DNA from: Nanohaloarchaea archaeon B1-Br10_U2g21
Lineage (GTDB): Archaea > Nanohalarchaeota > Nanosalinia > Nanosalinales > Nanosalinaceae
Length of the DNA: 64,000 nucleotides
Direction of reading: 5' to 3'
NCBI GenBank assembly: GCA_001563915.1
Contig: LKMP01000001.1
Coordinates: 1 to 64,000 of the forward strand
A program made the position numbers and the translations under genes. Within the stretch, counting starts at the first letter, position 1. Every line of letters begins with the position of its first letter. Shown here one piece after another: positions 1 through 64,000 of the stretch. Below the pieces are notes generated by a model. The model was not told the origin of the DNA. It was given only the letters and a program-made list of their open reading frames with translations, and did no database searches.

Positions 1-1669
1 GTAAGCCTATATCAATTTCTGTTCTGATCTGATACATTGTAATAACATCGCTGAGCTCTTCCATTTCTTCTATAAAGAGTCGCTTTATTTCGTCAAGATT
101 TTCTTTTACTTTTTCAGGTCTGTTAAAATAGAGCTCTGCAAAGTCATGAAATAGCTTACCTTTGCGCATTTGCTCTTCCTCTGCGTCAGAAACCAGTTTG
201 CTCATATAAAATAATCTAGGCGATAAGGCTAAGTTGTTCAAGGCAGTTTGACTCAATAAATTTATTTCTGAGCCTTCTACTTCTATTTTTTCAAATTTTT
301 GCTCTTCTGCATGGGATTCTGCAGATCTAAAAGCATGAGGAAGTTCTCTAAAAGTTTCAATACTTTCTCCATTTATTTCATCAAGATAAAAGCACGGTTT
401 AATGTCTTCGCCCAGTCTTTTATCTTCGACCATGTAGTATCGGTCGTCGCCGCTTTGTATTAGAGACTGGAAATCAAGCAGATACGTTCTTTCTAGGTTC
501 TCTTTGTTAATCCATTCATCTTCAGATGCTCTTTCACACCATTCAGTGTTCATTCCTAGGAAAAAAACTACAGGTCTATCTATTGTAGTGGTTGTACATG
601 GATCTGCGAGCAATACACCATTTTTCTGGCTTTTGAGCTCCCAATCGAAGTTTCTGACAAAGTAGTCTAGTTTTTCTATGTTTTCGAGATCTGCAGCAGC
701 TTCAATCAGATCTAGTTCGTCTAGTAGTTCTCTAGTATCTGTAAGCTTTCTACCTTTCAATTCTTCAAACTTTTCTAGCGCCTGACCTAGTTCTAAGTAT
801 TTTATAACGTTCAGAAACTCCTTAAATTCTTCTAAGTCATCTCGAGAGTCAAGGAAAGAGTTAACGTTCGAGGAGTGAGTTTCATAACCTAAGAAATCAA
901 GTAACGGTTCGACATCTCGTATACGTAAAAGCCGCGGAGAGTTAGCAATTCTTAACAGAGAAATAAAAGCTCTAAGCTCTTCTCTGAGAGAAATATTGTC
1001 TTTCCGAATATATGGAATATCTCTTGACTGGAAACGAGATTCTAAAAGACTCTGGTAGCGTGAATCAGGTCTTACGGCTATCCCGACATTACTGGGGCCT
1101 ACTCGTTCAATATTTTCCACAACAGAAAGCACTAATTCTAGAGAAGACTCATATATACTGAACTCTTCTAGTTCTACTTCATCTTCTTTAAAGATGGAGT
1201 ATTCGTCAAATTCTTCTGGTAAGGCCTTGAGATCAAGTTTATTGAACTGATAAAGATTGACTACTGCGACACCGTCTTCAATTTCAAGTTCTTCGACAGC
1301 GTGGAAAGGAGTGTCACAACTTTCTACTACGTTCAGTACGTCTTTGAATAAGTCTGAGTTGTATCTTTGAGTCTCAAATATTTTTTCTTTATCGCCTGTG
1401 TGCTTCCAGCAGCTGTAAATTTTTTCTAGAGCATAAGAAATCTGTTTATAGCTATAAGGTGTAGTTTCAGTACATTTCAGAAATACTTCCTTCTTGCTAT
1501 CTTTAGATGGGTTAGAAGCCAATCTACCGGGAGTTGTAGCAAAAGGTCCTTTCTTCGGTACATCAAGCTTACGGACCAATGCATCTGCTAGAGCTGCGTC
1601 AGCAGTTAATACAATATCGTAGTTCTTTACCTGTTCATAGAGCTCGTCAATACTCTTTGCCTTTCTCAC
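1..1669 (-). CDS. AddB-like / PD-(D/E)XK nuclease-family protein (3' end runs off the window)
   Basis: Not in the ORF track. Both ends were translated by hand from GTG 1669: VRKAKSIDELYEQVKNYDIVLTADAALADALVRKLD...ATTPGRLA, resembling haloarchaeal AddB-like proteins. The distal part, LSQTALNNLALSPRLFYMSKLV...RKGKLFHDFAE, matches the lead-in to a Cas4/RecB-type nuclease domain. Confidence 0.7.
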   Translation of the reverse strand, partial: MRKAKSIDELYEQVKNYDIVLTADAALADALVRKLDVPKKGPFATTPGRLASNPSKDSKKEVFLKCTETTPYSYKQISYALEKIYSCWKHTGDKEKIFETQRYNSDLFKDVLNVVESCDTPFHAVEELEIEDGVAVVNLYQFNKLDLKALPEEFDEYSIFKEDEVELEEFSIYESSLELVLSVVENIERVGPSNVGIAVRPDSRYQSLLESRFQSRDIPYIRKDNISLREELRAFISLLRIANSPRLLRIRDVEPLLDFLGYETHSSNVNSFLDSRDDLEEFKEFLNVIKYLELGQALEKFEELKGRKLTDTRELLDELDLIEAAADLENIEKLDYFVRNFDWELKSQKNGVLLADPCTTTTIDRPVVFFLGMNTEWCERASEDEWINKENLERTYLLDFQSLIQSGDDRYYMVEDKRLGEDIKPCFYLDEINGESIETFRELPHAFRSAESHAEEQKFEKIEVEGSEINLLSQTALNNLALSPRLFYMSKLVSDAEEEQMRKGKLFHDFAELYFNRPEKVKENLDEIKRLFIEEMEELSDVITMYQIRTEIDIGL

Positions 1670-1741
1670 ATCGAGTAATGTGGATGGAAATTTTTTATCA
1701 TAATCTTTCTATGACGAAAAATAGAGGAAAAAAGAAGACCT

Positions 1742-3184
1742 CTACTTCATCATAGGGAAGTAGATTACATCCCTAATCGAGTCAGAGTCAGTTAGAATCA
1801 TTGCTAATCTATCAACTCCTATTCCTAATCCTCCAGTAGGGGGCATCCCCTGCTTTAAGGCCTCAATAAAGTCTTCATCCATTTCGTGTGCTTCTTCGTC
1901 TCCTTGTTCTCCGCGTCTTTGTTCATCTCTAAAGAATTTTTCTTGCTGTACTGGGTCGCGTAGTTCTGTATATGCGTTTCCAAGCTCCATTCCGGCAACA
2001 AAAGCTTCGAATCTTTCGATCAAGTCTTCATTTTCTCTGTGTAGCTTACATAAGGGAGTGGTTTCTTTTGGATAGTCTGTGATGAACGTTGGCTGGATTA
2101 ATTCCGGTTCAACAATTTCTTCGAACAATTCTGCGATAGCAAGTCCTCTTTCATAATCTGACTCAAGTTCAGCTCCATGCTCATTCATCAGTTCTTGTAT
2201 TTCCTCATCGCTAAGTTCATCAACATCGAAATCGCCATACTCTATTAGAGATTCGCGCATGGTCATTCTTTTCCATGGTGCAGAGAGATCAATTTGATTT
2301 CCTTGATACTCTACTTTTGAGTCGCCGGTTACTTTTTGAGCAATGTGTTCGACCATTTGTTCGGTAATCTTCATCATGTCTTCGTAGTCTGCGTAGGCTT
2401 GGTAGAGCTCCATCATGGTGAATTCAGGGTTATGTGTTCTATCAATGCCCTCATTTCTGAAATCCTTTGCAACTTCAAAGATTCTTTCATGGCCTCCGAT
2501 TATCAGTCTTTTCAAGTATAGTTCGGGAGAAATCCTGAGGTAAGCCTGCATATCCTTATCGTGTACGTGAGTTGTGAAAGGTCTTGCATTAGCGCCTCCA
2601 TATATGGGCTGAATTGCAGGAGTTTCAACTTCCATAAAGTCCTGATCTTCCAAGAATCGGCGCATCTCGCTAACAACTCGGTTTCTCTTTCTGAAACTTT
2701 CTCTTGCATCTATACTATCTATTAAATGTAGGTAGCGCTGCCTATATTTTGTTTCTTTGTCCTCTAAACCATAATAGGAAGAAGGAACTGGTTTCAAAGC
2801 CTTCGTAAGCAGTTCTAATTCTGAAACTTTGAGAGAGAACTCGCCTTTGTTAGTATACATTGGAATTCCTTTGAGCCCTACTATGTCTCCGTTTTGAATG
2901 TATTCTAGTTTATCTATGAGTTCATCTTTACGTAGAACTGCTTGTATTTGTCCTCTCTCATCTTCTATGTCTATAAAGGCGATTCCTCCGAAGTCTCTTA
3001 CTTCTTTGACTCTTCCGGCTATATTAAAGCTGTCTTCAGGTAAATTATCTTCTTCAAGGCCTTCAAATTTGTCTAGTATGTCTTTTATCTTGTGGACTCT
3101 ATTATAGTCATATTTGAAAGGGTTGAGGCCGTTTTCCTGCATTTCTTGCAGAGTCTCTAGTCTCTCGTCTTCTTCGGAACTCAT
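1742..3184 (-). CDS. lysS: Lysine--tRNA ligase, class II
   Basis: OB-fold N-terminus plus YLRISPELYLKRL, FRNEGIDRTHNPEFTMME and GMPPTGGLGIGVDRL motifs. Confidence 0.97.
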   Translation of the reverse strand: MSSEEDERLETLQEMQENGLNPFKYDYNRVHKIKDILDKFEGLEEDNLPEDSFNIAGRVKEVRDFGGIAFIDIEDERGQIQAVLRKDELIDKLEYIQNGDIVGLKGIPMYTNKGEFSLKVSELELLTKALKPVPSSYYGLEDKETKYRQRYLHLIDSIDARESFRKRNRVVSEMRRFLEDQDFMEVETPAIQPIYGGANARPFTTHVHDKDMQAYLRISPELYLKRLIIGGHERIFEVAKDFRNEGIDRTHNPEFTMMELYQAYADYEDMMKITEQMVEHIAQKVTGDSKVEYQGNQIDLSAPWKRMTMRESLIEYGDFDVDELSDEEIQELMNEHGAELESDYERGLAIAELFEEIVEPELIQPTFITDYPKETTPLCKLHRENEDLIERFEAFVAGMELGNAYTELRDPVQQEKFFRDEQRRGEQGDEEAHEMDEDFIEALKQGMPPTGGLGIGVDRLAMILTDSDSIRDVIYFPMMK

Positions 3185-3366
3185 TAGTATCCACTTAGAA
3201 AGAAATAGTTATAGAAGGTTTTACAAATTTCAATGTACAATCTGTTGCAGCTTAAAACATCCACCGATCATTGTAACGGGAAGTTATTGTCGAAGATTTA
3301 TAATAGTCTAAAAAAGAGGCTTACATAAATTGGTTTCCGGTTGGGAAAAAAGAAGGACGTGAGGTG

Positions 3367-3900
3367 TTATTCTGGTTCTTGGTGTTTTAGACCTACATCT
3401 ACATGCCATATCATGCTTTCTTCGCTGTATTTGTCTACTATTTTGGCGGTTGTGTGTTCTAATAGTTCGTCGTACTGTTCAAAAGCATCTTCCTTAATTT
3501 TCACTGCGTTATTCATAATCTGGCCGCCACTGTTTCCGCTGTCAAATGTAACTAGCACAGGCCCATTAATTGCTTTTTCTCCTTCATACATTACGTCTAT
3601 TGAGGTACTGTAAAAGGATTTGGCTTCAGCATACGCATTTACAAGGTGTTGTCCTGCGTTTTCTACAGCTTCTAGCGCTTCCGAATTATCTTCGTGGCCT
3701 AAGTCGTTGAGCATTCTGTGAGCGTCCTCAAGCTTTGATTCATATTGGTCTAGCTCTTCCGCTATTTTTTGTCTTTCTTCCTCCAAGTATTCTCTTACTT
3801 GGGGGTTTGAGTTATTTTCTGCTTCGATAGCAGCTTCCATCTCATCATAAGAGCTTTCAAGTGTTTCTTCTGCAACGCGAAGTGAATCAACCCAACTCAT
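3367..3900 (-). CDS. Hypothetical acidic protein with N-terminal coiled coil
   Basis: 177-aa ORF with acidic composition typical of this genome; no recognised motif. Confidence 0.7.
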   Translation of the reverse strand: MSWVDSLRVAEETLESSYDEMEAAIEAENNSNPQVREYLEEERQKIAEELDQYESKLEDAHRMLNDLGHEDNSEALEAVENAGQHLVNAYAEAKSFYSTSIDVMYEGEKAINGPVLVTFDSGNSGGQIMNNAVKIKEDAFEQYDELLEHTTAKIVDKYSEESMIWHVDVGLKHQEPE

Positions 3901-3961
3901 ACACGCAACTAGAGAGTGGTAACACTTTAAATGTCTTGTGAAAAAGGATCAAATTTCTTCT

Positions 3962-4648
3962 CTAATGCCAAACTAAAAGATGAGAGTTATCATTTAACCA
4001 ATCACGACTTACATCATAATGCGGGAGAACTTGCCCTACTGTGCTCCAGAAATCATCTCCATGATTCCTATGCTCCAAATGCGCTAGTTCATGCACTACT
4101 ATATAGTCTATCAAGTGTTCCGGCCCTAAAATCAACCTCCAATTAAAGCTCAGGTTCTCTTTAGAAGAGCAGCTACCCCAACGCGTCCTCTGATCCCTTA
4201 TATAGACCTTATTGTAAGGTCTGAAATCATCTTTATACTTCTCCAATCGTCTTTCAACCTCTTTCTTGAACTCTCTTCTCAAAAGCTTCTCCACTTGTTC
4301 CTTAACAGTACTACGCTCTATGAGATGATTGGCCAAAATAATTTTATCGCCTAAAAAATTAGATCTTCTACACTCAAAAACGATTTCTCTTTCAACTCCC
4401 ATTACTTTAATACTTGAACCCTCACAAAAGTCTCGTTTAGGAATATTTTTTCTAAGCTTCTCAAAACGCTTCCACTGCTCCAGTATCCATTCTTCATTAT
4501 CCTTCATCACCTTCTCAGCCTCTACAAGACTATTGGCAGGGATTATTACAGTGAACTCTCCATACCTACAGGAAATTTTAGGTCTTGACACTCTTTTGCT
4601 CCTCCTGATACGATAGGGAATTGATAAGCCTGAGAGTTCAACTTCCAT
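3962..4648 (-). CDS. YgjP/DUF45 (M48/SprT-like) metal-dependent hydrolase
   Basis: RDQRTRWGSCS...LSFNWRL...DYIVVHELAHL..NHG..FW signature. Confidence 0.92.
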   Translation of the reverse strand: MEVELSGLSIPYRIRRSKRVSRPKISCRYGEFTVIIPANSLVEAEKVMKDNEEWILEQWKRFEKLRKNIPKRDFCEGSSIKVMGVEREIVFECRRSNFLGDKIILANHLIERSTVKEQVEKLLRREFKKEVERRLEKYKDDFRPYNKVYIRDQRTRWGSCSSKENLSFNWRLILGPEHLIDYIVVHELAHLEHRNHGDDFWSTVGQVLPHYDVSRDWLNDNSHLLVWH

Positions 4649-4743
4649 AACTTTTTACTAGTGAGAGGAAGAGTTTATACTTCGTATCAGAGGCCTCCTG
4701 ACTATTCACTGTTATATATTTCCGAGTGTATAACTACTTCTAG

Positions 4744-5529
4744 ATGGCAAGCTCTGATCCAGAGTCGACCACAGATGAAAAAGAAAACATCATAGCATGG
4801 ACTATGAACGTCAACAAAAACGAGCTCGCAACACTTCAACATGAAATGAGAGAGGAATATGGCATAGACTTTGAAGACTTAGCGTTTGAAAGCAAAGGAG
4901 CTGCAGATGAGGCCTTAAAACCATTCTATACAGGTCTTAATGAACAGCTAGAGATTGAAGGAGAAGAGGTCGAGTTTTCTATAGAAGAAGGAGAAATCGA
5001 CTTCATAATAGAATACTGGTGTGACAATATAGAAGTCCTTGGAGAATTGAGAGAGTGGATGAACGAAAGCTACAAGAAAGAAGACCAAGATGAAGCGGCA
5101 GAAATAATTGAACCTTATCCTTTTCATGACATCAAAGATACAGACCTTAAACGATTCTTGAATCAGCTTGAACAAGACTTTAAAGTCGAAGGACCTACAC
5201 CTAGACCCGGGAACGGACGAGTAAGGCTATATCCTATAATGCTTGACCATCTTAATCTAGAAGATGAAGAGTTATACTTGTTGCATGGAGATATGATAGT
5301 TGGAGACGGAACCTATGAAGTCACTGATTTAAGCGAAGAATACGATGAAGAAATACCGTTCGAACTTAACGTCAATCTCCATATAAGACCAGTAAAAACA
5401 GAGGAAGGACTCTACAATCTAAAAGTTGATTCAGCCAACAATGGGATGGCGCAAGCATATTTGATAGACTATGTACGCAATAGCCTCAATACTGGAAACA
5501 GAGAAAATCTAGGAGATATGATAAAATAA
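4744..5529 (+). CDS. Hypothetical acidic protein
   Basis: 261-aa ORF with TATA-like TTATATAT about 25 nt upstream; no recognised motif. Confidence 0.7.
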   Translation: MASSDPESTTDEKENIIAWTMNVNKNELATLQHEMREEYGIDFEDLAFESKGAADEALKPFYTGLNEQLEIEGEEVEFSIEEGEIDFIIEYWCDNIEVLGELREWMNESYKKEDQDEAAEIIEPYPFHDIKDTDLKRFLNQLEQDFKVEGPTPRPGNGRVRLYPIMLDHLNLEDEELYLLHGDMIVGDGTYEVTDLSEEYDEEIPFELNVNLHIRPVKTEEGLYNLKVDSANNGMAQAYLIDYVRNSLNTGNRENLGDMIK

Positions 5530-5533
5530 ACGT

Positions 5534-6772
5534 CTAGTCAATCAGCTTATACAAAAGACCGGTCAAAAGTATTATGCCTCCAGCAATAAGGATAGGGGTA
5601 GCTGATGTGAACAATGCTGCAGCAACACCCGAAAGCATTGAAGGAACAGCGTTTGCTAGAGAGCGTAGACTTTGATTTGTGCCGAGTGCAAGACCTTGGT
5701 CTTCATCAGATGCGTTACGAGACACTAAAGTCTCCAGAGAAATATTTGTAATTCCATTGAAGAGAGAGAACAATCCTGCAAAAACCAAGAAAAGCAATAA
5801 CTCTGTTTGGAGTCCTAGAATCAGTATAGACAGACCTGTTAAAATTAGTGTCAAAGGCATCACATATTCTTCTTTAAAACGAGGGAAAAGCTTTGGAATA
5901 ACTGCTAATTGAGTAATCATGATAATTACGCCAATGTACAAGAAGAAGTTTCCAATATCTAGCTGTGAAAAACTAAATCTCTCAACTAAAACCACTGAGA
6001 CAAAAGTAGTGAAAAATGCAAAACCGGAGAAATAGAAGAAATTAACAGCGAAAAACCTCCTTAAATCAGGTAAATCAAGTCCTTTTCGAATCTGAGAAAG
6101 AGGCTTACTCCATTCAACCTTCTTTTGCTTTAAGGGAGAAGTCTCCTCAAGCTCCCGGGAAACAAAAATGAAACTAGAAAAACTTAAGGCAGCAGCGAAA
6201 AGAAATGGCGTGGTTAATCCTAGTACGGCAAAGTTTCCGGAAGATAAAAGGCCTCCAAGGAAAGGACCTATAATAAATCCTAAGCCAAAAACCGCGCCTA
6301 TACGACCTAGATTCTTTGATTTATTTTTCTCAGTAGACATATCGGCTACAGTCGCTTGAGCCACAGCTATTAGGCCTCCAGTTAAACCATTGATAATTCT
6401 AGAAAGAAATAGGAGCCATAGACTTGCGACAAGTAAAGAATAGGCAAAAACAAGCGTGGAAATAACAGTACCTAGGATAGATATCTGAATTACTCTTCTA
6501 CGCCCATAGATATCGCTTAATTCGCCGAGAATCGGTGTGGCAAAAAACTGCATTAACGGATATGCTCCAATCAATAATCCTAGTAAAATATAACCCATTT
6601 CTACTGAGAGGCCTTCTGGCAAAATAAAGAAACTGGAAGAAGGCTCGACAAACATTAAGGGAACAATAGGAATCAAAATACCGAAACCGATAATTTCAGC
6701 AAGAACAGTCAACATCAACACTCGCAAATTCCTTTTATCGCTCACAACAAAAATTTGGTCGTTAAATAACAA
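5534..6772 (-). CDS. MFS transporter, TetA/DHA1-like
   Basis: About 12 hydrophobic segments, motif A GELSDIYGRR, and GFIIGPFLGG. The start may be GTG 6745. Confidence 0.92.
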   Translation of the reverse strand: MLFNDQIFVVSDKRNLRVLMLTVLAEIIGFGILIPIVPLMFVEPSSSFFILPEGLSVEMGYILLGLLIGAYPLMQFFATPILGELSDIYGRRRVIQISILGTVISTLVFAYSLLVASLWLLFLSRIINGLTGGLIAVAQATVADMSTEKNKSKNLGRIGAVFGLGFIIGPFLGGLLSSGNFAVLGLTTPFLFAAALSFSSFIFVSRELEETSPLKQKKVEWSKPLSQIRKGLDLPDLRRFFAVNFFYFSGFAFFTTFVSVVLVERFSFSQLDIGNFFLYIGVIIMITQLAVIPKLFPRFKEEYVMPLTLILTGLSILILGLQTELLLFLVFAGLFSLFNGITNISLETLVSRNASDEDQGLALGTNQSLRSLANAVPSMLSGVAAALFTSATPILIAGGIILLTGLLYKLID

Positions 6773-6831
6773 TAAAAAACGGCGTTAAGCAGGCAAAAGA
6801 AATATACCTGTACAATTTAAACACTCATTTT

Positions 6832-7362
6832 ATGAAGGCCAAGACAAGCGTCGTAGGAACATTGTTGCTTGCAGTAATCATGGTAGGTCTCACAGTATAC
6901 ATAGCAGAAAGAGGTATTTTCCCTGGAGTAATGTCTGAAGATGAAGGAGCCTATGATGAAGAAACGCAGATAGTAATACAGCAGCCGGAAGAGTTTGAGC
7001 AAATATATGAAAACAACCGTACACAACAAGAAGAACAGATTAAACGTGTCGCTAAAGAATATGAATCTGATGAAGAAGCTTTCAGTATAGATATCGCGAT
7101 ATATGATGAAGTTGTAGAACCTGAATCAGTCTCAATGTACAACACGCTTGTACAAGAAGGAGAAAATCTGGAAGTAGAAGAAGGAGAAGCAAGGATAGGT
7201 GAAGTAACAGTTCAAGGAACTGAACCTCACTGGGAGTGCATATGGATAAATGAGAATGTACAAGTATCTTTGACCCCAATACATCAAGAAGATGAACAAG
7301 TGGGAGCTGGACAAGAAACAGTCGAAGAAATCTGTCAGAAAGCGCCAGAGACGATAAACTAA
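6832..7362 (+). CDS. Hypothetical membrane-anchored/exported protein
   Basis: N-terminal hydrophobic helix followed by an acidic domain with two Cys. Confidence 0.7.
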   Translation: MKAKTSVVGTLLLAVIMVGLTVYIAERGIFPGVMSEDEGAYDEETQIVIQQPEEFEQIYENNRTQQEEQIKRVAKEYESDEEAFSIDIAIYDEVVEPESVSMYNTLVQEGENLEVEEGEARIGEVTVQGTEPHWECIWINENVQVSLTPIHQEDEQVGAGQETVEEICQKAPETIN

Positions 7363-7440
7363 AAAAGTTCTTCAGTCTGTTGAATAAAAATAAGTGGGTT
7401 TCTGGAAAATTCTGGAATTAACGTAACTTTTCCCTAATTT

Positions 7441-8592
7441 TTACTCTTCTAAGAAGTCTAAATCCTGCGCCAAGAATTTTATTCCATCTTTGAAGTCATC
7501 ATTATCATAGTTTTCAGGATGCGCACCCATTTCTATAGCTAAATCTAGAGCGTTCTGCGCCAGACTTTCAAGCTTATCTTTGTCTTTTTTTAATTCTCTA
7601 AACGTTACACCGAGATCATACAAATGCGATCCTACAAAGTTCCCGACCTCGTGATCATAGTCTGTATTCATATGGTCTAGATTTCCGCAACCTACTAAAG
7701 TCGAAAAATGACTGGGTGAGGGAGTCGGAACATTATCGAATTCAGGTCTGAAGAGTTCTCCTGATTCAAGTTTTTCTAGGAATTTGCGATGTTGTATTTT
7801 TTTCATTATTTCCATCACTACATAATCAAAATTCTTTTCAATTAAGTCTTGGACATGGTCTCCGTACTCTTTCTCTATTTGATGCCATACCACGCCACTG
7901 TAATCAGAATCGTTGAATTCTTCAACACTGCTCCATACAATATCCTCGTGATCCTGTATATAACAACGGCGAATATTCTCGCTCCAGCTATTGTAAAGCA
8001 GTTCGCTTAACGTTTCTTGGTCAGACTCCCAAAGATCTCGTATCTCTCTTTCGAGCTTTTCATACTCTTCAATACTAGTAGTTTCATCAAAATAAGGGCG
8101 GTCATTATGACCGTAATCTATCATTGAAGAAATATGTTCTCTATCGGGGCCGGAGAACTTTCCAAAAGTCTCTAAATGTCCTTTTACGTAGCCTAAAGGA
8201 TTTCGGTCAAACATTTGATCGCTTTCTACGTATTCTCGGGCTACATTGTCAGCGAAAATCTCATTGGCTAAAATTTCAAGACTATCGTTCATATTGGGCG
8301 AAGCTTTTATCGCGCCGCTCTCGGTCAAAACAGGATCAGCATTCCAGAACTCGCCCTCAACTTCTTGAGCATAAAAGTCGTGAGCTAGTTCGTGCGCTAA
8401 AATATGCATGTTATCTAATTCAATGCCAATGACTGGGGAGTCTTCTTCTCTTCCGATATAGACTCCTCCGCCGTTGCTTCCAGGATAAACAATAACGCTC
8501 TCAGCATCTAAGTCTAGGTCTGAAGCAACGCCTACGACAAATTCTTCTAACTCGGGAGCTAAAGGATCTCTATTACGATAAACTAGGTCCAT
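7441..8592 (-). CDS. Putative zincin metallopeptidase-domain protein
   Basis: HILAHELAH followed by NEIFADNVA (candidate third ligand Glu), an ImmA/IrrE-like arrangement. The C-terminal part is unrecognised. Confidence 0.55.
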   Translation of the reverse strand: MDLVYRNRDPLAPELEEFVVGVASDLDLDAESVIVYPGSNGGGVYIGREEDSPVIGIELDNMHILAHELAHDFYAQEVEGEFWNADPVLTESGAIKASPNMNDSLEILANEIFADNVAREYVESDQMFDRNPLGYVKGHLETFGKFSGPDREHISSMIDYGHNDRPYFDETTSIEEYEKLEREIRDLWESDQETLSELLYNSWSENIRRCYIQDHEDIVWSSVEEFNDSDYSGVVWHQIEKEYGDHVQDLIEKNFDYVVMEIMKKIQHRKFLEKLESGELFRPEFDNVPTPSPSHFSTLVGCGNLDHMNTDYDHEVGNFVGSHLYDLGVTFRELKKDKDKLESLAQNALDLAIEMGAHPENYDNDDFKDGIKFLAQDLDFLEE

Positions 8593-8712
8593 CTAAACAT
8601 TTCATCTGGAACTAACTATAAAAACCACTCGGAGATTTTACTCACTAGCAAATAACAACGTAATGTGTGAGAGTAAAGAACGCTCAAACTCCATTCGTAT
8701 CAACTAAATAAG

Positions 8713-8749
8713 AATAAAAAGAAGGATGAAAGGCCCTGTAAAGGCCTTT
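8713..8749 (-). terminator. Hairpin plus pyrimidine/U-tract, putative 3' end of the candidate RNA
   Basis: Minus strand AAAGGCCU-UUACA-GGGCCUUU followed by CAUCCUUCUUUUU. Confidence 0.5.
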
Positions 8750-9031
8750 AAAAACTTCTTTCGGCAGCGTAACAAATCTTATTCTTTTTTTCTTTCACCT
8801 ATTTAAGGCTTATTCAAGTTTCAAGTCGACAAAATCCAATCTTTTCGGTCAGGCCCTACAACCCAAGTCCCCCTTAGTTGAGGAACAGGCCAGAATCGCC
8901 CAACCTACTCATCCTGTATCACCTATACAGGATAAACAGATTGGAAATATACCTGCTTGTAAAGCTCACATTAACTCGTTCAAAAAACCTTTGCACGGCT
9001 TTTGAGGCTCGAGCTGTGTGAGTCATATCCC
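8715..9031 (-). ncRNA. Candidate structured non-coding RNA of unknown class (~300 nt)
   Basis: ORF-free region with several nested helices whose mismatches become G-U pairs on the minus strand, including a 20-bp hairpin at 8900-8944. TATA-like box upstream; hairpin plus U-tract downstream. Confidence 0.6.
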
Positions 9032-9049
9032 TAAATTGTAGAGCAGCCT

Positions 9050-9057
9050 TTTTAAAA
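9050..9057 (-). promoter_or_regulatory. TATA-like box for the candidate ncRNA
   Basis: TTTTAAAA on the minus strand, about 19-26 nt upstream of GGGATATG (9031). Confidence 0.45.
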
Positions 9058-9096
9058 CTTCGCATCCATAAAGAACCGAGTTCAAAAGCAGATTTT

Positions 9097-10968
9097 TCAC
9101 TCTACTTCATCTATTTGAGCATTCCAGAGTCTCTCATACTTACCTCCTCTTTCAAGAAGTTGTTCATGACTTCCTTGCTCGACGATCCTACCATTCTCCA
9201 TAACTAGTATCTGATCAGCATTCCTTATGGTAGACAATCTATGAGCAATAGCTAAAGTCGTTTTATCCTCTGTTAAACGTTGGATACTCCTTTGAATCTT
9301 CTTCTCTGTTTCAGTATCAACATCGCTCGTGGCCTCATCAAAAATCAGCATTTTCGGATCCTTCAAAATAGTTCTAGCAATAGTTATGCGCTGACGCTGA
9401 CCTCCCGATAATTTAACACCTCTTTCACCCACACGAGTATCATAACCCTTAGGTAAATCTTCAATAAACTCATGGGCTTCAGCCTTTCTAGCAGCATCAA
9501 TAATCTCATCTTCTGAGGCGCTTCTATCACCATAGGCGATATTATCTTTTATTGTTCCAGAAAACAGGAAGGAAGTCTGACCCACATAACCGATATTCTG
9601 TCTTAAACTTTCAACAGAGGTTTCAGAGATATTCTGACCATCAACTTTTATCTCGCCTGTATCGGGTTTGTAGAAAAGAGGCAGAAGTCTTGCAGTAGTT
9701 GTCTTTCCAGCACCTGTAGGACCTACTAAAGCAACTGTGTCTCCGGGCTCTACAACAAATTTAATATCCTCAAGCACTTTTTCATTAGAATTATATGAAA
9801 AATTAACGTTATCATATTCAACTCTGCCTTCTTCTACCTCTAATTCAGAGTCTCTATCTACTATTACTCGTTTTTCATCCATTAAACCAAATATTCTCTC
9901 TGTTGAAGCCTTAGCTCGTTGATACATATTAATAATCTCTCCAAACTGTGCTACAGGCCAGACAAACTGCTGAGTATACAGAATAAAAGTGACAAATTGT
10001 CCTACCATCAAGGTTCCTGTTAAAGGTCCTGGTGCTTCACCGTTTAGAACCCAAAAACTTCCTACTGCAAATGTTACTACGAAACCAAGACCCGCCAAGA
10101 GTCTGATGGCTGGGAAAAATTTGATCCTTATCTTTATGGCTTCCCAGTTAGTATCGAAATACGCTCTAGAAGACTTTAACACGCGAGAAGACTCATATTC
10201 TTCTGCTGTAAAGGCTTTAATTACTTCAATTCCGCCTAAGTTGTTTTCTAGTCTTGAATTTAGTTTCCCCACTGATGCTCGCATCTTAGCATAGCGTGGT
10301 TGTATCGCCTTCACAAAAAAGTATGTGAAAAAGGCTATCAGCGGCACGGGAACGAGCGCGATAAGAGCTAACTGCCAGTTAATCCAGAAGAGGATCCCGC
10401 CAATCCCTAAAACCATTACTCCAAGTCTAAAGCTTGAGTTCATGCCTTCATTCAAGAAAGTCTCCAATTGATTTACATCGTTAGACATAACTGACATTAA
10501 TTCTCCAGTCTGTTTATTCGCGAAAAACCCTAAGTCTAATTGCTGTAAATGATTGTAGGCATCAGTACGAACATCATGCTGAACGTTCTGTGCGAAAAGA
10601 TTGAATCCCCAATTCCTCCAGTAATGGAAGAAAGCTGCGAGAACAAACGAAAAACCTAAAGCACCGACTAAAAACATTAGCTGGCCTTCTTCGGAAACAG
10701 GCAGCTGAGTTTCAGAAAGCAAAGGTAACGCGTCATATAACTCTTGTTCTTCAGTCAAAACTGTGTCAATAGCGATACCAAGAATTAATGGCGGCATTAA
10801 ATCAAGAAGCCGAGAAAAAATGCTTCCGATAACGCCTACTGCAAAAGCGACTCTATACTTATTCCCATAACCTAGGAAAAGTCGCTTCATCGGATTTTCA
10901 ACGTTCTCTCTAATATTTCCGAATGGATCATCTTCAACATTGCTGTAACGCGAAACATTAGTTGCCAT
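9097..10968 (-). CDS. ABC exporter, fused permease/ATPase (MsbA/MdlB-like)
   Basis: Transmembrane N-domain, Walker A GPTGAGKT, LSGGQRQR signature, Walker B LIFDE and IAHRLST. Confidence 0.95.
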   Translation of the reverse strand: MATNVSRYSNVEDDPFGNIRENVENPMKRLFLGYGNKYRVAFAVGVIGSIFSRLLDLMPPLILGIAIDTVLTEEQELYDALPLLSETQLPVSEEGQLMFLVGALGFSFVLAAFFHYWRNWGFNLFAQNVQHDVRTDAYNHLQQLDLGFFANKQTGELMSVMSNDVNQLETFLNEGMNSSFRLGVMVLGIGGILFWINWQLALIALVPVPLIAFFTYFFVKAIQPRYAKMRASVGKLNSRLENNLGGIEVIKAFTAEEYESSRVLKSSRAYFDTNWEAIKIRIKFFPAIRLLAGLGFVVTFAVGSFWVLNGEAPGPLTGTLMVGQFVTFILYTQQFVWPVAQFGEIINMYQRAKASTERIFGLMDEKRVIVDRDSELEVEEGRVEYDNVNFSYNSNEKVLEDIKFVVEPGDTVALVGPTGAGKTTTARLLPLFYKPDTGEIKVDGQNISETSVESLRQNIGYVGQTSFLFSGTIKDNIAYGDRSASEDEIIDAARKAEAHEFIEDLPKGYDTRVGERGVKLSGGQRQRITIARTILKDPKMLIFDEATSDVDTETEKKIQRSIQRLTEDKTTLAIAHRLSTIRNADQILVMENGRIVEQGSHEQLLERGGKYERLWNAQIDEVE

Positions 10969-11308
10969 TGAACAAGAAAGAAAAGTCCTCGCAAATTTTT
11001 AAAGCAAATCTAGGTCAAATAATACTCTATGATCTAAGTCACAGTTCTTCAGTTTGAACTGGTATATTTCTAGACATTGCTTATTCAGGATAGAAGAATT
11101 AGGTCCTAAAGGCCTTGACAGCCCAGATCTAGAATAACAGTCTGACTTTTGGCCATAAAACAGGCCTGAAACACGTAGCGACTATACGGCGCATTGCGGT
11201 TTCTTTATCAGGTTTCAGACTTCTTATTGTTCGATATCCTCCCAGACATAGTTTCAGTTGCTATTGGCTGTTCGATTTCAGTTTTTCCACATTAAACAGT
11301 TGGTAGTA

Positions 11309-11381
11309 TGCGGAGTCCGGGATTTGAACCCGGGTCACCGGCTTGGAAGGCCGGGGTCTTAGGCCACTGGACCAACTCCGC
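11309..11381 (-). tRNA. tRNA-Gly(TCC)
   Basis: GCGGAGT...CCGGC-CTTCCAA-GCCGG...GGTTCAAATCC...ACTCCGCA cloverleaf. Confidence 0.96.
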
Positions 11382-11520
11382 TTTATTTTTAAAAGGAAGT
11401 CTCTTTGTTAGTGTGAGGTTCTGTGTATGTTTGTTGGTAGTGTTAATTATTAAAAAGGAAGTTCTTAGTATGTAGAGTTTGAAAGAGGACGTGTGTTTTT
11501 GAATCTTTGATTGTATAATT

Positions 11521-11892
11521 GTGTTTATGGATGAGGATGAGTTAAAGGATCAGTTGGTAGAGAAGGCTAAAAGAGTTTTAGATGATCAGTTGACGAGTCG
11601 TGAGAAGATCGAGCAGAGGGCTCTGAAGGATAAAGGTAAAGGCGGTGTCTGGAGTAAGGAAGAGATTGAGTATCTAAAGAATAATCGTAATAGCATGAGT
11701 AATAAGGAACTTGAGAATTTTTTTGTGGAAGATGAGTTCCAAGATGAGGATTGGTCGCCGTTCTCTAGAACTGAAGAGCGTTATATATTACAGAGCTATG
11801 GAACTTCAGATCTTGAGACTATTGCTGAAGGACTTGATAGAACAGTTGAGGAGGTAGAGAAGAAAGTAAGGATGATGGGTCTTGAAATCTAG
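11521..11892 (+). CDS. Hypothetical protein with two Myb/SANT-like repeats
   Basis: WSKEEIEYLKNNRNSMSNKEL and FSRTEERYILQSYGTSDLETIAEGLDRTVEEVEKK. Confidence 0.65.
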   Translation: MFMDEDELKDQLVEKAKRVLDDQLTSREKIEQRALKDKGKGGVWSKEEIEYLKNNRNSMSNKELENFFVEDEFQDEDWSPFSRTEERYILQSYGTSDLETIAEGLDRTVEEVEKKVRMMGLEI

Positions 11893-11913
11893 GTTGGAGG
11901 AGAATAAGGAAAA

Positions 11914-12654
11914 ATGAGTGATATTGTTGACAGAGCGTTAAGCTCTACGAAAGAAGAATTAGCTGGCGAAGACAGAGAAAAGCATATTGTTCGTGCAGTT
12001 AAGATGATGGATAGGGTAGAAGCTTCTATAACTGAAAAAGATGAGGACTTCAAGGAATGGTACTCCCTACACTTTCCAGAACTAGTAGAGGAAATTGATA
12101 ATACGGAACACTTAGTTAAGATTCTTAAGAAAAGTGTAGAGCGTTCAGAACTTGAGTCGTTCAGCGAGCTAGCAGAGAATTCTAAGGGGTCTGCGCTGGG
12201 AGACAGAGAAAAGAAAATGATTGCGTCAGCGGTAGAAAATCTGGATTCTGACTTAGAGTTGAGAGAAGAACTCAACGAATATGTTAGAGAAGCTATGGCT
12301 GAAGAGTCCCAAAATTTGACAAAACTGACAGGCCATGTATTAGGAGCTAAACTGGTTGCATTGGCAGGAGGATTAGAGGAATTAGCGAAGAGTCCTGCGT
12401 CTACAGTACAGATGCTTGGAGCGGAGAAGGCTTTGTTCCGTTATCTTAGAGGCAAAGGTACGCCGCCGAAGCATGGAGTGATCTTTGAGCATCGTTTTGT
12501 GAATCCCTTATCTGAATCGGAGAGAGGTAAGATGGCGCGTTTCATGGCCAATAAAGTTGTGATGGCTGCCCGCCTTGATGTTTACGGCGATAAAGACAAG
12601 GGAGAAGAGTTGTTAGAGGATTGCAGAAAACGTTTTGAAGAGCTGAAGGCATAG
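11914..12654 (+). CDS. nop5: Nop5 (Nop56/58) box C/D RNP protein
   Basis: KEWYSLHFPEL, PASTVQMLGAEKALFR and PPKHGVIF. Confidence 0.95.
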   Translation: MSDIVDRALSSTKEELAGEDREKHIVRAVKMMDRVEASITEKDEDFKEWYSLHFPELVEEIDNTEHLVKILKKSVERSELESFSELAENSKGSALGDREKKMIASAVENLDSDLELREELNEYVREAMAEESQNLTKLTGHVLGAKLVALAGGLEELAKSPASTVQMLGAEKALFRYLRGKGTPPKHGVIFEHRFVNPLSESERGKMARFMANKVVMAARLDVYGDKDKGEELLEDCRKRFEELKA

Positions 12655-12950
12655 TCTTTGTGGTCTGTGCTCCGTAGTCGAAATTGATGATAGCGAGGTT
12701 GCTGCATTTTAAATCTATGAATAGTTTATGATCTTGAGTCTTCAGATCATTTACCGTTTCTATACTTTATTGGCTTGAGATCAGGACCTTCAGGCACATC
12801 GACGCTCACAGACATAATAGGATGAGAAGTGGATATTGCTTCTTTATGATTCTTTGCTTGATGACCAATGCTCAAAATCACTATATAATGCTGTTATATT
12901 AGGGCTAGGAGAAATATACCATTATTAGACTGGCCGCTAATACTTTAGAC

Positions 12951-13598
12951 ATGGAAGAAATTCAACCCGGTATCTACGCGAGTAGGAATAAACTTTTTAC
13001 TGAGAATTTGGAGCCTGGAGAAACGGTGTATGGAGAGGCATTGGTACAGGAAGGCGGTGTTGAGTACCGAAGATGGGTTGAGAACAGGAGCAAGGTAGGT
13101 GCTGCTGTGAAGAAAGGGATGGACATAGAATTGAACAGAGGTGATAATGTTCTCTACTTGGGCGCGGCCTCAGGCACTACGGTCTCGCATTTCTCCGATA
13201 TTCTTACAGATGGAGTGATTGTGGGAGTCGAGTACTCTGATTCTGTTATTAGAGGTCTTGTGGAGTTGGCGGAAATGAGAGATAATGTTGCGCCGGTATT
13301 AGGTAACGCGAGGAATCCTGAGGAGTATGAGGAGTATCTGGGTGAGTATGATTACATTTTTCAGGATATTTCGCAGCGTGATCAGCCAGAGATTTTCTTG
13401 AAGAATGTTCATCGCTATCTGAAAGAAGATGGTATAGGTCTTTTAGCTGTGAAGGCGAGGTCTATTTCTGATTCTAGGTCTGCTGAAGAGATTTTTGAAG
13501 AGGTTAGGGAAAAAGTCTCTGAAGAGCTGAATATTGTTGATGAAGTTGATTTAGCTCCTTTTGAGAAGGATCATATTGTTTTGAAAGTCAGGCTTTAG
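12951..13598 (+). CDS. flpA: Fibrillarin-like 2'-O-methyltransferase
   Basis: VYGE, RSK, VLYLGAASGTTVSHFSD and QDISQRDQ. Confidence 0.96.
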   Translation: MEEIQPGIYASRNKLFTENLEPGETVYGEALVQEGGVEYRRWVENRSKVGAAVKKGMDIELNRGDNVLYLGAASGTTVSHFSDILTDGVIVGVEYSDSVIRGLVELAEMRDNVAPVLGNARNPEEYEEYLGEYDYIFQDISQRDQPEIFLKNVHRYLKEDGIGLLAVKARSISDSRSAEEIFEEVREKVSEELNIVDEVDLAPFEKDHIVLKVRL

Positions 13599-13987
13599 AA
13601 TTCTCTGATTTTGGTGGATGAATAGCCTGGTTTTTCTTTGATTCTAATTACTTGGACACTGTGGTCAGTGGCTTTTTCCGCCATATCCTTCACTTCTTTT
13701 TTAGAGTGGTTCTGGTCGTATCCTAGTGTTATTATGTCAGGATTTATTTCTTGGACAGTGGTGTATATGTTGCCTTCTGATCCTAGATATGCCTCGTCAA
13801 CTACATCTAGACCTCGGACCATTTCAAGCCGTTCTTTTTCGTCAAAGTAAGTTTTCTTGTTTATTCTTGAGTCGCGTGCAAGCACGACCACAAGTCGGTC
13901 ACCGAGTTCTGATGACTTTGCAAGGTAGTGTAGGTGACCGGGATGGAGTATATCAAAGACTCCTTGAGCCATAACAGTTTTTTCCAT
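13595..13987 (-). CDS. ribL: FAD synthase (RibL-like cytidylyltransferase family)
   Basis: GVFDILHPGHLHYL, PDIITLGYDQ and YSSTKI. Confidence 0.85.
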   Translation of the reverse strand: MEKTVMAQGVFDILHPGHLHYLAKSSELGDRLVVVLARDSRINKKTYFDEKERLEMVRGLDVVDEAYLGSEGNIYTTVQEINPDIITLGYDQNHSKKEVKDMAEKATDHSVQVIRIKEKPGYSSTKIREF

Positions 13988-13989
13988 GT

Positions 13990-15807
13990 TTACTCACTAC
14001 CTCTCTGGAATTCTTGTATCTGTTGCCAAGGAGCTCGAGTCTCAATTATTTCGGTGGAATTTTCCAAAAGTTTCTTGTACTTGCTCCATGTATATCGCTT
14101 ATCCATGTAGACAATTATTCCTGTATCAGTTTTCGAACGAATACATCTTCCCGCTGCCTGTGTTGCAGTATTTATAGCGGGATAGGTGTATCCATACTGC
14201 CATCCCTTACCAAATTTATCGTCAAGATAGTCGACTAACGCTTCTGTCTGAAGGCTAGGCCGTCTTAAAGGCAAACCTACAATAAATACAGCTTTCATCA
14301 TTTCTCCAGGGTAGTCGACTCCTTCTCCAAAGCTTCCTGAAGCCACGCCCATCAAGAGCAGACCTTCATTACTTTTATTCTGATAGTCCTCCAGTAATCT
14401 TTGTTTTTGTTTTTTATTCATTGTGCGGTCTTCGGAAAGTATTTTTCTGTCTGTTCTAGGTTCTAAGTTTTCTTTTATCTGATGGAGTAGGTGGTATGAA
14501 GGCATAAACACTGCGGCGTTTCCATCTATATCCTCTAGGCTCTTCGCAATATACCATGCATACTTCTGGATCATCGCCTCATCCCGCTCTTTGTAACGTG
14601 TTGTGACTGTGTTTACTGCTAATTCAATTCGATTTTTACGAGGGAAAGGCGATCCAAACTCAGTAGTGGTATATCTGTCGAGACCTAGAAGGTCGGCATA
14701 CATTTCTTGAGGTTTTAATGTGGCAGACATCAGAACAGAAGCTTTAGAGTCATTCAAAGGTCTTGATGTAGAGATACTAGGATCTAAACAGGAATATTTT
14801 ACTCTAAGCGTTCTATCTGAGCCACTACGGTTTTTTTCTATGCTCCTGAAAAATCCTTTATCAGGCCCTTTCCATCCATCAAGACTTTCCGCTAGTTTAG
14901 CACAATAGCTTTTTTCTTCCTCTTCCATCACTTCTTCTCCTACTGCTTCTAAGTCTATTATAAGTTCTTCAAAGCTATGGAAATTATCGATAGGGTCTTT
15001 AAGATCCGATTCTGTTATTTCTGCTTCGTCATCTTTCAGGCCTAGTTTATCTCTTGCCAGACGATTTATCTCATTTTTGAGCTGCTCCAGGTTCTCTTGT
15101 TCAGGATAGTATCCAAATTTTTCAGTTTCAGTCATTGCGCGCTCAATCAATGGGACGGAGATGGTGTAAGAGTATAGTGAGCGAGTTCTTGAAGGCAGAT
15201 TGTGGGCTTCGTCCACTACCAGTATACAGTCTTCCAAATCTGTCTGAGCCTGTTCTAATATTACCTCTCTTATTGAAGGATGGAATATATGGAAATAGTC
15301 GGCGATAATTATATCTGCTTCTTTACACATATGAAGCGATACAGTGTAAGCGCAGACCTCTTTGCACCTCATCTTCACCTGTTCCGCTCTTAGGTTCTGA
15401 TCCTTCAGTTCTTTTATTTTTGAAAGAGTTTTACTAGATAGTTTACCGTTTTCAAATGTTTCGCTGTGACGAGGGCATTTAGGCCCTTCGGTTGTGACAG
15501 AATCGGCGTCACATAAGTGACTTCTTCCAATCAAGTCCACTGAAACAATATTTTCCTCGTGTCTATCGTTTATCTTTCTTACTGCTTCCAAAGCGATCTC
15601 ATGCTGACTGTGTCGAGGAGTCAAGAAGAATACTTTCCCTCCATTTTCTTTTACATGTTCTAATGCAGGAGTTACTGCTGCAGCGGTTTTACCCAGTCCT
15701 GTCGGTGCATGAGCGATAATAGAACTTGAATCAACTATTGTTTGCTCTATGTTTTCTATCAGTTCACCTTGTTTCTCTCGTTTCTGTTCAAAAGGAAAAA
15801 GCTCCAT
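13990..15807 (-). CDS. xpd: XPD/Rad3-family Fe-S DNA helicase
   Basis: APTGLGKT, four Cys in the Fe-S region, VVDEAH, SATL, EGVDY and QAAGRCIRS. Confidence 0.92.
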   Translation of the reverse strand: MELFPFEQKREKQGELIENIEQTIVDSSSIIAHAPTGLGKTAAAVTPALEHVKENGGKVFFLTPRHSQHEIALEAVRKINDRHEENIVSVDLIGRSHLCDADSVTTEGPKCPRHSETFENGKLSSKTLSKIKELKDQNLRAEQVKMRCKEVCAYTVSLHMCKEADIIIADYFHIFHPSIREVILEQAQTDLEDCILVVDEAHNLPSRTRSLYSYTISVPLIERAMTETEKFGYYPEQENLEQLKNEINRLARDKLGLKDDEAEITESDLKDPIDNFHSFEELIIDLEAVGEEVMEEEEKSYCAKLAESLDGWKGPDKGFFRSIEKNRSGSDRTLRVKYSCLDPSISTSRPLNDSKASVLMSATLKPQEMYADLLGLDRYTTTEFGSPFPRKNRIELAVNTVTTRYKERDEAMIQKYAWYIAKSLEDIDGNAAVFMPSYHLLHQIKENLEPRTDRKILSEDRTMNKKQKQRLLEDYQNKSNEGLLLMGVASGSFGEGVDYPGEMMKAVFIVGLPLRRPSLQTEALVDYLDDKFGKGWQYGYTYPAINTATQAAGRCIRSKTDTGIIVYMDKRYTWSKYKKLLENSTEIIETRAPWQQIQEFQRGSE

Positions 15808-15897
15808 GACGTGTAGTTCTAGGAAGGGTATAAGAGATTTTTAAATCAGGGCTTTGCTGAAAAAACTCTTAATAGTATAGAGGTCTAAATTCTGTGC

Positions 15898-16857
15898 ATG
15901 GGTTGGTATGCGCTTGAAAACATTGAAGAGGCTTTGCAAGAGTCTAAACAAGTTCTTTTCCCATTCGAGTTCAGTACTTGGGCTAAGTTAGCAGTCATCA
16001 TACTTTTCACTGGCTATGTTGCTTTCCCTTCTTTCCCAACAGTTACAAGCCCTAGCGGGGATTTCGATACATCACAGTCTAGTATTGATGAAACAACTAA
16101 TGTGCCTGAGCACTCAACTGATGTCAGTTTTGATACAGTACTTCATGAAGCTATGTTAGATGAAGAAATGGTTACTGGAATGGCGCCTGCGGATGCGATA
16201 GATATAACTCCTTTATTTATCGGTTTCTTTGGGATGTTTGTAGGAATAATATTATTCATGATCTATGTATCTTCGTTGTTTGAGTTCGTACTTTTAAGAT
16301 CTCTAATCGAACAGGATGTAAAAATAATAGATTATGCTTCAGAAAACCTGTGGAATGGTTTTCAATACTTTTTGTATAAATTAGCATTTTTTGCCTTAGT
16401 TGTTCTCGCATTTGTTTCTCTCTTGGTAACGCCTTGGACTGCTATAGGGTTAATACCGTTAGCATTAATTCTATTAGTCGTTAACTGGATAGTTTTCCAC
16501 TTTGGTTTATTGAATATGATTGAAACCGATAAAAATATTGTTTTGGCCTTTAAAGAATCTTTAACTGTTATATCTCAGCAAATAAATCAAGCTGTAGTTT
16601 ATTTGATTGTAAAATGGTTTATAGGTCTAGCTCTTAGTATCATAGCCAGCATATTAATTATAATGATTTTCTTAACTATGTTGATCCCGTTCCTTGTAGT
16701 AGGCTTTTTGGTAGCTCTTATCTCTCCATGGCTTTTAATACCGGTAGGACTATTTTCTGTAGTTGTCCTACTCACAGCAATTATATTTATTGCTGTACCG
16801 TTCAGAGTATATCTCTACACATATATCATACAGGTTTACGGAGACTTTTTCCAGTAA
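15898..16857 (+). CDS. Multi-pass membrane protein, conserved hypothetical
   Basis: Several TM helices; N-terminus YALENIEEAL...LFPF..WAKLA is like haloarchaeal membrane proteins. Confidence 0.8.
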   Translation: MGWYALENIEEALQESKQVLFPFEFSTWAKLAVIILFTGYVAFPSFPTVTSPSGDFDTSQSSIDETTNVPEHSTDVSFDTVLHEAMLDEEMVTGMAPADAIDITPLFIGFFGMFVGIILFMIYVSSLFEFVLLRSLIEQDVKIIDYASENLWNGFQYFLYKLAFFALVVLAFVSLLVTPWTAIGLIPLALILLVVNWIVFHFGLLNMIETDKNIVLAFKESLTVISQQINQAVVYLIVKWFIGLALSIIASILIIMIFLTMLIPFLVVGFLVALISPWLLIPVGLFSVVVLLTAIIFIAVPFRVYLYTYIIQVYGDFFQ

Positions 16858-16858
16858 C

Positions 16859-18010
16859 TTAGAATTCTGCTAGATTTGTTTGAGTAGAAGAAAGCATCTT
16901 ACTTTTATCTAGAATCTGCAAGTAATGGAATCTCATTTCTTGAGAAAGAATATTTTTTATCTCGCTGAACTTTTCTAATACCTTATAATTATCAAAACTA
17001 TTTCGCACAGTTTCTCTGATTACCCATACTCCTAATGGCGCCCAGTACTCAGGCCTAACATCTCTTACAATGAGTACTTTAGACTGTCTATTTATTGAGT
17101 CAAGGTATTCTAGTGCGCCAAGTCTCGCGGCATAATAGGCTCCAGCTGTTTCTTCGGCATAAGTAGTACGGCCGTTGAAATCCTCGTAATTTTGCATTAT
17201 AAAGCTTCTCTTTGTTGCATTCCAAGTGGATCTAGGTCTTTTTAGTTCTAATAGCTCGTATTCCCATTTACCTGGTATCAAGAAGACGTGAAATCGATTA
17301 CCAACATAACTGTTCCGGAAGTAGCGAATCTCTCCTAACTCTTGATTCATCTTAACCTGTCTGGATAGTTTTTTTGAGGCTTGATCATCTACTGCTGTGA
17401 TGCTCCAGCGTGTTGGAACAATTTTACGATTTTCTTCTTCACCTAGCAAGCCTGCTGAGAAAGCATTCTGGAGTTTATAGACTCCTGTTTTGTCCACTAG
17501 CTCTGTCACCGCAGTTTCTGCTTTCAAATCGGTATCGTAATATGCTTTTTCAATTTTTTTGTTGACTGAAGGATTTTCCCCTAATAAAAGATTTTTTAGG
17601 TTAGCTGAGTTAGATACAGGTTTGGCGCGGCCACCCATTCCAAGTTTTGAAGGAGTTTTTTCAAGCTCAATCTCAATATTAACAGGTTTACGCGCCATCG
17701 CAATTTCTTGTTTCTCACTCATCACATGCGAAGAGTTAGAATTAACAAGACTCGTTCTTAGAGAAGCAATCTTCTCAATTCCAAAACCTTTACTATACCA
17801 TGCTTCAGGGCTATCCATCATAGAGGGATCGGAAGGATTAGAAGGAGAAACTACACCCATTTTTACATTAGGGTAGTTGTAGCTTCCTATGAAAACTGAC
17901 TCTGAATAGGCTTGAAACTCTTTCTTATTTATCCGGGTGGGCATTACTGATTCTATTTTTTTCCTTGCTTCTGCTTCAGTCAGGCCTTTTGCAAGTTTGC
18001 CATACCCCAT
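16859..18010 (-). CDS. nreA: NreA DNA repair protein
   Basis: SVFIGSYNYPNV, VPTRWSITAVD, GAYYAARL and YWAPLGVWVIRETVR, with a C-terminal PIP-like QTNLAEF. Confidence 0.92.
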   Translation of the reverse strand: MGYGKLAKGLTEAEARKKIESVMPTRINKKEFQAYSESVFIGSYNYPNVKMGVVSPSNPSDPSMMDSPEAWYSKGFGIEKIASLRTSLVNSNSSHVMSEKQEIAMARKPVNIEIELEKTPSKLGMGGRAKPVSNSANLKNLLLGENPSVNKKIEKAYYDTDLKAETAVTELVDKTGVYKLQNAFSAGLLGEEENRKIVPTRWSITAVDDQASKKLSRQVKMNQELGEIRYFRNSYVGNRFHVFLIPGKWEYELLELKRPRSTWNATKRSFIMQNYEDFNGRTTYAEETAGAYYAARLGALEYLDSINRQSKVLIVRDVRPEYWAPLGVWVIRETVRNSFDNYKVLEKFSEIKNILSQEMRFHYLQILDKSKMLSSTQTNLAEF

Positions 18011-18088
18011 AAAGATTTCTTAGAGGGTTAACTCTTAACCTTCTTTCTGGTACGAAAAAGGTTTAATCGCATCAAGGAAATAAGTTTT

Positions 18089-18589
18089 ATGGACTATAGA
18101 CGGAACTTTTTCTTGACAGTATTTTTACTAGCAGTAGTTACTGGTTCGCTGCTTTACTTAATTTCTTTTGATGAGCTAGAAGGTTTTTCTGAAGCTAAGG
18201 ACATATCTGTATATGAAGACATGCTAATTTTCTCAACACACTGTTTCGAGCTGGAAATGCATGTCTCGGTGTCACAGGCTGAACATATAGAGTTAGCGCT
18301 AACAAGAGCGCGGGCAGAAGCTTTTGATACAGGGAGACCTATGATGTCTGAGTTGACGGCAAAAATAATAGAAACTTCTGATATGGAAATGAAGAGGGTT
18401 GAGATTCATTCTCTTCAAAACAATAGCTATATGGCAGATATTATTTTAACTAACGATGAGCGAATAGATACTAGGCCGTCTGATGCTGTTCTTCTTGCGG
18501 CCGAATTAGATAAACCTGTGTTTTTAAGTGATGAGCTTTTAAGGGAGGAAGGTAGAAATACTTGTTTAGAAGGGTCTCAAAGTATCTAG
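18089..18589 (+). CDS. Bifunctional nuclease (DUF151) domain protein with N-terminal TM anchor
   Basis: QAEHI, RPMMSEL and IDTRPSDAVLLA motifs, preceded by the hydrophobic helix FFLTVFLLAVVTGSLLYLI. Confidence 0.8.
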   Translation: MDYRRNFFLTVFLLAVVTGSLLYLISFDELEGFSEAKDISVYEDMLIFSTHCFELEMHVSVSQAEHIELALTRARAEAFDTGRPMMSELTAKIIETSDMEMKRVEIHSLQNNSYMADIILTNDERIDTRPSDAVLLAAELDKPVFLSDELLREEGRNTCLEGSQSI

Positions 18590-18590
18590 T

Positions 18591-20336
18591 TTAAATTTTC
18601 CAGTGAGGGTCTACTGAGTCTTTAATATCCACTATTTTTTTGAGAGTTTTCTTTTCCCCTTCTGTTAGCAACTCTTCAAGCTGTTGAAGTCTTCGATAGT
18701 CTTTCTTTGTGATATTGGTATAGAGGTGGTCACCTGCTTCAAAACTTCTGCCTACTGTGGCGTTTGAGATTGATAAGGCCACCATATCTCCTTTTTCAGC
18801 TTTATCAAGAGATTCTCCCTCATCTTGTAAACTTTTTATGCCGCCTACAAGGTCTCCATCTTCAGTAATTAGACTTCCATTATTCAATACTCCATCTACG
18901 ACTTTTACGCCTATAACTACAGGGTTTGAGGATCTGAAGATATGTTCAGGCATAGTTCTTATTTCTGCAGGTCTTGAAACCTTTTCCAGAGCGTACTCAA
19001 GTTTTCGCTCCTCCAGTTCTTCTTTCCAAGCTGTGTAATTATCAATTATTTCATAAATTACATTACTGGAGAATACACTAAGATTTTTGTCTTCAGATAA
19101 AGTTTTTGCGTTCTTAGTGATTCCTGAGTTGAATGAAAGTATTGCTCGATATTCAGAGTCTTCATTCTCTGCTTCTATAATATCACTTTTCTTTACTGGA
19201 CCGACTTCAGCTTTTTGAACTTTTATGCCAGAATCCTCGATTTCCCGCATTAAAGCCTCAAGAGAACCCAAGGAATCGGCTTTTACTATTACGCCTTCAG
19301 TATGTGTTTCGTGTTCTGCTGTTTCTAATTCTGTTTCTACTTCTTCAATAAGCTCCTCTATGTTTTCCCCTGTCCTGATAGGAGCTCCAGATACTACGTT
19401 TTCAAGGTCTTGCCCTGCAATTTTTATCCCTGAAGCAGGATTTACTTCATTGATTTCCTGATATTGTCTGTCTAATCTAATTTCTTTGAGAGGTCTTGGT
19501 TTTAGTAAGGCGCGAATCTCGGTAGTTTCTGCTCCGTCAGGAGTTCCATATACTAGTGTATCTTCTCTGCTTATAGTGCCATCGTAGTGGATTACATCTA
19601 TTGTTGTTCCGAATCCTTTTTGCTCTGATACTTCAAGGACTGTGGCTTTCCCTGTTCCTTCAGTGACCTGTAGTTGGTCTTCGAGGTAGTTTTGTGCTAA
19701 GCCTGCTACTACCATTAGTAATTCCGGCAATCCTTCGCCAGTCATTGCTGATACGGGAATTACACCTATTTTTTCTGTAAAGTCATCAACCCTGTCGAAT
19801 CGATCGATTATGAATCCATACTCATTTAGCTCAGCCATTAGTTCGTAAATGTTTTCATCAAGTTTTTGCTGGACGTTTTCAGGCTGATTCTGAATATTTA
19901 CTGAAAATATTTCGTTTTCGGAACTCCATCCAGGAATCGTATCTATCTTATTCAGTGCTATTACAAAAGGCGTTTTACTATCGCTTAGAATCTTGATAGC
20001 TTCTTCTGTTTGGGGTTGGACGCCTTCTTCTATATCTATGACAAGCACAGCAATGTCGCTGATACTTCCCCCTCTTTTACGAAGAGATGAGAATGCTGCA
20101 TGACCAGGGGTGTCAATGAATAACAAACCGGGAATAGTTAAATCTGTATCAAGTTGTTTCAGGAGATTCCCGCATACGTCTTTTACTGTATCTAAAGGTA
20201 CTTCAGTAGCGCCAATCATCTGAGTGATGCCGCCTGCCTCACCCTCTACTATTTCGGAATGCCTTATTTTATCTAGTAAAGAAGTTTTTCCTGAGTCTAC
20301 GTGCCCTAAAACTGAGAGTATTGGTTGGCGAGGCAT
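18591..20336 (-). CDS. infB: Translation initiation factor aIF5B (IF-2)
   Basis: RQPILSVLGHVDSGKT, EAGGITQMIGA, FIDTPGHAAF and NKID. Confidence 0.97.
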   Translation of the reverse strand: MPRQPILSVLGHVDSGKTSLLDKIRHSEIVEGEAGGITQMIGATEVPLDTVKDVCGNLLKQLDTDLTIPGLLFIDTPGHAAFSSLRKRGGSISDIAVLVIDIEEGVQPQTEEAIKILSDSKTPFVIALNKIDTIPGWSSENEIFSVNIQNQPENVQQKLDENIYELMAELNEYGFIIDRFDRVDDFTEKIGVIPVSAMTGEGLPELLMVVAGLAQNYLEDQLQVTEGTGKATVLEVSEQKGFGTTIDVIHYDGTISREDTLVYGTPDGAETTEIRALLKPRPLKEIRLDRQYQEINEVNPASGIKIAGQDLENVVSGAPIRTGENIEELIEEVETELETAEHETHTEGVIVKADSLGSLEALMREIEDSGIKVQKAEVGPVKKSDIIEAENEDSEYRAILSFNSGITKNAKTLSEDKNLSVFSSNVIYEIIDNYTAWKEELEERKLEYALEKVSRPAEIRTMPEHIFRSSNPVVIGVKVVDGVLNNGSLITEDGDLVGGIKSLQDEGESLDKAEKGDMVALSISNATVGRSFEAGDHLYTNITKKDYRRLQQLEELLTEGEKKTLKKIVDIKDSVDPHWKI

Positions 20337-20357
20337 TCTTTTTTCACCGGTTAGGCC

Positions 20358-20504
20358 TCACCTAGGATATGTGTGGCTTCTGTTTTTGCGGTAGTTTTTC
20401 TCGCATTTTCCGCTGCAGAAGTAAAGTTTTTTACCGGAGTTAAGAACTAGTAGTTTTCCTTCAGTCTTTGCTACTTCTTTACCGCAGTAATCACATTCTA
20501 CCAT
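20358..20504 (-). CDS. rpl24e: 50S ribosomal protein L24e
   Basis: Hand translation MVECDYCGKEVAKTEGKLLVLNSGKKLYFCSGKCEKNYRKNRSHTYPR; position after L7Ae and S28e. Confidence 0.92.
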   Translation of the reverse strand: MVECDYCGKEVAKTEGKLLVLNSGKKLYFCSGKCEKNYRKNRSHTYPR

Positions 20505-20507
20505 TTT

Positions 20508-20684
20508 TTATCCCTCCATCTGTGTTTCCTTGATGTGTACTACGTCGTCTTCTCTTATAGGGCCTCGAGCGTCACGTACAAGAATTTTTCCTTCTTCATC
20601 TCCTTCGATGACTCTGCATCGTACTTTACGGACGGTTCTGTGCCCTTGATCTCCTATTACTTCTATTACTTTTGCTTCTACCAT
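20508..20684 (-). CDS. rps28e: 30S ribosomal protein S28e
   Basis: Hand translation MVEAKVIEVIGDQGHRTVRKVRCRVIEGDEEGKILVRDARGPIREDDVVHIKETQMEG. Confidence 0.92.
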   Translation of the reverse strand: MVEAKVIEVIGDQGHRTVRKVRCRVIEGDEEGKILVRDARGPIREDDVVHIKETQMEG

Positions 20685-20705
20685 TTCGAAGTTTTCACCT
20701 GTTTT

Positions 20706-21077
20706 TTATTCTTCTTTTTCAAGCAGTTCTGCAGCTTTTTCTGCGACATCTTCTATGTCTGATTCTGCATTTCCTGACTGTGTTACTGCAATTGCTGCGC
20801 TCTGAACGTTGATTCCTGCAGCTAAACCTAGTTCTTCCTTATCTGGAACAAATGTGTAAGGAATATCTCTTTCACCTGCTAATGCTGGCAGATGCATAAC
20901 TACTTCCTCAGGAGAAACATTTTCTGCAATTACAATCAAATCTGCATTGCTTCTCTCAACAGCTTTTGTGACTTCGTTTGTACCAATAGCTACTTTGCCA
21001 GTGTCTGCTGCTTTCTCAATTGTATCATAGGTTTTTTCTGCAAGTGAATCGTTTGGACTGAATTTGTTGTAACTCAT
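20706..21077 (-). CDS. rpl7ae: 50S ribosomal protein L7Ae
   Basis: GTNEVTKAVER, IAENVSPEEVVMHLP and ELGLAAGI. Confidence 0.96.
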   Translation of the reverse strand: MSYNKFSPNDSLAEKTYDTIEKAADTGKVAIGTNEVTKAVERSNADLIVIAENVSPEEVVMHLPALAGERDIPYTFVPDKEELGLAAGINVQSAAIAVTQSGNAESDIEDVAEKAAELLEKEE

Positions 21078-21146
21078 TTTTTAATCAACCTCTCCTCAAA
21101 TCTTTCATCAAGGTCTAAAACAGAAGTCTCAGACAACTTTTTTATA

Positions 21147-21335
21147 CTAACCTCGGTGTTCGTGTTTAATGAACTCTCGCATCTTTTTTTCTTCAAAACT
21201 ATGGATGCCTTTCTCTAAGAGTTCAATGACTTCGTGCACTGATCTTTTTTCGTGACGTGTCTTTACATCTAAGCCTTCTGCTAGGTCTAATAGTTCTGAA
21301 GCCTTTTCTCTGAACTCTTTAATTTCGGCACTCAT
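21147..21335 (-). CDS. Small hypothetical protein
   Basis: 62-aa helical ORF that fills the intergenic gap. Confidence 0.6.
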   Translation of the reverse strand: MSAEIKEFREKASELLDLAEGLDVKTRHEKRSVHEVIELLEKGIHSFEEKKMREFIKHEHRG

Positions 21336-21362
21336 GAAAATAAGTGAGGGCTAAAACTTTAC

Positions 21363-22013
21363 TTAGTTAATGGAAGATTCAATTCTCCGTCTCCTATCTG
21401 AGAATTCATTAAGCACTTCTGAAACTTCGGATTCAAATCTGCGACTATCCTCTACACCTCTTTCAAGCTGGCTCATAAGATCCTCTACTTCGCGTGATAG
21501 GTACCTCATTTCTTCTACCATTTCCTGCACATGATTAAACTCATCTACTTCTAGAAAGAGAGTATTATTGTCTGAAGGCATAGGTTTAGACTGTGAAGTC
21601 TTTTTCTTTTTTGAACGGTTGATGCCTCGAACTTCTTTGCTAATAGACTTCAAATCATTTTTGAATTCTTGCGAGGATGTGTCTGCCGCATTTTCGGTAA
21701 CTTTCGGAGCATTTAGCGCTGCTTTCTGGGTGTTAAGCGCATCACTTGTATTTTGTACGTTGGAAGCATTATCTTGTTTTTGCGTATTTTGTTGCTGCTT
21801 ATCTGCATTACTAGGATTTCTTGGAATATTAGGTGTTGCAGATGCTTCAGAGTTTTGTTGAGGTGTAGGCGGCTGTAAATCTTCTTGAGGATTGGTGTCT
21901 GGTTGAGGTGGCTGAGGACCCTCTGCATCATTTTCTTTGGATTCGACCAGCTGTTTTATTTCTTCCATATTTTCCTTCAGCTTTTCCTTGTCGTCGCCGC
22001 CTAGATTAAACAT
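21363..22013 (-). CDS. Hypothetical protein with Q/P/N-rich disordered linker and C-terminal coiled coil
   Basis: Low-complexity middle region, then LFLEVDEFNHVQEMVEEM and a heptad region. Confidence 0.75.
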   Translation of the reverse strand: MFNLGGDDKEKLKENMEEIKQLVESKENDAEGPQPPQPDTNPQEDLQPPTPQQNSEASATPNIPRNPSNADKQQQNTQKQDNASNVQNTSDALNTQKAALNAPKVTENAADTSSQEFKNDLKSISKEVRGINRSKKKKTSQSKPMPSDNNTLFLEVDEFNHVQEMVEEMRYLSREVEDLMSQLERGVEDSRRFESEVSEVLNEFSDRRRRIESSIN

Positions 22014-22036
22014 AGAGAATTATTCTGTCTCCGGGT

Positions 22037-22573
22037 TTAAATGGTTTGGCTGAATTTGTTGTGGTAGTCTTCTACCTGCTCTAGAAATCTCTCCATTTTT
22101 GACTGGTATTCTTCAGAAACCTCTTCTTCAGCAAAGTGTTGGTCTACATTTGATACAGGCATGCTAGGTCCTGTAAGCCCGCCCAACGCGATTGTTATAT
22201 CATGTAGATGGCTTAGTGCTCTTAAGCCTCCGAATCCTCCTTTAGAAACGGTTACGTACGTGAAAATTCTATCATTGTATTCAGGATATAAGTAGTCTAG
22301 AATGTTTTTCAGCGCACCAGGAATGCTGTGATTATACTCGGGAGACACTATTGTTATTACATCAGACCATTCTACCATCTCAGCGAAGATTTCGACATCT
22401 TCCGGAGGGTTTTCCGCATTGCTGAGCCTTTCTTCCATGTGGGGAACATCTCTCTCTTTCAAATCAAAGAGTTGTACCTCATGTCGCTTTGAGAAGAATG
22501 CTGATACTTTATCCGCTACATCTCCAGTAGTACGTCCTTTCCTTACTGTTCCTGTAATAACCAGAATTTTCAT
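22037..22573 (-). CDS. NADPH-dependent FMN reductase
   Basis: ITGTVRKGR, SPEYNHSIPGALKNILD and GFGGLRA. Confidence 0.92.
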   Translation of the reverse strand: MKILVITGTVRKGRTTGDVADKVSAFFSKRHEVQLFDLKERDVPHMEERLSNAENPPEDVEIFAEMVEWSDVITIVSPEYNHSIPGALKNILDYLYPEYNDRIFTYVTVSKGGFGGLRALSHLHDITIALGGLTGPSMPVSNVDQHFAEEEVSEEYQSKMERFLEQVEDYHNKFSQTI

Positions 22574-23172
22574 TCTGCTTCGACTTCTTCTACCTCTGCA
22601 AAGTCTTCAAGGCCTAAACCGAATTCTTCGCCACGAATATCTGAGTATTCTCTGCCTAGTAGATATAATATTGTCGCTACTGACTTTTCGCCTTTGTTGT
22701 TTGCAGGTACAGCAATGTCAATGTTTTTCAGACTGTTTTCAGAGTCTGTTATCGCAATTACAGGCAAATTTGTGTGTTTAGCTTCTTTTATAGCCTGTGC
22801 ATCTGTTTCAGGATCGGTTACTACTACTATTTCTGGCTCTGCAAAATCGTCACTCTGAGGATTTGTAAGTGTTCCAGGCATGAATCTTCCAGTTATCTGT
22901 TGAGTATTCAGAGTGTCTGAAAGTTTTTCTATAGAATCAATTACCTCTTCTTTTCGCCCTACAAGCATTATGTCTTCTGGTTCATATTCCGAAAGAAGCT
23001 CAGATGCTTTTCTGACTTGTTCGTCAGTTTTTTCTAAGTTGATAACGGCAAGCTGATTTTTCTTAACATGGAAAATAAACTCTTCCATGTCTTTGTGCTG
23101 TGATTTTGTACCGATGTGTACTCCTCGCTTTAGGTACTCCTCACGATCGATTAAAAGCTCTTCCTCAGTCAT
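22570..23172 (-). CDS. rps2: 30S ribosomal protein S2
   Basis: GVHIGTK, GRFMPGTLTNP, DAQAIKEA and PANNKG. Confidence 0.96.
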   Translation of the reverse strand: MTEEELLIDREEYLKRGVHIGTKSQHKDMEEFIFHVKKNQLAVINLEKTDEQVRKASELLSEYEPEDIMLVGRKEEVIDSIEKLSDTLNTQQITGRFMPGTLTNPQSDDFAEPEIVVVTDPETDAQAIKEAKHTNLPVIAITDSENSLKNIDIAVPANNKGEKSVATILYLLGREYSDIRGEEFGLGLEDFAEVEEVEAE

Positions 23173-23246
23173 ACACCCGACTTACATACAAAATATTAAA
23201 TACGGCCCGACTTCATAGCACTGTTTTTGAGGCATATTATCAAATT

Positions 23247-24365
23247 TTAGAAACCTATTTCAGGTTCATTAGCCTCATCCCAAAGTCTTAGAAGCCTATT
23301 CAGTTTTGCTATGCGGATATCTGCAAGACCTGCTTTAATTACGGGACATTCCCACTCTAATGCTAAATCGGAAATTGTAGAGTCGCATGTTTCACCTGAC
23401 CGATGAGATATAATGGGGGTATAGTCCGCCTTTTTAGATAGACTTACGGTTTCCAAAGCTTCTGTCACTGTACCTATCTGATTAGGTTTCACAATCAGAG
23501 AGTTGCATGAATCCTGTTCTACACCTTTCCGAAGTCTTTCAACGTTGGTGGTGAGCAAATCGTCACCACATATCATTAAATCAGGAAACTCGCGGGTCAG
23601 TTTAGCGTGCATGATGAAATCTTCTTGATCGAAAGGATCCTCAACATAAATTAGGTCAAATCTTTCTATTATCTTTTTCACAAATTTTAGGTGTTCTTCG
23701 GGAGATCTACTGGCGCCCATTGAACCCATTTTATAATTTCCGTCTTCATAGAATTCGGAAGCTGCAATATCAAGACCTATACTGGCATCATATTTATCAG
23801 TTACTTTTTTCAACGCCTTCAAAGTCTGTTCATCGTCCATTGAAGTGATAAGAGCTCCTTCATCGTTTATACCCATTACTTTCTGCTTGTACCGTTTTTT
23901 CAATTCTTGATAAATTTTCCTATTAGTTTCAATAGCTTCGGGAAAAGTTTCTGCATTTACAGGCAGTACTAGAAATTCCTGTATGCTAGTATTTCCTCCG
24001 TGTTCTCCTCCCCCGATGACGTTACTTAGGGGCAAAGGAAACTTTTCGGTACGTTCAAAGCCTGAAGCCTTTTTAAATGCAAAACTAGAGGCAATCGCGG
24101 CTGCACCGATTCTTGAGAAATCTTCTGTTCCATCAAGTTCTCTTAGTTGTTTATCAAACTCATTCTGCGTTAAGTTCTTACCCTCCAATTTTTGTAACAG
24201 TTTTTCGACTTCATCAAGATGTCTGGGCACAAAACACTTAGCTTCATGTGTGCCTGTAGATGCTCCTGAAGGTGCTGAGGCAGTCACACCGTTTATTTCT
24301 GCTTCTATAGTATAGTTTGTACGAGAATCAAGTATTTTACGTAGTTTGAGAGATTCTACTTTCAT
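23247..24365 (-). CDS. eno: Enolase
   Basis: ILDSR, PSGASTG.HEA, IQEF, KPNQIGT and SHRSGET. Start moved to ATG 24365 (MKVESL). Confidence 0.95.
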   Translation of the reverse strand: MKVESLKLRKILDSRTNYTIEAEINGVTASAPSGASTGTHEAKCFVPRHLDEVEKLLQKLEGKNLTQNEFDKQLRELDGTEDFSRIGAAAIASSFAFKKASGFERTEKFPLPLSNVIGGGEHGGNTSIQEFLVLPVNAETFPEAIETNRKIYQELKKRYKQKVMGINDEGALITSMDDEQTLKALKKVTDKYDASIGLDIAASEFYEDGNYKMGSMGASRSPEEHLKFVKKIIERFDLIYVEDPFDQEDFIMHAKLTREFPDLMICGDDLLTTNVERLRKGVEQDSCNSLIVKPNQIGTVTEALETVSLSKKADYTPIISHRSGETCDSTISDLALEWECPVIKAGLADIRIAKLNRLLRLWDEANEPEIGF

Positions 24366-24452
24366 AACTTTAAACAGGTCTGACAGTTTAAACAAGTTCG
24401 GAGGTATGAGTTTACACAAAGCACCTAAAAAAATTAGTATCAATAAATAGCC

Positions 24453-25118
24453 ATGGTTGACAGAATCAGCACAGGAATTCCAGGACTTAACAAAGTTATA
24501 GATGGAGGTTTTCCGAAAGAAAGCGTTACACTATTAACAGGAGGACCGGGATCAGGAAAAACAACATTTTGTATCCAATTTATGATTGAAGGTCTGAAAA
24601 ATGATGAAAACTGCTTATACATAACTACAGGCCAAAGTACGGACGAAATACGTAGAGATGCAAAAGAATTTGATATGGATTTTGATAATTATTTTGAAGG
24701 CCTTTCAATGGTTCATGTAAATCCTTCAAAAAATATTGAGGAAGATTTAGCAGACTATATTAGGGATGAGAGTTTTGACCGTATAGTTGTGGACTCGCTA
24801 AGCATATTTGAAATGTATTGGGGACAAAAAGATGGTCTTAGAAGATATCTTAACAAGTTGATTGAACATCTAAAAGAGCTTGAAGCTACAGTAGTTATAA
24901 CTTCGGAGCTTCCTGAGAAATCTAAGGGACTTTCTCGTTTTGGTATCGCAGAGTTTGTAGTTGATGGTGTGATAAGGCTTGAAGGTTTTGCTCTTGGAGA
25001 CGCAACATATAGATCTATGCAAGTAGTAAAAATGAGAAGAACTCCAGTAGATGGAACTTTAAAGGGTTTGAACCTTGATTCAAGCGGTATAAGCATTGAA
25101 GAAAGCGAGAAAATATAA
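24453..25118 (+). CDS. Single-domain KaiC/RAD55-like ATPase
   Basis: RISTGIPGLNKVIDGGFP, GGPGSGKTTF, RIVVDSLS, EFVVDGVIRL and VVKMRRT. Confidence 0.93.
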   Translation: MVDRISTGIPGLNKVIDGGFPKESVTLLTGGPGSGKTTFCIQFMIEGLKNDENCLYITTGQSTDEIRRDAKEFDMDFDNYFEGLSMVHVNPSKNIEEDLADYIRDESFDRIVVDSLSIFEMYWGQKDGLRRYLNKLIEHLKELEATVVITSELPEKSKGLSRFGIAEFVVDGVIRLEGFALGDATYRSMQVVKMRRTPVDGTLKGLNLDSSGISIEESEKI

Positions 25119-25157
25119 GGCCTGAAAGGTTTTTTTACCTATTACCCAATAGGCTTT

Positions 25158-26045
25158 ATGGAGTCTGAAAGAATAAAGTTTGAAGCTTACAAAGATGACG
25201 AGCTGGACTCTAGGTATATTGAATCTGTGGTGGACTTGACTCAGTCTGCATTCAGTGCAAAAGATATTCCTATAGAGGAGGATATTTTAGATCATATACT
25301 AGGGGACTTAACAGTCATACTAGCGCTGAGAGGGGATGAACCTGTAGGTTTCGGAAGTGCTTTAGGGCTTGAAAATACAGTGGTCCAACATGGGGCTGCC
25401 GTTGATCCATGTGTACAAGAGAAAGGTCTTGGTAAGGCATTGATAGATTGTGCAACGTTACTGGAAGCTCGAGATGATGAAGTAGTTATAGGAGGTAGGA
25501 CTCAGTCTCCATTCTATGTTAAATATATCAGTGAAAAAGGCGGTTATCCCTGTAGAGATAGGGAGACAAATGAAGACTTAGTTGACTGTCTAAGGGAGCT
25601 AGCAAATTATTATAGTCCTGATTCAGAACTTGAAGGTCATGTGTTAAGAAAAGCTTATCCTGAACCTCTTTACAAAGAGGAAGATTTGTTAGAGAGTCAA
25701 GAGGTTCTTTCAGAATTTGTGGATTCTGAGGTAAATCTGTTTAGAGGAGATGGTATTTTAGCAGCCGCTCAGACGACTGTCGAAACTCTTGGAAGAGCGA
25801 TAATCGATGCTGGTTATGAATTAGAATATGCTGGCGAGAAGGTTAAAGTAGATTGTGGCAAATCAAATTGTATGGATGCTGATAAGACGTTGAATGAAAT
25901 GTTAGATTTAATGGGTGCTGCTGAAAGTAAAGCTACAACGTTAGATATGCTCTCATTAAGAAGAGATGAAAAGAGTTCTTTTAGTAATTTGAGAACGTAT
26001 GATGAAGAATTTGAAAAGCTGTTTAGAATGATTTCTTCTAACTAA
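25158..26045 (+). CDS. Putative GNAT-fold acetyltransferase
   Basis: EPVGFG...AAVDPCVQEKGLGKALI (acetyl-CoA-binding motif A). Confidence 0.7.
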   Translation: MESERIKFEAYKDDELDSRYIESVVDLTQSAFSAKDIPIEEDILDHILGDLTVILALRGDEPVGFGSALGLENTVVQHGAAVDPCVQEKGLGKALIDCATLLEARDDEVVIGGRTQSPFYVKYISEKGGYPCRDRETNEDLVDCLRELANYYSPDSELEGHVLRKAYPEPLYKEEDLLESQEVLSEFVDSEVNLFRGDGILAAAQTTVETLGRAIIDAGYELEYAGEKVKVDCGKSNCMDADKTLNEMLDLMGAAESKATTLDMLSLRRDEKSSFSNLRTYDEEFEKLFRMISSN

Positions 26046-26162
26046 TTACAAGTTTTAGGCGCACTTTCATATTTCAAGACTAAAATAAAGGTAATCTTAT
26101 CAAAATCCTGAGTTTCTAGCTTTAGAAAGGTATTAATTTGTCAGGCGGCTTATAAACTTAAT

Positions 26163-26696
26163 ATGGCTGTGAAAGGTTTGATAGAAGATCTTTTGCGTTC
26201 AAACGCAATGAATTATGAGGAAGGCCGTCTTGACATACTTGGCATACCGGGAGTGGTGATTCCAGCACCAACATATGTGAAGTTGTTAGAAGAAATAGTC
26301 GAGAGAACAGATACAGACTTAATGGAGATGCTGTTTGAAACAGGAAAATATCATGGCAAAATTGCTGTAGATGACGTAGGAAGAGGTAATAAGACTACTA
26401 GAAGACAGTTTGTAGAACAAGCAATTAATACAGGTAACGTTATGGGGATGGGAGAGCTTAAGGTTGAGAAATATGAGCCTGAAGGAATTCTTCTTGTCAG
26501 TATAACGGATTCTCCTTTAAACGAATTCTTTAAAAAGTCAGATAGTCTTCCTGATGATCAAGTTATTCATTATTTCTTTCGAGGAGTAATGCATTCAATA
26601 AGTGAAAATCTTTTCGACTCTGAAATAAAATCGTCTGAAGAAAAATGTCAGAACTTAGGAGATGAAAAATGTGTTATTAAGTGCGAAATATTATGA
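26163..26696 (+). CDS. V4R (4-vinyl reductase) small-ligand-binding domain protein
   Basis: MGMGEL, FFRGVMHSI and EEKCQNLGDEKCVI. Confidence 0.8.
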   Translation: MAVKGLIEDLLRSNAMNYEEGRLDILGIPGVVIPAPTYVKLLEEIVERTDTDLMEMLFETGKYHGKIAVDDVGRGNKTTRRQFVEQAINTGNVMGMGELKVEKYEPEGILLVSITDSPLNEFFKKSDSLPDDQVIHYFFRGVMHSISENLFDSEIKSSEEKCQNLGDEKCVIKCEIL

Positions 26697-26706
26697 TAAA
26701 ATTTAG

Positions 26707-27723
26707 CTAGCCTGGATTTTCAAAGACGTAAAACGGTACTCTCGGAGGTAGTGTATCTGTTAGCTGTCTCATCCTATACTGGGTAATGCCTTCTTCATGC
26801 ACTATTTCAGATAAAGGTGATATATCGCTTTCAAAATTTACAATTATGTCTTGTAATCTAAGATCTTCAGAGCCTATAAGGCTGGAAGCATCAGCAGGAA
26901 CATCTAACATATTGCCTAAAATAGGAATATTTACATCATATCTGTTGCCATCTTCCTCAAAATAATTTTCAGCAAACCATTCTTCAACCGGATCGGTGGA
27001 TGCAGGTTCTAGACCTGATGCCTCAGCAATTTCATTTAACGTTGAAGCGCTGTAAGGATCGAATTCAAGTTTATCGACTATAGCTTCTTCAAATCTTGAG
27101 GCTTCGCATCTAAAACAGTACTGGTAAAGTAAATCTCCATTCTGCATCTCCATTTCAGCATAGGCTATAGGACTATCTTGAAGCGTTTCCTCTTCAATTT
27201 TAATGCTTTCTGGTTCAAGTACTGCTAAAGCATCTTTTAAACGAGGAACAGCTATCAGAGCAAGACCTCCAGGCCGTAAAGAATTTTTTACACCTTCAAG
27301 ACCTTGTAACAAGTAATCATTTGGCATTCCATTTATCTCAGGGCCTACAAGTTCTTGTAACGAGTTTGCTTGTAGATTGACATCATATGAATTTTGTTCA
27401 TCTCTAACTGGATGTGCAATATCTCCAAGTGATATTTCCAGATTAGAAGGGATATTTCCCTCATTTGCTTTTTTTACTATAGAGGAATCTATGTCAATCG
27501 CTTTTACTTCCCATTCTGTTTCATCAGCAAGTGTTTTTTCATATTCTGCTTTTCCTGCGCCTCCGCTGAGAATTCTATCAACGGGCGTGCCGGTATCTTC
27601 ATAGGCATTAATCGTACTCCTTGTTATGAATCCATTAAATTGATTGTCAAATTGGGGAAAACTCAAGTATAGACTGTTATCTCTAAGATGATTTAATCCA
27701 TACTCATCTTCAGATTCTTGCAT
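26707..27723 (-). CDS. Putative class I SAM-dependent methyltransferase
   Basis: RILSGGAGKA (motif I-like), VKAIDID, GDI, SYDV and LRPGG. Confidence 0.65.
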   Translation of the reverse strand: MQESEDEYGLNHLRDNSLYLSFPQFDNQFNGFITRSTINAYEDTGTPVDRILSGGAGKAEYEKTLADETEWEVKAIDIDSSIVKKANEGNIPSNLEISLGDIAHPVRDEQNSYDVNLQANSLQELVGPEINGMPNDYLLQGLEGVKNSLRPGGLALIAVPRLKDALAVLEPESIKIEEETLQDSPIAYAEMEMQNGDLLYQYCFRCEASRFEEAIVDKLEFDPYSASTLNEIAEASGLEPASTDPVEEWFAENYFEEDGNRYDVNIPILGNMLDVPADASSLIGSEDLRLQDIIVNFESDISPLSEIVHEEGITQYRMRQLTDTLPPRVPFYVFENPG

Positions 27724-27804
27724 AATTAGTACTATGTTCTATTGTTAATTAAGAAATAGTGCTTATGTAGAATTTGAACAAAAATGAGAAAAAATGATAT
27801 GCTT

Positions 27805-27966
27805 CTATCTGACCGTTATAGGTAGTGAGTCTTGTTCCATTTCCTTTTCTGCTATAATCATGGGGTCTTCGTCAGGATCTGTATCAACGAAAATTGGCGC
27901 TCCCATTGCGATTTGAAGACTTCTTGCACCTATAATTCTTGCTCGTTCGTAACGTGTGTAACTGAT
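27805..27966 (-). CDS. rpoK: RNA polymerase subunit K (Rpo6)
   Basis: Hand translation (I)[52 protein letters not shown]. There is no in-frame ATG/GTG/TTG before the conserved N-terminus (see findings). Confidence 0.9.
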
Positions 27967-27972
27967 AATTTT

Positions 27973-28725
27973 TCACCCTATATATCCGAGGTCGGAGCTC
28001 TGCTCCTGCTCCCCTTGGTTCTGTTTCAAGTTCTGAAGCTTTTTAAGCACTTCCTGTGATTCTTCTACTTTATCATCTAAACTTGAATAATCTAAGTCTA
28101 CATCTAGATAATCTTCCATCACTTCAAGCACGGATTCTGTCGACTTAGGATCGCTTAACAAAAACCCTGGTGTTTCGCCGAGTAATGCAATACCTTTCAA
28201 ACCTCTTCTTCTACCCAATCCTAGTAAAAGACCTGAAATGCCTACTATTTGGCCTACTTCGTGCTCAAACTCTATCTCTAGATTTTCAAATTTTTCCTTT
28301 GTATCTAAATCTGTTACTGCACCGTATACAGAAGGATTTTCAACAACATCTCCTTTACCGTAACCACCAATAGTCAATATTTCTTCTACTTCGTTTTCCT
28401 CAGCAAAATCAAGTACTTTTTCAGCGATTTCATAGTGTCCTTGACTATTAGAGGCCTGTGCATTACCTTCAATCATTATTATATCGCGGCCTTTGACAGT
28501 AACATGGTAAATATCATTTTTCAATGATTCCAGTACTTTATCATCTTTTACAATTGTGTAGGGAGGAAAGTGATGTGAACGTAGTTCCCCAATTTTTTCA
28601 GCTTCCAGGTTTTCAGCTAGGAAGCTAACGCAGTTACGGCCTACATGACCTATGCCTGCAAGCCCTTCTATTAACAATGGGTTTTCAACTTTTACTTCCT
28701 TTTCTAAGTCAATTTTGGTAGTCAT
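27973..28725 (-). CDS. Proteasome assembly chaperone (PAC2) family protein
   Basis: LIEGLAGIGHVG, TIGGY, IVGISGLLLG, LLGETPG and DPKS; conserved position after nop10. Start moved to ATG 28725. Confidence 0.9.
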   Translation of the reverse strand: MTTKIDLEKEVKVENPLLIEGLAGIGHVGRNCVSFLAENLEAEKIGELRSHHFPPYTIVKDDKVLESLKNDIYHVTVKGRDIIMIEGNAQASNSQGHYEIAEKVLDFAEENEVEEILTIGGYGKGDVVENPSVYGAVTDLDTKEKFENLEIEFEHEVGQIVGISGLLLGLGRRRGLKGIALLGETPGFLLSDPKSTESVLEVMEDYLDVDLDYSSLDDKVEESQEVLKKLQNLKQNQGEQEQSSDLGYIG

Positions 28726-28729
28726 TTGG

Positions 28730-28876
28730 TTATTGCTCACCTTTTTTGGCCTTTCTACGGTATTTACCGTATTTGTCCGGAAATGAAAACTTTGGAGGTC
28801 TAGCCTCTTTAGTTTCGTCATCGCAATGCCGGTCTTTTAGAGTGTAAAGGCCACAGTTAACACATTTTTTTATCAT
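28730..28876 (-). CDS. nop10: Nop10 (H/ACA RNP protein)
   Basis: Hand translation MIKKCVNCGLYTLKDRHCDDETKEARPPKFSFPDKYGKYRRKAKKGEQ. Confidence 0.92.
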   Translation of the reverse strand: MIKKCVNCGLYTLKDRHCDDETKEARPPKFSFPDKYGKYRRKAKKGEQ

Positions 28877-28881
28877 CGTTT

Positions 28882-29628
28882 TTATGCCTTTGAAAATTCA
28901 AACGTTCCGCCTAATTCCTCAGCTTTATCTCTAATGTCCTGAACAGCTGAATCCATTCTCTTTTTTGCAAGGTTCTGAGTTCTACCCCAGGCTTCTATAC
29001 TATATTTGGGTGCTGATAGGTACTTTATCTCTACTCCTTCTCCTGTTTCGGAGAGAGTTTCTCTAAGTCTTTCAAGTCCATCGCCATTGTAAAATTCTAG
29101 TTTTATTTCGCCTTCAAATTTTTCCTGTTTTAAATCAATGTTTTCTCTTGCTACTTCTTGTATAGCTTCTACAATTTCATCATTAAACATTTCTTTGAGT
29201 CTGTTTTCCTCTGCTATAGATATTTCAAATCCTCTAAAAGAAGATCCTAACTCCTCTTGCATAGGGAATACTACTTCTTCATAGATGTTTGAAGTATTGA
29301 GTTTTTTATCTAGTGCGTCAACGAATTTTTCTGATTTTTTCTCTCGATTCCATTCGCTCATGGTGTCTTTCTTCTGTTTATCATTGACGCGTTTCAATGA
29401 TAGTCCTAATCGGTCGCCAGTTTCTATGACTTGTGCAACAGTCTTCTCGCCTTCTGAAAACTTTTTTGTCATGTCCTGTATCCAGCTACGTGAAGCCTCA
29501 GAGATGTGGATTAAACCTCTCATTCCATCATACTGTTCTAGTTCTGCATATGCAGAGTTCTCATTCACTTCTGCGAGATCTACTACTACTAGGTCTCCTT
29601 CGTCAGGGCTATCTTTGTACCACTTCAT
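28882..29628 (-). CDS. eif2a: Translation initiation factor aIF2 alpha subunit
   Basis: S1 domain PDEGDLVV...GLIHISEASRSW, LSLKRV and YLSAPKY. Start moved to ATG 29628. Confidence 0.93.
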   Translation of the reverse strand: MKWYKDSPDEGDLVVVDLAEVNENSAYAELEQYDGMRGLIHISEASRSWIQDMTKKFSEGEKTVAQVIETGDRLGLSLKRVNDKQKKDTMSEWNREKKSEKFVDALDKKLNTSNIYEEVVFPMQEELGSSFRGFEISIAEENRLKEMFNDEIVEAIQEVARENIDLKQEKFEGEIKLEFYNGDGLERLRETLSETGEGVEIKYLSAPKYSIEAWGRTQNLAKKRMDSAVQDIRDKAEELGGTFEFSKA

Positions 29629-29899
29629 GGAAAAAGGATTGAAGGTGATTTTTAAAAGACAGTCGCTATTTTCTTTCAAACCAAGAGAAATTCTATTCTC
29701 AGACTGTTCTATACTAGTTTTGAATGTGTTGGAGAAGGACATGTAAGTGCTAGGAGTTACGTAGAATTAATGATGTAGGATGTCTAGTAATAGAATTAGT
29801 AAAAAAGATAATATAGAGAAATAAGAGTCAAGGAATACTTCTAATTCTATAAATAAATGATTAGAAGTAAATGGAAAAAACTGTGACTTGCAAAAATGT

Positions 29900-30073
29900 T
29901 TATTCTACTTCAAGTTGTGTGACTACTTTTCCATTCAATTCTGCTTTGCCGCCTGTTGGCTTTGCGATTGGTTCGCTGCAAACCATGCACTCTACTTTTG
30001 ATGCAGGTCTAGAGTAAATTTTTTGCTGGTTTCCGCATTCGCCACATTCTACTTTTAGAAAGTTCTGTGCCAT
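29900..30073 (-). CDS. rps27e: 30S ribosomal protein S27e
   Basis: Hand translation MAQNFLKVECGECGNQQKIYSRPASKVECMVCSEPIAKPTGGKAELNGKVVTQLEVE. Confidence 0.94.
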   Translation of the reverse strand: MAQNFLKVECGECGNQQKIYSRPASKVECMVCSEPIAKPTGGKAELNGKVVTQLEVE

Positions 30074-30079
30074 TTTTTA

Positions 30080-30382
30080 TTACCTCTCAATCTCGAATTT
30101 TGCTGCTCTTAACTGTTTTCTTGGCTTCCAGCTCTTACCACATTCTTGGCATTTAAACTGTAAATCCTTTTTGCTGGATGTGGGATTACTTCCACCACGG
30201 CTCTGGTGTGCAGGATTCTCGTAAGGGAAGGATCCGTATCCGTTATCGATTTTTCTCTGCCTTTTCCTAGCCTTTTTACTCCATGGACTGGTCGAACGAT
30301 TGGTTGCTTCCTTTACCGTCTGATCAGTGTGTTGATCACACTTAGGACAGTAACGTCTCTGTTCTTTTGGAATCTTAACCAT
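30080..30382 (-). CDS. rpl44e: 50S ribosomal protein L44e
   Basis: KIPKEQRRYCPKCDQHT, GYGS and KKDLQFKCQECGK. Confidence 0.94.
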   Translation of the reverse strand: MVKIPKEQRRYCPKCDQHTDQTVKEATNRSTSPWSKKARKRQRKIDNGYGSFPYENPAHQSRGGSNPTSSKKDLQFKCQECGKSWKPRKQLRAAKFEIER

Positions 30383-30596
30383 GAGATAATCACACAGTCT
30401 AAACTTTAAAAAGGCTTCAAAGGTCCAATAAAAGAAGGTTGTAAATTAGCTCCTTATTTCATAAGAATAGCCTTATGGCATTGACAGTTTTGACTCTTTT
30501 TCTTCCTTCAGGCGGACGTTTTTAGGAGGTAAGTTAATACTTACAGCAAATTTAATTTTTCATAGTATTAATTGATATAGTCGGTAGAGTTAAAGA

Positions 30597-31238
30597 TCAG
30601 CTAAAAGAACGAATTTTAGATCCTTTACAGCTTTCAGGGCTCTTAAGATTTTCTAAATTTCCCTCAAAAACCTTGACAGAAATATTAGAACGTTCAATTA
30701 TTTCAATCGCAGTTCCATCAATTAACTCGTGTTTGCCGGCTTTATTGTTCCCTGAAACAATTTGTTTCAGTGTCTCAGTGTCGACTTCTTCCAGCAGTTT
30801 TGCATTAGGATCTTCAGGATCGCGATCGTATACTCCATCAATACTTGTTGCAATATAAAGATCGGCTTCAAGTATTTCGGCGGCTATAGCTGCCACAGCA
30901 TCAGTAGAGTGTCCTGGAGTTAGACCGCCCATAACAACATTTTTACCGTTTGAGGCTGCAACTCTTATTTCTTCAGCAGTTTCAGGTACATCTGGATATG
31001 CATCCATTGTAGTCATTAAGGTGCGAGCATTAAGGCGTGTCGCTGCTATACCAACTAAATCTTGTTCGCCTTGGTTTCCATATTCTCCTGAAGCATAAAT
31101 GTATTCTTTGAGGTCGCCTGCGCCAGTTACTACTAGAATTTGGTTATCGGAGTGTTCCAGAGCCTCTGCTATCTGATCGAGTTTTTTTAAGTTTCCGGTT
31201 ATTATTGATCCGCTGAGTGCAAAAACTTTTTCCACCAT
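30597..31238 (-). CDS. pyrH: UMP kinase
   Basis: LSGS, VTGAG, DLVGIAATRLNA, PGHSTDAVAA and DGVYDRDP. Start ATG 31238. Confidence 0.93.
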   Translation of the reverse strand: MVEKVFALSGSIITGNLKKLDQIAEALEHSDNQILVVTGAGDLKEYIYASGEYGNQGEQDLVGIAATRLNARTLMTTMDAYPDVPETAEEIRVAASNGKNVVMGGLTPGHSTDAVAAIAAEILEADLYIATSIDGVYDRDPEDPNAKLLEEVDTETLKQIVSGNNKAGKHELIDGTAIEIIERSNISVKVFEGNLENLKSPESCKGSKIRSFS

Positions 31239-31277
31239 TTTGAGAATCCTCTTAACTTGGAACTGGGTCGACACTGA

Positions 31278-31913
31278 TTAAACTTCTTCGGCATTGCCTC
31301 GATTGACTAATATCTCTGCATTATCTTCAGGCAAGATTGGATTATCGCCTTCTTCGAATGGGCCATAGGCCTCTAGGTCTGTTCCCATGAACTCCGGAAC
31401 ATGAGATATGATTTCTACCTTAGCGTAACCTTCTTCTAAATCTTCTTCAGGTTCTTCCTCTTTTTCTTCTACGGTTTCTTCATATTCTGATTCTTTGTCA
31501 TAATTCTTTGATTCCTGTTCTATATTGGCCTCTTCGTCAATCTCCGTTTCTGGTTGGGGGGCAGTATAGCCGGTACTATTCTCATTTATTCTATCTCTAT
31601 GCTCTTCAAAGAGTTTCTTGGTCTCTCGGAACAGTTCTTGTTCTCTAGGGAGTAATGGTAGTTCAGAGGCCTTAATATTTGATCTTAATGAGAGTTGAGC
31701 ATTCTTAACTATTTTTTTCTCTCTCTGAGCTATTATTTTTTTGAATACTCTTTTTGATGACCTGTATTCTCTATTATCGGCGTTTTCTTTTTTCCGTTCA
31801 AGGTATTCTTGAGCCTTTAGAATGAAGTCGTCTTCCAGCTCTGTTAGTTCGACTGCTTTGCTCTCATTTTTCTGAATTCTTCTCAAATCGTTGAATGTTA
31901 GAGCTGTTGACAT
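31278..31913 (-). CDS. GINS complex protein (Gins15/Gins51 type)
   Basis: Helical A-domain (REKKIV, LLPREQELF) and C-terminal B-domain VPEFMGTDLEAYGPFEEGD...NAEILVNRG. Confidence 0.88.
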   Translation of the reverse strand: MSTALTFNDLRRIQKNESKAVELTELEDDFILKAQEYLERKKENADNREYRSSKRVFKKIIAQREKKIVKNAQLSLRSNIKASELPLLPREQELFRETKKLFEEHRDRINENSTGYTAPQPETEIDEEANIEQESKNYDKESEYEETVEEKEEEPEEDLEEGYAKVEIISHVPEFMGTDLEAYGPFEEGDNPILPEDNAEILVNRGNAEEV

Positions 31914-32000
31914 CTGTATAACAAGTCAGTGATGAAATCTTTTTTTACTTCACCCAATCCTGTTTTCTGACAGGGCCGAAGTAATTCGAAACCTATTTAG

Positions 32001-32267
32001 CTAAAGAATTGTTTCGATTACTCCAGTTAGGTACCAAGATATTCCAATTATGATGATGGCTATTATGAGGTATACTGTCGATCCGATGGCTACAGGTTTC
32101 CAGTCATTATTCTTTTTTCTTCTTTGGTCTAAAGGATTCAAAGCCCATATGACTCCTAGGAAAAATACTGCTGTCGATAATGTAGAAAAATTAAGATACC
32201 CTAAACTTAGAGAAGCCGGTAGAAATAATGCTGTTCTGATAAAATACTTTCTCCAGTAAGCTTCCAT
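32001..32267 (-). CDS. Small membrane protein
   Basis: 88 aa with 2-3 hydrophobic helices. Confidence 0.65.
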   Translation of the reverse strand: MEAYWRKYFIRTALFLPASLSLGYLNFSTLSTAVFFLGVIWALNPLDQRRKKNNDWKPVAIGSTVYLIIAIIIIGISWYLTGVIETIL

Positions 32268-32530
32268 AATATCTAACTTTTTTACACTATTAAATAATTT
32301 TTTTGAGCTAAATAAGCATTTAGCCGCATATAGGCGTTGTAATTGAGATTAAAAGCAACTTCAATACGATGTTTAATTTTCTCAAATACGTGCTACTGTA
32401 TCAAAAAATAACTTCTAGGTTTTCGAATAAGTAATAATAGAGCATCTAGAAACGAAAAACTATCAATCATTAAATGATGGAGATTGTTATCATGAATTTA
32501 GAGCGTATTAGAAATATAAAACGCGAATAT

Positions 32531-33862
32531 TTATTCAAAACATTGCTGTACATGCTTCTTATAATATGACTCAATCTTGTACTCTTTGCCACAGATTTCG
32601 CATACAAAATTGTCATTTTCTTCGTTATTAGGTTCGCGTTTCTTAGCTTTTCTGAAGGCATAACTAACAGGATTACTAACTTTATTCTCCAAATTATCTC
32701 CTTCATATACCTGCATATCCTTGTAGTATCCATTTGCATCATAATTAGGCGGAGGAACATTTTCGCTTCTATTCTGGTGCCAGCGCAGCTGTCCTTTTAC
32801 GTAACTCTCACTCAGCTCTTCATTATTTCTTTCATTCCATTCCCAGATTTTTGATTCGATTTCAGCCCACCCATAACCAACGCAGCGGTAAAAATTGATT
32901 AAGATAAAAAGACCTCTCTTTCTTCCGTCTTCTAATCCATTTAAAATATTCTTGATGGTTGGAGGGAAATATTGTTCCGGTATAGCGTCCTCAGGCCTTT
33001 CAAATTCTCTATTAACACGTTTCTCTCTTTTTTCTTCTTCTCGGTCCTGTATAAAGTCTAGAGCTTGAACCGCCAAGTTTGTAGCTTCATCATCTTCATA
33101 GCTGTCGAGAAAACCTGTTTCAAAATTAATTTTTTCTATTTCTGCGTCACGCTTTTCAAAACTGGAAATATCCTCGGGTTCTATTGGCAGAGACACTAGG
33201 CCTGATCCGTCGTGAAGACTATAAGGCATTCTAAAGAGATGACGTTGACCCCAGTCATTCTCAATATCTGCTACCTGATAAGGATTGAGTCCATCCTCAG
33301 TTTTCATTTCTTCATGGAGGCCTTCTTTTTTCACCTCTGCAATCATTTTCTCTCTCAACTGCTTTCTAAGGTAATTTACAATTCCTTGAGCTAGTCTTGG
33401 ATAGAGTTCTGAGAACTCTTTTTCGCCTATACGTTCAGGAAAACTTTCTCCTCTTATTCCTATGTGGAATCCTCTGTTACCTGAGAACTTTACTGATAGA
33501 TTTTCTATGCCGTGGTGCTGTAGTTCGCGGACGACTAACTCACATGTTTTTTTAGAGAGTTCAAAACTCTCATCACAGTCAATATCTATTACCATGTCCC
33601 AAGTTTCTCTTAATCGATCAAGACTTGATACTTGATCGATTAATAAGGGGTTTCTCCATTTCTCTACTGAAAAATGGAATGCTACTGCGCCGTTTTCTAC
33701 GAATTGCTGAAAGTCACCAGGAAAGTTTACTGCGTCAGGTCTCTTTCCATAACCTTTAGGGTATGTAGGTACTACTTCTCTGTACTCTGCAAGCTCCATC
33801 ACTTTCTCAATAAGCTCATCTTGTTCATAGTACTGTCTTACCTGCCAATTTTTCAGTTCCAC
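32531..33862 (-). CDS. Fused DNA primase PriS-PriL (DPANN type) with C-terminal zinc finger
   Basis: PriS motifs MVIDID, KFSGNRGFH and RMPYSLH; PriL-CTD-like FPPTIKNILNGLEDGRK...NPVSY; terminal CEICGKEYKIESYYKKHVQQC. Confidence 0.9.
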   Translation of the reverse strand: MELKNWQVRQYYEQDELIEKVMELAEYREVVPTYPKGYGKRPDAVNFPGDFQQFVENGAVAFHFSVEKWRNPLLIDQVSSLDRLRETWDMVIDIDCDESFELSKKTCELVVRELQHHGIENLSVKFSGNRGFHIGIRGESFPERIGEKEFSELYPRLAQGIVNYLRKQLREKMIAEVKKEGLHEEMKTEDGLNPYQVADIENDWGQRHLFRMPYSLHDGSGLVSLPIEPEDISSFEKRDAEIEKINFETGFLDSYEDDEATNLAVQALDFIQDREEEKREKRVNREFERPEDAIPEQYFPPTIKNILNGLEDGRKRGLFILINFYRCVGYGWAEIESKIWEWNERNNEELSESYVKGQLRWHQNRSENVPPPNYDANGYYKDMQVYEGDNLENKVSNPVSYAFRKAKKREPNNEENDNFVCEICGKEYKIESYYKKHVQQCFE

Positions 33863-33943
33863 GTATTAGTTACTATAGGTAACTCCTAAATTTACTCTGG
33901 TTATCTACGAATGTTTTTCAACTTCGTTACATAAGTTGAAAGT

Positions 33944-35041
33944 ATGTGTCAAGGTCTGAAAGCGCAGTCTGCGATTGAGTATTTGATGACTTATGGTTGG
34001 ATGTTGCTTGTGGTGGCTATAGCTGGAGGGGCTATATTCTCAATGGTAGGAAGTCAGAGTATTGAGAATGTTCAGGGCTTTGAATCACAGCATGTGAATG
34101 TTCAAGATTTTGGATTATCTGAGACACAAGGCCTCCAGTTTACAGTTCGAGATCCTGTTGGAAGAACAGAAGTTAAAGAAGTAAGAGTAAGAGATGAGGA
34201 TTCAAATTATATTGATTATGATTTATCGCAGGACTTATCCCAGAATGAATTATTAAGTTTACCTGGAATTGAGGAGTCTGGTGACATGGAAACGTTAGAG
34301 CTTGAGATTGTTTATAATTCTGGAAATTTACGGAACTTAACCTCTTCAGGTAGTGTACAGGGGCATATGAGTGTGGGCGAAGATTTTTCTGGTCGGCAGG
34401 TAAATATGGATGGACTAGTTGGTTATTGGGTTTTAACAGATGATTACTCAAGAAATGAAAGGTTAGACGATCTTTCAGCAGCACAAAATCACGGTTTTTT
34501 TGAGGGCGAGTATGATATAGGAGACGATTATTCTGATATAAGTGAAGGCGGAGCTACGATAGAATCGCCTACGTTTAATGTTAGTGAAGGCGGAGAGTTC
34601 ACGTTCCTTTTATCATTTAGATGGGATGGTCCTCAGGATGATGATACAAGCACTTCAGGAGGTATGGGTAGAGGCAACAACCCTGCTTATGCAATTGATA
34701 TTAGGCCTAGAGATGAAAACCTGAGAGCAGGAATCAGAACTACTGAAAACAATTTGTATATCACTAGAGATATGGAGATAGGGGAATGGTATCATAGTGT
34801 TTTTGTTTATGATGGTGAAGAAACAGGTAAACTGTACATAAATGGTAGTTTAGAAGATTCGAATACGCGGAGCGATATGGGAGAGTTTGTAACAACTGGA
34901 GATTTTCAGATTGGAGGATCGAGAGGTTTAAGTGGAAGTACTAGACATACTAATAGAAGCATGGCTCAAGCAAAAGTTTTTAATCGTGCTTTAACTGACT
35001 CAGAAGTGCAAGAACTGTATGAAACCTCTAATTTTTATTAG
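33944..35041 (+). CDS. Class III signal peptide (pilin-like) protein with C-terminal LamG/concanavalin-like domain
   Basis: KA|QSAIEYLMTYGWMLLVV N-terminus; GLVGYW, GEWYHSVFVYDG..KLYING and KVFNRALTDSEVQELY. Confidence 0.88.
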   Translation: MCQGLKAQSAIEYLMTYGWMLLVVAIAGGAIFSMVGSQSIENVQGFESQHVNVQDFGLSETQGLQFTVRDPVGRTEVKEVRVRDEDSNYIDYDLSQDLSQNELLSLPGIEESGDMETLELEIVYNSGNLRNLTSSGSVQGHMSVGEDFSGRQVNMDGLVGYWVLTDDYSRNERLDDLSAAQNHGFFEGEYDIGDDYSDISEGGATIESPTFNVSEGGEFTFLLSFRWDGPQDDDTSTSGGMGRGNNPAYAIDIRPRDENLRAGIRTTENNLYITRDMEIGEWYHSVFVYDGEETGKLYINGSLEDSNTRSDMGEFVTTGDFQIGGSRGLSGSTRHTNRSMAQAKVFNRALTDSEVQELYETSNFY

Positions 35042-35085
35042 ACTTTGCTGGATATACAAGGTCAGTGTTTAGAAAAGTTAATATT

Positions 35086-35559
35086 TTATTTTTGAAAACT
35101 ATCTTCATAACTTGTTTCTAGGTTCCGTACATTCATCCTAAAAGGCAAATCATCATCCTTTCTATTTTCTAACTCTTTTTCGATATGTTTCTCGTCGTCT
35201 TTGAGCTCCTTTCTTATTAGAAGCCAGTCTTTTTCGGGTTCACAGTCCCAGACATAGGACCCGTCTTTAACAGATCCTGTTGCTCTGTAAATTGTTCTCA
35301 TCAGGCCCAAAAACTCTGCTATGTCTTCTTTTGGCATATCAGAGGATTCGCTGATTTTTTCGGTTGTGACTTCTTCATATGGTGTGGCTAAGAAATAGCC
35401 TATTACTGTATCTCTCAGTTCAGAATCAATGAGAAGTTCTAGTTCGTTTTTACTCCTGTGATCATAATTGTTCCAGGCTACGTCTTCTTCGTTAAAAGAG
35501 AAAAAATTCTTAGACTGGAATTTTGCTTCCGGGGGTTTTGGTCTTCTCCAGTTACTCAT
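35086..35559 (-). CDS. Hypothetical protein coupled to PCNA
   Basis: ATGA overlap with the pcn stop; possible helix-turn-helix VTTEKISESSDMPKEDIAEFL. Confidence 0.65.
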   Translation of the reverse strand: MSNWRRPKPPEAKFQSKNFFSFNEEDVAWNNYDHRSKNELELLIDSELRDTVIGYFLATPYEEVTTEKISESSDMPKEDIAEFLGLMRTIYRATGSVKDGSYVWDCEPEKDWLLIRKELKDDEKHIEKELENRKDDDLPFRMNVRNLETSYEDSFQK

Positions 35560-36302
35560 TCTTCTTCGATTCTAGGTGCGAGTACAAAGCTTAGATTGAC
35601 TTCATCAGGTACTGAGAATTCCATTCGCATAGGAAAGTCGTTTCCAAGCTTCATAGTCACATTGTTAGATAAATTTTTCCCGCCTATCATCTTGGAAAGA
35701 TAGTCTAATGAGAACATTGACTTTACTGAATCTCCAGACATGGATATTACGCCACTACTTTCCTCTGTGATAGTAAAGTCGGCGTTACTTTGATCTCCTT
35801 CAGCTGAAATATTCATTTGATTTTCATCAGCAGAAATTGTGACTGCGTCGCTTACAACCATGGCGTCTTTTACAGCGCCTTCAACTGTTGAAGCATCTAA
35901 TTCGGCTTCAAAATCAAACGATAGCTGATCGGTTTCAGGTATATCGTCTTCAGAAAGGTTCAGAATAGGTAGTGAAAAATTTCGTGTAGAGGAGTTCTCC
36001 ATTGTAATCTCAAAACGAGAATCGCCGAGTTCAAAGGTGATAGTGTCATCGGCGTTTGCTCTTCGTAGGATTGAGTAAAGATTTTCAATGTTTAGACCTA
36101 CTTTCGTTTCTTCGTCTAGATCATATTCTTCGAATACTTCTTCTTCTATTTTGAAGTCAACTAAGCCTACCATTGCTGGATCTGCGGCTATTAGTTTCAT
36201 GCTGTCTTCCTCTAGCTGGAAGATTCCCTCGCTAATAAGAGATGATATGGTTTTCATCGAATCTTTGAGGAGGCCTACTTCCGTTATTTCTGCTTTAAAC
36301 AA
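35556..36302 (-). CDS. pcn: PCNA sliding clamp
   Basis: AADPAMVGLVD, SMFSLDYL, LGNDFPM and FVLAPRIEE; TTG start with AGGTGA SD. Confidence 0.97.
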   Translation of the reverse strand: MFKAEITEVGLLKDSMKTISSLISEGIFQLEEDSMKLIAADPAMVGLVDFKIEEEVFEEYDLDEETKVGLNIENLYSILRRANADDTITFELGDSRFEITMENSSTRNFSLPILNLSEDDIPETDQLSFDFEAELDASTVEGAVKDAMVVSDAVTISADENQMNISAEGDQSNADFTITEESSGVISMSGDSVKSMFSLDYLSKMIGGKNLSNNVTMKLGNDFPMRMEFSVPDEVNLSFVLAPRIEEE

Positions 36303-36317
36303 AATATTTCACCTATG

Positions 36318-36650
36318 TTACTGTGAAGTGTTAACAACTTTTTTAACTCTGTCGCGGAGATTTGCATCCACTTTGTCGAAGTCTTGTAAGACTTCTCCTT
36401 GTAATTCAAAGCTGTCTGGAGTAGGAAGAACTCTGCCAAATACTCTTACTCTCTGTCCTTCTTCTATATCCTCCATATTATCTTCCTCTAAAAATACATC
36501 TACACTGCCAGTACCGTCATCTACGGCAATTGAGTCTTCGTCTACTGAAAGTACTGTGCCTAGTACTCTTACCCTTATGTCTGTTTGAGGTTCTATATCT
36601 TCGATTTTCTTAGGCTTTGCAGGCGCCCTTCTCATCTGTTGTTCAGCCAT
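36318..36650 (-). CDS. Single OB-fold protein, RPA small-subunit-like
   Basis: RVRVLGTV...VDDGTGSVDV...GQRVRVFGRV; immediately upstream of pcn. Confidence 0.8.
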   Translation of the reverse strand: MAEQQMRRAPAKPKKIEDIEPQTDIRVRVLGTVLSVDEDSIAVDDGTGSVDVFLEEDNMEDIEEGQRVRVFGRVLPTPDSFELQGEVLQDFDKVDANLRDRVKKVVNTSQ

Positions 36651-36727
36651 ATTAAATTCTTAGAACTGAAATGTTTTAACTTCAGAGGTCAGGGAAAGTT
36701 CAAAAACCATCTTTACTAACTAGAACT

Positions 36728-37318
36728 ATGGGTCTATTCAGTAAAGATACGAGCGTAGAGGAAGAAAATGAGTCTGCTGAGTTAAGAGAAAGAGTTGAGG
36801 CCTTAGAATCTCATTTTAATGCATTAGATAGCGCAGTTCAACATCACGATATAGAGATACAAGAAATCGTTGACACAATAACTGCTGATGAACGCAATCT
36901 AAAGAAAGCAGTAGAAAAGAACAAGCGAAAACTTGATACATTACGAGATATATCTAGCAGATTTGCTGAAATGCAATCTGAAAATACTAGAAAGACGGAT
37001 ATACTGGATTCAGAAGTCGCAGATATAAAGCGAAACATGAAGAGAAAGATCATTAAAAAAGCGGGCGATATAAAAGAAACTCGCGAAAAACAAGAAGAAA
37101 TCATTGCCGACCTTGAGGGCTTAAAAGAAAAAGTAGATGATCTTGAGACCGAATTGATACTGGATATAAATAGTCAAGCTTGGGACGTAGATTCTAAACT
37201 TGATGAATCTCGGTTTGAAAATAGGAAAAAACGAGTTGATAAAGAACTCTCAAAACTTAGAGCTTCAATCAACGACATATCCGATAAGTTCGAAGGTAAT
37301 GATATCAGAACAGAATAG
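36728..37318 (+). CDS. Hypothetical coiled-coil protein
   Basis: Heptad-rich 196-aa ORF starting MGLFSK. Confidence 0.7.
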   Translation: MGLFSKDTSVEEENESAELRERVEALESHFNALDSAVQHHDIEIQEIVDTITADERNLKKAVEKNKRKLDTLRDISSRFAEMQSENTRKTDILDSEVADIKRNMKRKIIKKAGDIKETREKQEEIIADLEGLKEKVDDLETELILDINSQAWDVDSKLDESRFENRKKRVDKELSKLRASINDISDKFEGNDIRTE

Positions 37319-37320
37319 AG

Positions 37321-37656
37321 CTAGTCATATTCTTTGTAGACATTACCACACTGTCTACATCTGTAAAATCTTGTAGGAGGTTCATCTGAAGCCCGGGTCT
37401 GTTCCATCCACCATTCCTGCTCAGTTTCTTCGCCACAAGACTTACATTCTTTCTGAGTTGTAGGCCTAGTTGCTTCTTCCTCTCCGTCTTCATTAACATT
37501 GAGGCGGTCCATAGGATCTTCTTCTTTCTCCTCAGTCACCTTAAATTCTTCGCTATCAACATCTTGGTATTCTCCACAGCTACGACACTTCATAGCGGTC
37601 TCGCCATTTTTCTTTTCTGAAACTAGCATTCCTCCGCATTCATCGCAAAACTCCAT
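37321..37656 (-). CDS. tfs: Transcription factor S
   Basis: MEFCDECGGML and QTRASDEPPTRFYRCRQCG. Confidence 0.96.
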   Translation of the reverse strand: MEFCDECGGMLVSEKKNGETAMKCRSCGEYQDVDSEEFKVTEEKEEDPMDRLNVNEDGEEEATRPTTQKECKSCGEETEQEWWMEQTRASDEPPTRFYRCRQCGNVYKEYD

Positions 37657-37714
37657 ACCTATCAGTTTATACTGTCAAAGCTTAAAAATAGATGCCCAAA
37701 AATGGCAAAAATTA

Positions 37715-38383
37715 TTAGTCGGGACAAGGTCTATACTCATCAATGCTTAACGGTGACCCTTCTAGACCTACTAAATCCATAGCTATGAGTTTAACTGCTC
37801 CCACTTTTGGAATTCTAAACACTACTTGGCCATGTATCTGTTCTGGCCTGATTTCCTCCTCAAAATCAAGCTGCTCAGGATTAGCATCTCCTTTAGTAGC
37901 AATACTGTCGTTTCGTTTTTCTATCACTCGATGAACTACAGGAATAGATAGTCCTGAGACATCATTAACTCTAAAGCTTTGATCTCCGGAACTATATTCT
38001 CCGCCCTCTACTACGTCAACGTTACTGCGATCTATTCTAAACCGTGCAGACTGGTCCTCTACATAGGTTACATGAACATTTCCTAAAGAAGTTTCTACAG
38101 GCTCTTCTCCGAGATCATATGTATTGCCATCAACCTCAATTTCGGCTTCCATTGGAACTTGATATATAACAACCTGGCCTTCTTCAACACTGTCAAAATC
38201 TACTCCTCGAACCATAAGAATATCTCCACGATCCATTTCAGGATACATAGAACACGAAACAACAGAAACAACCGGTTTTTCTGTTGACAATGCTGTGCCT
38301 GTAGTCTGAAGTATTCCAAATGCTAATAACAATGCCAAACTGATAAAGTAGATTTCCTTACCAATAACTGAGTCGCTGTTCAT
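37715..38383 (-). CDS. sec11: Signal peptidase I (Sec11 type)
   Basis: VVSCSMYP..RGD, PVVHRVI and TKGDAN; there is an insertion between the boxes. Confidence 0.9.
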   Translation of the reverse strand: MNSDSVIGKEIYFISLALLLAFGILQTTGTALSTEKPVVSVVSCSMYPEMDRGDILMVRGVDFDSVEEGQVVIYQVPMEAEIEVDGNTYDLGEEPVETSLGNVHVTYVEDQSARFRIDRSNVDVVEGGEYSSGDQSFRVNDVSGLSIPVVHRVIEKRNDSIATKGDANPEQLDFEEEIRPEQIHGQVVFRIPKVGAVKLIAMDLVGLEGSPLSIDEYRPCPD

Positions 38384-38922
38384 TTAGAGATCACACCATT
38401 ATTTGTTAGCGCGCTCCCTATTATATCTGCGGCTCTTATACATTCAGGTACATTACCTTGTAAAGTGGATTTGTTTACTATATCCAATGCCTCTTTCCTA
38501 TCGCAACCAGAGAACTGAACGAAACATCTTCCTGTCGAGAGTTTGAACTTTGATACTGTAGGCAAGTTCTCAAAGGACTGAGAACTGGTCCCTGTCTTTT
38601 CAAGAGCATCAGAAAAACTTTTAGGATCGGGTTCATTTGATGTAACTGCTATTACCGGCCTATCTATTTTTTCAGAAACTTTTTCAATATTCACTATATT
38701 AAATCCTGAGAAGCTAATTCCATCGATGAGTACGGCTTCTATGTAGGCTTGAAATTTGCCATATAACTCTATAACTTTTTGCGTGCCCTCTCCTTGATCA
38801 GGCTCCGCCTCTATTATTTCTACTGACTCTATAAACTCAGTACCTCTGTAAAGTACTCCTACAAGTCTTTCTAGCTCTATAGGAGCATCGTCTATACCTA
38901 GAACTCTAGAACCTTCTTTCAT
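38380..38922 (-). CDS. DUF99 / endonuclease V-like protein
   Basis: RVLGIDD, LIDGISFSGFNIV and VPECIRAADII. Confidence 0.88.
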   Translation of the reverse strand: MKEGSRVLGIDDAPIELERLVGVLYRGTEFIESVEIIEAEPDQGEGTQKVIELYGKFQAYIEAVLIDGISFSGFNIVNIEKVSEKIDRPVIAVTSNEPDPKSFSDALEKTGTSSQSFENLPTVSKFKLSTGRCFVQFSGCDRKEALDIVNKSTLQGNVPECIRAADIIGSALTNNGVISK

Positions 38923-39161
38923 AAATCAGATTCTAGTTCTTCAAGCCATTCTCTGACGGTGTCTACTGCGTCCTGAAGAACCTGTTCGGGGTCGTCAGAG
39001 TCAATAATCAAAATGGATTCGTCTCCTAGCGGATGACCTTTATCATATCCAGATTCTCCGCCGTTTTCCCATACAGCTTTTCTCAGTAGGTTTGCCAATG
39101 CGTGATTCTGCTCCATGTCAACGAGCAGTCGTCCTTCTTTTTCCATTACGTCGAGATCCAT
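38919..39161 (-). CDS. rpoL: RNA polymerase subunit L (Rpo11)
   Basis: HALANLLR, GYDKGHPL and DPEQVL; typical neighbourhood. Confidence 0.88.
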   Translation of the reverse strand: MDLDVMEKEGRLLVDMEQNHALANLLRKAVWENGGESGYDKGHPLGDESILIIDSDDPEQVLQDAVDTVREWLEELESDL

Positions 39162-39748
39162 TATTTTTTCCTCCTTGTAACATAAAGATCCACAGGAGTG
39201 CTTTTTGACTCCTCAGTGTGGAATTCATAGCTCGCAGGAAGCCCGATTTTATAGGCTTCACGCGCTATTAACTCATGATTATATTCGTCACACAAACGTT
39301 TTAAACGTGTACTGAACCCTTTCCCGGCCAATCCGTAGACGTTGTCACCGATTTCGAGCGCCTTTCTCCAGAATTTCAGGCCTTCGTCACTCTGAACATT
39401 GAATGGAGGATTCATAACTACGGCATCGAACTTTCCATTAAATGATGTTACATCTTTCCTCACGAAATTTGGAGATGCTCCAACTTTTGCAGCATTTTCT
39501 TCGGCTGTTGATAATGCATCTCGGTCTACTTCTACGGCAGTTACGTCCATGTTTAACAGGTCTGCCCCTATAGCTAATATTCCTGTTCCGGTTCCAAGAT
39601 CAACTACTGTTTTGTGTCCTTGCATGTAGCAAGTGTAGACTATATCTGCTGCGAGTTCGGCAGGAGTAAGGTACTGTTCAAGTTCTATTCTTGAGTTCTC
39701 AAACCCCTTGAGTTCTGATAGTTTTTGCTTTACAGCGGTTTTGTTCAT
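39161..39748 (-). CDS. METTL5-like RNA methyltransferase
   Basis: LEQYLTP, VVDLGTGTGILAIG, VMNPPF and YEFH. Confidence 0.92.
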   Translation of the reverse strand: MNKTAVKQKLSELKGFENSRIELEQYLTPAELAADIVYTCYMQGHKTVVDLGTGTGILAIGADLLNMDVTAVEVDRDALSTAEENAAKVGASPNFVRKDVTSFNGKFDAVVMNPPFNVQSDEGLKFWRKALEIGDNVYGLAGKGFSTRLKRLCDEYNHELIAREAYKIGLPASYEFHTEESKSTPVDLYVTRRKK

Positions 39749-39802
39749 TTCGGTGGAACGCGTTGTTGAATGTTTTAAAGTTTATTGTCTATTAGTGACG
39801 GC

Positions 39803-41413
39803 ATGTCCTTGGAAGATAAACCGAAGGAAGAACTTATAGAGCAGTTGGAAAACCACGTGGTCTTTTTCGAGCCTCAGAGAGAAATAATACTTTCAAATCC
39901 TGATGCGGGAACGTTGAACGAAGTATCGTCGCTAGCACATATGGAGACTTCTTCGGGAGAGCATTACAAGTTCCAAGTTCGGGAAATGGATATATGGAAC
40001 TCTGATATGTCATTAGAAGAGATAAAAGAAGTATATACTAGAGTGCTTGGTAATTATCCAATTTTTCTTGAGTGGTTAGAAAGAACATACAAAAAACAGC
40101 AAGTATTCTCTATAGAGAACAAAGGTCATTACCACATCCTGAAATCTGAAGATGATGAAAGGATGGAGTGGGCTCGTAGTATAGATAAGGTCAGGCAGAA
40201 TCTGGCAGTAGATCTTTCCGACTCCGCTTCAAGAATTGCAATGGGTTCAAAGTCTCGCGCAGAAATCAAAGAGGCATTAGTCAGAAAAGGATACCCAGTA
40301 CAAGACAATTCTAAGTTTAGAGAAGTCGAAAAAAATATTGGGGCAGACCTACAAGGAATAGAACTCAGAGACTATCAAAAGGAATATGTGGATAAGGCCT
40401 ACAGCGAAAAAGCAGCTGTACTAGCAAATCCTGCAGGATCTGGAAAAACTGTTACAAGTATTGGATTAATGTGTGAAATCGATTCTCCAACATTGATACT
40501 TGTGCCGCAACGTAATCTAGTAAACCAGTGGAAGCGAGAGATACTTGATAAGACAACTATTACGGAGGATCAGATTGGAGAGTATCACGGTGAAGAAAAA
40601 GAGATGGGTGATGTAACAATCGCAACATATCATATTGCAGGAGGAAAAACTTCGCTTTTCAGAAAAGATTGGGGGCTTATTATTTTCGACGAAGTGCATC
40701 ACATACCTTCAAAGCTATTCAGGAAAACTGCGTCCCTACAGTCTACTAGGAGGCTAGGACTATCTGCATCGCCTGTTAGAGAGGACGCTAAAGAGAGAGA
40801 AATATTTGCTCTTATTGGTAGAGAGATTGGTGCAGACTGGGCTCGTTTCTTTAGTGAAGGTCATGTAGTCAAACCTGATGTCGAAATCAGAATGGTTGAA
40901 TGGGCGTCAGACTTCTATAGGCATAAGTACGATGAAGCATCAGGGATCAAAAAGGCTATCATAGCCTCAAAGAACCCTGCGAAAAAGCAAGTATTGGAAG
41001 ACTTGTTGGAAGAATACAATGGCAAGAAGACCTTAGTTTTCTGTGACTGGATTGATCAGGGAGAAGAACTATCAGAAGAGTATGATATTCCATTTATTTC
41101 TGGTGAAACTGACTATGATGAAAGGGAAGAATTTTTTGAGGAATTCCGTACAGGTGACCTGAACAAAATGATTATCTCCCGTATTGGAGATGAAGGCTTA
41201 GACCTTCCTAACGCAGAAGTAGGAATTGTGATGAGCGGGCAAGGAGGTTCTCGAAGGCAGGCTACGCAGAGGGCAGGCCGAGTAATGAGGCCTTTCGGAG
41301 ACGCACAAGTTTACATGGTTGCGACAAAGGCAAGTAATGAGGAAGATTTCGTAAAGAGGCAGGTGGAGTTACTGAAAGAAAAAGGAGTACCTGTAAAGGT
41401 TAGCGAACATTGA
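39803..41413 (+). CDS. xpb: XPB/Rad25-type SF2 helicase
   Basis: LRDYQ, PAGSGKT, IFDEVHH, GLSASPVRED, DEGLDLP and QRAGRVMR. Confidence 0.9.
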   Translation: MSLEDKPKEELIEQLENHVVFFEPQREIILSNPDAGTLNEVSSLAHMETSSGEHYKFQVREMDIWNSDMSLEEIKEVYTRVLGNYPIFLEWLERTYKKQQVFSIENKGHYHILKSEDDERMEWARSIDKVRQNLAVDLSDSASRIAMGSKSRAEIKEALVRKGYPVQDNSKFREVEKNIGADLQGIELRDYQKEYVDKAYSEKAAVLANPAGSGKTVTSIGLMCEIDSPTLILVPQRNLVNQWKREILDKTTITEDQIGEYHGEEKEMGDVTIATYHIAGGKTSLFRKDWGLIIFDEVHHIPSKLFRKTASLQSTRRLGLSASPVREDAKEREIFALIGREIGADWARFFSEGHVVKPDVEIRMVEWASDFYRHKYDEASGIKKAIIASKNPAKKQVLEDLLEEYNGKKTLVFCDWIDQGEELSEEYDIPFISGETDYDEREEFFEEFRTGDLNKMIISRIGDEGLDLPNAEVGIVMSGQGGSRRQATQRAGRVMRPFGDAQVYMVATKASNEEDFVKRQVELLKEKGVPVKVSEH

Positions 41414-41600
41414 GGGGAAATAGAGAGACTTTTGGATATTTCTCTCCATTGAAGATGTGCGAAGGGAGAAAAACCCACTCTTCCTTCCATTTGGCTTTAA
41501 CTCGGGTAGATAGTGGCTTTGCAGTTATGCGGTCAGAAACTAATTAAAGGAGTAACTAACTAGAAAATCAAGAAAGAAAAGAGAAATAGAAAAAGTTTTT

Positions 41601-42134
41601 TTACTCAAAGTTTTCCGAGTAAAGCTCCTGTGACTTTTCAATTGCTTCGAAAGCCTCTTCTTTTCCGCCCCATCCTTCGATTACTACTTCTTTTTTAGGT
41701 TCGAGATTCTTGTAAGTCTTGAAAAACTCGCTAATTTCTTTCTTTTGATGCTTGTTTACATCTTCGAGATCTTCAACTTTTGCCCATCTAGGATCTTCTG
41801 TAGGTACAGCGATGACATTGTCGTCTTGTTCTCCGCCATCGTCCATGTAAAGAATTCCTATAGGTCTGACTTCTAGAACGCATCCTGGGAAAGTCGGGTG
41901 TGTTGTAAGAACTAATATGTCCATAGGGTCTTCGTCTTCGTAGTAAGCCTGAGGAATAAATCCGTAGTCTCCCGGATAGTTGATAGAAGAGTAAAGTACT
42001 CGATCAAGTACAACGGATTCAAGATCTTTGTCATATTCGTATTTGTTCTGTGTTCCCTGAGGGTTTTCAATTACAGCATAGATTTTTTCAGGAGGGTTAG
42101 GCCCTGTATCGTAATCGTGCCACTTATTAACCAT
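41601..42134 (-). CDS. ppa: Inorganic pyrophosphatase (family I)
   Basis: NKYEYD, LDRVL, YPGDYGFIP, DEDPMDIL and FFKTYK. Confidence 0.96.
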   Translation of the reverse strand: MVNKWHDYDTGPNPPEKIYAVIENPQGTQNKYEYDKDLESVVLDRVLYSSINYPGDYGFIPQAYYEDEDPMDILVLTTHPTFPGCVLEVRPIGILYMDDGGEQDDNVIAVPTEDPRWAKVEDLEDVNKHQKKEISEFFKTYKNLEPKKEVVIEGWGGKEEAFEAIEKSQELYSENFE

Positions 42135-42229
42135 TGTTATTCAATTAACTATTCGAGCCGAGAATTTTTTATGTCCTTTGCGAAGGCTTTTCTACTGCAG
42201 TGAACCATTGAATGTGTTCTTCCAAGACT

Positions 42230-43207
42230 TTAGTTGTCTTTAAGAATAAAAGGACCCATAGCCAGAGTTCGTTTAGCTACAGTCGATATTCTTAGAAGGA
42301 AAGCTATGAATATAACAAATGGAGCTATTCCAATAGTAAAGCCTGCACTGGTGAGCAGTACTAGGTTATCAAGACCTAGAGTAGTTCCCGTAATCACGTT
42401 AGTATTGATATGTATTAGTAATGCTCCTATTACCATCAGAGAAAGAACAGATGCATACATGAGTGTTCTAGAGAGCTTAATTAATTCCCATTGAAAGTAT
42501 AAAGTCTTAAAATGTTCTCTTGTAGGACCGAAAAAAGTTAGCAGATCAAGTAGTTGGTCGATTGTTTCATTTTTATCTTTTGAAAGTTCTGTGTTGTAAT
42601 CTGCCTGTATTTGGCGTAGCTGGTTTATCTTCTCAGAATAATTGAAGTTTAGAGCAGCCCAAATAACCTGGAAGGTGCCGAACTGAGAACCTTCTAGTTT
42701 TCTGTTGACAAGCTGCGCGTTTTCAATTAAAGATGTAGTGTAGTCTTCAATTTCGTTTTTTAACTTCGTCGACTCTTGATTAGTAGTAGAGTTCAATATT
42801 TTTGCTTGTTCTTCAATCTCTTGAACTAGTTCAAGAATAAATGCAGAAGGTTCGGGAGAAGAAATCTTTTTGTCAAGATATTTTTCAACTTCCTGGCGGA
42901 AATCCATAGAGTTCTGCATACGCGACTGCTGTTTTCCTACTGCCCCAAGCTCTTGAGATAGCACCAGCTGGTTGATAGTTACAACTATTGATGTTCCTGT
43001 GATAATTGCGCCGATAAACGCTGAGAATATGAAATGAAGGCCTCCCTGGTTTTCAACTATGGATCTCAATGGAGAAGATTCTAGATAACTTAGTGAAACA
43101 AGTATTGTAAACACTATGGAAAGTATAACGCCTACTAGGATCCAGCGATTCATTGTGAGGAGAATTTTAGTGCTCAATGTTGAGGAGAATGAATCATTAA
43201 CTTCCAT
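42230..43207 (-). CDS. Conserved membrane protein, haloarchaeal type
   Basis: Four TM helices; VTINQLVLSQELG, REHFKTLYFQWEL and TVAKRTLAMGPFIL. Confidence 0.8.
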   Translation of the reverse strand: MEVNDSFSSTLSTKILLTMNRWILVGVILSIVFTILVSLSYLESSPLRSIVENQGGLHFIFSAFIGAIITGTSIVVTINQLVLSQELGAVGKQQSRMQNSMDFRQEVEKYLDKKISSPEPSAFILELVQEIEEQAKILNSTTNQESTKLKNEIEDYTTSLIENAQLVNRKLEGSQFGTFQVIWAALNFNYSEKINQLRQIQADYNTELSKDKNETIDQLLDLLTFFGPTREHFKTLYFQWELIKLSRTLMYASVLSLMVIGALLIHINTNVITGTTLGLDNLVLLTSAGFTIGIAPFVIFIAFLLRISTVAKRTLAMGPFILKDN

Positions 43208-43320
43208 TAAGAATATTTGGTTCTCTAAAGAAAAATAATTTTATTTCCTGCGTCACACGTGAAGTTTTTCTATAATAAAGAAAAAGAGGTTTTAACTTTC
43301 TGCTTAATGCACCATTTATA

Positions 43321-43470
43321 TTATTTATGCACTGTAGAAGAAAGCCTAATCATAGAAATGTCCTCCACTTGTCCGCAGTCGCTGCATACAACCTTCACCC
43401 AGTCCACGTTAGGTCTATCCACAGGGTTTACATGCAGATCGGAGCCACAGGATTTACAGTTTGGTGCCAC
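43321..43470 (-). CDS. Small CxxC/CPxCG-type zinc-finger protein
   Basis: From GTG 43470: MAPNCKSCGSDLHVNPVDRPNVDWVKVVCSDCGQVEDISMIRLSSTVHK. Confidence 0.65.
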   Translation of the reverse strand: MAPNCKSCGSDLHVNPVDRPNVDWVKVVCSDCGQVEDISMIRLSSTVHK

Positions 43471-43558
43471 GGTAAAACAACTCGCAAATCTATTGGATGC
43501 TGATGTATTTAAGGATAACCAAACCAATCAAAAAATACGGAGACAGGCCTTTAAACAT

Positions 43559-43632
43559 GGGTTCGTGGTCTAGTTGGTTATGACACCGCCTTGACATGGC
43601 GGAGATCCCCGGTTCGAATCCGGGCGAACCCA
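43559..43632 (+). tRNA. tRNA-Val(GAC)
   Basis: GGGTTCG...CCGCC-TTGACAT-GGCGG...GGTTCGAATCC...CGAACCCA. Confidence 0.96.
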
Positions 43633-43766
43633 TACCCCTGTGGAAAAAAGAAAAGCTAGTGTAAAAATACTAAGGAATAATATCTTTGTCGATAAAAACA
43701 GGGAAAAAGAAGCGTGATATACCTTGCTTCTAAAAACGTTAGTCACTCAAACAATAATACTGAATA

Positions 43767-43910
43767 GGGAAAGTAGCTCAGGGGTTAGAGCGCTGCGCTC
43801 ATAACAATGATTATGAGCAATGAGGAGGTCTAAAAGCCTTCGATGATTAAAGTTCGTATCGCTTTATGTGAGATACGCAGAGGTCCCGGGTTCGATTCCC
43901 GGCTTTCCCA
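43767..43910 (+). tRNA. tRNA with CAT anticodon (probably elongator Met), 71-nt intron at 37/38 (43804-43874)
   Basis: GGGAAAG/CTTTCCC-A acceptor stem, CTGCG-CTCATA^A-CGCAG anticodon arm, and a bulge-helix-bulge with CTCA/TGAG central helix. Confidence 0.92.
43804..43874 (+). ncRNA. Putative intron-encoded box C/D guide RNA
   Basis: ATGATTA boxes (43807, 43843), ATGA D' box (43820), and TTATGAGC antisense to the host anticodon loop. Confidence 0.6.
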
Positions 43911-43992
43911 TTAATTTTCTGAAAGTATGTATTATAGTGAGCGTGTTCTTGCTTGAATAAACTTAGACTAGAAAAGAGAAGATAAGGGAGGC

Positions 43993-44130
43993 CTATAAGG
44001 CCTCTGCTTCTGCGATGCAGCTGTTATGGCAGTAGCCTTCAGTTGATTCAAGGTACTGATCGCTTGTGAATACTCTGTTGCCACATATGACGCAGATTCC
44101 AAGCTTGTTTGGATAATGTATCCTTTCCAT
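43993..44130 (-). CDS. 45-aa Cys/His zinc-binding microprotein
   Basis: Hand translation MERIHYPNKLGICVICGNRVFTSDQYLESTEGYCHNSCIAEAEAL; GGGAGGGGG SD-like element upstream. Confidence 0.65.
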   Translation of the reverse strand: MERIHYPNKLGICVICGNRVFTSDQYLESTEGYCHNSCIAEAEAL

Positions 44131-44236
44131 TCTTCTAGCCCCCTCCCAAAGAAGCTGTTTAAGTAATCGGATATCTCTTATATAATCATCCTTATGCTGT
44201 AGTAGATGTTCAAGATTGCGATATTACTTTCTGGTA

Positions 44237-45904
44237 CTAGCGATGAGTAAAGAAGAAGACATCTTCTGAGTCCTTTCTAGCGAAACCAAAGCGTTCGAAC
44301 TGCACTATTTCCCCTATTTCAAGATTTCCAGGTTCAATAAGACCTTCATAACTTTTTCCGGAAGGCATCTTTATTTCAGCTCTCTCAGAACTTTTTGGAA
44401 CCCAATGGATAAACTCTGCATCGTTCTCCAAGGCTTCCTTGTGGTCACCAAGACTATATGAGGCTTCTCCGTCTTTAATCTCAATATTACACAGACCTTT
44501 CAAGCGGAAAAAACCGTCTTTAAAATCATCTTCCTCAATGAAGATGCTTAACTGTCCGTCCCGAATATTAATTTCAGGGTTTCTGTTCCCTCGCTCGGGG
44601 AATTCAGGATGCACTGGGATCTCTGGCTCTAGATTTTCTGGAACTTCGCTGATGTCTAATTTAACTGGTTTTTTCACATAGAAATGTCTATCGACTTTTT
44701 CATCGAGGGCTCGTGTATTGGCTTTTTCTAGGCCTTCAATTGAAGCCTCCACATCGTTCTCAGTAACTCCCATTTCGATGAAGAACTCTCTGATAGCTCC
44801 TGGTTGGAAGCCTCGACGTCTTAGCGCTCGAAGAGTACCACAGCGAGGATCATCCCACCCTGCCAAGTCACCTTTATCCATTAGTTCTGCTATAGTTGAA
44901 GTCGACATAGGAGCATCAAAACCTGATACTTCTACAGTTCCCCAGTACATGACTTCAGGATAAGACCATCCAAAGTAATCGTAAATATATTTTTGTCGCT
45001 CAGTTGAAGCTCTAAGATCTTTTCCTCTAACAATATGAGTCGTACCCATTAAATGATCTTCAATAGCTCCTTGAAAATCTAAAAGAGGCCATACACAATA
45101 TTTGTTACCCGTAATCGGATGATCGGCGTTTTTAATTATTCTAAATGCTACAAAATCTCTTACAGCAGGGTTTTTATGATCAAGATCGGTCTTAATCTTG
45201 AGAACTGCTTCTCCCTCATCTAACTCACCACGTTTCATCTGCTTCCAGAGATCCATGTTTTCTTCAACTCTCTGAGTTCTATATTCTGAAGCGGTTCCGT
45301 CGCGGCGATGATTTTGCATTTCCTCTTGACTTGCCTTTGAAACATAGGCTTCGCCCATCTCAATAAGTTCCTCAGCGTATCTAATATAAACATCAAAGTT
45401 CTTAGAACTGTATCTTACCTCATCTACTGTGTACCCAAGCCATTCGTAGTCTTCTTGGTACATTTCATACGCTTCTTCCAGAGATCTTTTCGTTACAGGA
45501 TCAGTATCATCATATCTTAGAATTAGCTTTCCATTATACTTATCTCGCAGTTCGCCGTTAACAGTCATTCCTCTTGCATGTCCAAGATGAGGAGGGCCAT
45601 TAGGGTTCGGGGCAAAGCGTAAAATCACATCTCCATTATCGGCGTCCTGCAAATCAGGGATTGGATCGTGTTCCTCCACTTCTTTTTCTTCAAACTCATA
45701 GTTCTTTACTTCTTTTTCTTGTTCTTCTAGACTTAACTGGTTCACCTGTCCACATATCTTGCCTGCTACCTTACCTACTTCTGCCTTGTCGGTAAACTCA
45801 CCTTCTGCGAAAATTTTCCCAATTACTGCTCCGGAATTACATTCTCCTTCATGTTCTACAGCGTTTTTCAATGCATACTTTCTAGCGAGTTCTTCAAGAT
45901 TCAT
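44237..45904 (-). CDS. gltX: Glutamate--tRNA ligase (non-discriminating)
   Basis: LRFAPNPNGPPHLGH, RYDDTDP, GWDDPR.GTL and VQFERFGF. Confidence 0.96.
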   Translation of the reverse strand: MNLEELARKYALKNAVEHEGECNSGAVIGKIFAEGEFTDKAEVGKVAGKICGQVNQLSLEEQEKEVKNYEFEEKEVEEHDPIPDLQDADNGDVILRFAPNPNGPPHLGHARGMTVNGELRDKYNGKLILRYDDTDPVTKRSLEEAYEMYQEDYEWLGYTVDEVRYSSKNFDVYIRYAEELIEMGEAYVSKASQEEMQNHRRDGTASEYRTQRVEENMDLWKQMKRGELDEGEAVLKIKTDLDHKNPAVRDFVAFRIIKNADHPITGNKYCVWPLLDFQGAIEDHLMGTTHIVRGKDLRASTERQKYIYDYFGWSYPEVMYWGTVEVSGFDAPMSTSTIAELMDKGDLAGWDDPRCGTLRALRRRGFQPGAIREFFIEMGVTENDVEASIEGLEKANTRALDEKVDRHFYVKKPVKLDISEVPENLEPEIPVHPEFPERGNRNPEINIRDGQLSIFIEEDDFKDGFFRLKGLCNIEIKDGEASYSLGDHKEALENDAEFIHWVPKSSERAEIKMPSGKSYEGLIEPGNLEIGEIVQFERFGFARKDSEDVFFFTHR

Positions 45905-45953
45905 AAGGAAATATTGACGAAAAATTTCTATAAAGCAATAGGTAAGCTAAATT

Positions 45954-46424
45954 ATGTCCTCTTACTGGTACCTATTTCTAGTTGCTTTAATTCCATTCAC
46001 TTACCCTACTGCGGAGATCGACAACGCAGAATTTACACTAGAAGCTGCTATTACAGAAGAAGAAAAACAAATAGGTCTAATGAATCGTACCTATCTGCCA
46101 GAAAGAAAAGGTATGATATTCATCTATGATGATGAAGATGAAAGAAGTTTTTGGATGAAAAATACAGAAATTCCGCTTGATATAATATTCTTAGACTCGG
46201 ATAGAAAAGTCATTAATATAGAAGAGGCTAATCCTCAGCCGAATGCTTCAAAGAATGAACTTGAAAGCTACAATAGTGAAAGACCTGCGCAGTATGTGTT
46301 AGAAATTAATCAGGGTCTTTCAGAGGAAAAAGAATTGAAAAAAGGAGATGAAATAGAGCTTGATTACTCTATTCGGATTGTTCGTCCGTTTTCTCCGATA
46401 AATACGTCCTCTTCAAGAGAGTAG
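45954..46424 (+). CDS. DUF192 family exported protein
   Basis: GLMNR..LP..GMIF, FWMKNTEIPLDIIF and YVLEIN.G. Confidence 0.92.
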   Translation: MSSYWYLFLVALIPFTYPTAEIDNAEFTLEAAITEEEKQIGLMNRTYLPERKGMIFIYDDEDERSFWMKNTEIPLDIIFLDSDRKVINIEEANPQPNASKNELESYNSERPAQYVLEINQGLSEEKELKKGDEIELDYSIRIVRPFSPINTSSSRE

Positions 46425-47674
46425 CCTTCTTCTCGGGCTAACTGTACGTAGCTGCCGAGCTTCTGGATGTGTCCATGTGAAGGGACAATATTCTCAGGCT
46501 GTAGAAAGGTGATAAAGTCTCTGTGATCTTCTTTCTTTGCATGCCCAGATGTGTGAACGTTCTTGTAGAGTCTTACTCCTTCATCCTTCAGTTTTTTCTC
46601 TAGCTGGTATCTGTTGGCTCTACTTGGAGGAGTAGGGATTGTTCGTGATGAGAAAATCACGTGGTCTCCTTTCTTGAATCGGAACGGATATTGCTGTGAT
46701 GCTAGCTTATCCATCTGGCTTCCCGGCTCACCTTGATTACCTGTTGCGATTACTAGCCACTCTTCACGCTCTCCTGCAATTCTATCCATTAGCTGCTCAC
46801 ATTCGTCGTAATAGGAAGCAACCTCTATTTCAGATAAATCTATAAGATCTAGTTCTTCAGCGGATTTAGTGTATTCTTTCAATGATCTGCCAACAAACGC
46901 AACTTTTCTTCTACCGTCATTAGCTTCAAGAATTGAATTTAATCTCTGAATTTGGCTCGAAAAAGTTGTTACGAATACTGCTCCGCCAGCGTTGTAGCAA
47001 TTCTGCAAAAGCTGATTTAACTCTACTTTAACTGCTTCTTCAGGCCTTACTCTTCCGGGCTCATCTACGCTTGTGGTTCCTGGAATCATAACTTTGATTC
47101 CTTCATTTCCAGCCTCTTTAAGTCGCTCAATATCAGTGTTCTCTCCTACTACGGGTTTACGGTCGAATTTCATGTCATTGCCGTAGATTACGCCGCCTTC
47201 AGGAGTTTTCAAGTATGACAGTGTGGAATCAGGAATGGAGTGGTTGTTTCTGATAAACTCTAATTCAAGCTTGTCAGAAATTGTATATGTTTCTCCGTTT
47301 TCTAATTCTATAATGTCGTTGTTAATATTCTTCCGATCACCTTCTAGTCCATTCTCCACAATCTTTTTTGTGAAAGGTGTGCAGATAATTGGACAGTCAT
47401 ATGCGCCTGCAAGCTTCGGAATTGCTCCTACGTGATCAAGGTGTCCGTGACCTATAACTATGGCTCGGACGTCCTTATCCATTAATTCTTTGTCTCTTGG
47501 AATTGCTCCTGTTTTAAGGGTTTGGTTTGTTGTTAATTCGTCTATTTGTTCATCGGATCCGATTACTTCTTCCATGTTATAACCCATATCAAAGATGACG
47601 GTCTCGCCTTCAACTTCGACAGCGGTCATATTCATGCCGATCTGTTCGTATCCTCCGACTGTATGTACTTTCAT
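46364..47674 (-). CDS. rnj: Ribonuclease J (beta-CASP)
   Basis: GGYEQIGMNMT, GHGHLDHVGA, HSIPD, TGNQGEP, HTSGHA and PSHG. Confidence 0.95.
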   Translation of the reverse strand: MKVHTVGGYEQIGMNMTAVEVEGETVIFDMGYNMEEVIGSDEQIDELTTNQTLKTGAIPRDKELMDKDVRAIVIGHGHLDHVGAIPKLAGAYDCPIICTPFTKKIVENGLEGDRKNINNDIIELENGETYTISDKLELEFIRNNHSIPDSTLSYLKTPEGGVIYGNDMKFDRKPVVGENTDIERLKEAGNEGIKVMIPGTTSVDEPGRVRPEEAVKVELNQLLQNCYNAGGAVFVTTFSSQIQRLNSILEANDGRRKVAFVGRSLKEYTKSAEELDLIDLSEIEVASYYDECEQLMDRIAGEREEWLVIATGNQGEPGSQMDKLASQQYPFRFKKGDHVIFSSRTIPTPPSRANRYQLEKKLKDEGVRLYKNVHTSGHAKKEDHRDFITFLQPENIVPSHGHIQKLGSYVQLAREEGYSLEEDVFIGENGRTIRIE

Positions 47675-47789
47675 AAATGAAAAACCTCGTGTTTTACAAG
47701 TGTTTATAGAAAACAGTCCGAAGCCTAACTTTTTAAATCAAGACTTGAGAGGTTTACATTCTTAAGACTTCCACCGAACCTTTTCATAC

Positions 47790-49082
47790 ATGTACTCAGA
47801 TAAACTCCAGCAAAAACTCCGAGAAAAAGGTGTGGAGATTGGTGATCGGGTCAAAACAGGCAGTAAGGAAGGAGTACTTATGCCTAAACCTAAAACCGGA
47901 GATCCTGATGTTATAGTGCTTAAGCTCAATAATGGATATAATATAGGCGTACAACCAAAAGAAATAGAGCTAGTGGAAAAGAAAAAAACATCTGAACAAT
48001 CAAAAACAGAAATAGAACATTCAGAAGATAAAGATGATATCCTAATTCTTCATACAGGAGGCACAATCGCATCCCGGGTTAGTTATGAAGAGGGAGGAGT
48101 GAAACCTGCTTTTAATCCAGAAGAGTTAGTAGAGATGTATCCGGAACTCGCTTCAGAGGTGAACATACATTCGGAAGTCGTTGCCCAGATGTTGAGTGAA
48201 GATATGGAGCCAGAACACTGGAAGGAAATCGCAGAGACAATTCATGATGTAAAAAATGATTACGATGGGATAATTGTGGGTCACGGAACAGATACAATGA
48301 GCTACACCGGCGCAGCACTTTCTCTAATGCTGAAAGGAATAGATACAGGAGTATTACTTGTTGGTGCACAAAGATCAAGTGACAGGCCTTCAAGCGATGC
48401 TTCAATGAATCTATACTGTGCTGCAAAATTCCTTAAAGAGACAGATTTCACCGGATTTGGAGTCTGCATGCACTCTTCAATAAACGACAAAGAATGCGAT
48501 ATTCTTCCAGCGCACAAAGTAAGAAAAATGCATACCTCTCGAAGAGAAGCCTTTGAAGCTATTAATGCAGATAAGATAGCTGAAATAAATTATCAATCTG
48601 GCGAAATAGAGTACAACTCTCAAGAAGAAAACAGAGACTACGAGAAAAGAACAGATATTAGCAGTAGAATTGGGGTAGTCAAATCAAGGCCAGGTATGAC
48701 GCCTGAAGAAATCGAGTTTGTTTTGGAAAATGATTATGAAGGATTAATTGTTGAAGGAACTGGTTTAGGACACTTACCAGTCAATAGCTTTGATGACAAA
48801 ACTGAACACCATGAAAAAATACTTGAAAAGTTGGAAGAAGTTGCTGAGAAAATGCCTGTAGTAATGGCCTCACAGTGTATTAAAGGCCGAGTTGATATGG
48901 ATGTCTATGATGCAGGGGTTAAGATTCAGAACGCCGGTGTTTTTTCCGCAAGAAATATGCATCCAGAACTAGCTTATGTCAAGCTTGCGTGGAGTATTGC
49001 CAATACAGATTCTAGGGAGGAGGCTTTGAAGCTTTTTCAAGAGGATGTTAATGGGGAGCTTACAGAGAGGTCGATGATATAG
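47790..49082 (+). CDS. gatD: Glu-tRNA(Gln) amidotransferase subunit D
   Basis: LKLNNGYNIG, TGGTIASRV, HGTDTM and GAQRSSDRPSSD. Confidence 0.96.
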   Translation: MYSDKLQQKLREKGVEIGDRVKTGSKEGVLMPKPKTGDPDVIVLKLNNGYNIGVQPKEIELVEKKKTSEQSKTEIEHSEDKDDILILHTGGTIASRVSYEEGGVKPAFNPEELVEMYPELASEVNIHSEVVAQMLSEDMEPEHWKEIAETIHDVKNDYDGIIVGHGTDTMSYTGAALSLMLKGIDTGVLLVGAQRSSDRPSSDASMNLYCAAKFLKETDFTGFGVCMHSSINDKECDILPAHKVRKMHTSRREAFEAINADKIAEINYQSGEIEYNSQEENRDYEKRTDISSRIGVVKSRPGMTPEEIEFVLENDYEGLIVEGTGLGHLPVNSFDDKTEHHEKILEKLEEVAEKMPVVMASQCIKGRVDMDVYDAGVKIQNAGVFSARNMHPELAYVKLAWSIANTDSREEALKLFQEDVNGELTERSMI

Positions 49083-49372
49083 TGGATAGAATACTCGATG
49101 AGTTTGATAAAAAAGCAAAAGAGTTCCTAGACAAGGGCAGGCCTGATAGGCTGAGAAATATTTTAAGAGAGTATGCTATGTGCGTAGCTTATGAAACAGG
49201 AGAAGAGCTTGAAAATCCGTCTCGGTTTCTTAGAATGACTGGTATAGACTTTGAAAACATTGACAACTTTACTGAGTATAGAGTAGCCAAATCTGTTATT
49301 AGATCAGAAATCAGAAAAAAGAAGGGCGATAGCTACTTCACAAAACTCAGAAAGAAGGTGTCAGATAGATGA
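49082..49372 (+). CDS. Hypothetical protein in the gatD-gatE run
   Basis: 96 aa; overlaps both neighbours. Confidence 0.7.
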   Translation: MDRILDEFDKKAKEFLDKGRPDRLRNILREYAMCVAYETGEELENPSRFLRMTGIDFENIDNFTEYRVAKSVIRSEIRKKKGDSYFTKLRKKVSDR

Positions 49373-49896
49373 AGATCTATGGGGTTACTGGAATGCCTTT
49401 AGCAGGTAAAACAACTGTAGCAGACATAATAGCTGTACGAGGTTTCCAAAAAATTGACATGGGTGATGTGGTGAGAAAAGAGATGAGCGATAGAAATATT
49501 TCTGCTGGCGAAACAGGAAAGTTTGTGAACCAGCAAAGAGAAAAACGAGGTAGAAGCGCTATAGCAAAGCTTACTGTGCCGTATATAGAACGAACAGATT
49601 CGGATGTCGTGATTACAGGGATGAGAGGTCTTTCTGAGAAAAAGCACTTTGAGAAAGATTTAGGTACAGAAATCGAAATGATAGCTGTATGGACATCTCC
49701 CAAAAAACGCAAAGAAAGAAGAGAAAAAAGAATGAGGGAGGAAGATAGAAAGGGTCAAGACTTTCACTCAAGAGATTTAAGAGAGCTGGAAAATGGGGTA
49801 GGAAAACTTATGGCATTAAGCGATCATGTTATTGTCAATGAAGATATTTCAATAGAAAAACTTGAGGAGAAAGTTGATCAATTACTTGAGGCATGA
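49369..49896 (+). CDS. P-loop kinase, dephospho-CoA kinase-like (UPF0200 type)
   Basis: GVTGMPLAGKTT, MGDVVR, RDLREL..GVGKL and DHVIVNE. Confidence 0.82.
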   Translation: MKIYGVTGMPLAGKTTVADIIAVRGFQKIDMGDVVRKEMSDRNISAGETGKFVNQQREKRGRSAIAKLTVPYIERTDSDVVITGMRGLSEKKHFEKDLGTEIEMIAVWTSPKKRKERREKRMREEDRKGQDFHSRDLRELENGVGKLMALSDHVIVNEDISIEKLEEKVDQLLEA

Positions 49897-51737
49897 GTAA
49901 AGAAATGGATTACAAAGAATTAGGATTCAAATGCGGTATAGAAATCCATCAGCAACTTGACACAGATAGGAAACTTTTCTGCCACTGTCCTGTAGATTTA
50001 GTAGATGAGAGCGCAGATGGGGCTTTTGAAAGATACCTCAATGTAGTAGCAGGAGAATCAGGAGAAAAAGATCGGGCGGCAGAACAAGAAATCCAGAAAT
50101 CAAGGAAGTACATCTACAAATATTACGACAGAAATAACTGTTTGGTTGAAGCTGATGAGGAACCGCCGCACTCAATGTCAGAGCAGGCTCTAGAAACAGC
50201 GTTAATCTTTGCAAGAATGGTGAATGCTGATATCGTTCCTGAGATACAAGTAATGCGTAAAATGGTGCTTGATGGTTCGAATACATCGGGTTTCCAGAGA
50301 ACGTCGATGATAGGTCTAAATGGAGAGATTGAAACAGAGACAGGTATTGTAAAGATAGAAGACATAGAACTGGAGGAAGAATCAGCAGGAATTCATGAAA
50401 AAGACTCTGAGAAAGCAGTTTATGATCTTAACAGATTAGGAGTGCCGTTAGTTGAAATAGGGACAGATGCATCTATTAGAACTCCGGAACATGCGAGAGA
50501 AGTTGCGCTAAGGCTAGGAATGCTTCTACGCTCAACAGGTAAAGCGCGGAGAGGGCTAGGAACAATCAGACAAGATGTCAACGTCTCGATTGAAGAAGGA
50601 GCTAGGGTCGAAATCAAGGGATTTCAGGATGTAAAAAATATTGATGAACTAATTAGACTGGAAGTTGAGAGACAGAAAAACCTTGTAGAGCTTGGTGAGG
50701 ATCTTGATGAAGCTGAATTGGTGGCTGATAATGTGACCCATCTATTTGAGAATACAGAAAATCAGATAATTTCTACAGTGCTTGAAAATAATGGCGCGGT
50801 ATATGCATTGAAACTTCCGGGCTTGACAGGGAAGATGAAACAGAAAATATCTGGTGAAAAGTATTTGGCACTGGAACTTGTTGACTACGCTAAGTCAAAA
50901 GGTGTAAAAGGGATATTACATACTGATGAAGACTTACAGAAATATGAGCTAGTTGATGAATTTGAAGAAGTTGCTAAAATGTTTGACAGAGACAAAGAAG
51001 ATGTTATTGCAGTTATTGCGGCTGAGAAAAATCAGGCTCGAGAAGCAGCGAAAGAAGTACAGAAGAGGGCAAAAATGCTTTATAATGGGGAAATACCTGA
51101 GGAAACACGGAGTGCAGAACAGGACTTTACTACGAGTTATATGAGGCCTTTACCTGGAGCAGCAAGAATGTATCCTGAAACTGATATTGCACCTATAAGA
51201 GTCACAGAGAGTAGGGTGAAAGAAATTGATCAAAATATTCCGGAAACGCTTGAAGAAAAGAAAGAGCGTCTAGAAGATGAAGTAGGGGAACAGATGGCGT
51301 CTCAGCTTGTCAGTTCAAGAAGAGTTGGGCTTTTTGACAAGTTTGAAGATTCTGCTGATCAGAAAGATTTAGCGAATTATATAGTCAATACTTTACCGAG
51401 AATAGAATCTGAAGGCTTTGAAGTCTCAGAAAATGCGATAGAGAAAATTCTACAGGCTTTTTCAGACTCAAAAATAGAAAAGGGTCAGCTGGAGAAAGCA
51501 TCTCGTCTCGCTGCAGAGGGGGAAGAAAGTCCTGTTGAAAAGATTTTGGAGTCACAGGTTTCAGAAAAAGATATTGAAGAAATAGTCAGGTTGGTCGTTG
51601 AGGAGAATTCTGAGATGGTGGGAGAGCAAGGTATGCGTGCTCAAGGACCCTTAATGGGGGATGTGTTGCAGAGAATTGACGCTGATGGTTCCCGAGTGGC
51701 GCCTGTGCTTCAAAAGGTTTTACAGGAGCATCTGTAG
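49893..51737 (+). CDS. gatE: Glu-tRNA(Gln) amidotransferase subunit E
   Basis: [35 protein letters not shown] and [14 protein letters not shown]. Confidence 0.97.
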
Positions 51738-51788
51738 AACATATTTAAATTTTTACTTATGTCATTAAAAAACAGGTGAATTACAACT

Positions 51789-53450
51789 ATGAGAGGATTA
51801 GGCGGAAGTCCGGTATTTATAATGTCTGAAGACGCAGAAAGACAGACTGGTGCAGACGCACAGGAAAACAATATAGCAGCATGTAAAACAGTTGCAAAAG
51901 CCGTAAGAACTACTCTAGGTCCTAAAGGAATGGATAAGATGATGGTGGATTCTGTAGGAGATCTAGTAGTAACGAATGATGGCGTAACTATACTTGAAGA
52001 AATGGATATTCAGCATCCAGCAGCCAAGATGATGGTTGAAGTCGCACAGACACAGGAAGAAGAGGTTGGAGATGGGACAACTACAGCAGTAGTACTTGCA
52101 GGAGAGCTATTGAAGCAGGCTGAAGGATTGCTTGAACAGGAAATCCACCCAACTGTAATAACTAGAGGTTACAGGCTTGCACGTGAAAAATCTGTAGACA
52201 TATTGGATGATATATCTGAAGAAGTAGATCTTGCAGATGAAGATACGCTTGAGAAAGTAGCCATGACTGCAATGACTGGTAAATCTGCTGAATCTGCACG
52301 AGATTATCTGGCAGAAATCGCGGTAAGCGCAGTAAGACAGGTTGCAGAAGAGGAAGGAGATTTACTTGTAATTGATAGAGATATGGTGAAACTTGAGAAA
52401 AAGGAAGGAGGCACTATTGATGAGACAGAACTTGTTCAAGGAGTAATTCTTGATAAGGAAAAAGTCCACGGTGGAATGCCTTCGAATATCTCTGATGCAA
52501 AGATTGCGTTACTAAATACGCCTATTGAAGTACGTGAGACTGAGACAGATGCAGAAATCAACATTTCTGATCCTTCTCAGCTTAAAGGATTTGTTGAAGA
52601 AGAGGAAAAACAGCTCAAAGAAATGGTGGAAGCATTGGATGATGCGGGAGCAAATGTAGTTCTATGTCAGAAAGGTATAGATGACATCGCACAACATTAC
52701 CTTGCAAAGAGAGGAATCTTTGCAGTAAGAAGAGTTTCCTCCAAAGATATGGATAAACTAGCAAAGGCAACAGGCGCAAATATTGTAACAAGTATTGAAG
52801 ACGTTTCAGAAGATGACTTAGGAGAAGCAGGAACTGTCAAAGAAAACAGAATTGGTGGAGATTCAATGACGTTCGTACAGGACTGTCCAGAAGCCAAATC
52901 TGTCTCAATCCTTATCAGAGGAGGAACAGAACACGTAGTTGACGAAATTGATAGGGCTATGGAAGATGCAATAGGAGGAGTAGCTTCAGCACTGCGTAAT
53001 GGAAAAGTCGTAGGCGGAGGTGGAGCAACAGAAGTAGAACTCGCACAACAGCTCAGAGATTATGCTGATAGTGTAGGAGGGCGAGAACAATTAGCGATTA
53101 ATGCATTTGCAGATGCATTAGAAGTTCTACCAAGAACACTTGCAGAAAATGCAGGATTTGATCCGATTGATGTGTTAGTAGACCTTAGAAATAAACACGA
53201 AAAGGGAGAAATTTGGGCAGGAATCGATGTGTCATCAGGTGAATCAGAAGGCCTATTTGATCAAGGAGTTGTAGAACCGCGGCAGACTAAGACTCAGGCA
53301 GTTCAGTCTGCATCAGAATCAGCAGAAATGATTTTGAGGATTGATGATGTGATTTCTGCGTCAGGATTTGATGGCGGAGGAGGAGATGCACCGGCGCCTG
53401 AAGGAGGAATGCCTGGTGGAGGAATGGGAGGAATGGGAGGCATGATGTAA
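51789..53450 (+). CDS. ths: Thermosome (group II chaperonin) subunit
   Basis: [36 protein letters not shown] and a GGM tail. Confidence 0.97.
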
Positions 53451-53597
53451 GCCTCTTTTCTCCTCCTTCATATTATGTTTACGTTTTTAGATTGTTCTTT
53501 GAAGGAGATGTAGTTGAAATTTTCTTTTTCTATATCTATTTCCGTGGATTATAAATACCGGAGTTCCTCATTTCTTACTTAGAGGCGATTCAAAGCT

Positions 53598-54275
53598 ATG
53601 AATGACGAGGTTCAGCTTGGCTCTTCTGAAGGAGATGACTACGAGGTCGTTCCGATAGGACCGATTAGAAAACTGGAAAGAAGAATTGATAAGATTCATG
53701 AGGAAGCAGTTCAAAACTCATCAGGAGGCGGTAATTACGATGAACTTGTTAAAGATGTCTTAGATATAATGAAATCGAATCAGCGAATCGTCAATGACAT
53801 GACTGAATCAACTCATGAGCTTAAGAACTCTGTAGAAGATCTTACTCACAAAATGGATGAGGTAGTAGATAACATGAATACATTTATGGACTTGCTTACT
53901 GAAGCCTCTGAAATGGATATGGAAGGCGAAATTGTTGGGGATATTGAACATAGGATTGCTGATGCAATAGGAAATAAAATGGATAATGTAGCAGAGGGAA
54001 TGATGCAGTCCAATAAAGAAGTTGTAGACCAGTTAGAAGAAGTTAATCAAAGTTTAAGGAGATCTTATGCTTCAGGTTCTAGTCAGCAGATGAAGCCTCA
54101 ATCGAAGCCTCAATCTAGAACGGCTCAACAATCGAATAATTCTTCTGAATCTGTTCAGCGACCTACTTCTTCAGATCAGTCTCAGTCATCTCCACAGTCA
54201 ATGAATTTAGGTTCCGGGAGAGATGATAGAATGAAGAGGCTCAGGGAGAAGTTTGGAGATGTTAAAGACCAGTAA
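53598..54275 (+). CDS. Hypothetical coiled-coil protein heading the pilus locus
   Basis: Long helical region plus an S/Q-rich tail; overlaps the first pilin gene. Confidence 0.75.
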   Translation: MNDEVQLGSSEGDDYEVVPIGPIRKLERRIDKIHEEAVQNSSGGGNYDELVKDVLDIMKSNQRIVNDMTESTHELKNSVEDLTHKMDEVVDNMNTFMDLLTEASEMDMEGEIVGDIEHRIADAIGNKMDNVAEGMMQSNKEVVDQLEEVNQSLRRSYASGSSQQMKPQSKPQSRTAQQSNNSSESVQRPTSSDQSQSSPQSMNLGSGRDDRMKRLREKFGDVKDQ

Positions 54276-54759
54276 AGGCCTTACTCCTGTTGTAGCAACT
54301 GTTTTACTTTTGATGATTGCTGTAGCTGCTGTAGGCTCTGCAGCAGTATTTTTGGATGATACTATTACAAGTATCGGCGACAGTATAGAGGAAGATTTGG
54401 CTTTGGAAGAACGGAGATCTGCAACAGATATCTCGATTGATTATGGATACCGTAGTTCTGGAAGTACTGAATATGTGATTATAGATGTTAGAAATACGGG
54501 TTCTGAAACTTTAGAAGTTCAACAGAATGGCGAAAAGCTTTGGAATATGTATATTGATGGGAGGCCTGAAGACTGGAGTTATGTTGATTCAGACCTTGAG
54601 TCAGAAGATGAAATCTTGAGAAATCCTAATGAGGTTATTTCAATAAATACTACTGAAGAATTCCCGGATAACGGTGAAATGATAGAGGTCTCATTAAATG
54701 CCCCTTATGAAAGTTCGGACTCTTACGTCTGCTTTAATGACGGAGGCAATAGCTGCTGA
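54259..54759 (+). CDS. Archaellin/type IV pilin N-terminal domain protein
   Basis: SKG|LTPVVATVLLLMIAVAAVG class III signal, VRNTGS and a C-terminal Cys pair. Confidence 0.88.
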   Translation: MLKTSKGLTPVVATVLLLMIAVAAVGSAAVFLDDTITSIGDSIEEDLALEERRSATDISIDYGYRSSGSTEYVIIDVRNTGSETLEVQQNGEKLWNMYIDGRPEDWSYVDSDLESEDEILRNPNEVISINTTEEFPDNGEMIEVSLNAPYESSDSYVCFNDGGNSC

Positions 54760-54802
54760 GTTCAGAATCTTTATAAGGGAGCCACAGCAAATCTTACATA
54801 GT

Positions 54803-55342
54803 ATGTTTGGAACAAGCAAAGGTATTACTCCTGTAATCGCGATTGTTCTGTTATTACTTGTAACAGTTGGAGCGGTAGGAGTAGTTTATACACAGTTCCA
54901 AGGTTTAGTAGGAGATGGACCTGACGCAGATTTCTTAGATGCTGATGGAGTAGATATTAGTATGTCATCAACAGTTAGCCATGATCCCATTAATCTGACT
55001 TTAAGAAATAATGGTGATGATGAATATGACTTACAAGATGATTTTAGAGTCGATGTAAGCGTTCCTGGTGAGGGCAGAGTTCCATTAGAAGATGCAGTAG
55101 TCTTTGATGAATTCGAAGATGAGAGCCCGCAACAGTGTCTAGAAGAGGGTAACGAAGCCGAAGGCCATGATAGTGAAGATTATACGTCATTTGGTCCTGG
55201 TGACTCTATAGCATGTGAACCGGATATAGACGATCTTTCTGGTCCAGAAGAAGCTACATTCTACTTAGTCTTGGATAGTGCAGATGATGAAGTCACAGAT
55301 GTAACTTGTGATCCATCAACAAGCACTAGCGCAACTTGTTAA
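54803..55342 (+). CDS. Type IV pilin (candidate major pilin)
   Basis: MFGTSKG|ITPVIAIVLLLLVTVGAVG, with its own TATA-like TTTATAA about 27 nt upstream. Confidence 0.88.
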   Translation: MFGTSKGITPVIAIVLLLLVTVGAVGVVYTQFQGLVGDGPDADFLDADGVDISMSSTVSHDPINLTLRNNGDDEYDLQDDFRVDVSVPGEGRVPLEDAVVFDEFEDESPQQCLEEGNEAEGHDSEDYTSFGPGDSIACEPDIDDLSGPEEATFYLVLDSADDEVTDVTCDPSTSTSATC

Positions 55343-55404
55343 AATTTTTCTTTTCACATATTTTCCCTTTATTTTATATTCAGGCCTTAATAATTGAGAA
55401 CTGT

Positions 55405-56052
55405 ATGAAGGGTCAAACTCAGGCAGTTACAGCTGTTATGATTACAGGTATAATGATAGGCACTATTGCCGCAGTTTATGTCTGGGGAACGCCTTTACTT
55501 GAGAAAAGAGAAAGCCAGGCGGCCTTAGGCCAAGTTGAAAGCGATGTTTTAAGCCTTAAAGACTCTGTAGATTCTGTCAGCCGAAGTGGAGAAGGTAGTG
55601 GTTCAGATAGTTCTATTAGGATTAGTGAGGGCGAGGTTGAAGTGAATGAGGATGAGAATTATATTCAAGTAACTACTTTTTCAGGAGCTTCAAGTTATCC
55701 TACAGGTACGTGGAGAATAATAGAAGGTAATAGTCTCCAAGGTCTTTCAATAGGTACAGGATACTACGGTATTTCGGGACAGGATAGTGATGGTGTAGTA
55801 GCCGCTAGATCGGATGAATCTGGGGGAGATGATAGAATCCGGTTCAGAGTCGAGTTTAGAGATATGTTAGATGATTCTGAAGCCCATTTAGTAGATTTGC
55901 AGTCTGTAGGTTCTCCCACATCCTCCGGAGAGACTACTGTCAATCTAAGAAATAGAGGTACTGAGTCTGATACAGGCTCAGAAGGTTTAGAGATTGGTAC
56001 TGATGAAATTATAGATAGAGAGAGAAGAATAATTGAGGTTGATTTACAGTGA
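55405..56052 (+). CDS. Minor pilin-like protein
   Basis: MKG|QTQAVTAVMITGIMIG class III signal. Start moved to ATG 55405. Confidence 0.8.
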   Translation: MKGQTQAVTAVMITGIMIGTIAAVYVWGTPLLEKRESQAALGQVESDVLSLKDSVDSVSRSGEGSGSDSSIRISEGEVEVNEDENYIQVTTFSGASSYPTGTWRIIEGNSLQGLSIGTGYYGISGQDSDGVVAARSDESGGDDRIRFRVEFRDMLDDSEAHLVDLQSVGSPTSSGETTVNLRNRGTESDTGSEGLEIGTDEIIDRERRIIEVDLQ

Positions 56053-56441
56053 AAGGACAGTATCTTGCTGTGGAATCTGTTTTGACATTTGGGCTAGGTA
56101 TAATCGCAGCAGTAGGTATTATAGGTGTTTTTAGCAGTTACAGTAGTAATGTGTTTTCAACCGCCGAACAAGTAGATGTAAAAGTAGTTCAAAATGATAT
56201 AAAGAATAATCTAAATAGTTTAGACGTTATAAATGGTACTGCGCATAAAGATTTAGAATTACCGGATACAGTAGCTAATTCAGACTATACAGTATCGTTA
56301 TCAGATGATGAAATAGCTTTAGAGGCCAGAGGAGAAATATATAGATCTAGACTGCCGATTTCGGAGCCTGCCACAGGTTCAGGTTCAGGCGACGTAAGAA
56401 TCTATAAAACCGAACAAGGGTATGAGTTGACCGAAAGATGA
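56049..56441 (+). CDS. Minor pilin-like protein
   Basis: MKG|QYLAVESVLTFGLGII; GTGA overlap. Confidence 0.8.
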   Translation: MKGQYLAVESVLTFGLGIIAAVGIIGVFSSYSSNVFSTAEQVDVKVVQNDIKNNLNSLDVINGTAHKDLELPDTVANSDYTVSLSDDEIALEARGEIYRSRLPISEPATGSGSGDVRIYKTEQGYELTER

Positions 56442-58147
56442 GTGTCAAACTTAATAGTCTGATAAACAGGCTTAGGAAAGCTAAACACCCGGAATGGTAC
56501 GAAGAGGAAGAAACAAAAGAGGCAAATGAAAATGCAGATGGAGTTAAAATTCCATCTCCGGGCCGTTTTGATCCTGAAATGATCGAACAGTTTTCAGATG
56601 AGGATAAACTTACTGATGTTGATGTATCATATCCTTTAATGCCTGCAGATCCTGAAGATGGAGAGATGGTTTATGCATGGGCGCATATAACTTGGAACGA
56701 AGAAATGGGAGAATTAGTATACAGAGTAATAGAACCAGATATGAATAAGAGAACTGAGGCTGTTCTGAACAAGATTCATGATATAATGGAAAGAAGTTTC
56801 GATGTCACGTTATCAGACCTCGAATCAGGAGAAGCTGATGAATATCTCGAAGAAAAAATAGATATGATAGTGGATAAATATGATTTAAGTCTCACAGAAC
56901 AGCAAAGAGAAGTAGTCCGTTACTACACAAAAAGAGATTTTGCAGGTTTAGGTAAGCTACAACCACTAATGAATGATACAGAAGTAGAAGATATATCCTG
57001 TGATGGAATAGATATACCTGTTTATGCGTACCACAGAAACCCTAAGTTTGGGTCCATAAAGACAACTATAGAATGGGATAATCACGAAGAACTTGATAAA
57101 TTCGTTATGAAAATGGCTCAGAGATGCGGTAAATCTATTTCAGTCTCGACACCATTGCTTGATGGGGCGCTGCCTGACGGTTCCCGTGTACAGGCAACTT
57201 TAGCTACAGACATTGCGAGAAAGGGGTCAAATTTTACAATTCGACGTTTTACGTCAGATCCATTAACACCTATTCATATGATGGACTTTGAGACAGAGAA
57301 TGCGCAGATGCTATCATATCTTTGGACGCTTGTGGAACACGGTAAATCAACTCTAGTATGTGGAACTACAGGAGCAGGAAAAACATCTCAGTTGAACTCG
57401 CTTTCACTTTTCATCAGGCCAGAGAAGAAGATTGTGTCTATTGAGGACACGCCAGAACTTCGTCTACCTCATGATCACTGGGTGCCGGAAGTAGCGCGGT
57501 CAGGATTTGGATCAAGTGCTGATGAAGGAGGAGAAGTATCAATGGATCATTTATTGAAAGAGTCTCTGCGTCAGAGACCTGAATATATTATTGTCGGAGA
57601 GGTGCGTGGTGAAGAAGCATATATTTTGTTCCAGCAGATGGCTACAGGACACACGGGGCTATCAACGATTCACGCGGACAGTCTAGAGATGCTTATGGAT
57701 CGTCTGACTACACAGCCAATAGATCTCTCGCCGTCACTAATTGAGACATTAGACTGCATAATGCTAATTAAAAGGCTTAGAAGAGGAGGGAAGTATGTTA
57801 GAAGGATTACAGGTCTTTATGAGGTATTAGGGTATGATAAGAGAAAGGGTATTGATGCTAACAAAGTATTTGGATGGGAGCCAAGAAATGATGAATATAT
57901 CGTTGAGAACAACTCTATACTTCTCCAAGATATAGCTGAACAGAGCGGTATAGATAACGAAGATATACAAAAAGACCTCAGAAACAAGCAACACGTCCTA
58001 AATTATATGCAAGAAGAGCAGATAAAACACTACAGAGAAGTAGGAGATATTATTTCTCGTTACTACTCTGATCCGGAGTCTGTAATGGAAAAAGTAGGAC
58101 AAACATTTAATTCAGATCAAGGCCAATTAAAAGTTAGCGATGCTTAA
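56438..58147 (+). CDS. Type IV pilus assembly ATPase (PilB/FlaI family)
   Basis: EDISCDG, LPDGSRVQA, GTTGAGKT, SIEDTPEL, LRQRPEYIIVGEVRG and ATGH...STIHA. Confidence 0.95.
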   Translation: MSVKLNSLINRLRKAKHPEWYEEEETKEANENADGVKIPSPGRFDPEMIEQFSDEDKLTDVDVSYPLMPADPEDGEMVYAWAHITWNEEMGELVYRVIEPDMNKRTEAVLNKIHDIMERSFDVTLSDLESGEADEYLEEKIDMIVDKYDLSLTEQQREVVRYYTKRDFAGLGKLQPLMNDTEVEDISCDGIDIPVYAYHRNPKFGSIKTTIEWDNHEELDKFVMKMAQRCGKSISVSTPLLDGALPDGSRVQATLATDIARKGSNFTIRRFTSDPLTPIHMMDFETENAQMLSYLWTLVEHGKSTLVCGTTGAGKTSQLNSLSLFIRPEKKIVSIEDTPELRLPHDHWVPEVARSGFGSSADEGGEVSMDHLLKESLRQRPEYIIVGEVRGEEAYILFQQMATGHTGLSTIHADSLEMLMDRLTTQPIDLSPSLIETLDCIMLIKRLRRGGKYVRRITGLYEVLGYDKRKGIDANKVFGWEPRNDEYIVENNSILLQDIAEQSGIDNEDIQKDLRNKQHVLNYMQEEQIKHYREVGDIISRYYSDPESVMEKVGQTFNSDQGQLKVSDA

Positions 58148-59015
58148 AGAATACTCAGAATTCTGCTATAATCAAGTAGGAAGTTATGCTTTGCAGGTTA
58201 TTCACTACTTTGAGGACTTGAGCCCGCAACTGGCAAAAGCTGGGCTGAATATCTCGCTACCTGAATACGTTAGTATGATGTTCTTCACAACAGGCCTTGT
58301 AGGGCTTTTGACTTTGACTTTAGGAGGCACTCTATTGACTATGTCTATGGGTGTTGGCGGAATTATTATGGCATTTATATTGACGCCTATATTCTCTTTG
58401 GGTACTGCCTTTGTGTTCTATCTTTATCCAGCGATAATGGTGAAAGATAGAGCATCAAGAATAAAAGATACTTTGCCTTTTGCTACAATGTATCTTTCTA
58501 CACTTGCAGGTACAGGTACTGCACTACCCCAGATTTTCAAAAATCTTGGTGAGGTGGATGAATATGGGGAAGTATCTAAAGAAGCAGAAAAAATTTCTAG
58601 AGACATAGAAACATTTGGAATGGACATAAGTGAAGCTCTAGAAAGATCAGCAAATAGAAGTCCTTCAGAAGATTATCAAGAGCTAATGTGGGGGATGAAT
58701 CACGTTATAACAACGGGAGGCTCTCTAAGAGAGTTTTTAAGGCAAAGATCTGAGGCCTTAATGAATGAGTATAAGAGAAGAATAGAAGAATTCTCTGAAC
58801 AATTATCGCTCCTCGTAGAAATGTATATTACCGTAGTTGTTGTAGGATCAATTATTTTCACATCAATGAGTGCAGTAATGAGTACTATATCTCAAGATTT
58901 ATCGGCTAACCAAATTGTAGGAATACAGCTAGTCGCTATTCTTTTCGGGTTACCAGTAATATCGGGCATGTTTATACTACTAGTACAGGGGATGTCTCCG
59001 GGTGGTATCCGATGA
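58140..59015 (+). CDS. Pilus membrane platform protein (PilC/TadC, T2SS F family)
   Basis: TM helices, LPFATMYLSTLAGTG, FGMDISEAL and TTGGSL. Confidence 0.92.
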   Translation: MLKEYSEFCYNQVGSYALQVIHYFEDLSPQLAKAGLNISLPEYVSMMFFTTGLVGLLTLTLGGTLLTMSMGVGGIIMAFILTPIFSLGTAFVFYLYPAIMVKDRASRIKDTLPFATMYLSTLAGTGTALPQIFKNLGEVDEYGEVSKEAEKISRDIETFGMDISEALERSANRSPSEDYQELMWGMNHVITTGGSLREFLRQRSEALMNEYKRRIEEFSEQLSLLVEMYITVVVVGSIIFTSMSAVMSTISQDLSANQIVGIQLVAILFGLPVISGMFILLVQGMSPGGIR

Positions 59016-60043
59016 TAGATTTCTTCAAAGAAGAAGATTATGAGCCAGGTCTATCAACAGAAGACAAGATTGTCTTTGGTAGTCTAGCTGCTGGAGGAAT
59101 CCTTATGATTATAGGAATGCTTCTTTATACTTCAGTTTCAATTCAGTTAGGAGGATTGACAATTATAATGGGATTACTGGCAGCTGTATTGCCTTTTGGA
59201 ATAATATCATTTATGAAGAATCGAGCGATTACTGAGATGGAGCGACAGTTTCCTGCTTTTCTGAAAGATCTTGCAGAGTCGAAAAGAGGAGGAATGACTA
59301 TGCTAGATTCATTTGAATCAGCAAGAGAAACAGATTATGGCCGTATGAATAGTGAAATTGAAAAAGTTCACAGTCAGCTTTCATGGGGCATTCCATTTCC
59401 AGAAGTTATTGCAAGATTTTCCACTAGAATGAAAGATTCGGCAGTGATACAGCAATCTTTGTCTATTATTTTGCAGAGCTACAAGAGCGGGGGCGAAATA
59501 ACGAAAACTATTGAGTCCGTAGGAGACAGCGCTACAATGCTTAAGGAAGTCATTCAGAGTAAAAATTCCATGCTAAAACAGCAACTAGTGATTATGTATG
59601 TAATATATTTCCTTTTCATAGGAATAACTGTAGGAGTATACTTTCTAATGCAGCAATTACTTGGCTTAGGATCTCCGGAGCCTGGAACTCTTGAAAACGT
59701 TGGAGAGTTTCTAGGTGATGGGGATGATGAAGGAATAGCAAACTTTTGCGGGCCTGATGTGCCTTATGCAAGTCCTCTATGCAGTATTGCACAGGTATTT
59801 GGTTTTGTTCCAAGTAACGTTACTGATTTCACTAGTTCATATGCAGAACAATATGCATACGGGCAGATGGCGTACTATAAGTCAATCTTATTTACAATGC
59901 TTATGGTACAAGGGATGTGTAGTGCTGCAGTCGCAGGACAAATATCTGAAGGATCTCCGAGTGCAGGAATAAAACACGCTATAATTATGCTTCCAGCAGC
60001 GTTTATAGTGTTCATGCTGATAGTGAGGCCTATGGGCATATGA
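59012..60043 (+). CDS. Second pilus membrane platform protein (TadB/C)
   Basis: FPAFLKDLAES..GMT, LSWGIPF, KSGG and GIKH. Confidence 0.92.
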   Translation: MIDFFKEEDYEPGLSTEDKIVFGSLAAGGILMIIGMLLYTSVSIQLGGLTIIMGLLAAVLPFGIISFMKNRAITEMERQFPAFLKDLAESKRGGMTMLDSFESARETDYGRMNSEIEKVHSQLSWGIPFPEVIARFSTRMKDSAVIQQSLSIILQSYKSGGEITKTIESVGDSATMLKEVIQSKNSMLKQQLVIMYVIYFLFIGITVGVYFLMQQLLGLGSPEPGTLENVGEFLGDGDDEGIANFCGPDVPYASPLCSIAQVFGFVPSNVTDFTSSYAEQYAYGQMAYYKSILFTMLMVQGMCSAAVAGQISEGSPSAGIKHAIIMLPAAFIVFMLIVRPMGI

Positions 60044-60939
60044 AAAAGCAAATTAAAGGTCAGATAACGCTCGAATTTATAGGTAGCGCATTATTCTTTG
60101 TACTAGTGGTCATAGGCGTACTATCACTGACTACAGATGAAATACCTCAGTTTCATGATGATTCTGACGTTAAACTGAAAAATTTAGAGGCTAAACACGC
60201 AACCGATTATCTCTTAACATCTCAAGGAGAGCATAGCTATGAAGACGGAGGAACTAACTGGGAAAGTAGCCAAGAAACTCTTGAGAATATTGAAAGCCCG
60301 GGTATTGCAGGAGAAAATTATATGCATATAGAACGATCTAAACTTGAGACTATGGAAACAATAGGTACAGAAAGTGAGGGAGTGTATAATCATAGTGCGT
60401 TGATTGACTATCTAGAACTCGAACACAGTTACAGTTTTGCTTTTACATGGTATCCTATAGTTGAAACGTATAGAAGTTTTACAAGAACTAGTCCCCCTGA
60501 CTATATTGATCTAGAGGAGCCTGTTGACTGTGATGATAGCCCTAATGACATATACTGTAGTGCGGCTAATAGAGTCAATTATGGTCAAATAACATTGAAT
60601 GACAACGATATTTATTTTTTGACGGCAGCATACGATGGCGAATATAATACAACTTACGTATCTGATTCCTGGGATTTTGAAGATAGAAGTCCTTATGGAG
60701 AAGGAGAAGTGCCTTTTGAACTAGATGAAAATAGAGCAGAACAAGACTTTGAAATTAAAGAAATTCAGAACCGCGATAATACTCCTGGTGCAATCATAGT
60801 TTTAGAATCCCACCTTCATGAGTTTGGCTCTAATCCTGACTCAGCAACAGGAGATGTAAATAAATTGAACCGATATCCGATACTTGAAGATTCTTCAAGC
60901 AGTGAAGAACTAGTTAAAATGGAGGTCTTAGTCTGGTGA
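60040..60939 (+). CDS. Pilin-like protein
   Basis: KKQIKG|QITLEFIGSALFFVLVV. Confidence 0.8.
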   Translation: MKKQIKGQITLEFIGSALFFVLVVIGVLSLTTDEIPQFHDDSDVKLKNLEAKHATDYLLTSQGEHSYEDGGTNWESSQETLENIESPGIAGENYMHIERSKLETMETIGTESEGVYNHSALIDYLELEHSYSFAFTWYPIVETYRSFTRTSPPDYIDLEEPVDCDDSPNDIYCSAANRVNYGQITLNDNDIYFLTAAYDGEYNTTYVSDSWDFEDRSPYGEGEVPFELDENRAEQDFEIKEIQNRDNTPGAIIVLESHLHEFGSNPDSATGDVNKLNRYPILEDSSSSEELVKMEVLVW

Positions 60940-62705
60940 AAGGTATAGGTTATGCGTTAGAAGCAATGGTGGCAACTATAACGATACTCATATTCTCTCT
61001 TGGAGCTATGCAGGTAGCTGGACCTAGTCAAGACTGGTCAGATTATCAAAGAGAGGTAGCCGCTCAGGATTTAACTTATTCACTTCAGGCTTCAGGCCAC
61101 CTTGAAAATTTTGTTCAGAGAGGTGAAACCGGTTCAATGCAAACAGCTCTTAAGACAATATCTGATAGAGACATGGAGGTAACAGGTCTAGTCTCAAACG
61201 TTCCTGTTTATGAAACAGATATAGGTTTTTACACTAAAGAAGATGACAGAATTACACAGACGTTGACTGATGATTTAGGCCAGTGTGAAGGCAGCATAGG
61301 AGAGCTTGAAGATTTTTCAGAAGATCCTGTTCTCAGAACTGATGGAGAGTATGAGGAAGAAAGCGAATACAATGTGACACTCTATTTTGGTAATACTAAT
61401 CCAACTCATAAAGACACGCCTTCGGGCTATGATACCTTATGGGTTGATAATGGAACTCAGAGATGCCAATTTGCTGAAGAAGATGGTCCTTTTTACACTA
61501 ATGAGATGTTTTTCTGGGGAGACTGGGAAAGCGAAGCAGATACTGACTTCTTCGACTTTAAGGAAGTTGAAGACGATGAAGAAGCCACTTTTTACAGAGC
61601 TACTCAACCACGCAATATTACGAATATGATTGATAGAGGAGTAAATGAAATACGTGCAGACATTTCTATGGATATGGTGGATTTCGAAGAGATTGAATCT
61701 GAAGATTATGATTTTCTAGTATTCAGAGAACGAGAGGTACTTTCAGACATCGAAAATAATAGAGAAATACTCGAAAATCATGTAGTTAATGGTCCTGCTC
61801 TCTTTATGATGAATCTGGAAGAAGATGACTTAGATGATTATAGTTTTATGGAAGATACAAATTTTGAATGGATGGATGCAGGCTATGAAGACGGATATGA
61901 TGGTGAAGCGACTAATGTGGCCTTTTCAGGTCATTCGGAATCAAGTCAGATAGAGACATATTTTGAAGGTTTAGGAGGTACAACTTCAGAAGTATCTATG
62001 AAACCTCCAGGCAAATTAGTTTCAAATGCTGAAGGTACTCTTGAGCCGTCAAGACATACGGTGTATACACCAGGAGAGTCTTATGATATCTCTGATATGG
62101 AAGTTGTAGTAGAAGATATGGATGAGGTTGAGGAAGATGATGTAAATGGAGAGCCTGAAAGCGAATGTTATGGAGAAGACTATGCTATTACAGAATATGA
62201 AGGTGTTGACTTTCCGGACTATGGACAAGTCAATGTGATAAATGTGCGTCTTGGTTCAGACTCGGAATCATGTAATTTAGATGAAAGAGGAGTGAAAATA
62301 GATACTACTCAATCAGGAGAATATGACTCTGACTTGATTCTAAACGGTGAAGAAATTGAACTTGGAGGGAGAAATTATATTATGAATACTCAGGAAATTG
62401 ATGACTGTGATGGAAGACATGAATGCATTGAGTTCCTGAGCGGCGCAGAGTCATTTATTGAAATAGCTCCTTATCGTGAAACATTTAGTGATTTCAGAGG
62501 TCAAAAAATAATGTTTACGGGATATAAGGAAGAATACCAAGAACATGATCTTAAACTGCTAGGCGCGATGATATATTGGCTAAGAGGAGATCAGTACAGT
62601 TTTCAAGGCGATGAAGATCCAGAAGGAGTATCCACAACAGCATACGGCAGTGTAGAAGAAGAGGTATATCTGCCTTATTCTATCAATCTAAGGTGGTCTG
62701 AATAA
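60936..62705 (+). CDS. Large pilin-like protein (candidate adhesin)
   Basis: MKG|IGYALEAMVATITILIF; a 589-aa acidic domain with several Cys pairs. Confidence 0.78.
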   Translation: MKGIGYALEAMVATITILIFSLGAMQVAGPSQDWSDYQREVAAQDLTYSLQASGHLENFVQRGETGSMQTALKTISDRDMEVTGLVSNVPVYETDIGFYTKEDDRITQTLTDDLGQCEGSIGELEDFSEDPVLRTDGEYEEESEYNVTLYFGNTNPTHKDTPSGYDTLWVDNGTQRCQFAEEDGPFYTNEMFFWGDWESEADTDFFDFKEVEDDEEATFYRATQPRNITNMIDRGVNEIRADISMDMVDFEEIESEDYDFLVFREREVLSDIENNREILENHVVNGPALFMMNLEEDDLDDYSFMEDTNFEWMDAGYEDGYDGEATNVAFSGHSESSQIETYFEGLGGTTSEVSMKPPGKLVSNAEGTLEPSRHTVYTPGESYDISDMEVVVEDMDEVEEDDVNGEPESECYGEDYAITEYEGVDFPDYGQVNVINVRLGSDSESCNLDERGVKIDTTQSGEYDSDLILNGEEIELGGRNYIMNTQEIDDCDGRHECIEFLSGAESFIEIAPYRETFSDFRGQKIMFTGYKEEYQEHDLKLLGAMIYWLRGDQYSFQGDEDPEGVSTTAYGSVEEEVYLPYSINLRWSE

Positions 62706-63028
62706 AAGCACAATTTATGCTTATATCCGCTGTAATAGCAGGATTACTCATGATAACTGTAGGTTCAGTTATATCTGACATACAAGACAGGACTTTTCAT
62801 CCGGAAGATACATCTTATGAAGTGCGATATATAGAGGAAGAAGCCTCGAAAATAACTTCAGGGGGTAGTGTATCTCAGCTAGAGAGACAAAATTATGAGA
62901 ATTTAATTTCAAAAATGGATTATAGTAGTGATGTAGAGTACTGGGACAGAGAAGATTATACGTGCATAAATGTGACATTAACGTCTCCTGATGGTCAAAT
63001 AGAGCTTCCATGTATGGGAAGAAATTGA
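62702..63028 (+). CDS. Small pilin-like protein (probable ATA start)
   Basis: In-frame ATA-AAA-GCA-CAA-TTT upstream of ATG 62717 completes a KA|QF class III signal; AGGTGG SD at 62691. Confidence 0.72.
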   Translation: MKAQFMLISAVIAGLLMITVGSVISDIQDRTFHPEDTSYEVRYIEEEASKITSGGSVSQLERQNYENLISKMDYSSDVEYWDREDYTCINVTLTSPDGQIELPCMGRN

Positions 63029-63030
63029 AA

Positions 63031-64000
63031 CTAGAAATCCATTATGAAATCTACTTCATCTTCATCAAGATCTAGCTGTCCAGCTAAATTCGGATTAGAT
63101 GCTAAAATACGAGAATAAAGCCTCAAGTCATTTTTTGCATCGTCTTTTGAAATATGGAGTTTTCCGCCAAGCTTTGAGCTAATGTTATCGAGCTTATTTC
63201 TTGAAGCCCGAGAAGAGCCCATAACTCTAAGCTTTGAAGGATACTGGTAGCGCGTCCAACCCTCATATCGTTCGTCTTTACTCAAAGCCACTCCAATAGT
63301 TGAGAAGTCATAAACATACTTCAGTAAATTCCATGACATTCTTTTACGAATCCGTCCATTAAACAAATCTGCTAAAGATAACCAGTAATAGGCTTCAGCA
63401 ACATCCTCTGGTTTTTTGTACTCGCGAGGAATGTTCTCTCTGATCCACTGAACTAAAGTATCGACGTCCTCATCTAAATTGTTTGAAGCCTGACGAGCAT
63501 TATCAGCGCTAGAAGTTTTGAACACTACTTTCAAAGTATCGAATATTTCTTGCTCAGAATCTCTCTGGCCCAATCCTTTAACGTCGTTTTTTCCCAGTTT
63601 TTCTCTTCCTAGAGCTACAGATTCTAAATCATTTATGGCAGACCTCATTTGCCCTCCAGAAAGACGAGCAATACGTTTTACAGCACCCTCATCGTAATCA
63701 ATACCTTCTTGATCTAAAATCCATTTCAAGTGAGCATTAATTGAGTTAGTATGGACAGAATCAAGCTTTATTTCCTCTGCTATATTCCGTAGAGGTCTAA
63801 TCTTCTTATTATAGGCATCATTAGCAGTCATCACGACAGGAAACTTGCTGCCTTCAATTATTGACTTAAGTTCTCTTATTCCTCCGCGATCTCTGCCAGA
63901 CATTCCATCTACTTCATCAATTAAAATCAATTTTTCTCCGCCAAAAAACGAGGCTTGGCGCGTAGCTTCGAGTAACTCCTCCTTTAGCTGTCCTTTAGTT
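63031..64000 (-). CDS. rfcL: Replication factor C large subunit (5' part outside the window)
   Basis: LILIDEVDGM..RDRGG, PVVMTAND, GQMRSAINDLE, WIRENIP and LADLF.GR. Confidence 0.93.
   Translation of the reverse strand, partial: TKGQLKEELLEATRQASFFGGEKLILIDEVDGMSGRDRGGIRELKSIIEGSKFPVVMTANDAYNKKIRPLRNIAEEIKLDSVHTNSINAHLKWILDQEGIDYDEGAVKRIARLSGGQMRSAINDLESVALGREKLGKNDVKGLGQRDSEQEIFDTLKVVFKTSSADNARQASNNLDEDVDTLVQWIRENIPREYKKPEDVAEAYYWLSLADLFNGRIRKRMSWNLLKYVYDFSTIGVALSKDERYEGWTRYQYPSKLRVMGSSRASRNKLDNISSKLGGKLHISKDDAKNDLRLYSRILASNPNLAGQLDLDEDEVDFIMDF

Follow-up and report, generated by a model that had tools for sequence, protein, structure and literature searches.

A family-restricted micro-gene of Nanohaloarchaea whose folded RNA may double as a leaderless mRNA

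Introduction

Dual-function coding sRNAs are known from bacteria, with SgrS/SgrT, RNAIII/delta-haemolysin and SR1/SR1P as examples. In leaderless haloarchaeal mRNAs, transcription begins at the start codon itself, and the centre of the TATA box lies about 26-27 nt ahead of it. For DPANN archaea such as Nanohaloarchaea, which have tiny genomes, we know of almost nothing described beyond protein genes and universal RNAs. From a halite metatranscriptome, STRG.4577.1 has been reported, a conserved 266-nt intergenic sRNA assigned to 'a member of the Nanohaloarchaea' (PMC7002113). The RNA described here resembles it, compared by description only, in its lineage, intergenic position, conservation across genomes and size class, and the part of that description available to us mentions no reading frame (PMC7002113).

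We analysed a stretch of 64,000 nucleotides (the window) from Nanohaloarchaea archaeon B1-Br10_U2g21, in which a preliminary description had flagged a structured region as a new class of non-coding RNA or a very divergent known one. The flagged stretch is a real, so far unannotated small gene. Its product is best read as a structured RNA that serves as leaderless mRNA, or as dual-function RNA, for a microprotein ending in hydrophobic-Tyr-X. Like the bacterial dual-function sRNAs, it has a promoter and a terminator of its own, and its predicted transcript, a few hundred nucleotides long, combines a very short ORF with conserved structure both inside and outside that ORF. Unlike them, it is archaeal and apparently leaderless, its ORF running from the predicted first base of the RNA to a hairpin loop, and it has no sequence or Rfam relationship to them. 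It shares with leaderless haloarchaeal mRNAs the absence of an SD upstream of the AUG and a TATA-AUG spacing that is the peak for genes of its genome. In contrast to those mRNAs, only about one third of the RNA is coding, while the other ~200 nt consist of a conserved structured domain and an orphan SD-like motif. In the full-text literature on nanohaloarchaeal small RNAs and on archaeal HbYX small proteins, neither the RNA nor the peptide was found described, and the gene is probably new to the record.

A small gene with its own promoter and terminator

The unit lies on the minus strand at 9063-8711 of the window and is self-contained, with an archaeal BRE/TATA promoter, a predicted transcript of ~316 nt and a hairpin plus T-run terminator:

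9049..9063, minus strand: archaeal promoter, with a purine-rich BRE (9063-9058) and a TATA 8-mer (9056-9049).
8711..8749, minus strand: terminator, with a 9-bp G+C-containing hairpin (8749-8729) followed by a T-rich run (8723-8711).

A TATA-like box upstream and a hairpin with a U-tract downstream had been proposed for the locus, and both are borne out. BRE and TATA stand at fixed spacing and are conserved in 30 of 32 distinct homologs, and in the homologs a T-rich run follows 31-77 nt downstream of the SD-like motif considered below. The TATA 8-mer starts 30 nt before the AUG of the small ORF, which is the peak position for the long ORFs of this genome: among 656 crude genes, TATA-like 8-mers start at -30, -31 and -32 in 13, 9 and 8 cases, over a background of 0-3 at nearly all other positions. 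Transcription would accordingly be expected to begin at the A of the AUG, or 1-2 bases off. In most other genera the predicted transcript is longer, at ~370-400 nt.

The neighbours of the locus are an ABC transporter and a 383-aa protein without a Pfam family. Such flanking genes are common to loci only within a genus, and between genera they differ. Because BRE and TATA keep a fixed spacing, a terminator closes the unit and flanks are shared only within genera, we regard the unit as an independent gene.

An open frame under selection

The region had been called ORF-free. It contains an ORF at 9065-8919, and over its final 35 codons (9026-8919) the open frame is conserved; counted from the predicted start, this frame with its stop takes up the first 108 bases of the transcript:

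8919..9026, minus strand: small ORF of 35 codons plus stop, predicted to be leaderless (AUG 9026-9024, UGA 8921-8919; product MTHTARASKAVQRFFERVNVSFTSRYISNLFILYR).

A frame of 30-38 codons from the same AUG is kept in 31 of the 32 distinct homologs (one with a GUG start), and it has exactly 35 codons in 24 of them. In the variable middle, frame 0 contains no stop in 768 codons, whereas the +1 and +2 frames contain 43 and 47 stops in 737 codons each; the joint probability is ~1e-9.7 over 17 sequence clusters. Length differences between homologs (-15, -6, -3 and +9 nt) all preserve the frame. The stop codon sits at one position and is TGA in 23 homologs, TAA in 7 and TAG in 1, next to a preceding codon that is free to vary. 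The aligned sequences thus show that selection keeps the frame open and holds a stop codon in its place, and the frame is presumably translated.

The encoded peptide behaves less like an ordinary protein. Its N-terminus is fixed as Met-Thr/Ser-His and its C-terminus is hydrophobic-Tyr-X in 28 of 31 homologs, X being the very last residue and freely varying, while the middle varies freely at a fixed length. Mean column entropy at codon positions 1, 2 and 3 is 1.02, 1.21 and 1.08, so that codon periodicity is lacking and ordinary amino-acid selection does not act on the middle of the peptide. The locus thus has an open frame, frame-preserving indels and a selected stop codon as protein-coding genes do, and it lacks their third-position freedom and amino-acid conservation, conservation being confined to the termini. 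The residues conserved at the two termini are encoded where the P1 and P2 stems of the RNA lie (see below), and pairing alone could explain them. Searches of Pfam and NCBIfam with the peptide returned no match. AlphaFold2, run on the peptide alignment, gave a single helix with a mean pLDDT of 72.8, which is uninformative for a 35-mer.

These last observations, namely absent periodicity, conserved 'codons' that fall in stems and no protein-family match, are what one would expect if the RNA were purely non-coding, as the preliminary description held, and the frame were an untranslated by-product of RNA constraints. We consider this quite improbable. RNA constraints would not readily account for the stop-free frame 0, for indels that always keep the frame, for a stop position that takes only stop codons next to a freely varying codon, or for an AUG at the leaderless spacing of the genome. 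Nor would they account for an in-frame insertion of 60 nt. The peptide profile matches three metagenomic proteins of 51-55 aa, of which two carry this 20-residue insertion, with conservative differences between them, and the C-terminal ends of the three are LYF, LYK and LYI.

Read-through of the stop into the 3' domain was considered and set aside: the downstream frame is open in some genomes, yet in this genome a stop falls in the hexaloop, and the changes there track pairing and not amino acids.

The hydrophobic-Tyr-X ending recalls the HbYX motif, which is described as docking into the alpha ring of the 20S proteasome, for example at the C-termini of PAN and Cdc48, and as present on ~0.93% of archaeal proteins (PMC11475706). 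In 28 of 31 homologs the last three residues of our peptide have the hydrophobic-Tyr-X form by which such proteins are assigned, and genes for the alpha and beta subunits of the proteasome, for a PAN-like ATPase and for Cdc48 are present in the genome. From its sequence, the peptide may dock into the 20S alpha ring as an HbYX ligand, a mode of action in which such proteins occupy the inter-subunit pocket of the ring and open its gate. In contrast to PAN and Cdc48, however, it is a 35-residue monomer and not a ring ATPase, and the codons of its motif double as an RNA stem. Modelled as a complex, two alpha subunits (41-row alignment) plus the peptide (31-row alignment) scored 0.00 with a mark of 0.32, which speaks neither for nor against docking.

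A folded RNA sharing its bases with the frame

The minus strand at 8700-9060 folds with a minimum free energy of -111.8 kcal/mol (z -4.25, 0 of 100 shuffles as good), whereas the fold of the plus strand is not significant (z -1.80, 6 of 100 shuffles as good), in agreement with the strand and the degree of structure first proposed. RNAalifold applied to a MAFFT alignment of 13 genera-level homologs predicts 38 pairs, 17 of them with compensatory changes. In the consensus fold of 32 distinct sequences, 94.9% of cells are paired and 26 of 38 pairs show two-sided changes, structure counts on alignment A2 being biased towards the model because A2 was fitted to it. None of 500 shuffles reaches the consensus pairing, and slid controls give 29-43%. 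Base-pair covariation in the aligned homologs supports three predicted hairpins (P1, P2 and the 3' domain), whose parts are as follows:

8965..9022, minus strand: P1, a 58-nt hairpin arm inside the ORF, with closing stem 9022-9016 paired with 8971-8965 and a variable tip.
8910..8934, minus strand: P2, a 10-bp hairpin, 8934-8925 paired with 8919-8910, whose 5' strand encodes the last codons of the ORF.
8935..8944, minus strand: 5' strand of the outer P2 helix, which can pair with 8909-8900 as an alternative to P3 here.
8906..8909, minus strand: AGUA, invariant in alignment A1, directly 5' of P3.
8847..8905, minus strand: 3' domain, an irregular 59-nt hairpin made of P3, P4, P5/P6 and a hexaloop.
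8905-8899 with 8853-8847, minus strand: P3, 99.1% paired, two-sided changes in 4 of 7 pairs.
8894-8892 with 8857-8855, minus strand: P4, 96.8% paired.
8890-8880 with 8873-8861, minus strand: P5/P6, 95.4% paired.
8879-8874, minus strand: hexaloop of the 3' domain, fixed at the nucleotide level.
8846-8844, minus strand: GAA, invariant in alignment A1, directly 3' of P3.
8843..8848, minus strand: CCGAAA, invariant, at the 3' foot of the 3' domain.

All seven pairs of the P1 closing stem show two-sided changes, which confirms the CUCACA/UGUGAG stem (9022-9017/8970-8965) seen in the single sequence. Across homologs, the P1 arm folds better than its shuffles (mean z -2.59; z below -2 in 24 of 31). 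The GNRA loop proposed as a cap falls within the hypervariable tip of P1 and is not conserved.

P2 lies within what had been described as an uninterrupted 20-bp hairpin, of which only the inner 10 bp, P2 itself, are conserved. They are paired in 95.2% of cells with two-sided changes in 5 of 10 pairs, and are otherwise nearly invariant, beyond what coding and pairing together would need. The final sense codon of the frame fills the first three positions of the 5-nt loop, and the stop codon contributes its first two bases to the rest: bases 1-3 vary, and bases 4-5 are always U followed by G or A where the stop falls there (29 of 31). The uninterrupted form is particular to this genus. The outer 10 pairs are paired in 75.4% across homologs without covariation or two-sided change, and are lost in several genera; their 3' strand pairs downstream instead, in P3. 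In this genome the two conformations are nearly isoenergetic, at -97.1 kcal/mol with P3 and -95.8 kcal/mol with the outer helix enforced.

No other part of the RNA is as well conserved or covaries as well as the 3' domain, even in the most diverged copies. Two-sided changes occur in 14 of the 21 pairs of P3-P6, and the helices of this domain are recovered by RNAalifold on the independent MAFFT alignment. The UCCUC/GGGGA stem of the preliminary description forms the top of P6 and covaries. Its junction helix GCUUUACAA/UUGUAGGGC and its GCAGGU/GCCUGU stem, by contrast, are absent from the consensus and their sequences are not kept in relatives. About half of the fold first proposed is not conserved. 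In loop-E or sarcin-ricin type motifs, AGUA faces GAA beside a helix and a bulged-G S-turn is formed. The AGUA and GAA that flank P3 have this sequence signature and may form such a motif.

Two further helices were set aside. One would pair the 5' flank of P2 with the region past CCGAAA (8 bp, -11.1 kcal/mol in this genome) and is unsupported across homologs, with p = 0.055 for cognate against non-cognate duplex energies and, in a fixed-register count, 65.0% pairing reached by 130 of 500 shuffles. The other, found in single-sequence folds, would join the linker past P1 to sequence upstream of the AUG, a partner region that lies upstream of the predicted start.

The position of the short frame, which ends in a hairpin followed by an unstructured C-rich stretch, might suggest a leader peptide or attenuator of a downstream gene, and the almost invariant 10+10 inverted repeat of P2 resembles protein-binding DNA palindromes and might serve as a DNA-level operator in place of an RNA hairpin. 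We give this pair of explanations scarcely any credence. The genes downstream vary between genera and, on the opposite strand, are convergent in at least 6 of 20 loci, and each unit closes with its own T-rich terminator. G-U pairs are present in P2 and other helices, and the plus strand has no significant fold.

The tail and its SD-like motif

Past the 3' domain, the RNA continues in a tail of low sequence conservation that contains two short motifs:

8724..8842, minus strand: A/C-rich, G/U-poor tail.
8795..8800, minus strand: SD-like AGGUGA, with no usable start codon after it.
8763..8770, minus strand: ACGCUGCC motif of the short-tail subgroup, where it follows the SD-like element by 20-21 nt.

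The mean composition of 29 homolog tails is A 0.416, C 0.261, G 0.156 and U 0.168, compared with 0.306, 0.196, 0.197 and 0.301 for the genome. The AGGUGA at 8800-8795, already seen in the single sequence, is real: GGUG[AG] occurs in 21 of the 29 tails where 1.7 would be expected from shuffles, at an offset from the AUG of +227 in 6 genomes including this one and of +313 to +334 in 15. The 16S rRNA gene is missing from this assembly, so complementarity to the anti-SD was taken from the relative G005, whose 16S rRNA 3' end is complementary to the motif. Motifs of this class are enriched upstream of the genes of this genome (106 of 658, against a background of 4.2%). A second ORF behind the SD-like motif was rejected, as no consistent start codon or frame is found among homologs. 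The 16-codon mini-ORF suggested earlier for this region is not conserved, and by inspection the closest relative has the shared motif in another frame. ACGCUGCC is read in differing frames between genomes and is therefore an RNA-level motif.

The conserved 3' domain and the orphan motif raise the possibility of a dual-function RNA in which the frame is translated and the RNA is nonetheless the main product. P2-P6 and the unstructured A/C-rich tail would then have their role in trans, whether as a scaffold for proteins or as a regulator that pairs with other RNAs or binds ribosomes, and translation would mainly remodel or license the RNA by toggling between outer P2 and P3. Of the alternatives we weigh, this is the one to be taken most seriously, although we still judge it unlikely. 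It would fit a 3' domain that is better conserved and better covarying than the rest even in the most diverged copies, the fixation of AGUA, GAA, the hexaloop and P2 at the nucleotide level, the unconstrained middle of the peptide, an SD-like motif without an ORF behind it, and the small energy difference between P3 and an outer helix that 75.4% of cells can pair. Against it stand the lack of covariation in the outer-P2 alternative and the loss of that helix in several genera. In addition, a search of this genome for trans-complementarity gave nothing except one T-rich match, and the tail sequences are poorly conserved.

Comparison with known RNA families

In size (~300 nt), promoter and multi-helix fold the RNA resembles archaeal SRP and RNase P RNAs, although neither Rfam model matches it. 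SRP RNA is modelled with helices 5, 6 and 8 and their conserved loops, and RNase P RNA with P4 and the conserved regions CR-I to CR-V. The archaeal SRP RNA model (RF01857, cut-off 96.5 bits) did not hit 8550-9150, with E values of up to 10 allowed, and the archaeal RNase P RNA model (RF00373, cut-off 84 bits) gave none in the same interval. Both RNAs sit elsewhere in this genome, SRP RNA at C2:5795-6075 (98.6 bits) and RNase P RNA at C23:7200-7507 (115.9 bits), so the present RNA is neither, as the lack of their signatures had suggested.

A scan of the window at gathering thresholds with Rfam 15 (4227 models, including IS200/IS605- and IscB-associated RNAs) returned only three tRNAs, all elsewhere. 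The best local match, to drum, has 17.7 bits against a cut-off of 43 (E 0.79), and in 20 homologous loci none of the weakly matching families is seen repeatedly on the RNA. The claim of a new ncRNA class stands as regards a conserved, structured minus-strand transcript with its own promoter and terminator and no Rfam match, and falls as regards its being simply non-coding. A transposon-associated guide RNA (omega RNA of TnpB/IscB) was also considered and rejected, as no TnpB or IscB gene is adjacent.

tmRNA is defined by a tRNA-like domain and a tag frame without its own start codon. Our RNA is like tmRNA in being structured, with a short internal frame, a stop codon in a hairpin and a product ending in hydrophobic residues. 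In contrast to tmRNA, it has an ordinary AUG at its predicted 5' end and no Rfam match, and ARAGORN found no tRNA-like domain or other match in 8500-9200; a tmRNA was rejected on these grounds.

A model for the expression of the gene

On balance we lean towards an independent small gene whose transcript is a folded RNA and a leaderless mRNA together. Ribosomes would load directly at the 5'-terminal AUG and translate 35 codons, for which they would have to melt the 58-nt P1 hairpin and the 5' strand of P2. Termination would take place at the stop codon in the P2 loop, immediately before the conserved 59-nt P3-P6 hairpin. The RNA folds, the invariant AGUA...GAA and the SD-like motif in the A/C-rich tail would most likely act in cis and set the translation frequency of the frame and the lifetime of the RNA, for example with a 30S subunit held via its anti-SD sequence. 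For the 3' domain and the SD-like motif, such a cis-regulatory role is what we infer.

More speculatively, the locus might represent an archaeal dual-function RNA of a new kind, in which leaderless translation switches the outer-P2 and P3 folds, the HbYX peptide docks on the 20S alpha ring (opening the gate or competing with PAN/Cdc48), and the ribosome is bound to the RNA through the 3' domain and the SD-like motif. We regard this as a long shot. If true, translation and proteolysis would be coupled, in a way specific to this lineage, in a symbiont with a reduced genome. Should the C-terminal hydrophobic-Tyr-X be functional in itself, a minimal proteasome regulator would be added to those of archaea.

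Under the folded, leaderless mRNA that we favour, the locus would be a tractable model of how leaderless translation copes with stable 5' structure. It is a clear natural case in which one set of nucleotides is under selection both for RNA structure and for an open frame, with free drift of the middle residues that they encode, and such double selection is a warning for pipelines that search for ncRNAs and small ORFs. A conserved, family-specific and strongly promoted gene has escaped standard annotation both as RNA and as protein.

Distribution within one family

The gene is restricted to one family of salt-loving nano-archaea: a covariance model matches 28 of 50 genomes of this nanohaloarchaeal family and 0 of 20 genomes from other families of the same order. 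Carriers include Candidatus Nanosalina sp. VS9-1, strain M3_22 and Candidatus Nanohalobium. Within the family its occurrence is patchy, and it was not found in complete or near-complete genomes. Diverged tandem copies lie on four contigs and there are at least two paralog lineages, which shows gene mobility or paralogy of the element.

Such a patchy, mobile and tandemly duplicated distribution without conserved synteny, together with a strongly folded mRNA, would be explained by a selfish or addiction module in which a small toxic peptide is made from a heavily folded message. Type I toxin-antitoxin systems of this sort combine a hydrophobic membrane peptide of small size with an antisense RNA whose gene overlaps or adjoins that of the toxin. 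We found neither: by inspection the peptides are Ser/Thr/basic-rich and not hydrophobic transmembrane helices, and a scan with a matrix built from the sense promoters revealed no conserved antisense promoter in or beside the unit, only the palindromic TATA itself being matched. Viral contigs likewise gave no match with model R2 among 80 scored candidates out of 93 stretches found by a pattern scan, the pattern being too loose. An addiction module is thus, in our estimate, very improbable.

A scan of metagenomes yielded three real elements among 80 scored loci, two of them in tandem on one contig. Among the carriers of the RNA is Nanohaloarchaea archaeon SG9.

A compact unit without a known counterpart

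The element is a single compact unit on the minus strand (window 9063-8711), flanked by an ABC-transporter gene and, directly downstream, by a 383-aa ORF.

9063-9049, minus strand: purine-rich BRE and TATA 8-mer
9026-9024, minus strand: conserved AUG, 22 nt after the BRE/TATA
8749-8729, minus strand: 9-bp terminator hairpin, ~316 nt downstream of the AUG
8723-8711, minus strand: T-rich run after the terminator hairpin
9097-10968, minus strand: flanking ABC-transporter gene
7441-8592, minus strand: flanking 383-aa ORF

Strand, promoter and terminator had been placed correctly in the preliminary description. The minus strand of 8700-9060 has an MFE of -111.8 kcal/mol (z -4.25), equalled by none of 100 shuffles, and the plus strand has a z of -1.80, equalled by 6 of 100. 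The 383-aa protein is acidic, and no Pfam family was found for it; with HELAH, a motif of the HExxH type, near residue 66, it is perhaps a metalloprotease-like protein not yet characterised. In other genera, no homolog of it was found adjoining the element.

We found no counterpart of the element in Rfam, Pfam or NCBIfam. At gathering thresholds, Rfam returned three tRNAs away from the element and nothing else in the whole window; a permissive scan of 8550-9150 gave only noise (top match drum, 17.7 bits vs a 43-bit cut-off, E 0.79), and when 20 homologous loci were scanned permissively, no family recurred on the element. ARAGORN detected neither a tRNA nor a tmRNA around the element. That RNase P and SRP signatures had not been seen here is borne out by the genome assembly (815,638 bp, 24 contigs, 92% complete), in which RNase P RNA lies on contig C23 (115.9 bits) and SRP RNA on contig C2 (98.6 bits). 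Elsewhere in the window, at 43767-43910 (plus strand), a tRNA model of 71 positions is matched over 144 nt (58.3 bits), probably because the tRNA gene there has an intron; the tRNAs at 43559-43632 (plus) and 11309-11381 (minus) are ordinary. In genome G002, a tRNA gene (locus L025, 1268-1339) lies ~160 nt upstream of the element, and none was seen there in the other loci scanned.

A full-text literature search found no description of the element. One of its carriers is a record titled Nanohaloarchaea archaeon SG9. A halite metatranscriptome study (PMC7002113) reports STRG.4577.1, a conserved 266-nt intergenic sRNA of "a member of the Nanohaloarchaea", which may or may not be the element.

Conserved fold

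RNAalifold on a MAFFT alignment of 13 genera-level homologs gave 38 pairs, 17 of them with compensatory changes, arranged in three parts.

P1: 58-nt arm whose closing stem covaries and whose tip is hypervariable
P2: 10-bp hairpin of nearly fixed sequence
P3, P4 and P5/P6: irregular 59-nt hairpin with a near-invariant hexaloop

Among 32 distinct sequences, in an alignment that was fitted to the model and hence leans towards it, 94.9% of cells are paired and 26 of the 38 pairs show two-sided changes; none of 500 shuffles reaches these values, and slid controls are 29-43% paired. In 24 of 31 homologs, P1 is folded more stably than its shuffles. The AGUA directly before P3 and the GAA directly after it are both invariant and give the sequence signature of a putative loop-E/sarcin-ricin motif.

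The preliminary description was right that the element is genuine and over-read its fold. Its CUCACA/UGUGAG stem is the covarying closing stem of P1, its UCCUC/GGGGA stem is the top of P6, and its junction helices are not conserved. Of its 20-bp hairpin, the inner half survives as the conserved P2, whereas the outer half is 75.4% paired and has no two-sided change. The 3' strand of this outer half instead pairs downstream to form P3, where compensation is seen in exchanges like U-A to C-G and G-C to A-U. Since the two conformations are calculated to differ by only 1.3 kcal/mol in the source genome, a switch between outer P2 and P3 is conceivable there but unproven. The source genome has an A in its hexaloop (8874-8879, minus strand) where 30 of 32 sequences have C, a one-base departure from the near-invariant loop; the A also puts a stop in frame should the small ORF be read through.

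A predicted leaderless reading frame

The stretch had been called ORF-free, missing a conserved frame that runs from an AUG (GUG in one) for 30-38 codons in 31 of 32 distinct homologs, and for exactly 35 in 24. The first base of the TATA 8-mer precedes the AUG by 30 nt; before the genome's long ORFs, TATA-like 8-mers are most frequent at -30, -31 and -32 (13, 9 and 8 of 656 crude genes; nearly everywhere else the count is 0-3), and a spacing at the genome's own peak is characteristic of leaderless genes. No stop interrupts the 768 codons of frame 0 in the hypervariable middle, compared with 43 stops in the 737 codons of frame +1 and 47 in the 737 of frame +2; shuffles put the joint probability of the open frame at ~1e-9.7 (17 clusters, one sequence each). 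Length differences of -15, -6, -3 and +9 nt all preserve the frame, which ends (TGA 23, TAA 7, TAG 1) at the same place in the P2 loop in 29 of 31, after a freely varying codon. That the element is purely a non-coding RNA seems to us quite improbable.

Column entropy at codon positions 1, 2 and 3 is 1.02, 1.21 and 1.08, with no codon periodicity, and peptide conservation is restricted to the termini, which coincide with stems; both points speak against coding of the ordinary kind. On our reading of these patterns, selection would hold the frame translatable and fix its ends, and P1 pairing would mainly shape the middle. Pfam and NCBIfam gave no match to the peptide. Searching 1.84 billion proteins with a profile yielded three real relatives of 51-55 aa, two of them with a 20-residue in-frame insertion, in which the two differ by conservative changes; a fourth match was a spurious repeat protein. 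In the metagenomic proteins P0002 and P0004 (55 residues), the 20-residue insertion lies just before the conserved C-terminus; the two inserts are mutually similar and contain partial echoes of the C-terminal motif, suggesting an internal duplication.

An A/C-rich tail with an SD-like motif

The tail begins after an invariant CCGAAA and is A/C-rich (A 0.416, C 0.261, G 0.156, U 0.168; genome 0.306/0.196/0.197/0.301). GGUG[AG] occurs in 21 of 29 tails, with 1.7 expected, at +227 in six genomes including the source genome and at +313 to +334 in fifteen, and is followed 31-77 nt later by a T-rich run. This SD-like motif is complementary to the 16S rRNA 3' end of a relative (G005); the archaeal SSU rRNA model found no 16S rRNA gene in the source assembly (92% complete). 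SD-like motifs are enriched upstream of the genome's genes (106 of 658 vs 4.2%), indicating an active anti-SD. Behind the motif, the homologs examined show neither a start codon nor a consistent frame, and the 16-codon mini-ORF proposed earlier is not conserved.

The explanation that we favor, with modest confidence, is a structured leaderless mRNA for a microprotein, whose RNA folds and orphan SD-like motif would act in cis on its translation and stability. The 3' domain and tail could instead act in trans, making the element a dual-function RNA, which we regard as unlikely but worth keeping in mind.

Distribution and copies

The element is real, conserved and confined to one family. A DNA search of 40 relatives, 24 of them from the same family, gave matches in 12 of these 24. 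With 13 genera-level homologs as its basis, covariance model R1 found the element in 28 of 50 family genomes (16 of the 23 that are at least 90% complete), and a second model, R2, in 27 of 49 besides the source genome, in none of 20 genomes from the order's four other families and, with laxer filters, in none of five near-complete family genomes, one of them single-contig. A pattern scan that took one genome for each prokaryotic species gave 19 loci, 18 in records whose titles name Nanohaloarchaea, Candidatus Nanohalobium or Candidatus Nanosalina and the last in an "uncultured archaeon"; none of 80 loci from viral candidates scored with R2 matched.

Members of the same genus have flanking genes in common, and different genera do not. 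A leader for the downstream gene, or a DNA operator, is scarcely to be expected, as downstream genes are convergent in at least 6 of 20 loci. Diverged copies, two or three to a contig and spaced 0.5-1.5 kb, occur on four contigs; wherever this was inspected, each has a promoter of its own. A poorly resolved tree of the 207-nt domain has at least two paralog lineages cutting across genera. A selfish module resembling type I toxin-antitoxin systems is very improbable: the peptides are polar, and a scan found no antisense promoter.

Between tandem copies, promoter-like sequences with no RNA domain behind them score 19.5 bits (locus L042, genome G049, ~+423) and 21.2 bits (L043, G050, ~+467) with the element's promoter matrix, offsets being counted from the AUG of the first copy; these sequences may be what is left of decayed copies. 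In the SG9 record (G010), L035 3014-3207 is a second copy, diverged and lying 1.5 kb downstream of the first, that keeps the 3' domain and lacks AUG and promoter. It scores 49.8 bits with R1 as a truncated locus, and 60.3 (R1) and 74.9 bits (R2) as the full copy, and has perhaps become a pseudogene or a derivative that does not code.

The C-terminus of the peptide

In 28 of 31 homologs the peptide ends in hydrophobic-Tyr-X (LYF 10, LYN 6, LYM 4, others), which fits the definition of the HbYX motif. The genome encodes proteasome alpha and beta subunits, a PAN-like ATPase and Cdc48. In PMC11475706's account of the motif, X has to stand at the C-terminus, and HbYX is present in ~0.93% of archaeal proteins. 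X is likewise the final residue of our peptide; because the same codons build the P2 stem, the resemblance is only a lead. In the source genome, the PAN-like ATPase (contig C12, L293 1432-2706, minus strand) ends in MFA and Cdc48 (contig C13, L291 97-2358, plus strand) in YFA, the penultimate residue of both being Phe, not Tyr.

What the first reader, a model, noticed from the sequence alone, without database searches (positions are those of the whole stretch)
43767..43910. tRNA(CAU) intron looks like a box C/D guide targeting its own wobble C34
Seen: the 71-nt intron contains TTATGAGC (43811-18), the exact reverse complement of the host anticodon loop GCTCATAA (43797-804), followed one base later by ATGA (43820-23). 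The fifth base upstream of that box (G43815) pairs with C34 (43800), as the N+5 rule of C/D guides requires. ATGA is followed by a 6-bp stem (GGAGGT/GCCTTC) and g-ATGATTA (43843-49). This is a D'/C' kink-turn in which the consensus C-G pair (CUGA/RUGAUGA) is replaced by a compensatory A-U pair. A second ATGATTA opens the intron, and it could form a K-loop with GTGA near the 3' end once the intron circularises. CGTATC (43855-60) is also complementary to the 3' splice junction. Established: tRNA-Trp introns of euryarchaea act as self-guides, while Haloferax uses a separate sRNA for tRNA-Met C34. I recall a C/D RNA in a Nanoarchaeum tRNA-Met intron, so this may be a DPANN trait rather than wholly new. 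L7Ae, Nop5 and fibrillarin are all encoded in this window.
Basis: partly seen in the sequence, partly recalled or inferred. Interest (0 to 1): 0.72.

Follow-up and report, generated by a model that had tools for sequence, protein, structure and literature searches.

The report
Self-guiding tRNA-Met intron, one kink-turn
The intron of this small archaeon's methionine tRNA gene carries a protein-binding kink-turn next to a short stretch that pairs with the tRNA's own anticodon, a conserved stripped-down form of a known RNA guide that most likely directs ribose methylation of the wobble base.

Summary
Window 43767-43910 is an elongator tRNA-Met(CAU) gene with a 71-nt canonical intron. In the intron, UUAUGAGC (43811-18) is the exact complement of the anticodon loop. 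One base later come AUGA, a 6-bp stem and G-AUGAUUA.

The core is conserved. All 27 intron-bearing tRNA-Met genes from relatives keep guide, 1 nt, (A/C)UGA, a covarying stem and AUGAU(U/C)N, with C34 always at N+5.

The same module, with its guide changed to CUGGAGG, sits in tRNA-Trp introns. It also sits in the Nanoarchaeum equitans tRNA-Met intron, published as a "potential" C/D sRNA.

Best reading (about 0.7): a cis-acting, single-kink-turn C/D-type guide for Cm34. The guide hairpin and the splicing fold exclude each other and are nearly equal in predicted energy.

This is a new variant of a known kind. The scan noted the same design earlier on other DNA. No modification or RNA data could be obtained.

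The parts
43767..43803 (+). 5' exon of elongator tRNA-Met(CAU), positions 1-37; C34 = 43800
   Evidence: Rfam tRNA 58.3 bits; ARAGORN with introns allowed; G1-C72. The other CAU tRNA of the genome is the initiator (A1-U72, GGG/CCC anticodon stem). A tRNA-Ile(UAU) gene is present and TiaS was not found.
43797..43804 (+). Target strand GCUCAUAA (G31-A37 plus the first intron base)
   Evidence: Exact complement of 43811-18; paired in the minimum-free-energy fold.
43804..43874 (+). 71-nt canonical (37/38) intron
   Evidence: The BHB can be drawn as CUCA 43798-801 / UGAG 43869-72, with 3-nt bulges at 43802-04 and 43873-75 (my reading; forced fold).
43805..43810 (+). Hairpin-loop spacer CAAUGA between target and guide (3-27 nt in relatives; not conserved in sequence)
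43811..43818 (+). 8-nt antisense guide UUAUGAGC; G43815 pairs with C34
   Evidence: 27 of 27 genes; helix 96.5% paired; U36 pairs with A in 26 elements and with G, as a G-U wobble, in 10.
43820..43823 (+). D'-type box AUGA (CUGA in three more distant relatives), 1 nt after the guide
   Evidence: AUGA in 24 of 27, CUGA in 3 of 27.
43824..43841 (+). C-stem hairpin of the kink-turn: GGAGGU / GCCUUC with loop CUAAAA
   Evidence: covarying, 100% of cells paired. In relatives the loop expands to as much as 98 nt.
43842..43849 (+). 3-nt bulge G-A-U plus the G.A core: C'-type box AUGAUUA preceded by G
   Evidence: AUGAUUA in 24 of 27, AUGAUCU in 3 of 27; the bulge's first base (L1) is always G or A.
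43850..43868 (+). Variable linker; holds CGUAUC (43855-60), which is not conserved
43869..43872 (+). UGAG, 3' strand of the central BHB helix; competes with the guide for C32-A35
43875..43910 (+). 3' exon (positions 38-73)
11914..12654 (+). Nop5 (246 aa): coiled coil plus C-terminal domain only
   Evidence: Pfam Nop, 1e-50. Residues 15-245 align to residues 130-375 of the solved S. solfataricus Nop5.
12951..13598 (+). Fibrillarin (215 aa)
   Evidence: Pfam Fibrillarin, 1e-66.
20706..21077 (-). L7Ae (123 aa)
   Evidence: Pfam Ribosomal_L7Ae, 6e-27; ORF.

Best explanation
The intron of the elongator pre-tRNA-Met carries a stripped-down box C/D-type methylation guide that acts on its own host.

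Proposed steps:
1. In the unspliced transcript the 8-nt antisense element folds back over a 6-nt loop onto G31-A37 plus the first intron base.
2. One nucleotide downstream, AUGA and G-AUGAUUA form a kink-turn, closed by a covarying hairpin stem.
3. L7Ae binds the kink-turn and recruits Nop5 and fibrillarin.
4. Fibrillarin methylates the 2'-OH of the nucleotide paired with the fifth base upstream of the box, which is the wobble C34.
5. The guide helix and the central helix of the splicing motif (CUCA/UGAG) both use C32-A35, so the RNA must refold before the splicing endonuclease can cut. This suggests the order: methylate, then splice.

Shown here: the sequence elements, their conservation, the stem covariation, the fixed N+5 geometry, retargeting of the same module in tRNA-Trp, the competing folds, and the presence of the three protein genes.

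Inferred, not shown: protein binding, methylation, action in cis rather than in trans, and the order of events.
For: 1. Conservation. 27 of 30 loci fetched from relatives hold a complete intron-bearing tRNA-Met gene; the other 3 are exon fragments at contig ends. All 27 have target, 3-27 nt, 8-nt guide, 1 nt, (A/C)UGA, a 3-10 bp stem, G/A, AUGAU(U/C)N, although intron length runs from 65 to 203 nt.

2. Covariation. On 36 aligned elements 97.5% of cells pair. The C-stem has 5 of 6 pairs changed on both sides, and 0 of 500 shuffles reach the covariation score (this alignment was fitted to the model). RNAalifold on an unfitted MAFFT alignment predicts the same two helices.

3. Spread within the phylum. 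The pattern CTCATA-N3-33-TRTGAG-NN-MTGA occurs in 48 of 70 genomes (25 of 28 high-quality ones) and in all five families; the reversed control pattern hits 5 genomes. The covariance model finds a match in 46 of 70.

4. Retargeting. tRNA-Trp(CCA) introns carry the same kink-turn, preceded by NUGGAGG, which is complementary to C31-G37 of tRNA-Trp, again with C34 at N+5. There are 22 distinct genes of this kind, including this genome's own at C16:83811-84044.

5. Agreement with known biology. Cm34 is made by box C/D RNPs in archaeal tRNA-Trp through its intron (passage in PMC7714728) and in elongator tRNA-Met (passage in PMC6601510 citing Joardar 2011). These are exactly the two tRNAs that carry the module here.

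6. Same layout elsewhere. It is present in N. equitans, where the intron accumulates as a stable RNA, and in 27 other archaeal records.

7. Competing folds. The guide conformer is the minimum-free-energy fold at -49.9 kcal/mol; the BHB-forced fold is -49.3 kcal/mol.

8. Machinery. L7Ae, Nop5 and fibrillarin genes are present, and one canonical C/D sRNA candidate lies at C4:19180-19240.
Against: - There is no conserved second (terminal C/D) motif, so this is a half-mer. As I recall, not from a call, half-mer C/D RNAs methylate poorly in vitro.
- The duplex is only 7-8 bp. In 10 of 36 elements the eighth pair is a mismatch.
- Nop5 of this family lacks the N-terminal domain that tethers fibrillarin in solved complexes, so the route of fibrillarin recruitment is open.
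- The 4b-4n position of the kink-turn is not consistently Watson-Crick across lineages.
- No RNA-seq, modification or binding data exist for this organism: one search listed only three RNA or possible-RNA runs, each holding 0.05 of the words, and none was laid.
- The target strand is an invariant anticodon loop, so guide-target covariation within tRNA-Met alone is nearly impossible to observe.
- The related genomes are kin, so counts across them overstate independence.
Confidence: 0.7

Rival explanations
1. Structural element only. The kink-turn binds L7Ae and the anticodon-intron helix shields the anticodon. Together they chaperone pre-tRNA folding, time or license splicing, or stabilise the excised intron, without any methyl transfer.
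For: - There is only one kink-turn and a short 7-8 bp duplex.
- Nop5 of this family lacks the fibrillarin-binding domain.
- Introns that pair with the anticodon loop are a general feature of pre-tRNAs (established knowledge).
- The guide fold and the BHB fold exclude each other and are nearly equal in energy, which would suit a splicing switch.
Against: - A purely structural role does not explain why the 1-nt spacing that puts C34 at N+5 is invariant in 27 of 27 tRNA-Met genes and 22 of 22 tRNA-Trp genes, while loop, stem and insert lengths vary freely.
- It does not explain why only the two tRNAs known elsewhere to receive guide-dependent Cm34 carry the module. The long introns of tRNA-Lys(CUU) and tRNA-Ile(UAU) in this genome lack it.
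- The fibrillarin gene is retained next to the Nop5 gene.
Confidence: 0.15
2. Same guide, but acting in trans. After splicing, the excised intron (linear or circular) assembles into an RNP and methylates other pre-tRNA-Met or mature tRNA-Met molecules, as was reported for the Haloferax tRNA-Trp intron.
For: - The title of Singh et al. 2004, seen in a reference list, calls the Haloferax intron RNP 'trans-acting'.
- The N. equitans intron is stable and abundant.
- In the window, position 38 of the mature tRNA is also A, so all 8 pairs survive splicing.
- In L015 and L022 the first guide base pairs with the mature A38 but not with the intron's first base, C.
Against: - The spacers are mostly 3-8 nt, as in a compact hairpin. 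Action in trans puts no constraint on spacer length.
- In L011 the first guide base pairs with the intron's C, not with the mature A38.
- Computation cannot separate cis from trans.
Confidence: 0.12
3. One reading: a two-motif C/D RNA in which the first ATGATTA (43807-13) is box C and pairs with GTGA (43868-71) as a K-loop once the intron is circularised. CGTATC would act as a second arm on the 3' splice junction.
For: All three elements are present in the window. CGTATC/GATACG has shuffle P of about 0.03.
Against: - The first ATGATTA occurs in 1 of 27 genes. It also overlaps the guide and leaves only 6 nt before the D' box.
- GTGA varies as a BHB strand does (UGAG, UGGG, AGAG), not as a box D would.
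- The arm is not conserved, even across the same genus: L005 lacks it and L012 keeps 5 nt of it.
Confidence: 0.03
4. Chance resemblance in an AT-rich intron.
For: Single short motifs such as ATGATTA are common: 157 copies in the 816-kb genome.
Against: Shuffle P = 0.0035 for the 8-mer alone. In addition there is order-wide conservation, stem covariation, and retargeting in tRNA-Trp.
Confidence: 0.01

Closest known systems
Nanoarchaeum equitans elongator tRNA-Met intron RNA (Randau 2012, Genome Biol 13:R63, PMC3491384; abstract and passages read; the figure itself was not visible)
   Same: - Same host tRNA, same canonical intron position and similar size (66 vs 71 nt).
- Read directly from the N. 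equitans record (L124), it has the same order of parts: UAUGAGC guide, 1 nt, CUGA, short hairpin, G-AUGAUCU. C34 is at N+5.
   Different: [quoted passage not shown] That reads the C box one register away from mine.
- In the passages I saw, the paper names no target.
- The window uses AUGA/AUGAUUA instead of CUGA/AUGAUCU and lacks the extra 6-GC hairpin.
- The spread across a whole phylum and the twin module in tRNA-Trp are not in the passages I read.
Box C/D guide in the euryarchaeal pre-tRNA-Trp intron (Haloferax volcanii, Pyrococcus; Clouet-d'Orval 2001, Singh 2004). Known to me from passages in PMC7714728 and from recall; PMC92551 is not held
   Same: A guide embedded in the intron, antisense to the host's own anticodon loop, with C34 at N+5. 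The guide fold and the splicing fold compete.
   Different: - The euryarchaeal intron has all four boxes (C, D', C', D) and a second guide for position 39.
- The element here has one kink-turn and one guide, sits in tRNA-Met, and has no conserved second arm.
Haloferax volcanii sR-tMet (Joardar 2011). Title seen in reference lists; PMC3256356 is not held; details are recalled
   Same: Same target nucleotide: C34 of the elongator pre-tRNA-Met, acting on the intron-containing precursor.
   Different: sR-tMet is a separate, trans-acting gene with terminal C and D boxes. Here the guide lies inside its own target transcript.
Human SNORD97 / SCARNA97 (Vitali and Kiss 2019, PMC6601510; passages read)
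   Same: C/D-guided Cm34 of elongator tRNA-Met, which shows that this modification is guide-dependent across two domains of life.
   Different: They are canonical trans-acting snoRNAs encoded in mRNA introns.
Circularly permuted C/D sRNA of N. equitans (sRNA24; Randau 2012, passage read)
   Same: With the hairpin read as the terminal stem, the order guide, D box, stem, C box is a permutation of a standard C/D RNA.
   Different: The permuted sRNA is completed by circularisation. In the present element the box order works in the linear precursor.

Membership tests
Canonical archaeal box C/D sRNA (two motifs) | Terminal box C (RUGAUGA) and box D (CUGA) forming a kink-turn | tested here: not met
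   No conserved terminal motif. The first ATGATTA occurs in 1 of 27 genes, and GTGA behaves as a BHB strand.
Canonical archaeal box C/D sRNA (two motifs) | Internal D'/C' motif | tested here: met
   (A/C)UGA ... G/A-AUGAU(U/C)N in 27 of 27 genes, with a covarying C-stem. The box sequences deviate from the consensus.
Canonical archaeal box C/D sRNA (two motifs) | Guide directly upstream of D/D' with the target nucleotide at N+5 | tested here: met
   C34 pairs with the fifth base upstream of the box in 27 of 27 tRNA-Met genes and 22 of 22 tRNA-Trp genes.
Canonical archaeal box C/D sRNA (two motifs) | Guide or spacer of about 12 nt between box C and box D' | tested here: not met
   The duplex is 7-8 bp, closed by a 3-27 nt loop, with no box C on its 5' side.
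Canonical archaeal box C/D sRNA (two motifs) | Assembly with L7Ae, Nop5 and fibrillarin, and SAM-dependent 2'-O-methylation | not testable with these tools
   The genes are present, but Nop5 lacks its N-terminal domain. No binding or modification data exist.
Kink-turn (K-turn) RNA motif | Canonical helix, 3-nt bulge, then tandem sheared G.A pairs | tested here: met
   From sequence geometry: 6-bp stem, bulge G-A-U, G45.A23 and A46.G22, then U.U and U-A. The stem covaries. The three-dimensional fold was not tested.
Intron-embedded self-guide of pre-tRNA (pre-tRNA-Trp type) | Lies in the canonical 37/38 intron, flanked by a BHB motif | tested here: met
Intron-embedded self-guide of pre-tRNA (pre-tRNA-Trp type) | Second guide aimed at position 39 of the 3' exon | tested here: not met
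   No conserved complement to the 3' junction or exon.
N. equitans-type tRNA-Met intron element | Elongator tRNA-Met intron with guide, D-type box, hairpin and C-type box in that order | tested here: met
   Direct comparison of the window with L124 from the N. equitans record.
N. equitans-type tRNA-Met intron element | Excised intron accumulates as a stable RNA | not testable with these tools
   The run search listed only three RNA or possible-RNA runs, each holding 0.05 of the words; none was laid.

The most novel reading that the evidence does not exclude
In this nanohaloarchaeal family the methylation-guide machinery has been rebuilt around single-kink-turn guides. Nop5 has lost its fibrillarin-tethering N-terminal domain, and the only recognisable tRNA guides are half-mers inside the tRNA-Met and tRNA-Trp introns.

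An active particle would then need either a new way of docking fibrillarin or two precursor tRNAs bridged by the Nop5 coiled-coil dimer. The two could be two copies, or Met with Trp, each supplying one kink-turn.

Methylation would then be a checkpoint that must be passed before the RNA can refold into the splicing-competent form.
Probability: 0.12. Interest if true: 0.85.

Novelty: new variant of a known kind. Interest (0 to 1): 0.58.

Why it matters
- It offers a reason why tRNA-Met and tRNA-Trp keep their introns even in very reduced genomes: the intron carries the guide for the tRNA's own wobble methylation.
- It defines a natural minimal C/D-type guide: one kink-turn, a 7-8 bp guide, acting in cis. 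That tests current two-motif models of C/D RNP assembly.
[quoted passage not shown] The passages I read of the 2012 paper call that RNA a potential C/D sRNA and name no target.
- Co-cultures of nanohaloarchaea exist (my recollection, not from a call), so Cm34 and L7Ae binding can be tested directly.

Tried and rejected
- Default ARAGORN missed the gene; allowing introns was needed.
- Papers PMC92551 (Clouet-d'Orval 2001) and PMC3256356 (Joardar 2011) are not held. What I say about them comes from other papers' passages, from reference lists, or from recall.
- Literature searches found no paper describing a self-targeting tRNA-Met intron guide in DPANN archaea other than Randau 2012. The library lacks most subscription journals, so this is not proof of absence.
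- The run search gave only DNA metagenome contigs holding at least half of the stretch, and three RNA or possible-RNA runs at 0.05 of the words. I laid no reads, so there is no expression, splicing or circularisation evidence.
- A regex scan of the genome for further single-kink-turn modules gave 85 hits, mostly in coding sequence, and was uninformative.
- A strict regex for canonical C/D sRNAs found one convincing candidate, C4:19180-19240. Its targets could not be predicted because no LSU rRNA gene was found in the assembly; the other rRNA genes were not searched for.
- The Pfam NOP5NT model does not reach its cut-off even in the archaeal control genomes, so it cannot show whether the Nop5 N-terminal domain is present. 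The alignment to solved structures was used instead.
- The small ORF upstream of Nop5 has no Pfam hit at E 1e-5 or better and no match to solved structures. I considered it as a replacement for the N-terminal domain but have no evidence for that.
- Searching 'phylum' returned the same 70 genomes as 'order'.

Full report
**What is there.** Window 43767-43910 is a tRNA gene: Rfam tRNA matches at 58.3 bits. The default run missed it.

The genome (816 kb, 24 contigs, 39% G+C, 92% complete) has one other CAU tRNA. That one is the initiator, with A1-U72 and a GGG/CCC anticodon stem. The genome also has a tRNA-Ile(UAU) gene. TiaS was not found, although the same search finds it in all four archaeal control genomes. 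The window's gene is therefore the elongator tRNA-Met.

- UUAUGAGC (43811-18) is the exact complement of GCUCAUAA (43797-804).
- AUGA follows after one base (43820-23).
- Then come the stem GGAGGU/GCCUUC (43824-29 / 43836-41) and G-AUGAUUA (43842-49).
- G43815, the fifth base upstream of AUGA, pairs with C34 (43800).

A perfect complement of 8 nt or more arises in 0.35% of 100,000 shuffles of the intron. Nop5, fibrillarin and L7Ae are encoded in the window.

**Comparison with relatives.** A BLAST of the precursor against 61 related genomes matched 49 of them. Of the 30 loci returned, 27 hold a complete intron-bearing tRNA-Met gene and 3 hold only exon fragments at contig ends. Introns range from 65 to 203 nt.

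All 27 genes share one layout:
- target GCUCAUA(A/C);
- a spacer of 3-27 nt;
- an 8-nt guide NU(A/G)UGAG(C/U);
- one nucleotide;
- AUGA (24 genes) or CUGA (3 genes);
- a stem of 3-10 bp whose sequence differs between genomes;
- an insert of 3-98 nt;
- G or A;
- AUGAUUA (24 genes) or AUGAUCU (3 genes).

C34 is at N+5 in all 27.

A covariance model built from 11 short-insert sequences matched all 36 loci that I then gave it. I had picked those loci from earlier hits. On that alignment 97.5% of cells pair. The C-stem has 5 of 6 pairs with changes on both sides and is 100% paired. None of 500 shuffles reaches the covariation score, and sliding the partners drops pairing to 31-45%. That alignment was fitted to the model. 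RNAalifold on the unfitted MAFFT alignment gives the same two helices.

Across the phylum, which here equals one order of 70 genomes, the model matches 46 of 70. A guide-plus-box pattern matches 48 of 70 genomes (25 of 28 high-quality ones), in all five families, against 5 genomes for the reversed control pattern. Not every pattern hit was checked individually, and some are chance, for example G000:C11:8573.

**The same module, retargeted.** The model's weaker hits, including one in this genome at C16:83909-83948 outside the window, turned out to be tRNA-Trp(CCA) genes with long introns. They carry the same AUGA, stem, G-AUGAUUA kink-turn. There it is preceded by NUGGAGG, which is complementary to C31-G37 of tRNA-Trp, so C34 is again at N+5.

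I parsed 22 distinct genes of this kind from the 37 loci L061-L097. A pattern search limited to spacers of 34 nt or less finds them in 22 of 70 genomes, against 3 control hits. The genome's own tRNA-Trp (C16:83811-84044) has a 65-nt spacer and had been missed by ARAGORN. The long introns of tRNA-Lys(CUU) and tRNA-Ile(UAU) in this genome do not carry the module.

Retargeting of one scaffold to two different anticodon loops is the strongest argument that the antisense stretch is a guide. tRNA-Trp and elongator tRNA-Met are also the two archaeal tRNAs whose Cm34 is reported to be made by C/D RNPs (passages in PMC7714728, and PMC6601510).

**Spread beyond the phylum.** One scan of 185,579 species genomes used a strict pattern (G31, spacer 3-33 nt, insert 8-38 nt).
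- ARAGORN finds a tRNA in 28 of the 80 listed loci.
- I parsed the 30 loci with archaeal-looking contexts. The 28 with a tRNA show the module. Two (L165, L168) have no tRNA and no stem and are chance hits. The remaining listed loci are bacterial chance hits.
- The 28 come from records titled Candidatus Nanohaloarchaea, Nanosalina, Nanohalobium, Nanoanaerosalina, Aenigmatarchaeota, Nanoarchaeia, Nanoarchaeota, Woesearchaeota, a Nitrososphaeria MAG, a Methanosarcinales MAG, several untitled "uncultured archaeon" records, and Nanoarchaeum equitans Kin4-M.

The nanohaloarchaeal records carry the window's exon sequences and the AUGA/AUGAUUA boxes. The window's lineage is therefore most likely nanohaloarchaeal.

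The N. equitans locus reads UAUGAGC-U-CUGA-CCC(gaaa)GGG-G-AUGAUCU, followed by a GC-rich hairpin, in a 66-nt intron. [quoted passage not shown] That is a C box read one register away from mine. No target is named in the passages I read, and I could not see the figure.

**Register and the "compensatory" pair.** In the window the stem ends at C43841. The three-base bulge is therefore G-A-U, and the sheared pairs are G45.A23 and A46.G22, followed by U47.U21 and U48-A20.

A-U at this position holds in 33 of 36 aligned elements. The CUGA-type elements have AUGAUCU, which puts C opposite C. Other lineages show C with G (canonical), C with U, A with G and A with A. The A-U pair is therefore compatible with compensation, but the position is not under a strict Watson-Crick rule across the wider group. 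For the G-AUGAUCU forms a second register (GAUGA against UCUGA) gives canonical pairs but leaves no bulge. I cannot decide between the two registers.

**What is not conserved.**
- The first ATGATTA (43807-13) occurs only in the window (1 of 27 genes). It overlaps the guide and lies 6 nt from the D' box.
- GTGA (43868-71) overlaps UGAG, the 3' strand of the central BHB helix. It reads GUGA in 17 of 27 genes. Elsewhere it varies to UGGG, AGAG or AGGG, which keeps pairing with CUCA but would abolish a box D.
- CGUAUC/GAUACG is significant only in the window (P about 0.03). Five of 27 genes have a complement of 5 nt or more, at different places.

There is thus one kink-turn and one guide. The proposed K-loop after circularisation and the second arm have no comparative support.

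**How it most likely works.** The minimum-free-energy fold of the precursor pairs G31-A38 with the guide and forms the C-stem (-49.9 kcal/mol). Forcing the full anticodon stem and the BHB helix gives -49.3 kcal/mol and keeps the C-stem. The two folds compete for C32-A35.

I infer the following sequence. L7Ae binds the kink-turn. Nop5 and fibrillarin join and methylate C34 in the guide conformer. The RNA then refolds into the BHB form and is spliced. Read with the hairpin as the terminal stem, the element is a circular permutation of a one-guide C/D RNA.

Binding, methylation, action in cis rather than trans, and the order of events are all inferences.

**Weak points.**
- It is a half-mer with only 7-8 bp of duplex.
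- There are no experimental data for this organism. One search listed only three RNA or possible-RNA runs, each holding 0.05 of the words, and I laid none.
- The Nop5 encoded here (246 aa) aligns to residues 130-375 of solved S. solfataricus Nop5, so it lacks the fibrillarin-binding N-terminal domain. In the same family all 24 Nop5 frames are 248-284 aa, whereas most of those in the other families are about 300-357 aa. One of those longer proteins aligns from residue 88-108 of the solved chains.
- The family with short Nop5 is also the family with AUGA/AUGAUUA boxes. These genomes are kin, so the coincidence is one observation, not many.

**Comparison and novelty.** The element works like the euryarchaeal pre-tRNA-Trp intron guide, but it fails two defining features of a canonical C/D sRNA: terminal C/D boxes and 12-nt spacing. 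It has no position-39 guide.

[quoted passage not shown] I did not find the following in the literature I could search:
- the assignment of C34 as the target;
- the one-kink-turn layout as a conserved design;
- its twin in tRNA-Trp;
- the AUGA/AUGAUUA variant;
- its presence across a phylum.

Earlier notes of this scan describe the same design on other genomes (e1-5066943 for tRNA-Met; e1-2786080 and e1-2111110 for tRNA-Trp). My tests agree with them.

Verdict: real, conserved, and a new variant of a known kind. Confidence in the Cm34 self-guide reading is about 0.7.

Noticed in passing
G000 contig C16:83811-84044 (same contig, outside the window); locus L061: tRNA-Trp(CCA) gene with an intron of about 160 nt that ARAGORN missed. 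The intron holds CUGGAGG-G-AUGA-GGC(auuaaa)GCC-G-AUGAUUA, the same kink-turn module aimed at its own C34.
   Followed up: yes
window 11914-12654 (+): Nop5 is only 246 aa and aligns to residues 130-375 of solved S. solfataricus Nop5, so the fibrillarin-binding N-terminal domain is missing. All 24 Nop5 frames of the same family are 248-284 aa, while most of those in the other families are about 300-357 aa.
   Followed up: partly
window 11521-11889 (+): A small acidic ORF (122 aa) lies directly upstream of Nop5, in the same frame but separated from it by two stop codons. A homologue sits in the same place in relative G005. It has no Pfam hit and no solved-structure match. It contains two W-x-x-EE-like repeats (my reading).
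   Followed up: partly
G000 contig C4:19180-19240 (+), outside the window: One canonical-looking C/D sRNA: AUGAUGA, 12 nt, CUGA, 13 nt, GUGAUGA, 14 nt, CUGA. Standard boxes therefore coexist with the AUGA/AUGAUUA variant. Its targets are unknown because no LSU rRNA gene was found in the assembly.
   Followed up: partly
G000 contig C24:18966-19092 (+), outside the window: tRNA-Ile(UAU) with a 54-nt intron, and no TiaS found in the genome. AUA is probably read by a UAU anticodon rather than by an agmatidine-modified CAU.
   Followed up: partly
window 43558-43633 (+) and loci L002-L029: tRNA-Val(GAC) lies just upstream of tRNA-Met, and this pairing is kept in most relatives. In several relatives (L015, L019, L023, L029) ARAGORN calls the tRNA-Val gene itself with a long intron of 53-111 nt.
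   Followed up: no
loci L005-L010, L014, L016, L019 and L012, L014, L019, L020, L023, L027, L029: Larger tRNA-Met introns hold extra conserved pieces. One is UUCUGGA inside the C-stem insert, complementary to UCCAGAA downstream of the C' box. Another is an inserted branch with a recurring YGAGAA ... UUCG(A/U) motif. Their function is unknown.
   Followed up: no
G000 contigs C22:48151-48286 (-) and C3:20337-20443 (-), outside the window: tRNA-Lys(CUU) has a 61-nt intron without the module. ARAGORN also calls a 'tRNA-Stop(tta)' with a 34-nt intron, which looks like a mis-called intron-bearing tRNA.
   Followed up: no
locus L146: A record titled as a Colwellia polaris MAG holds a nanohaloarchaeal-type tRNA-Val and tRNA-Met locus with the module. 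This is probably a binning contaminant.
   Followed up: no
locus L072 (G040) and loci L098, L110, L112, L138, L140: In some lineages the tRNA-Met gene has an extra insertion just 5' of the anticodon loop in addition to the module-bearing intron. This suggests a second, non-canonical intron.
   Followed up: no
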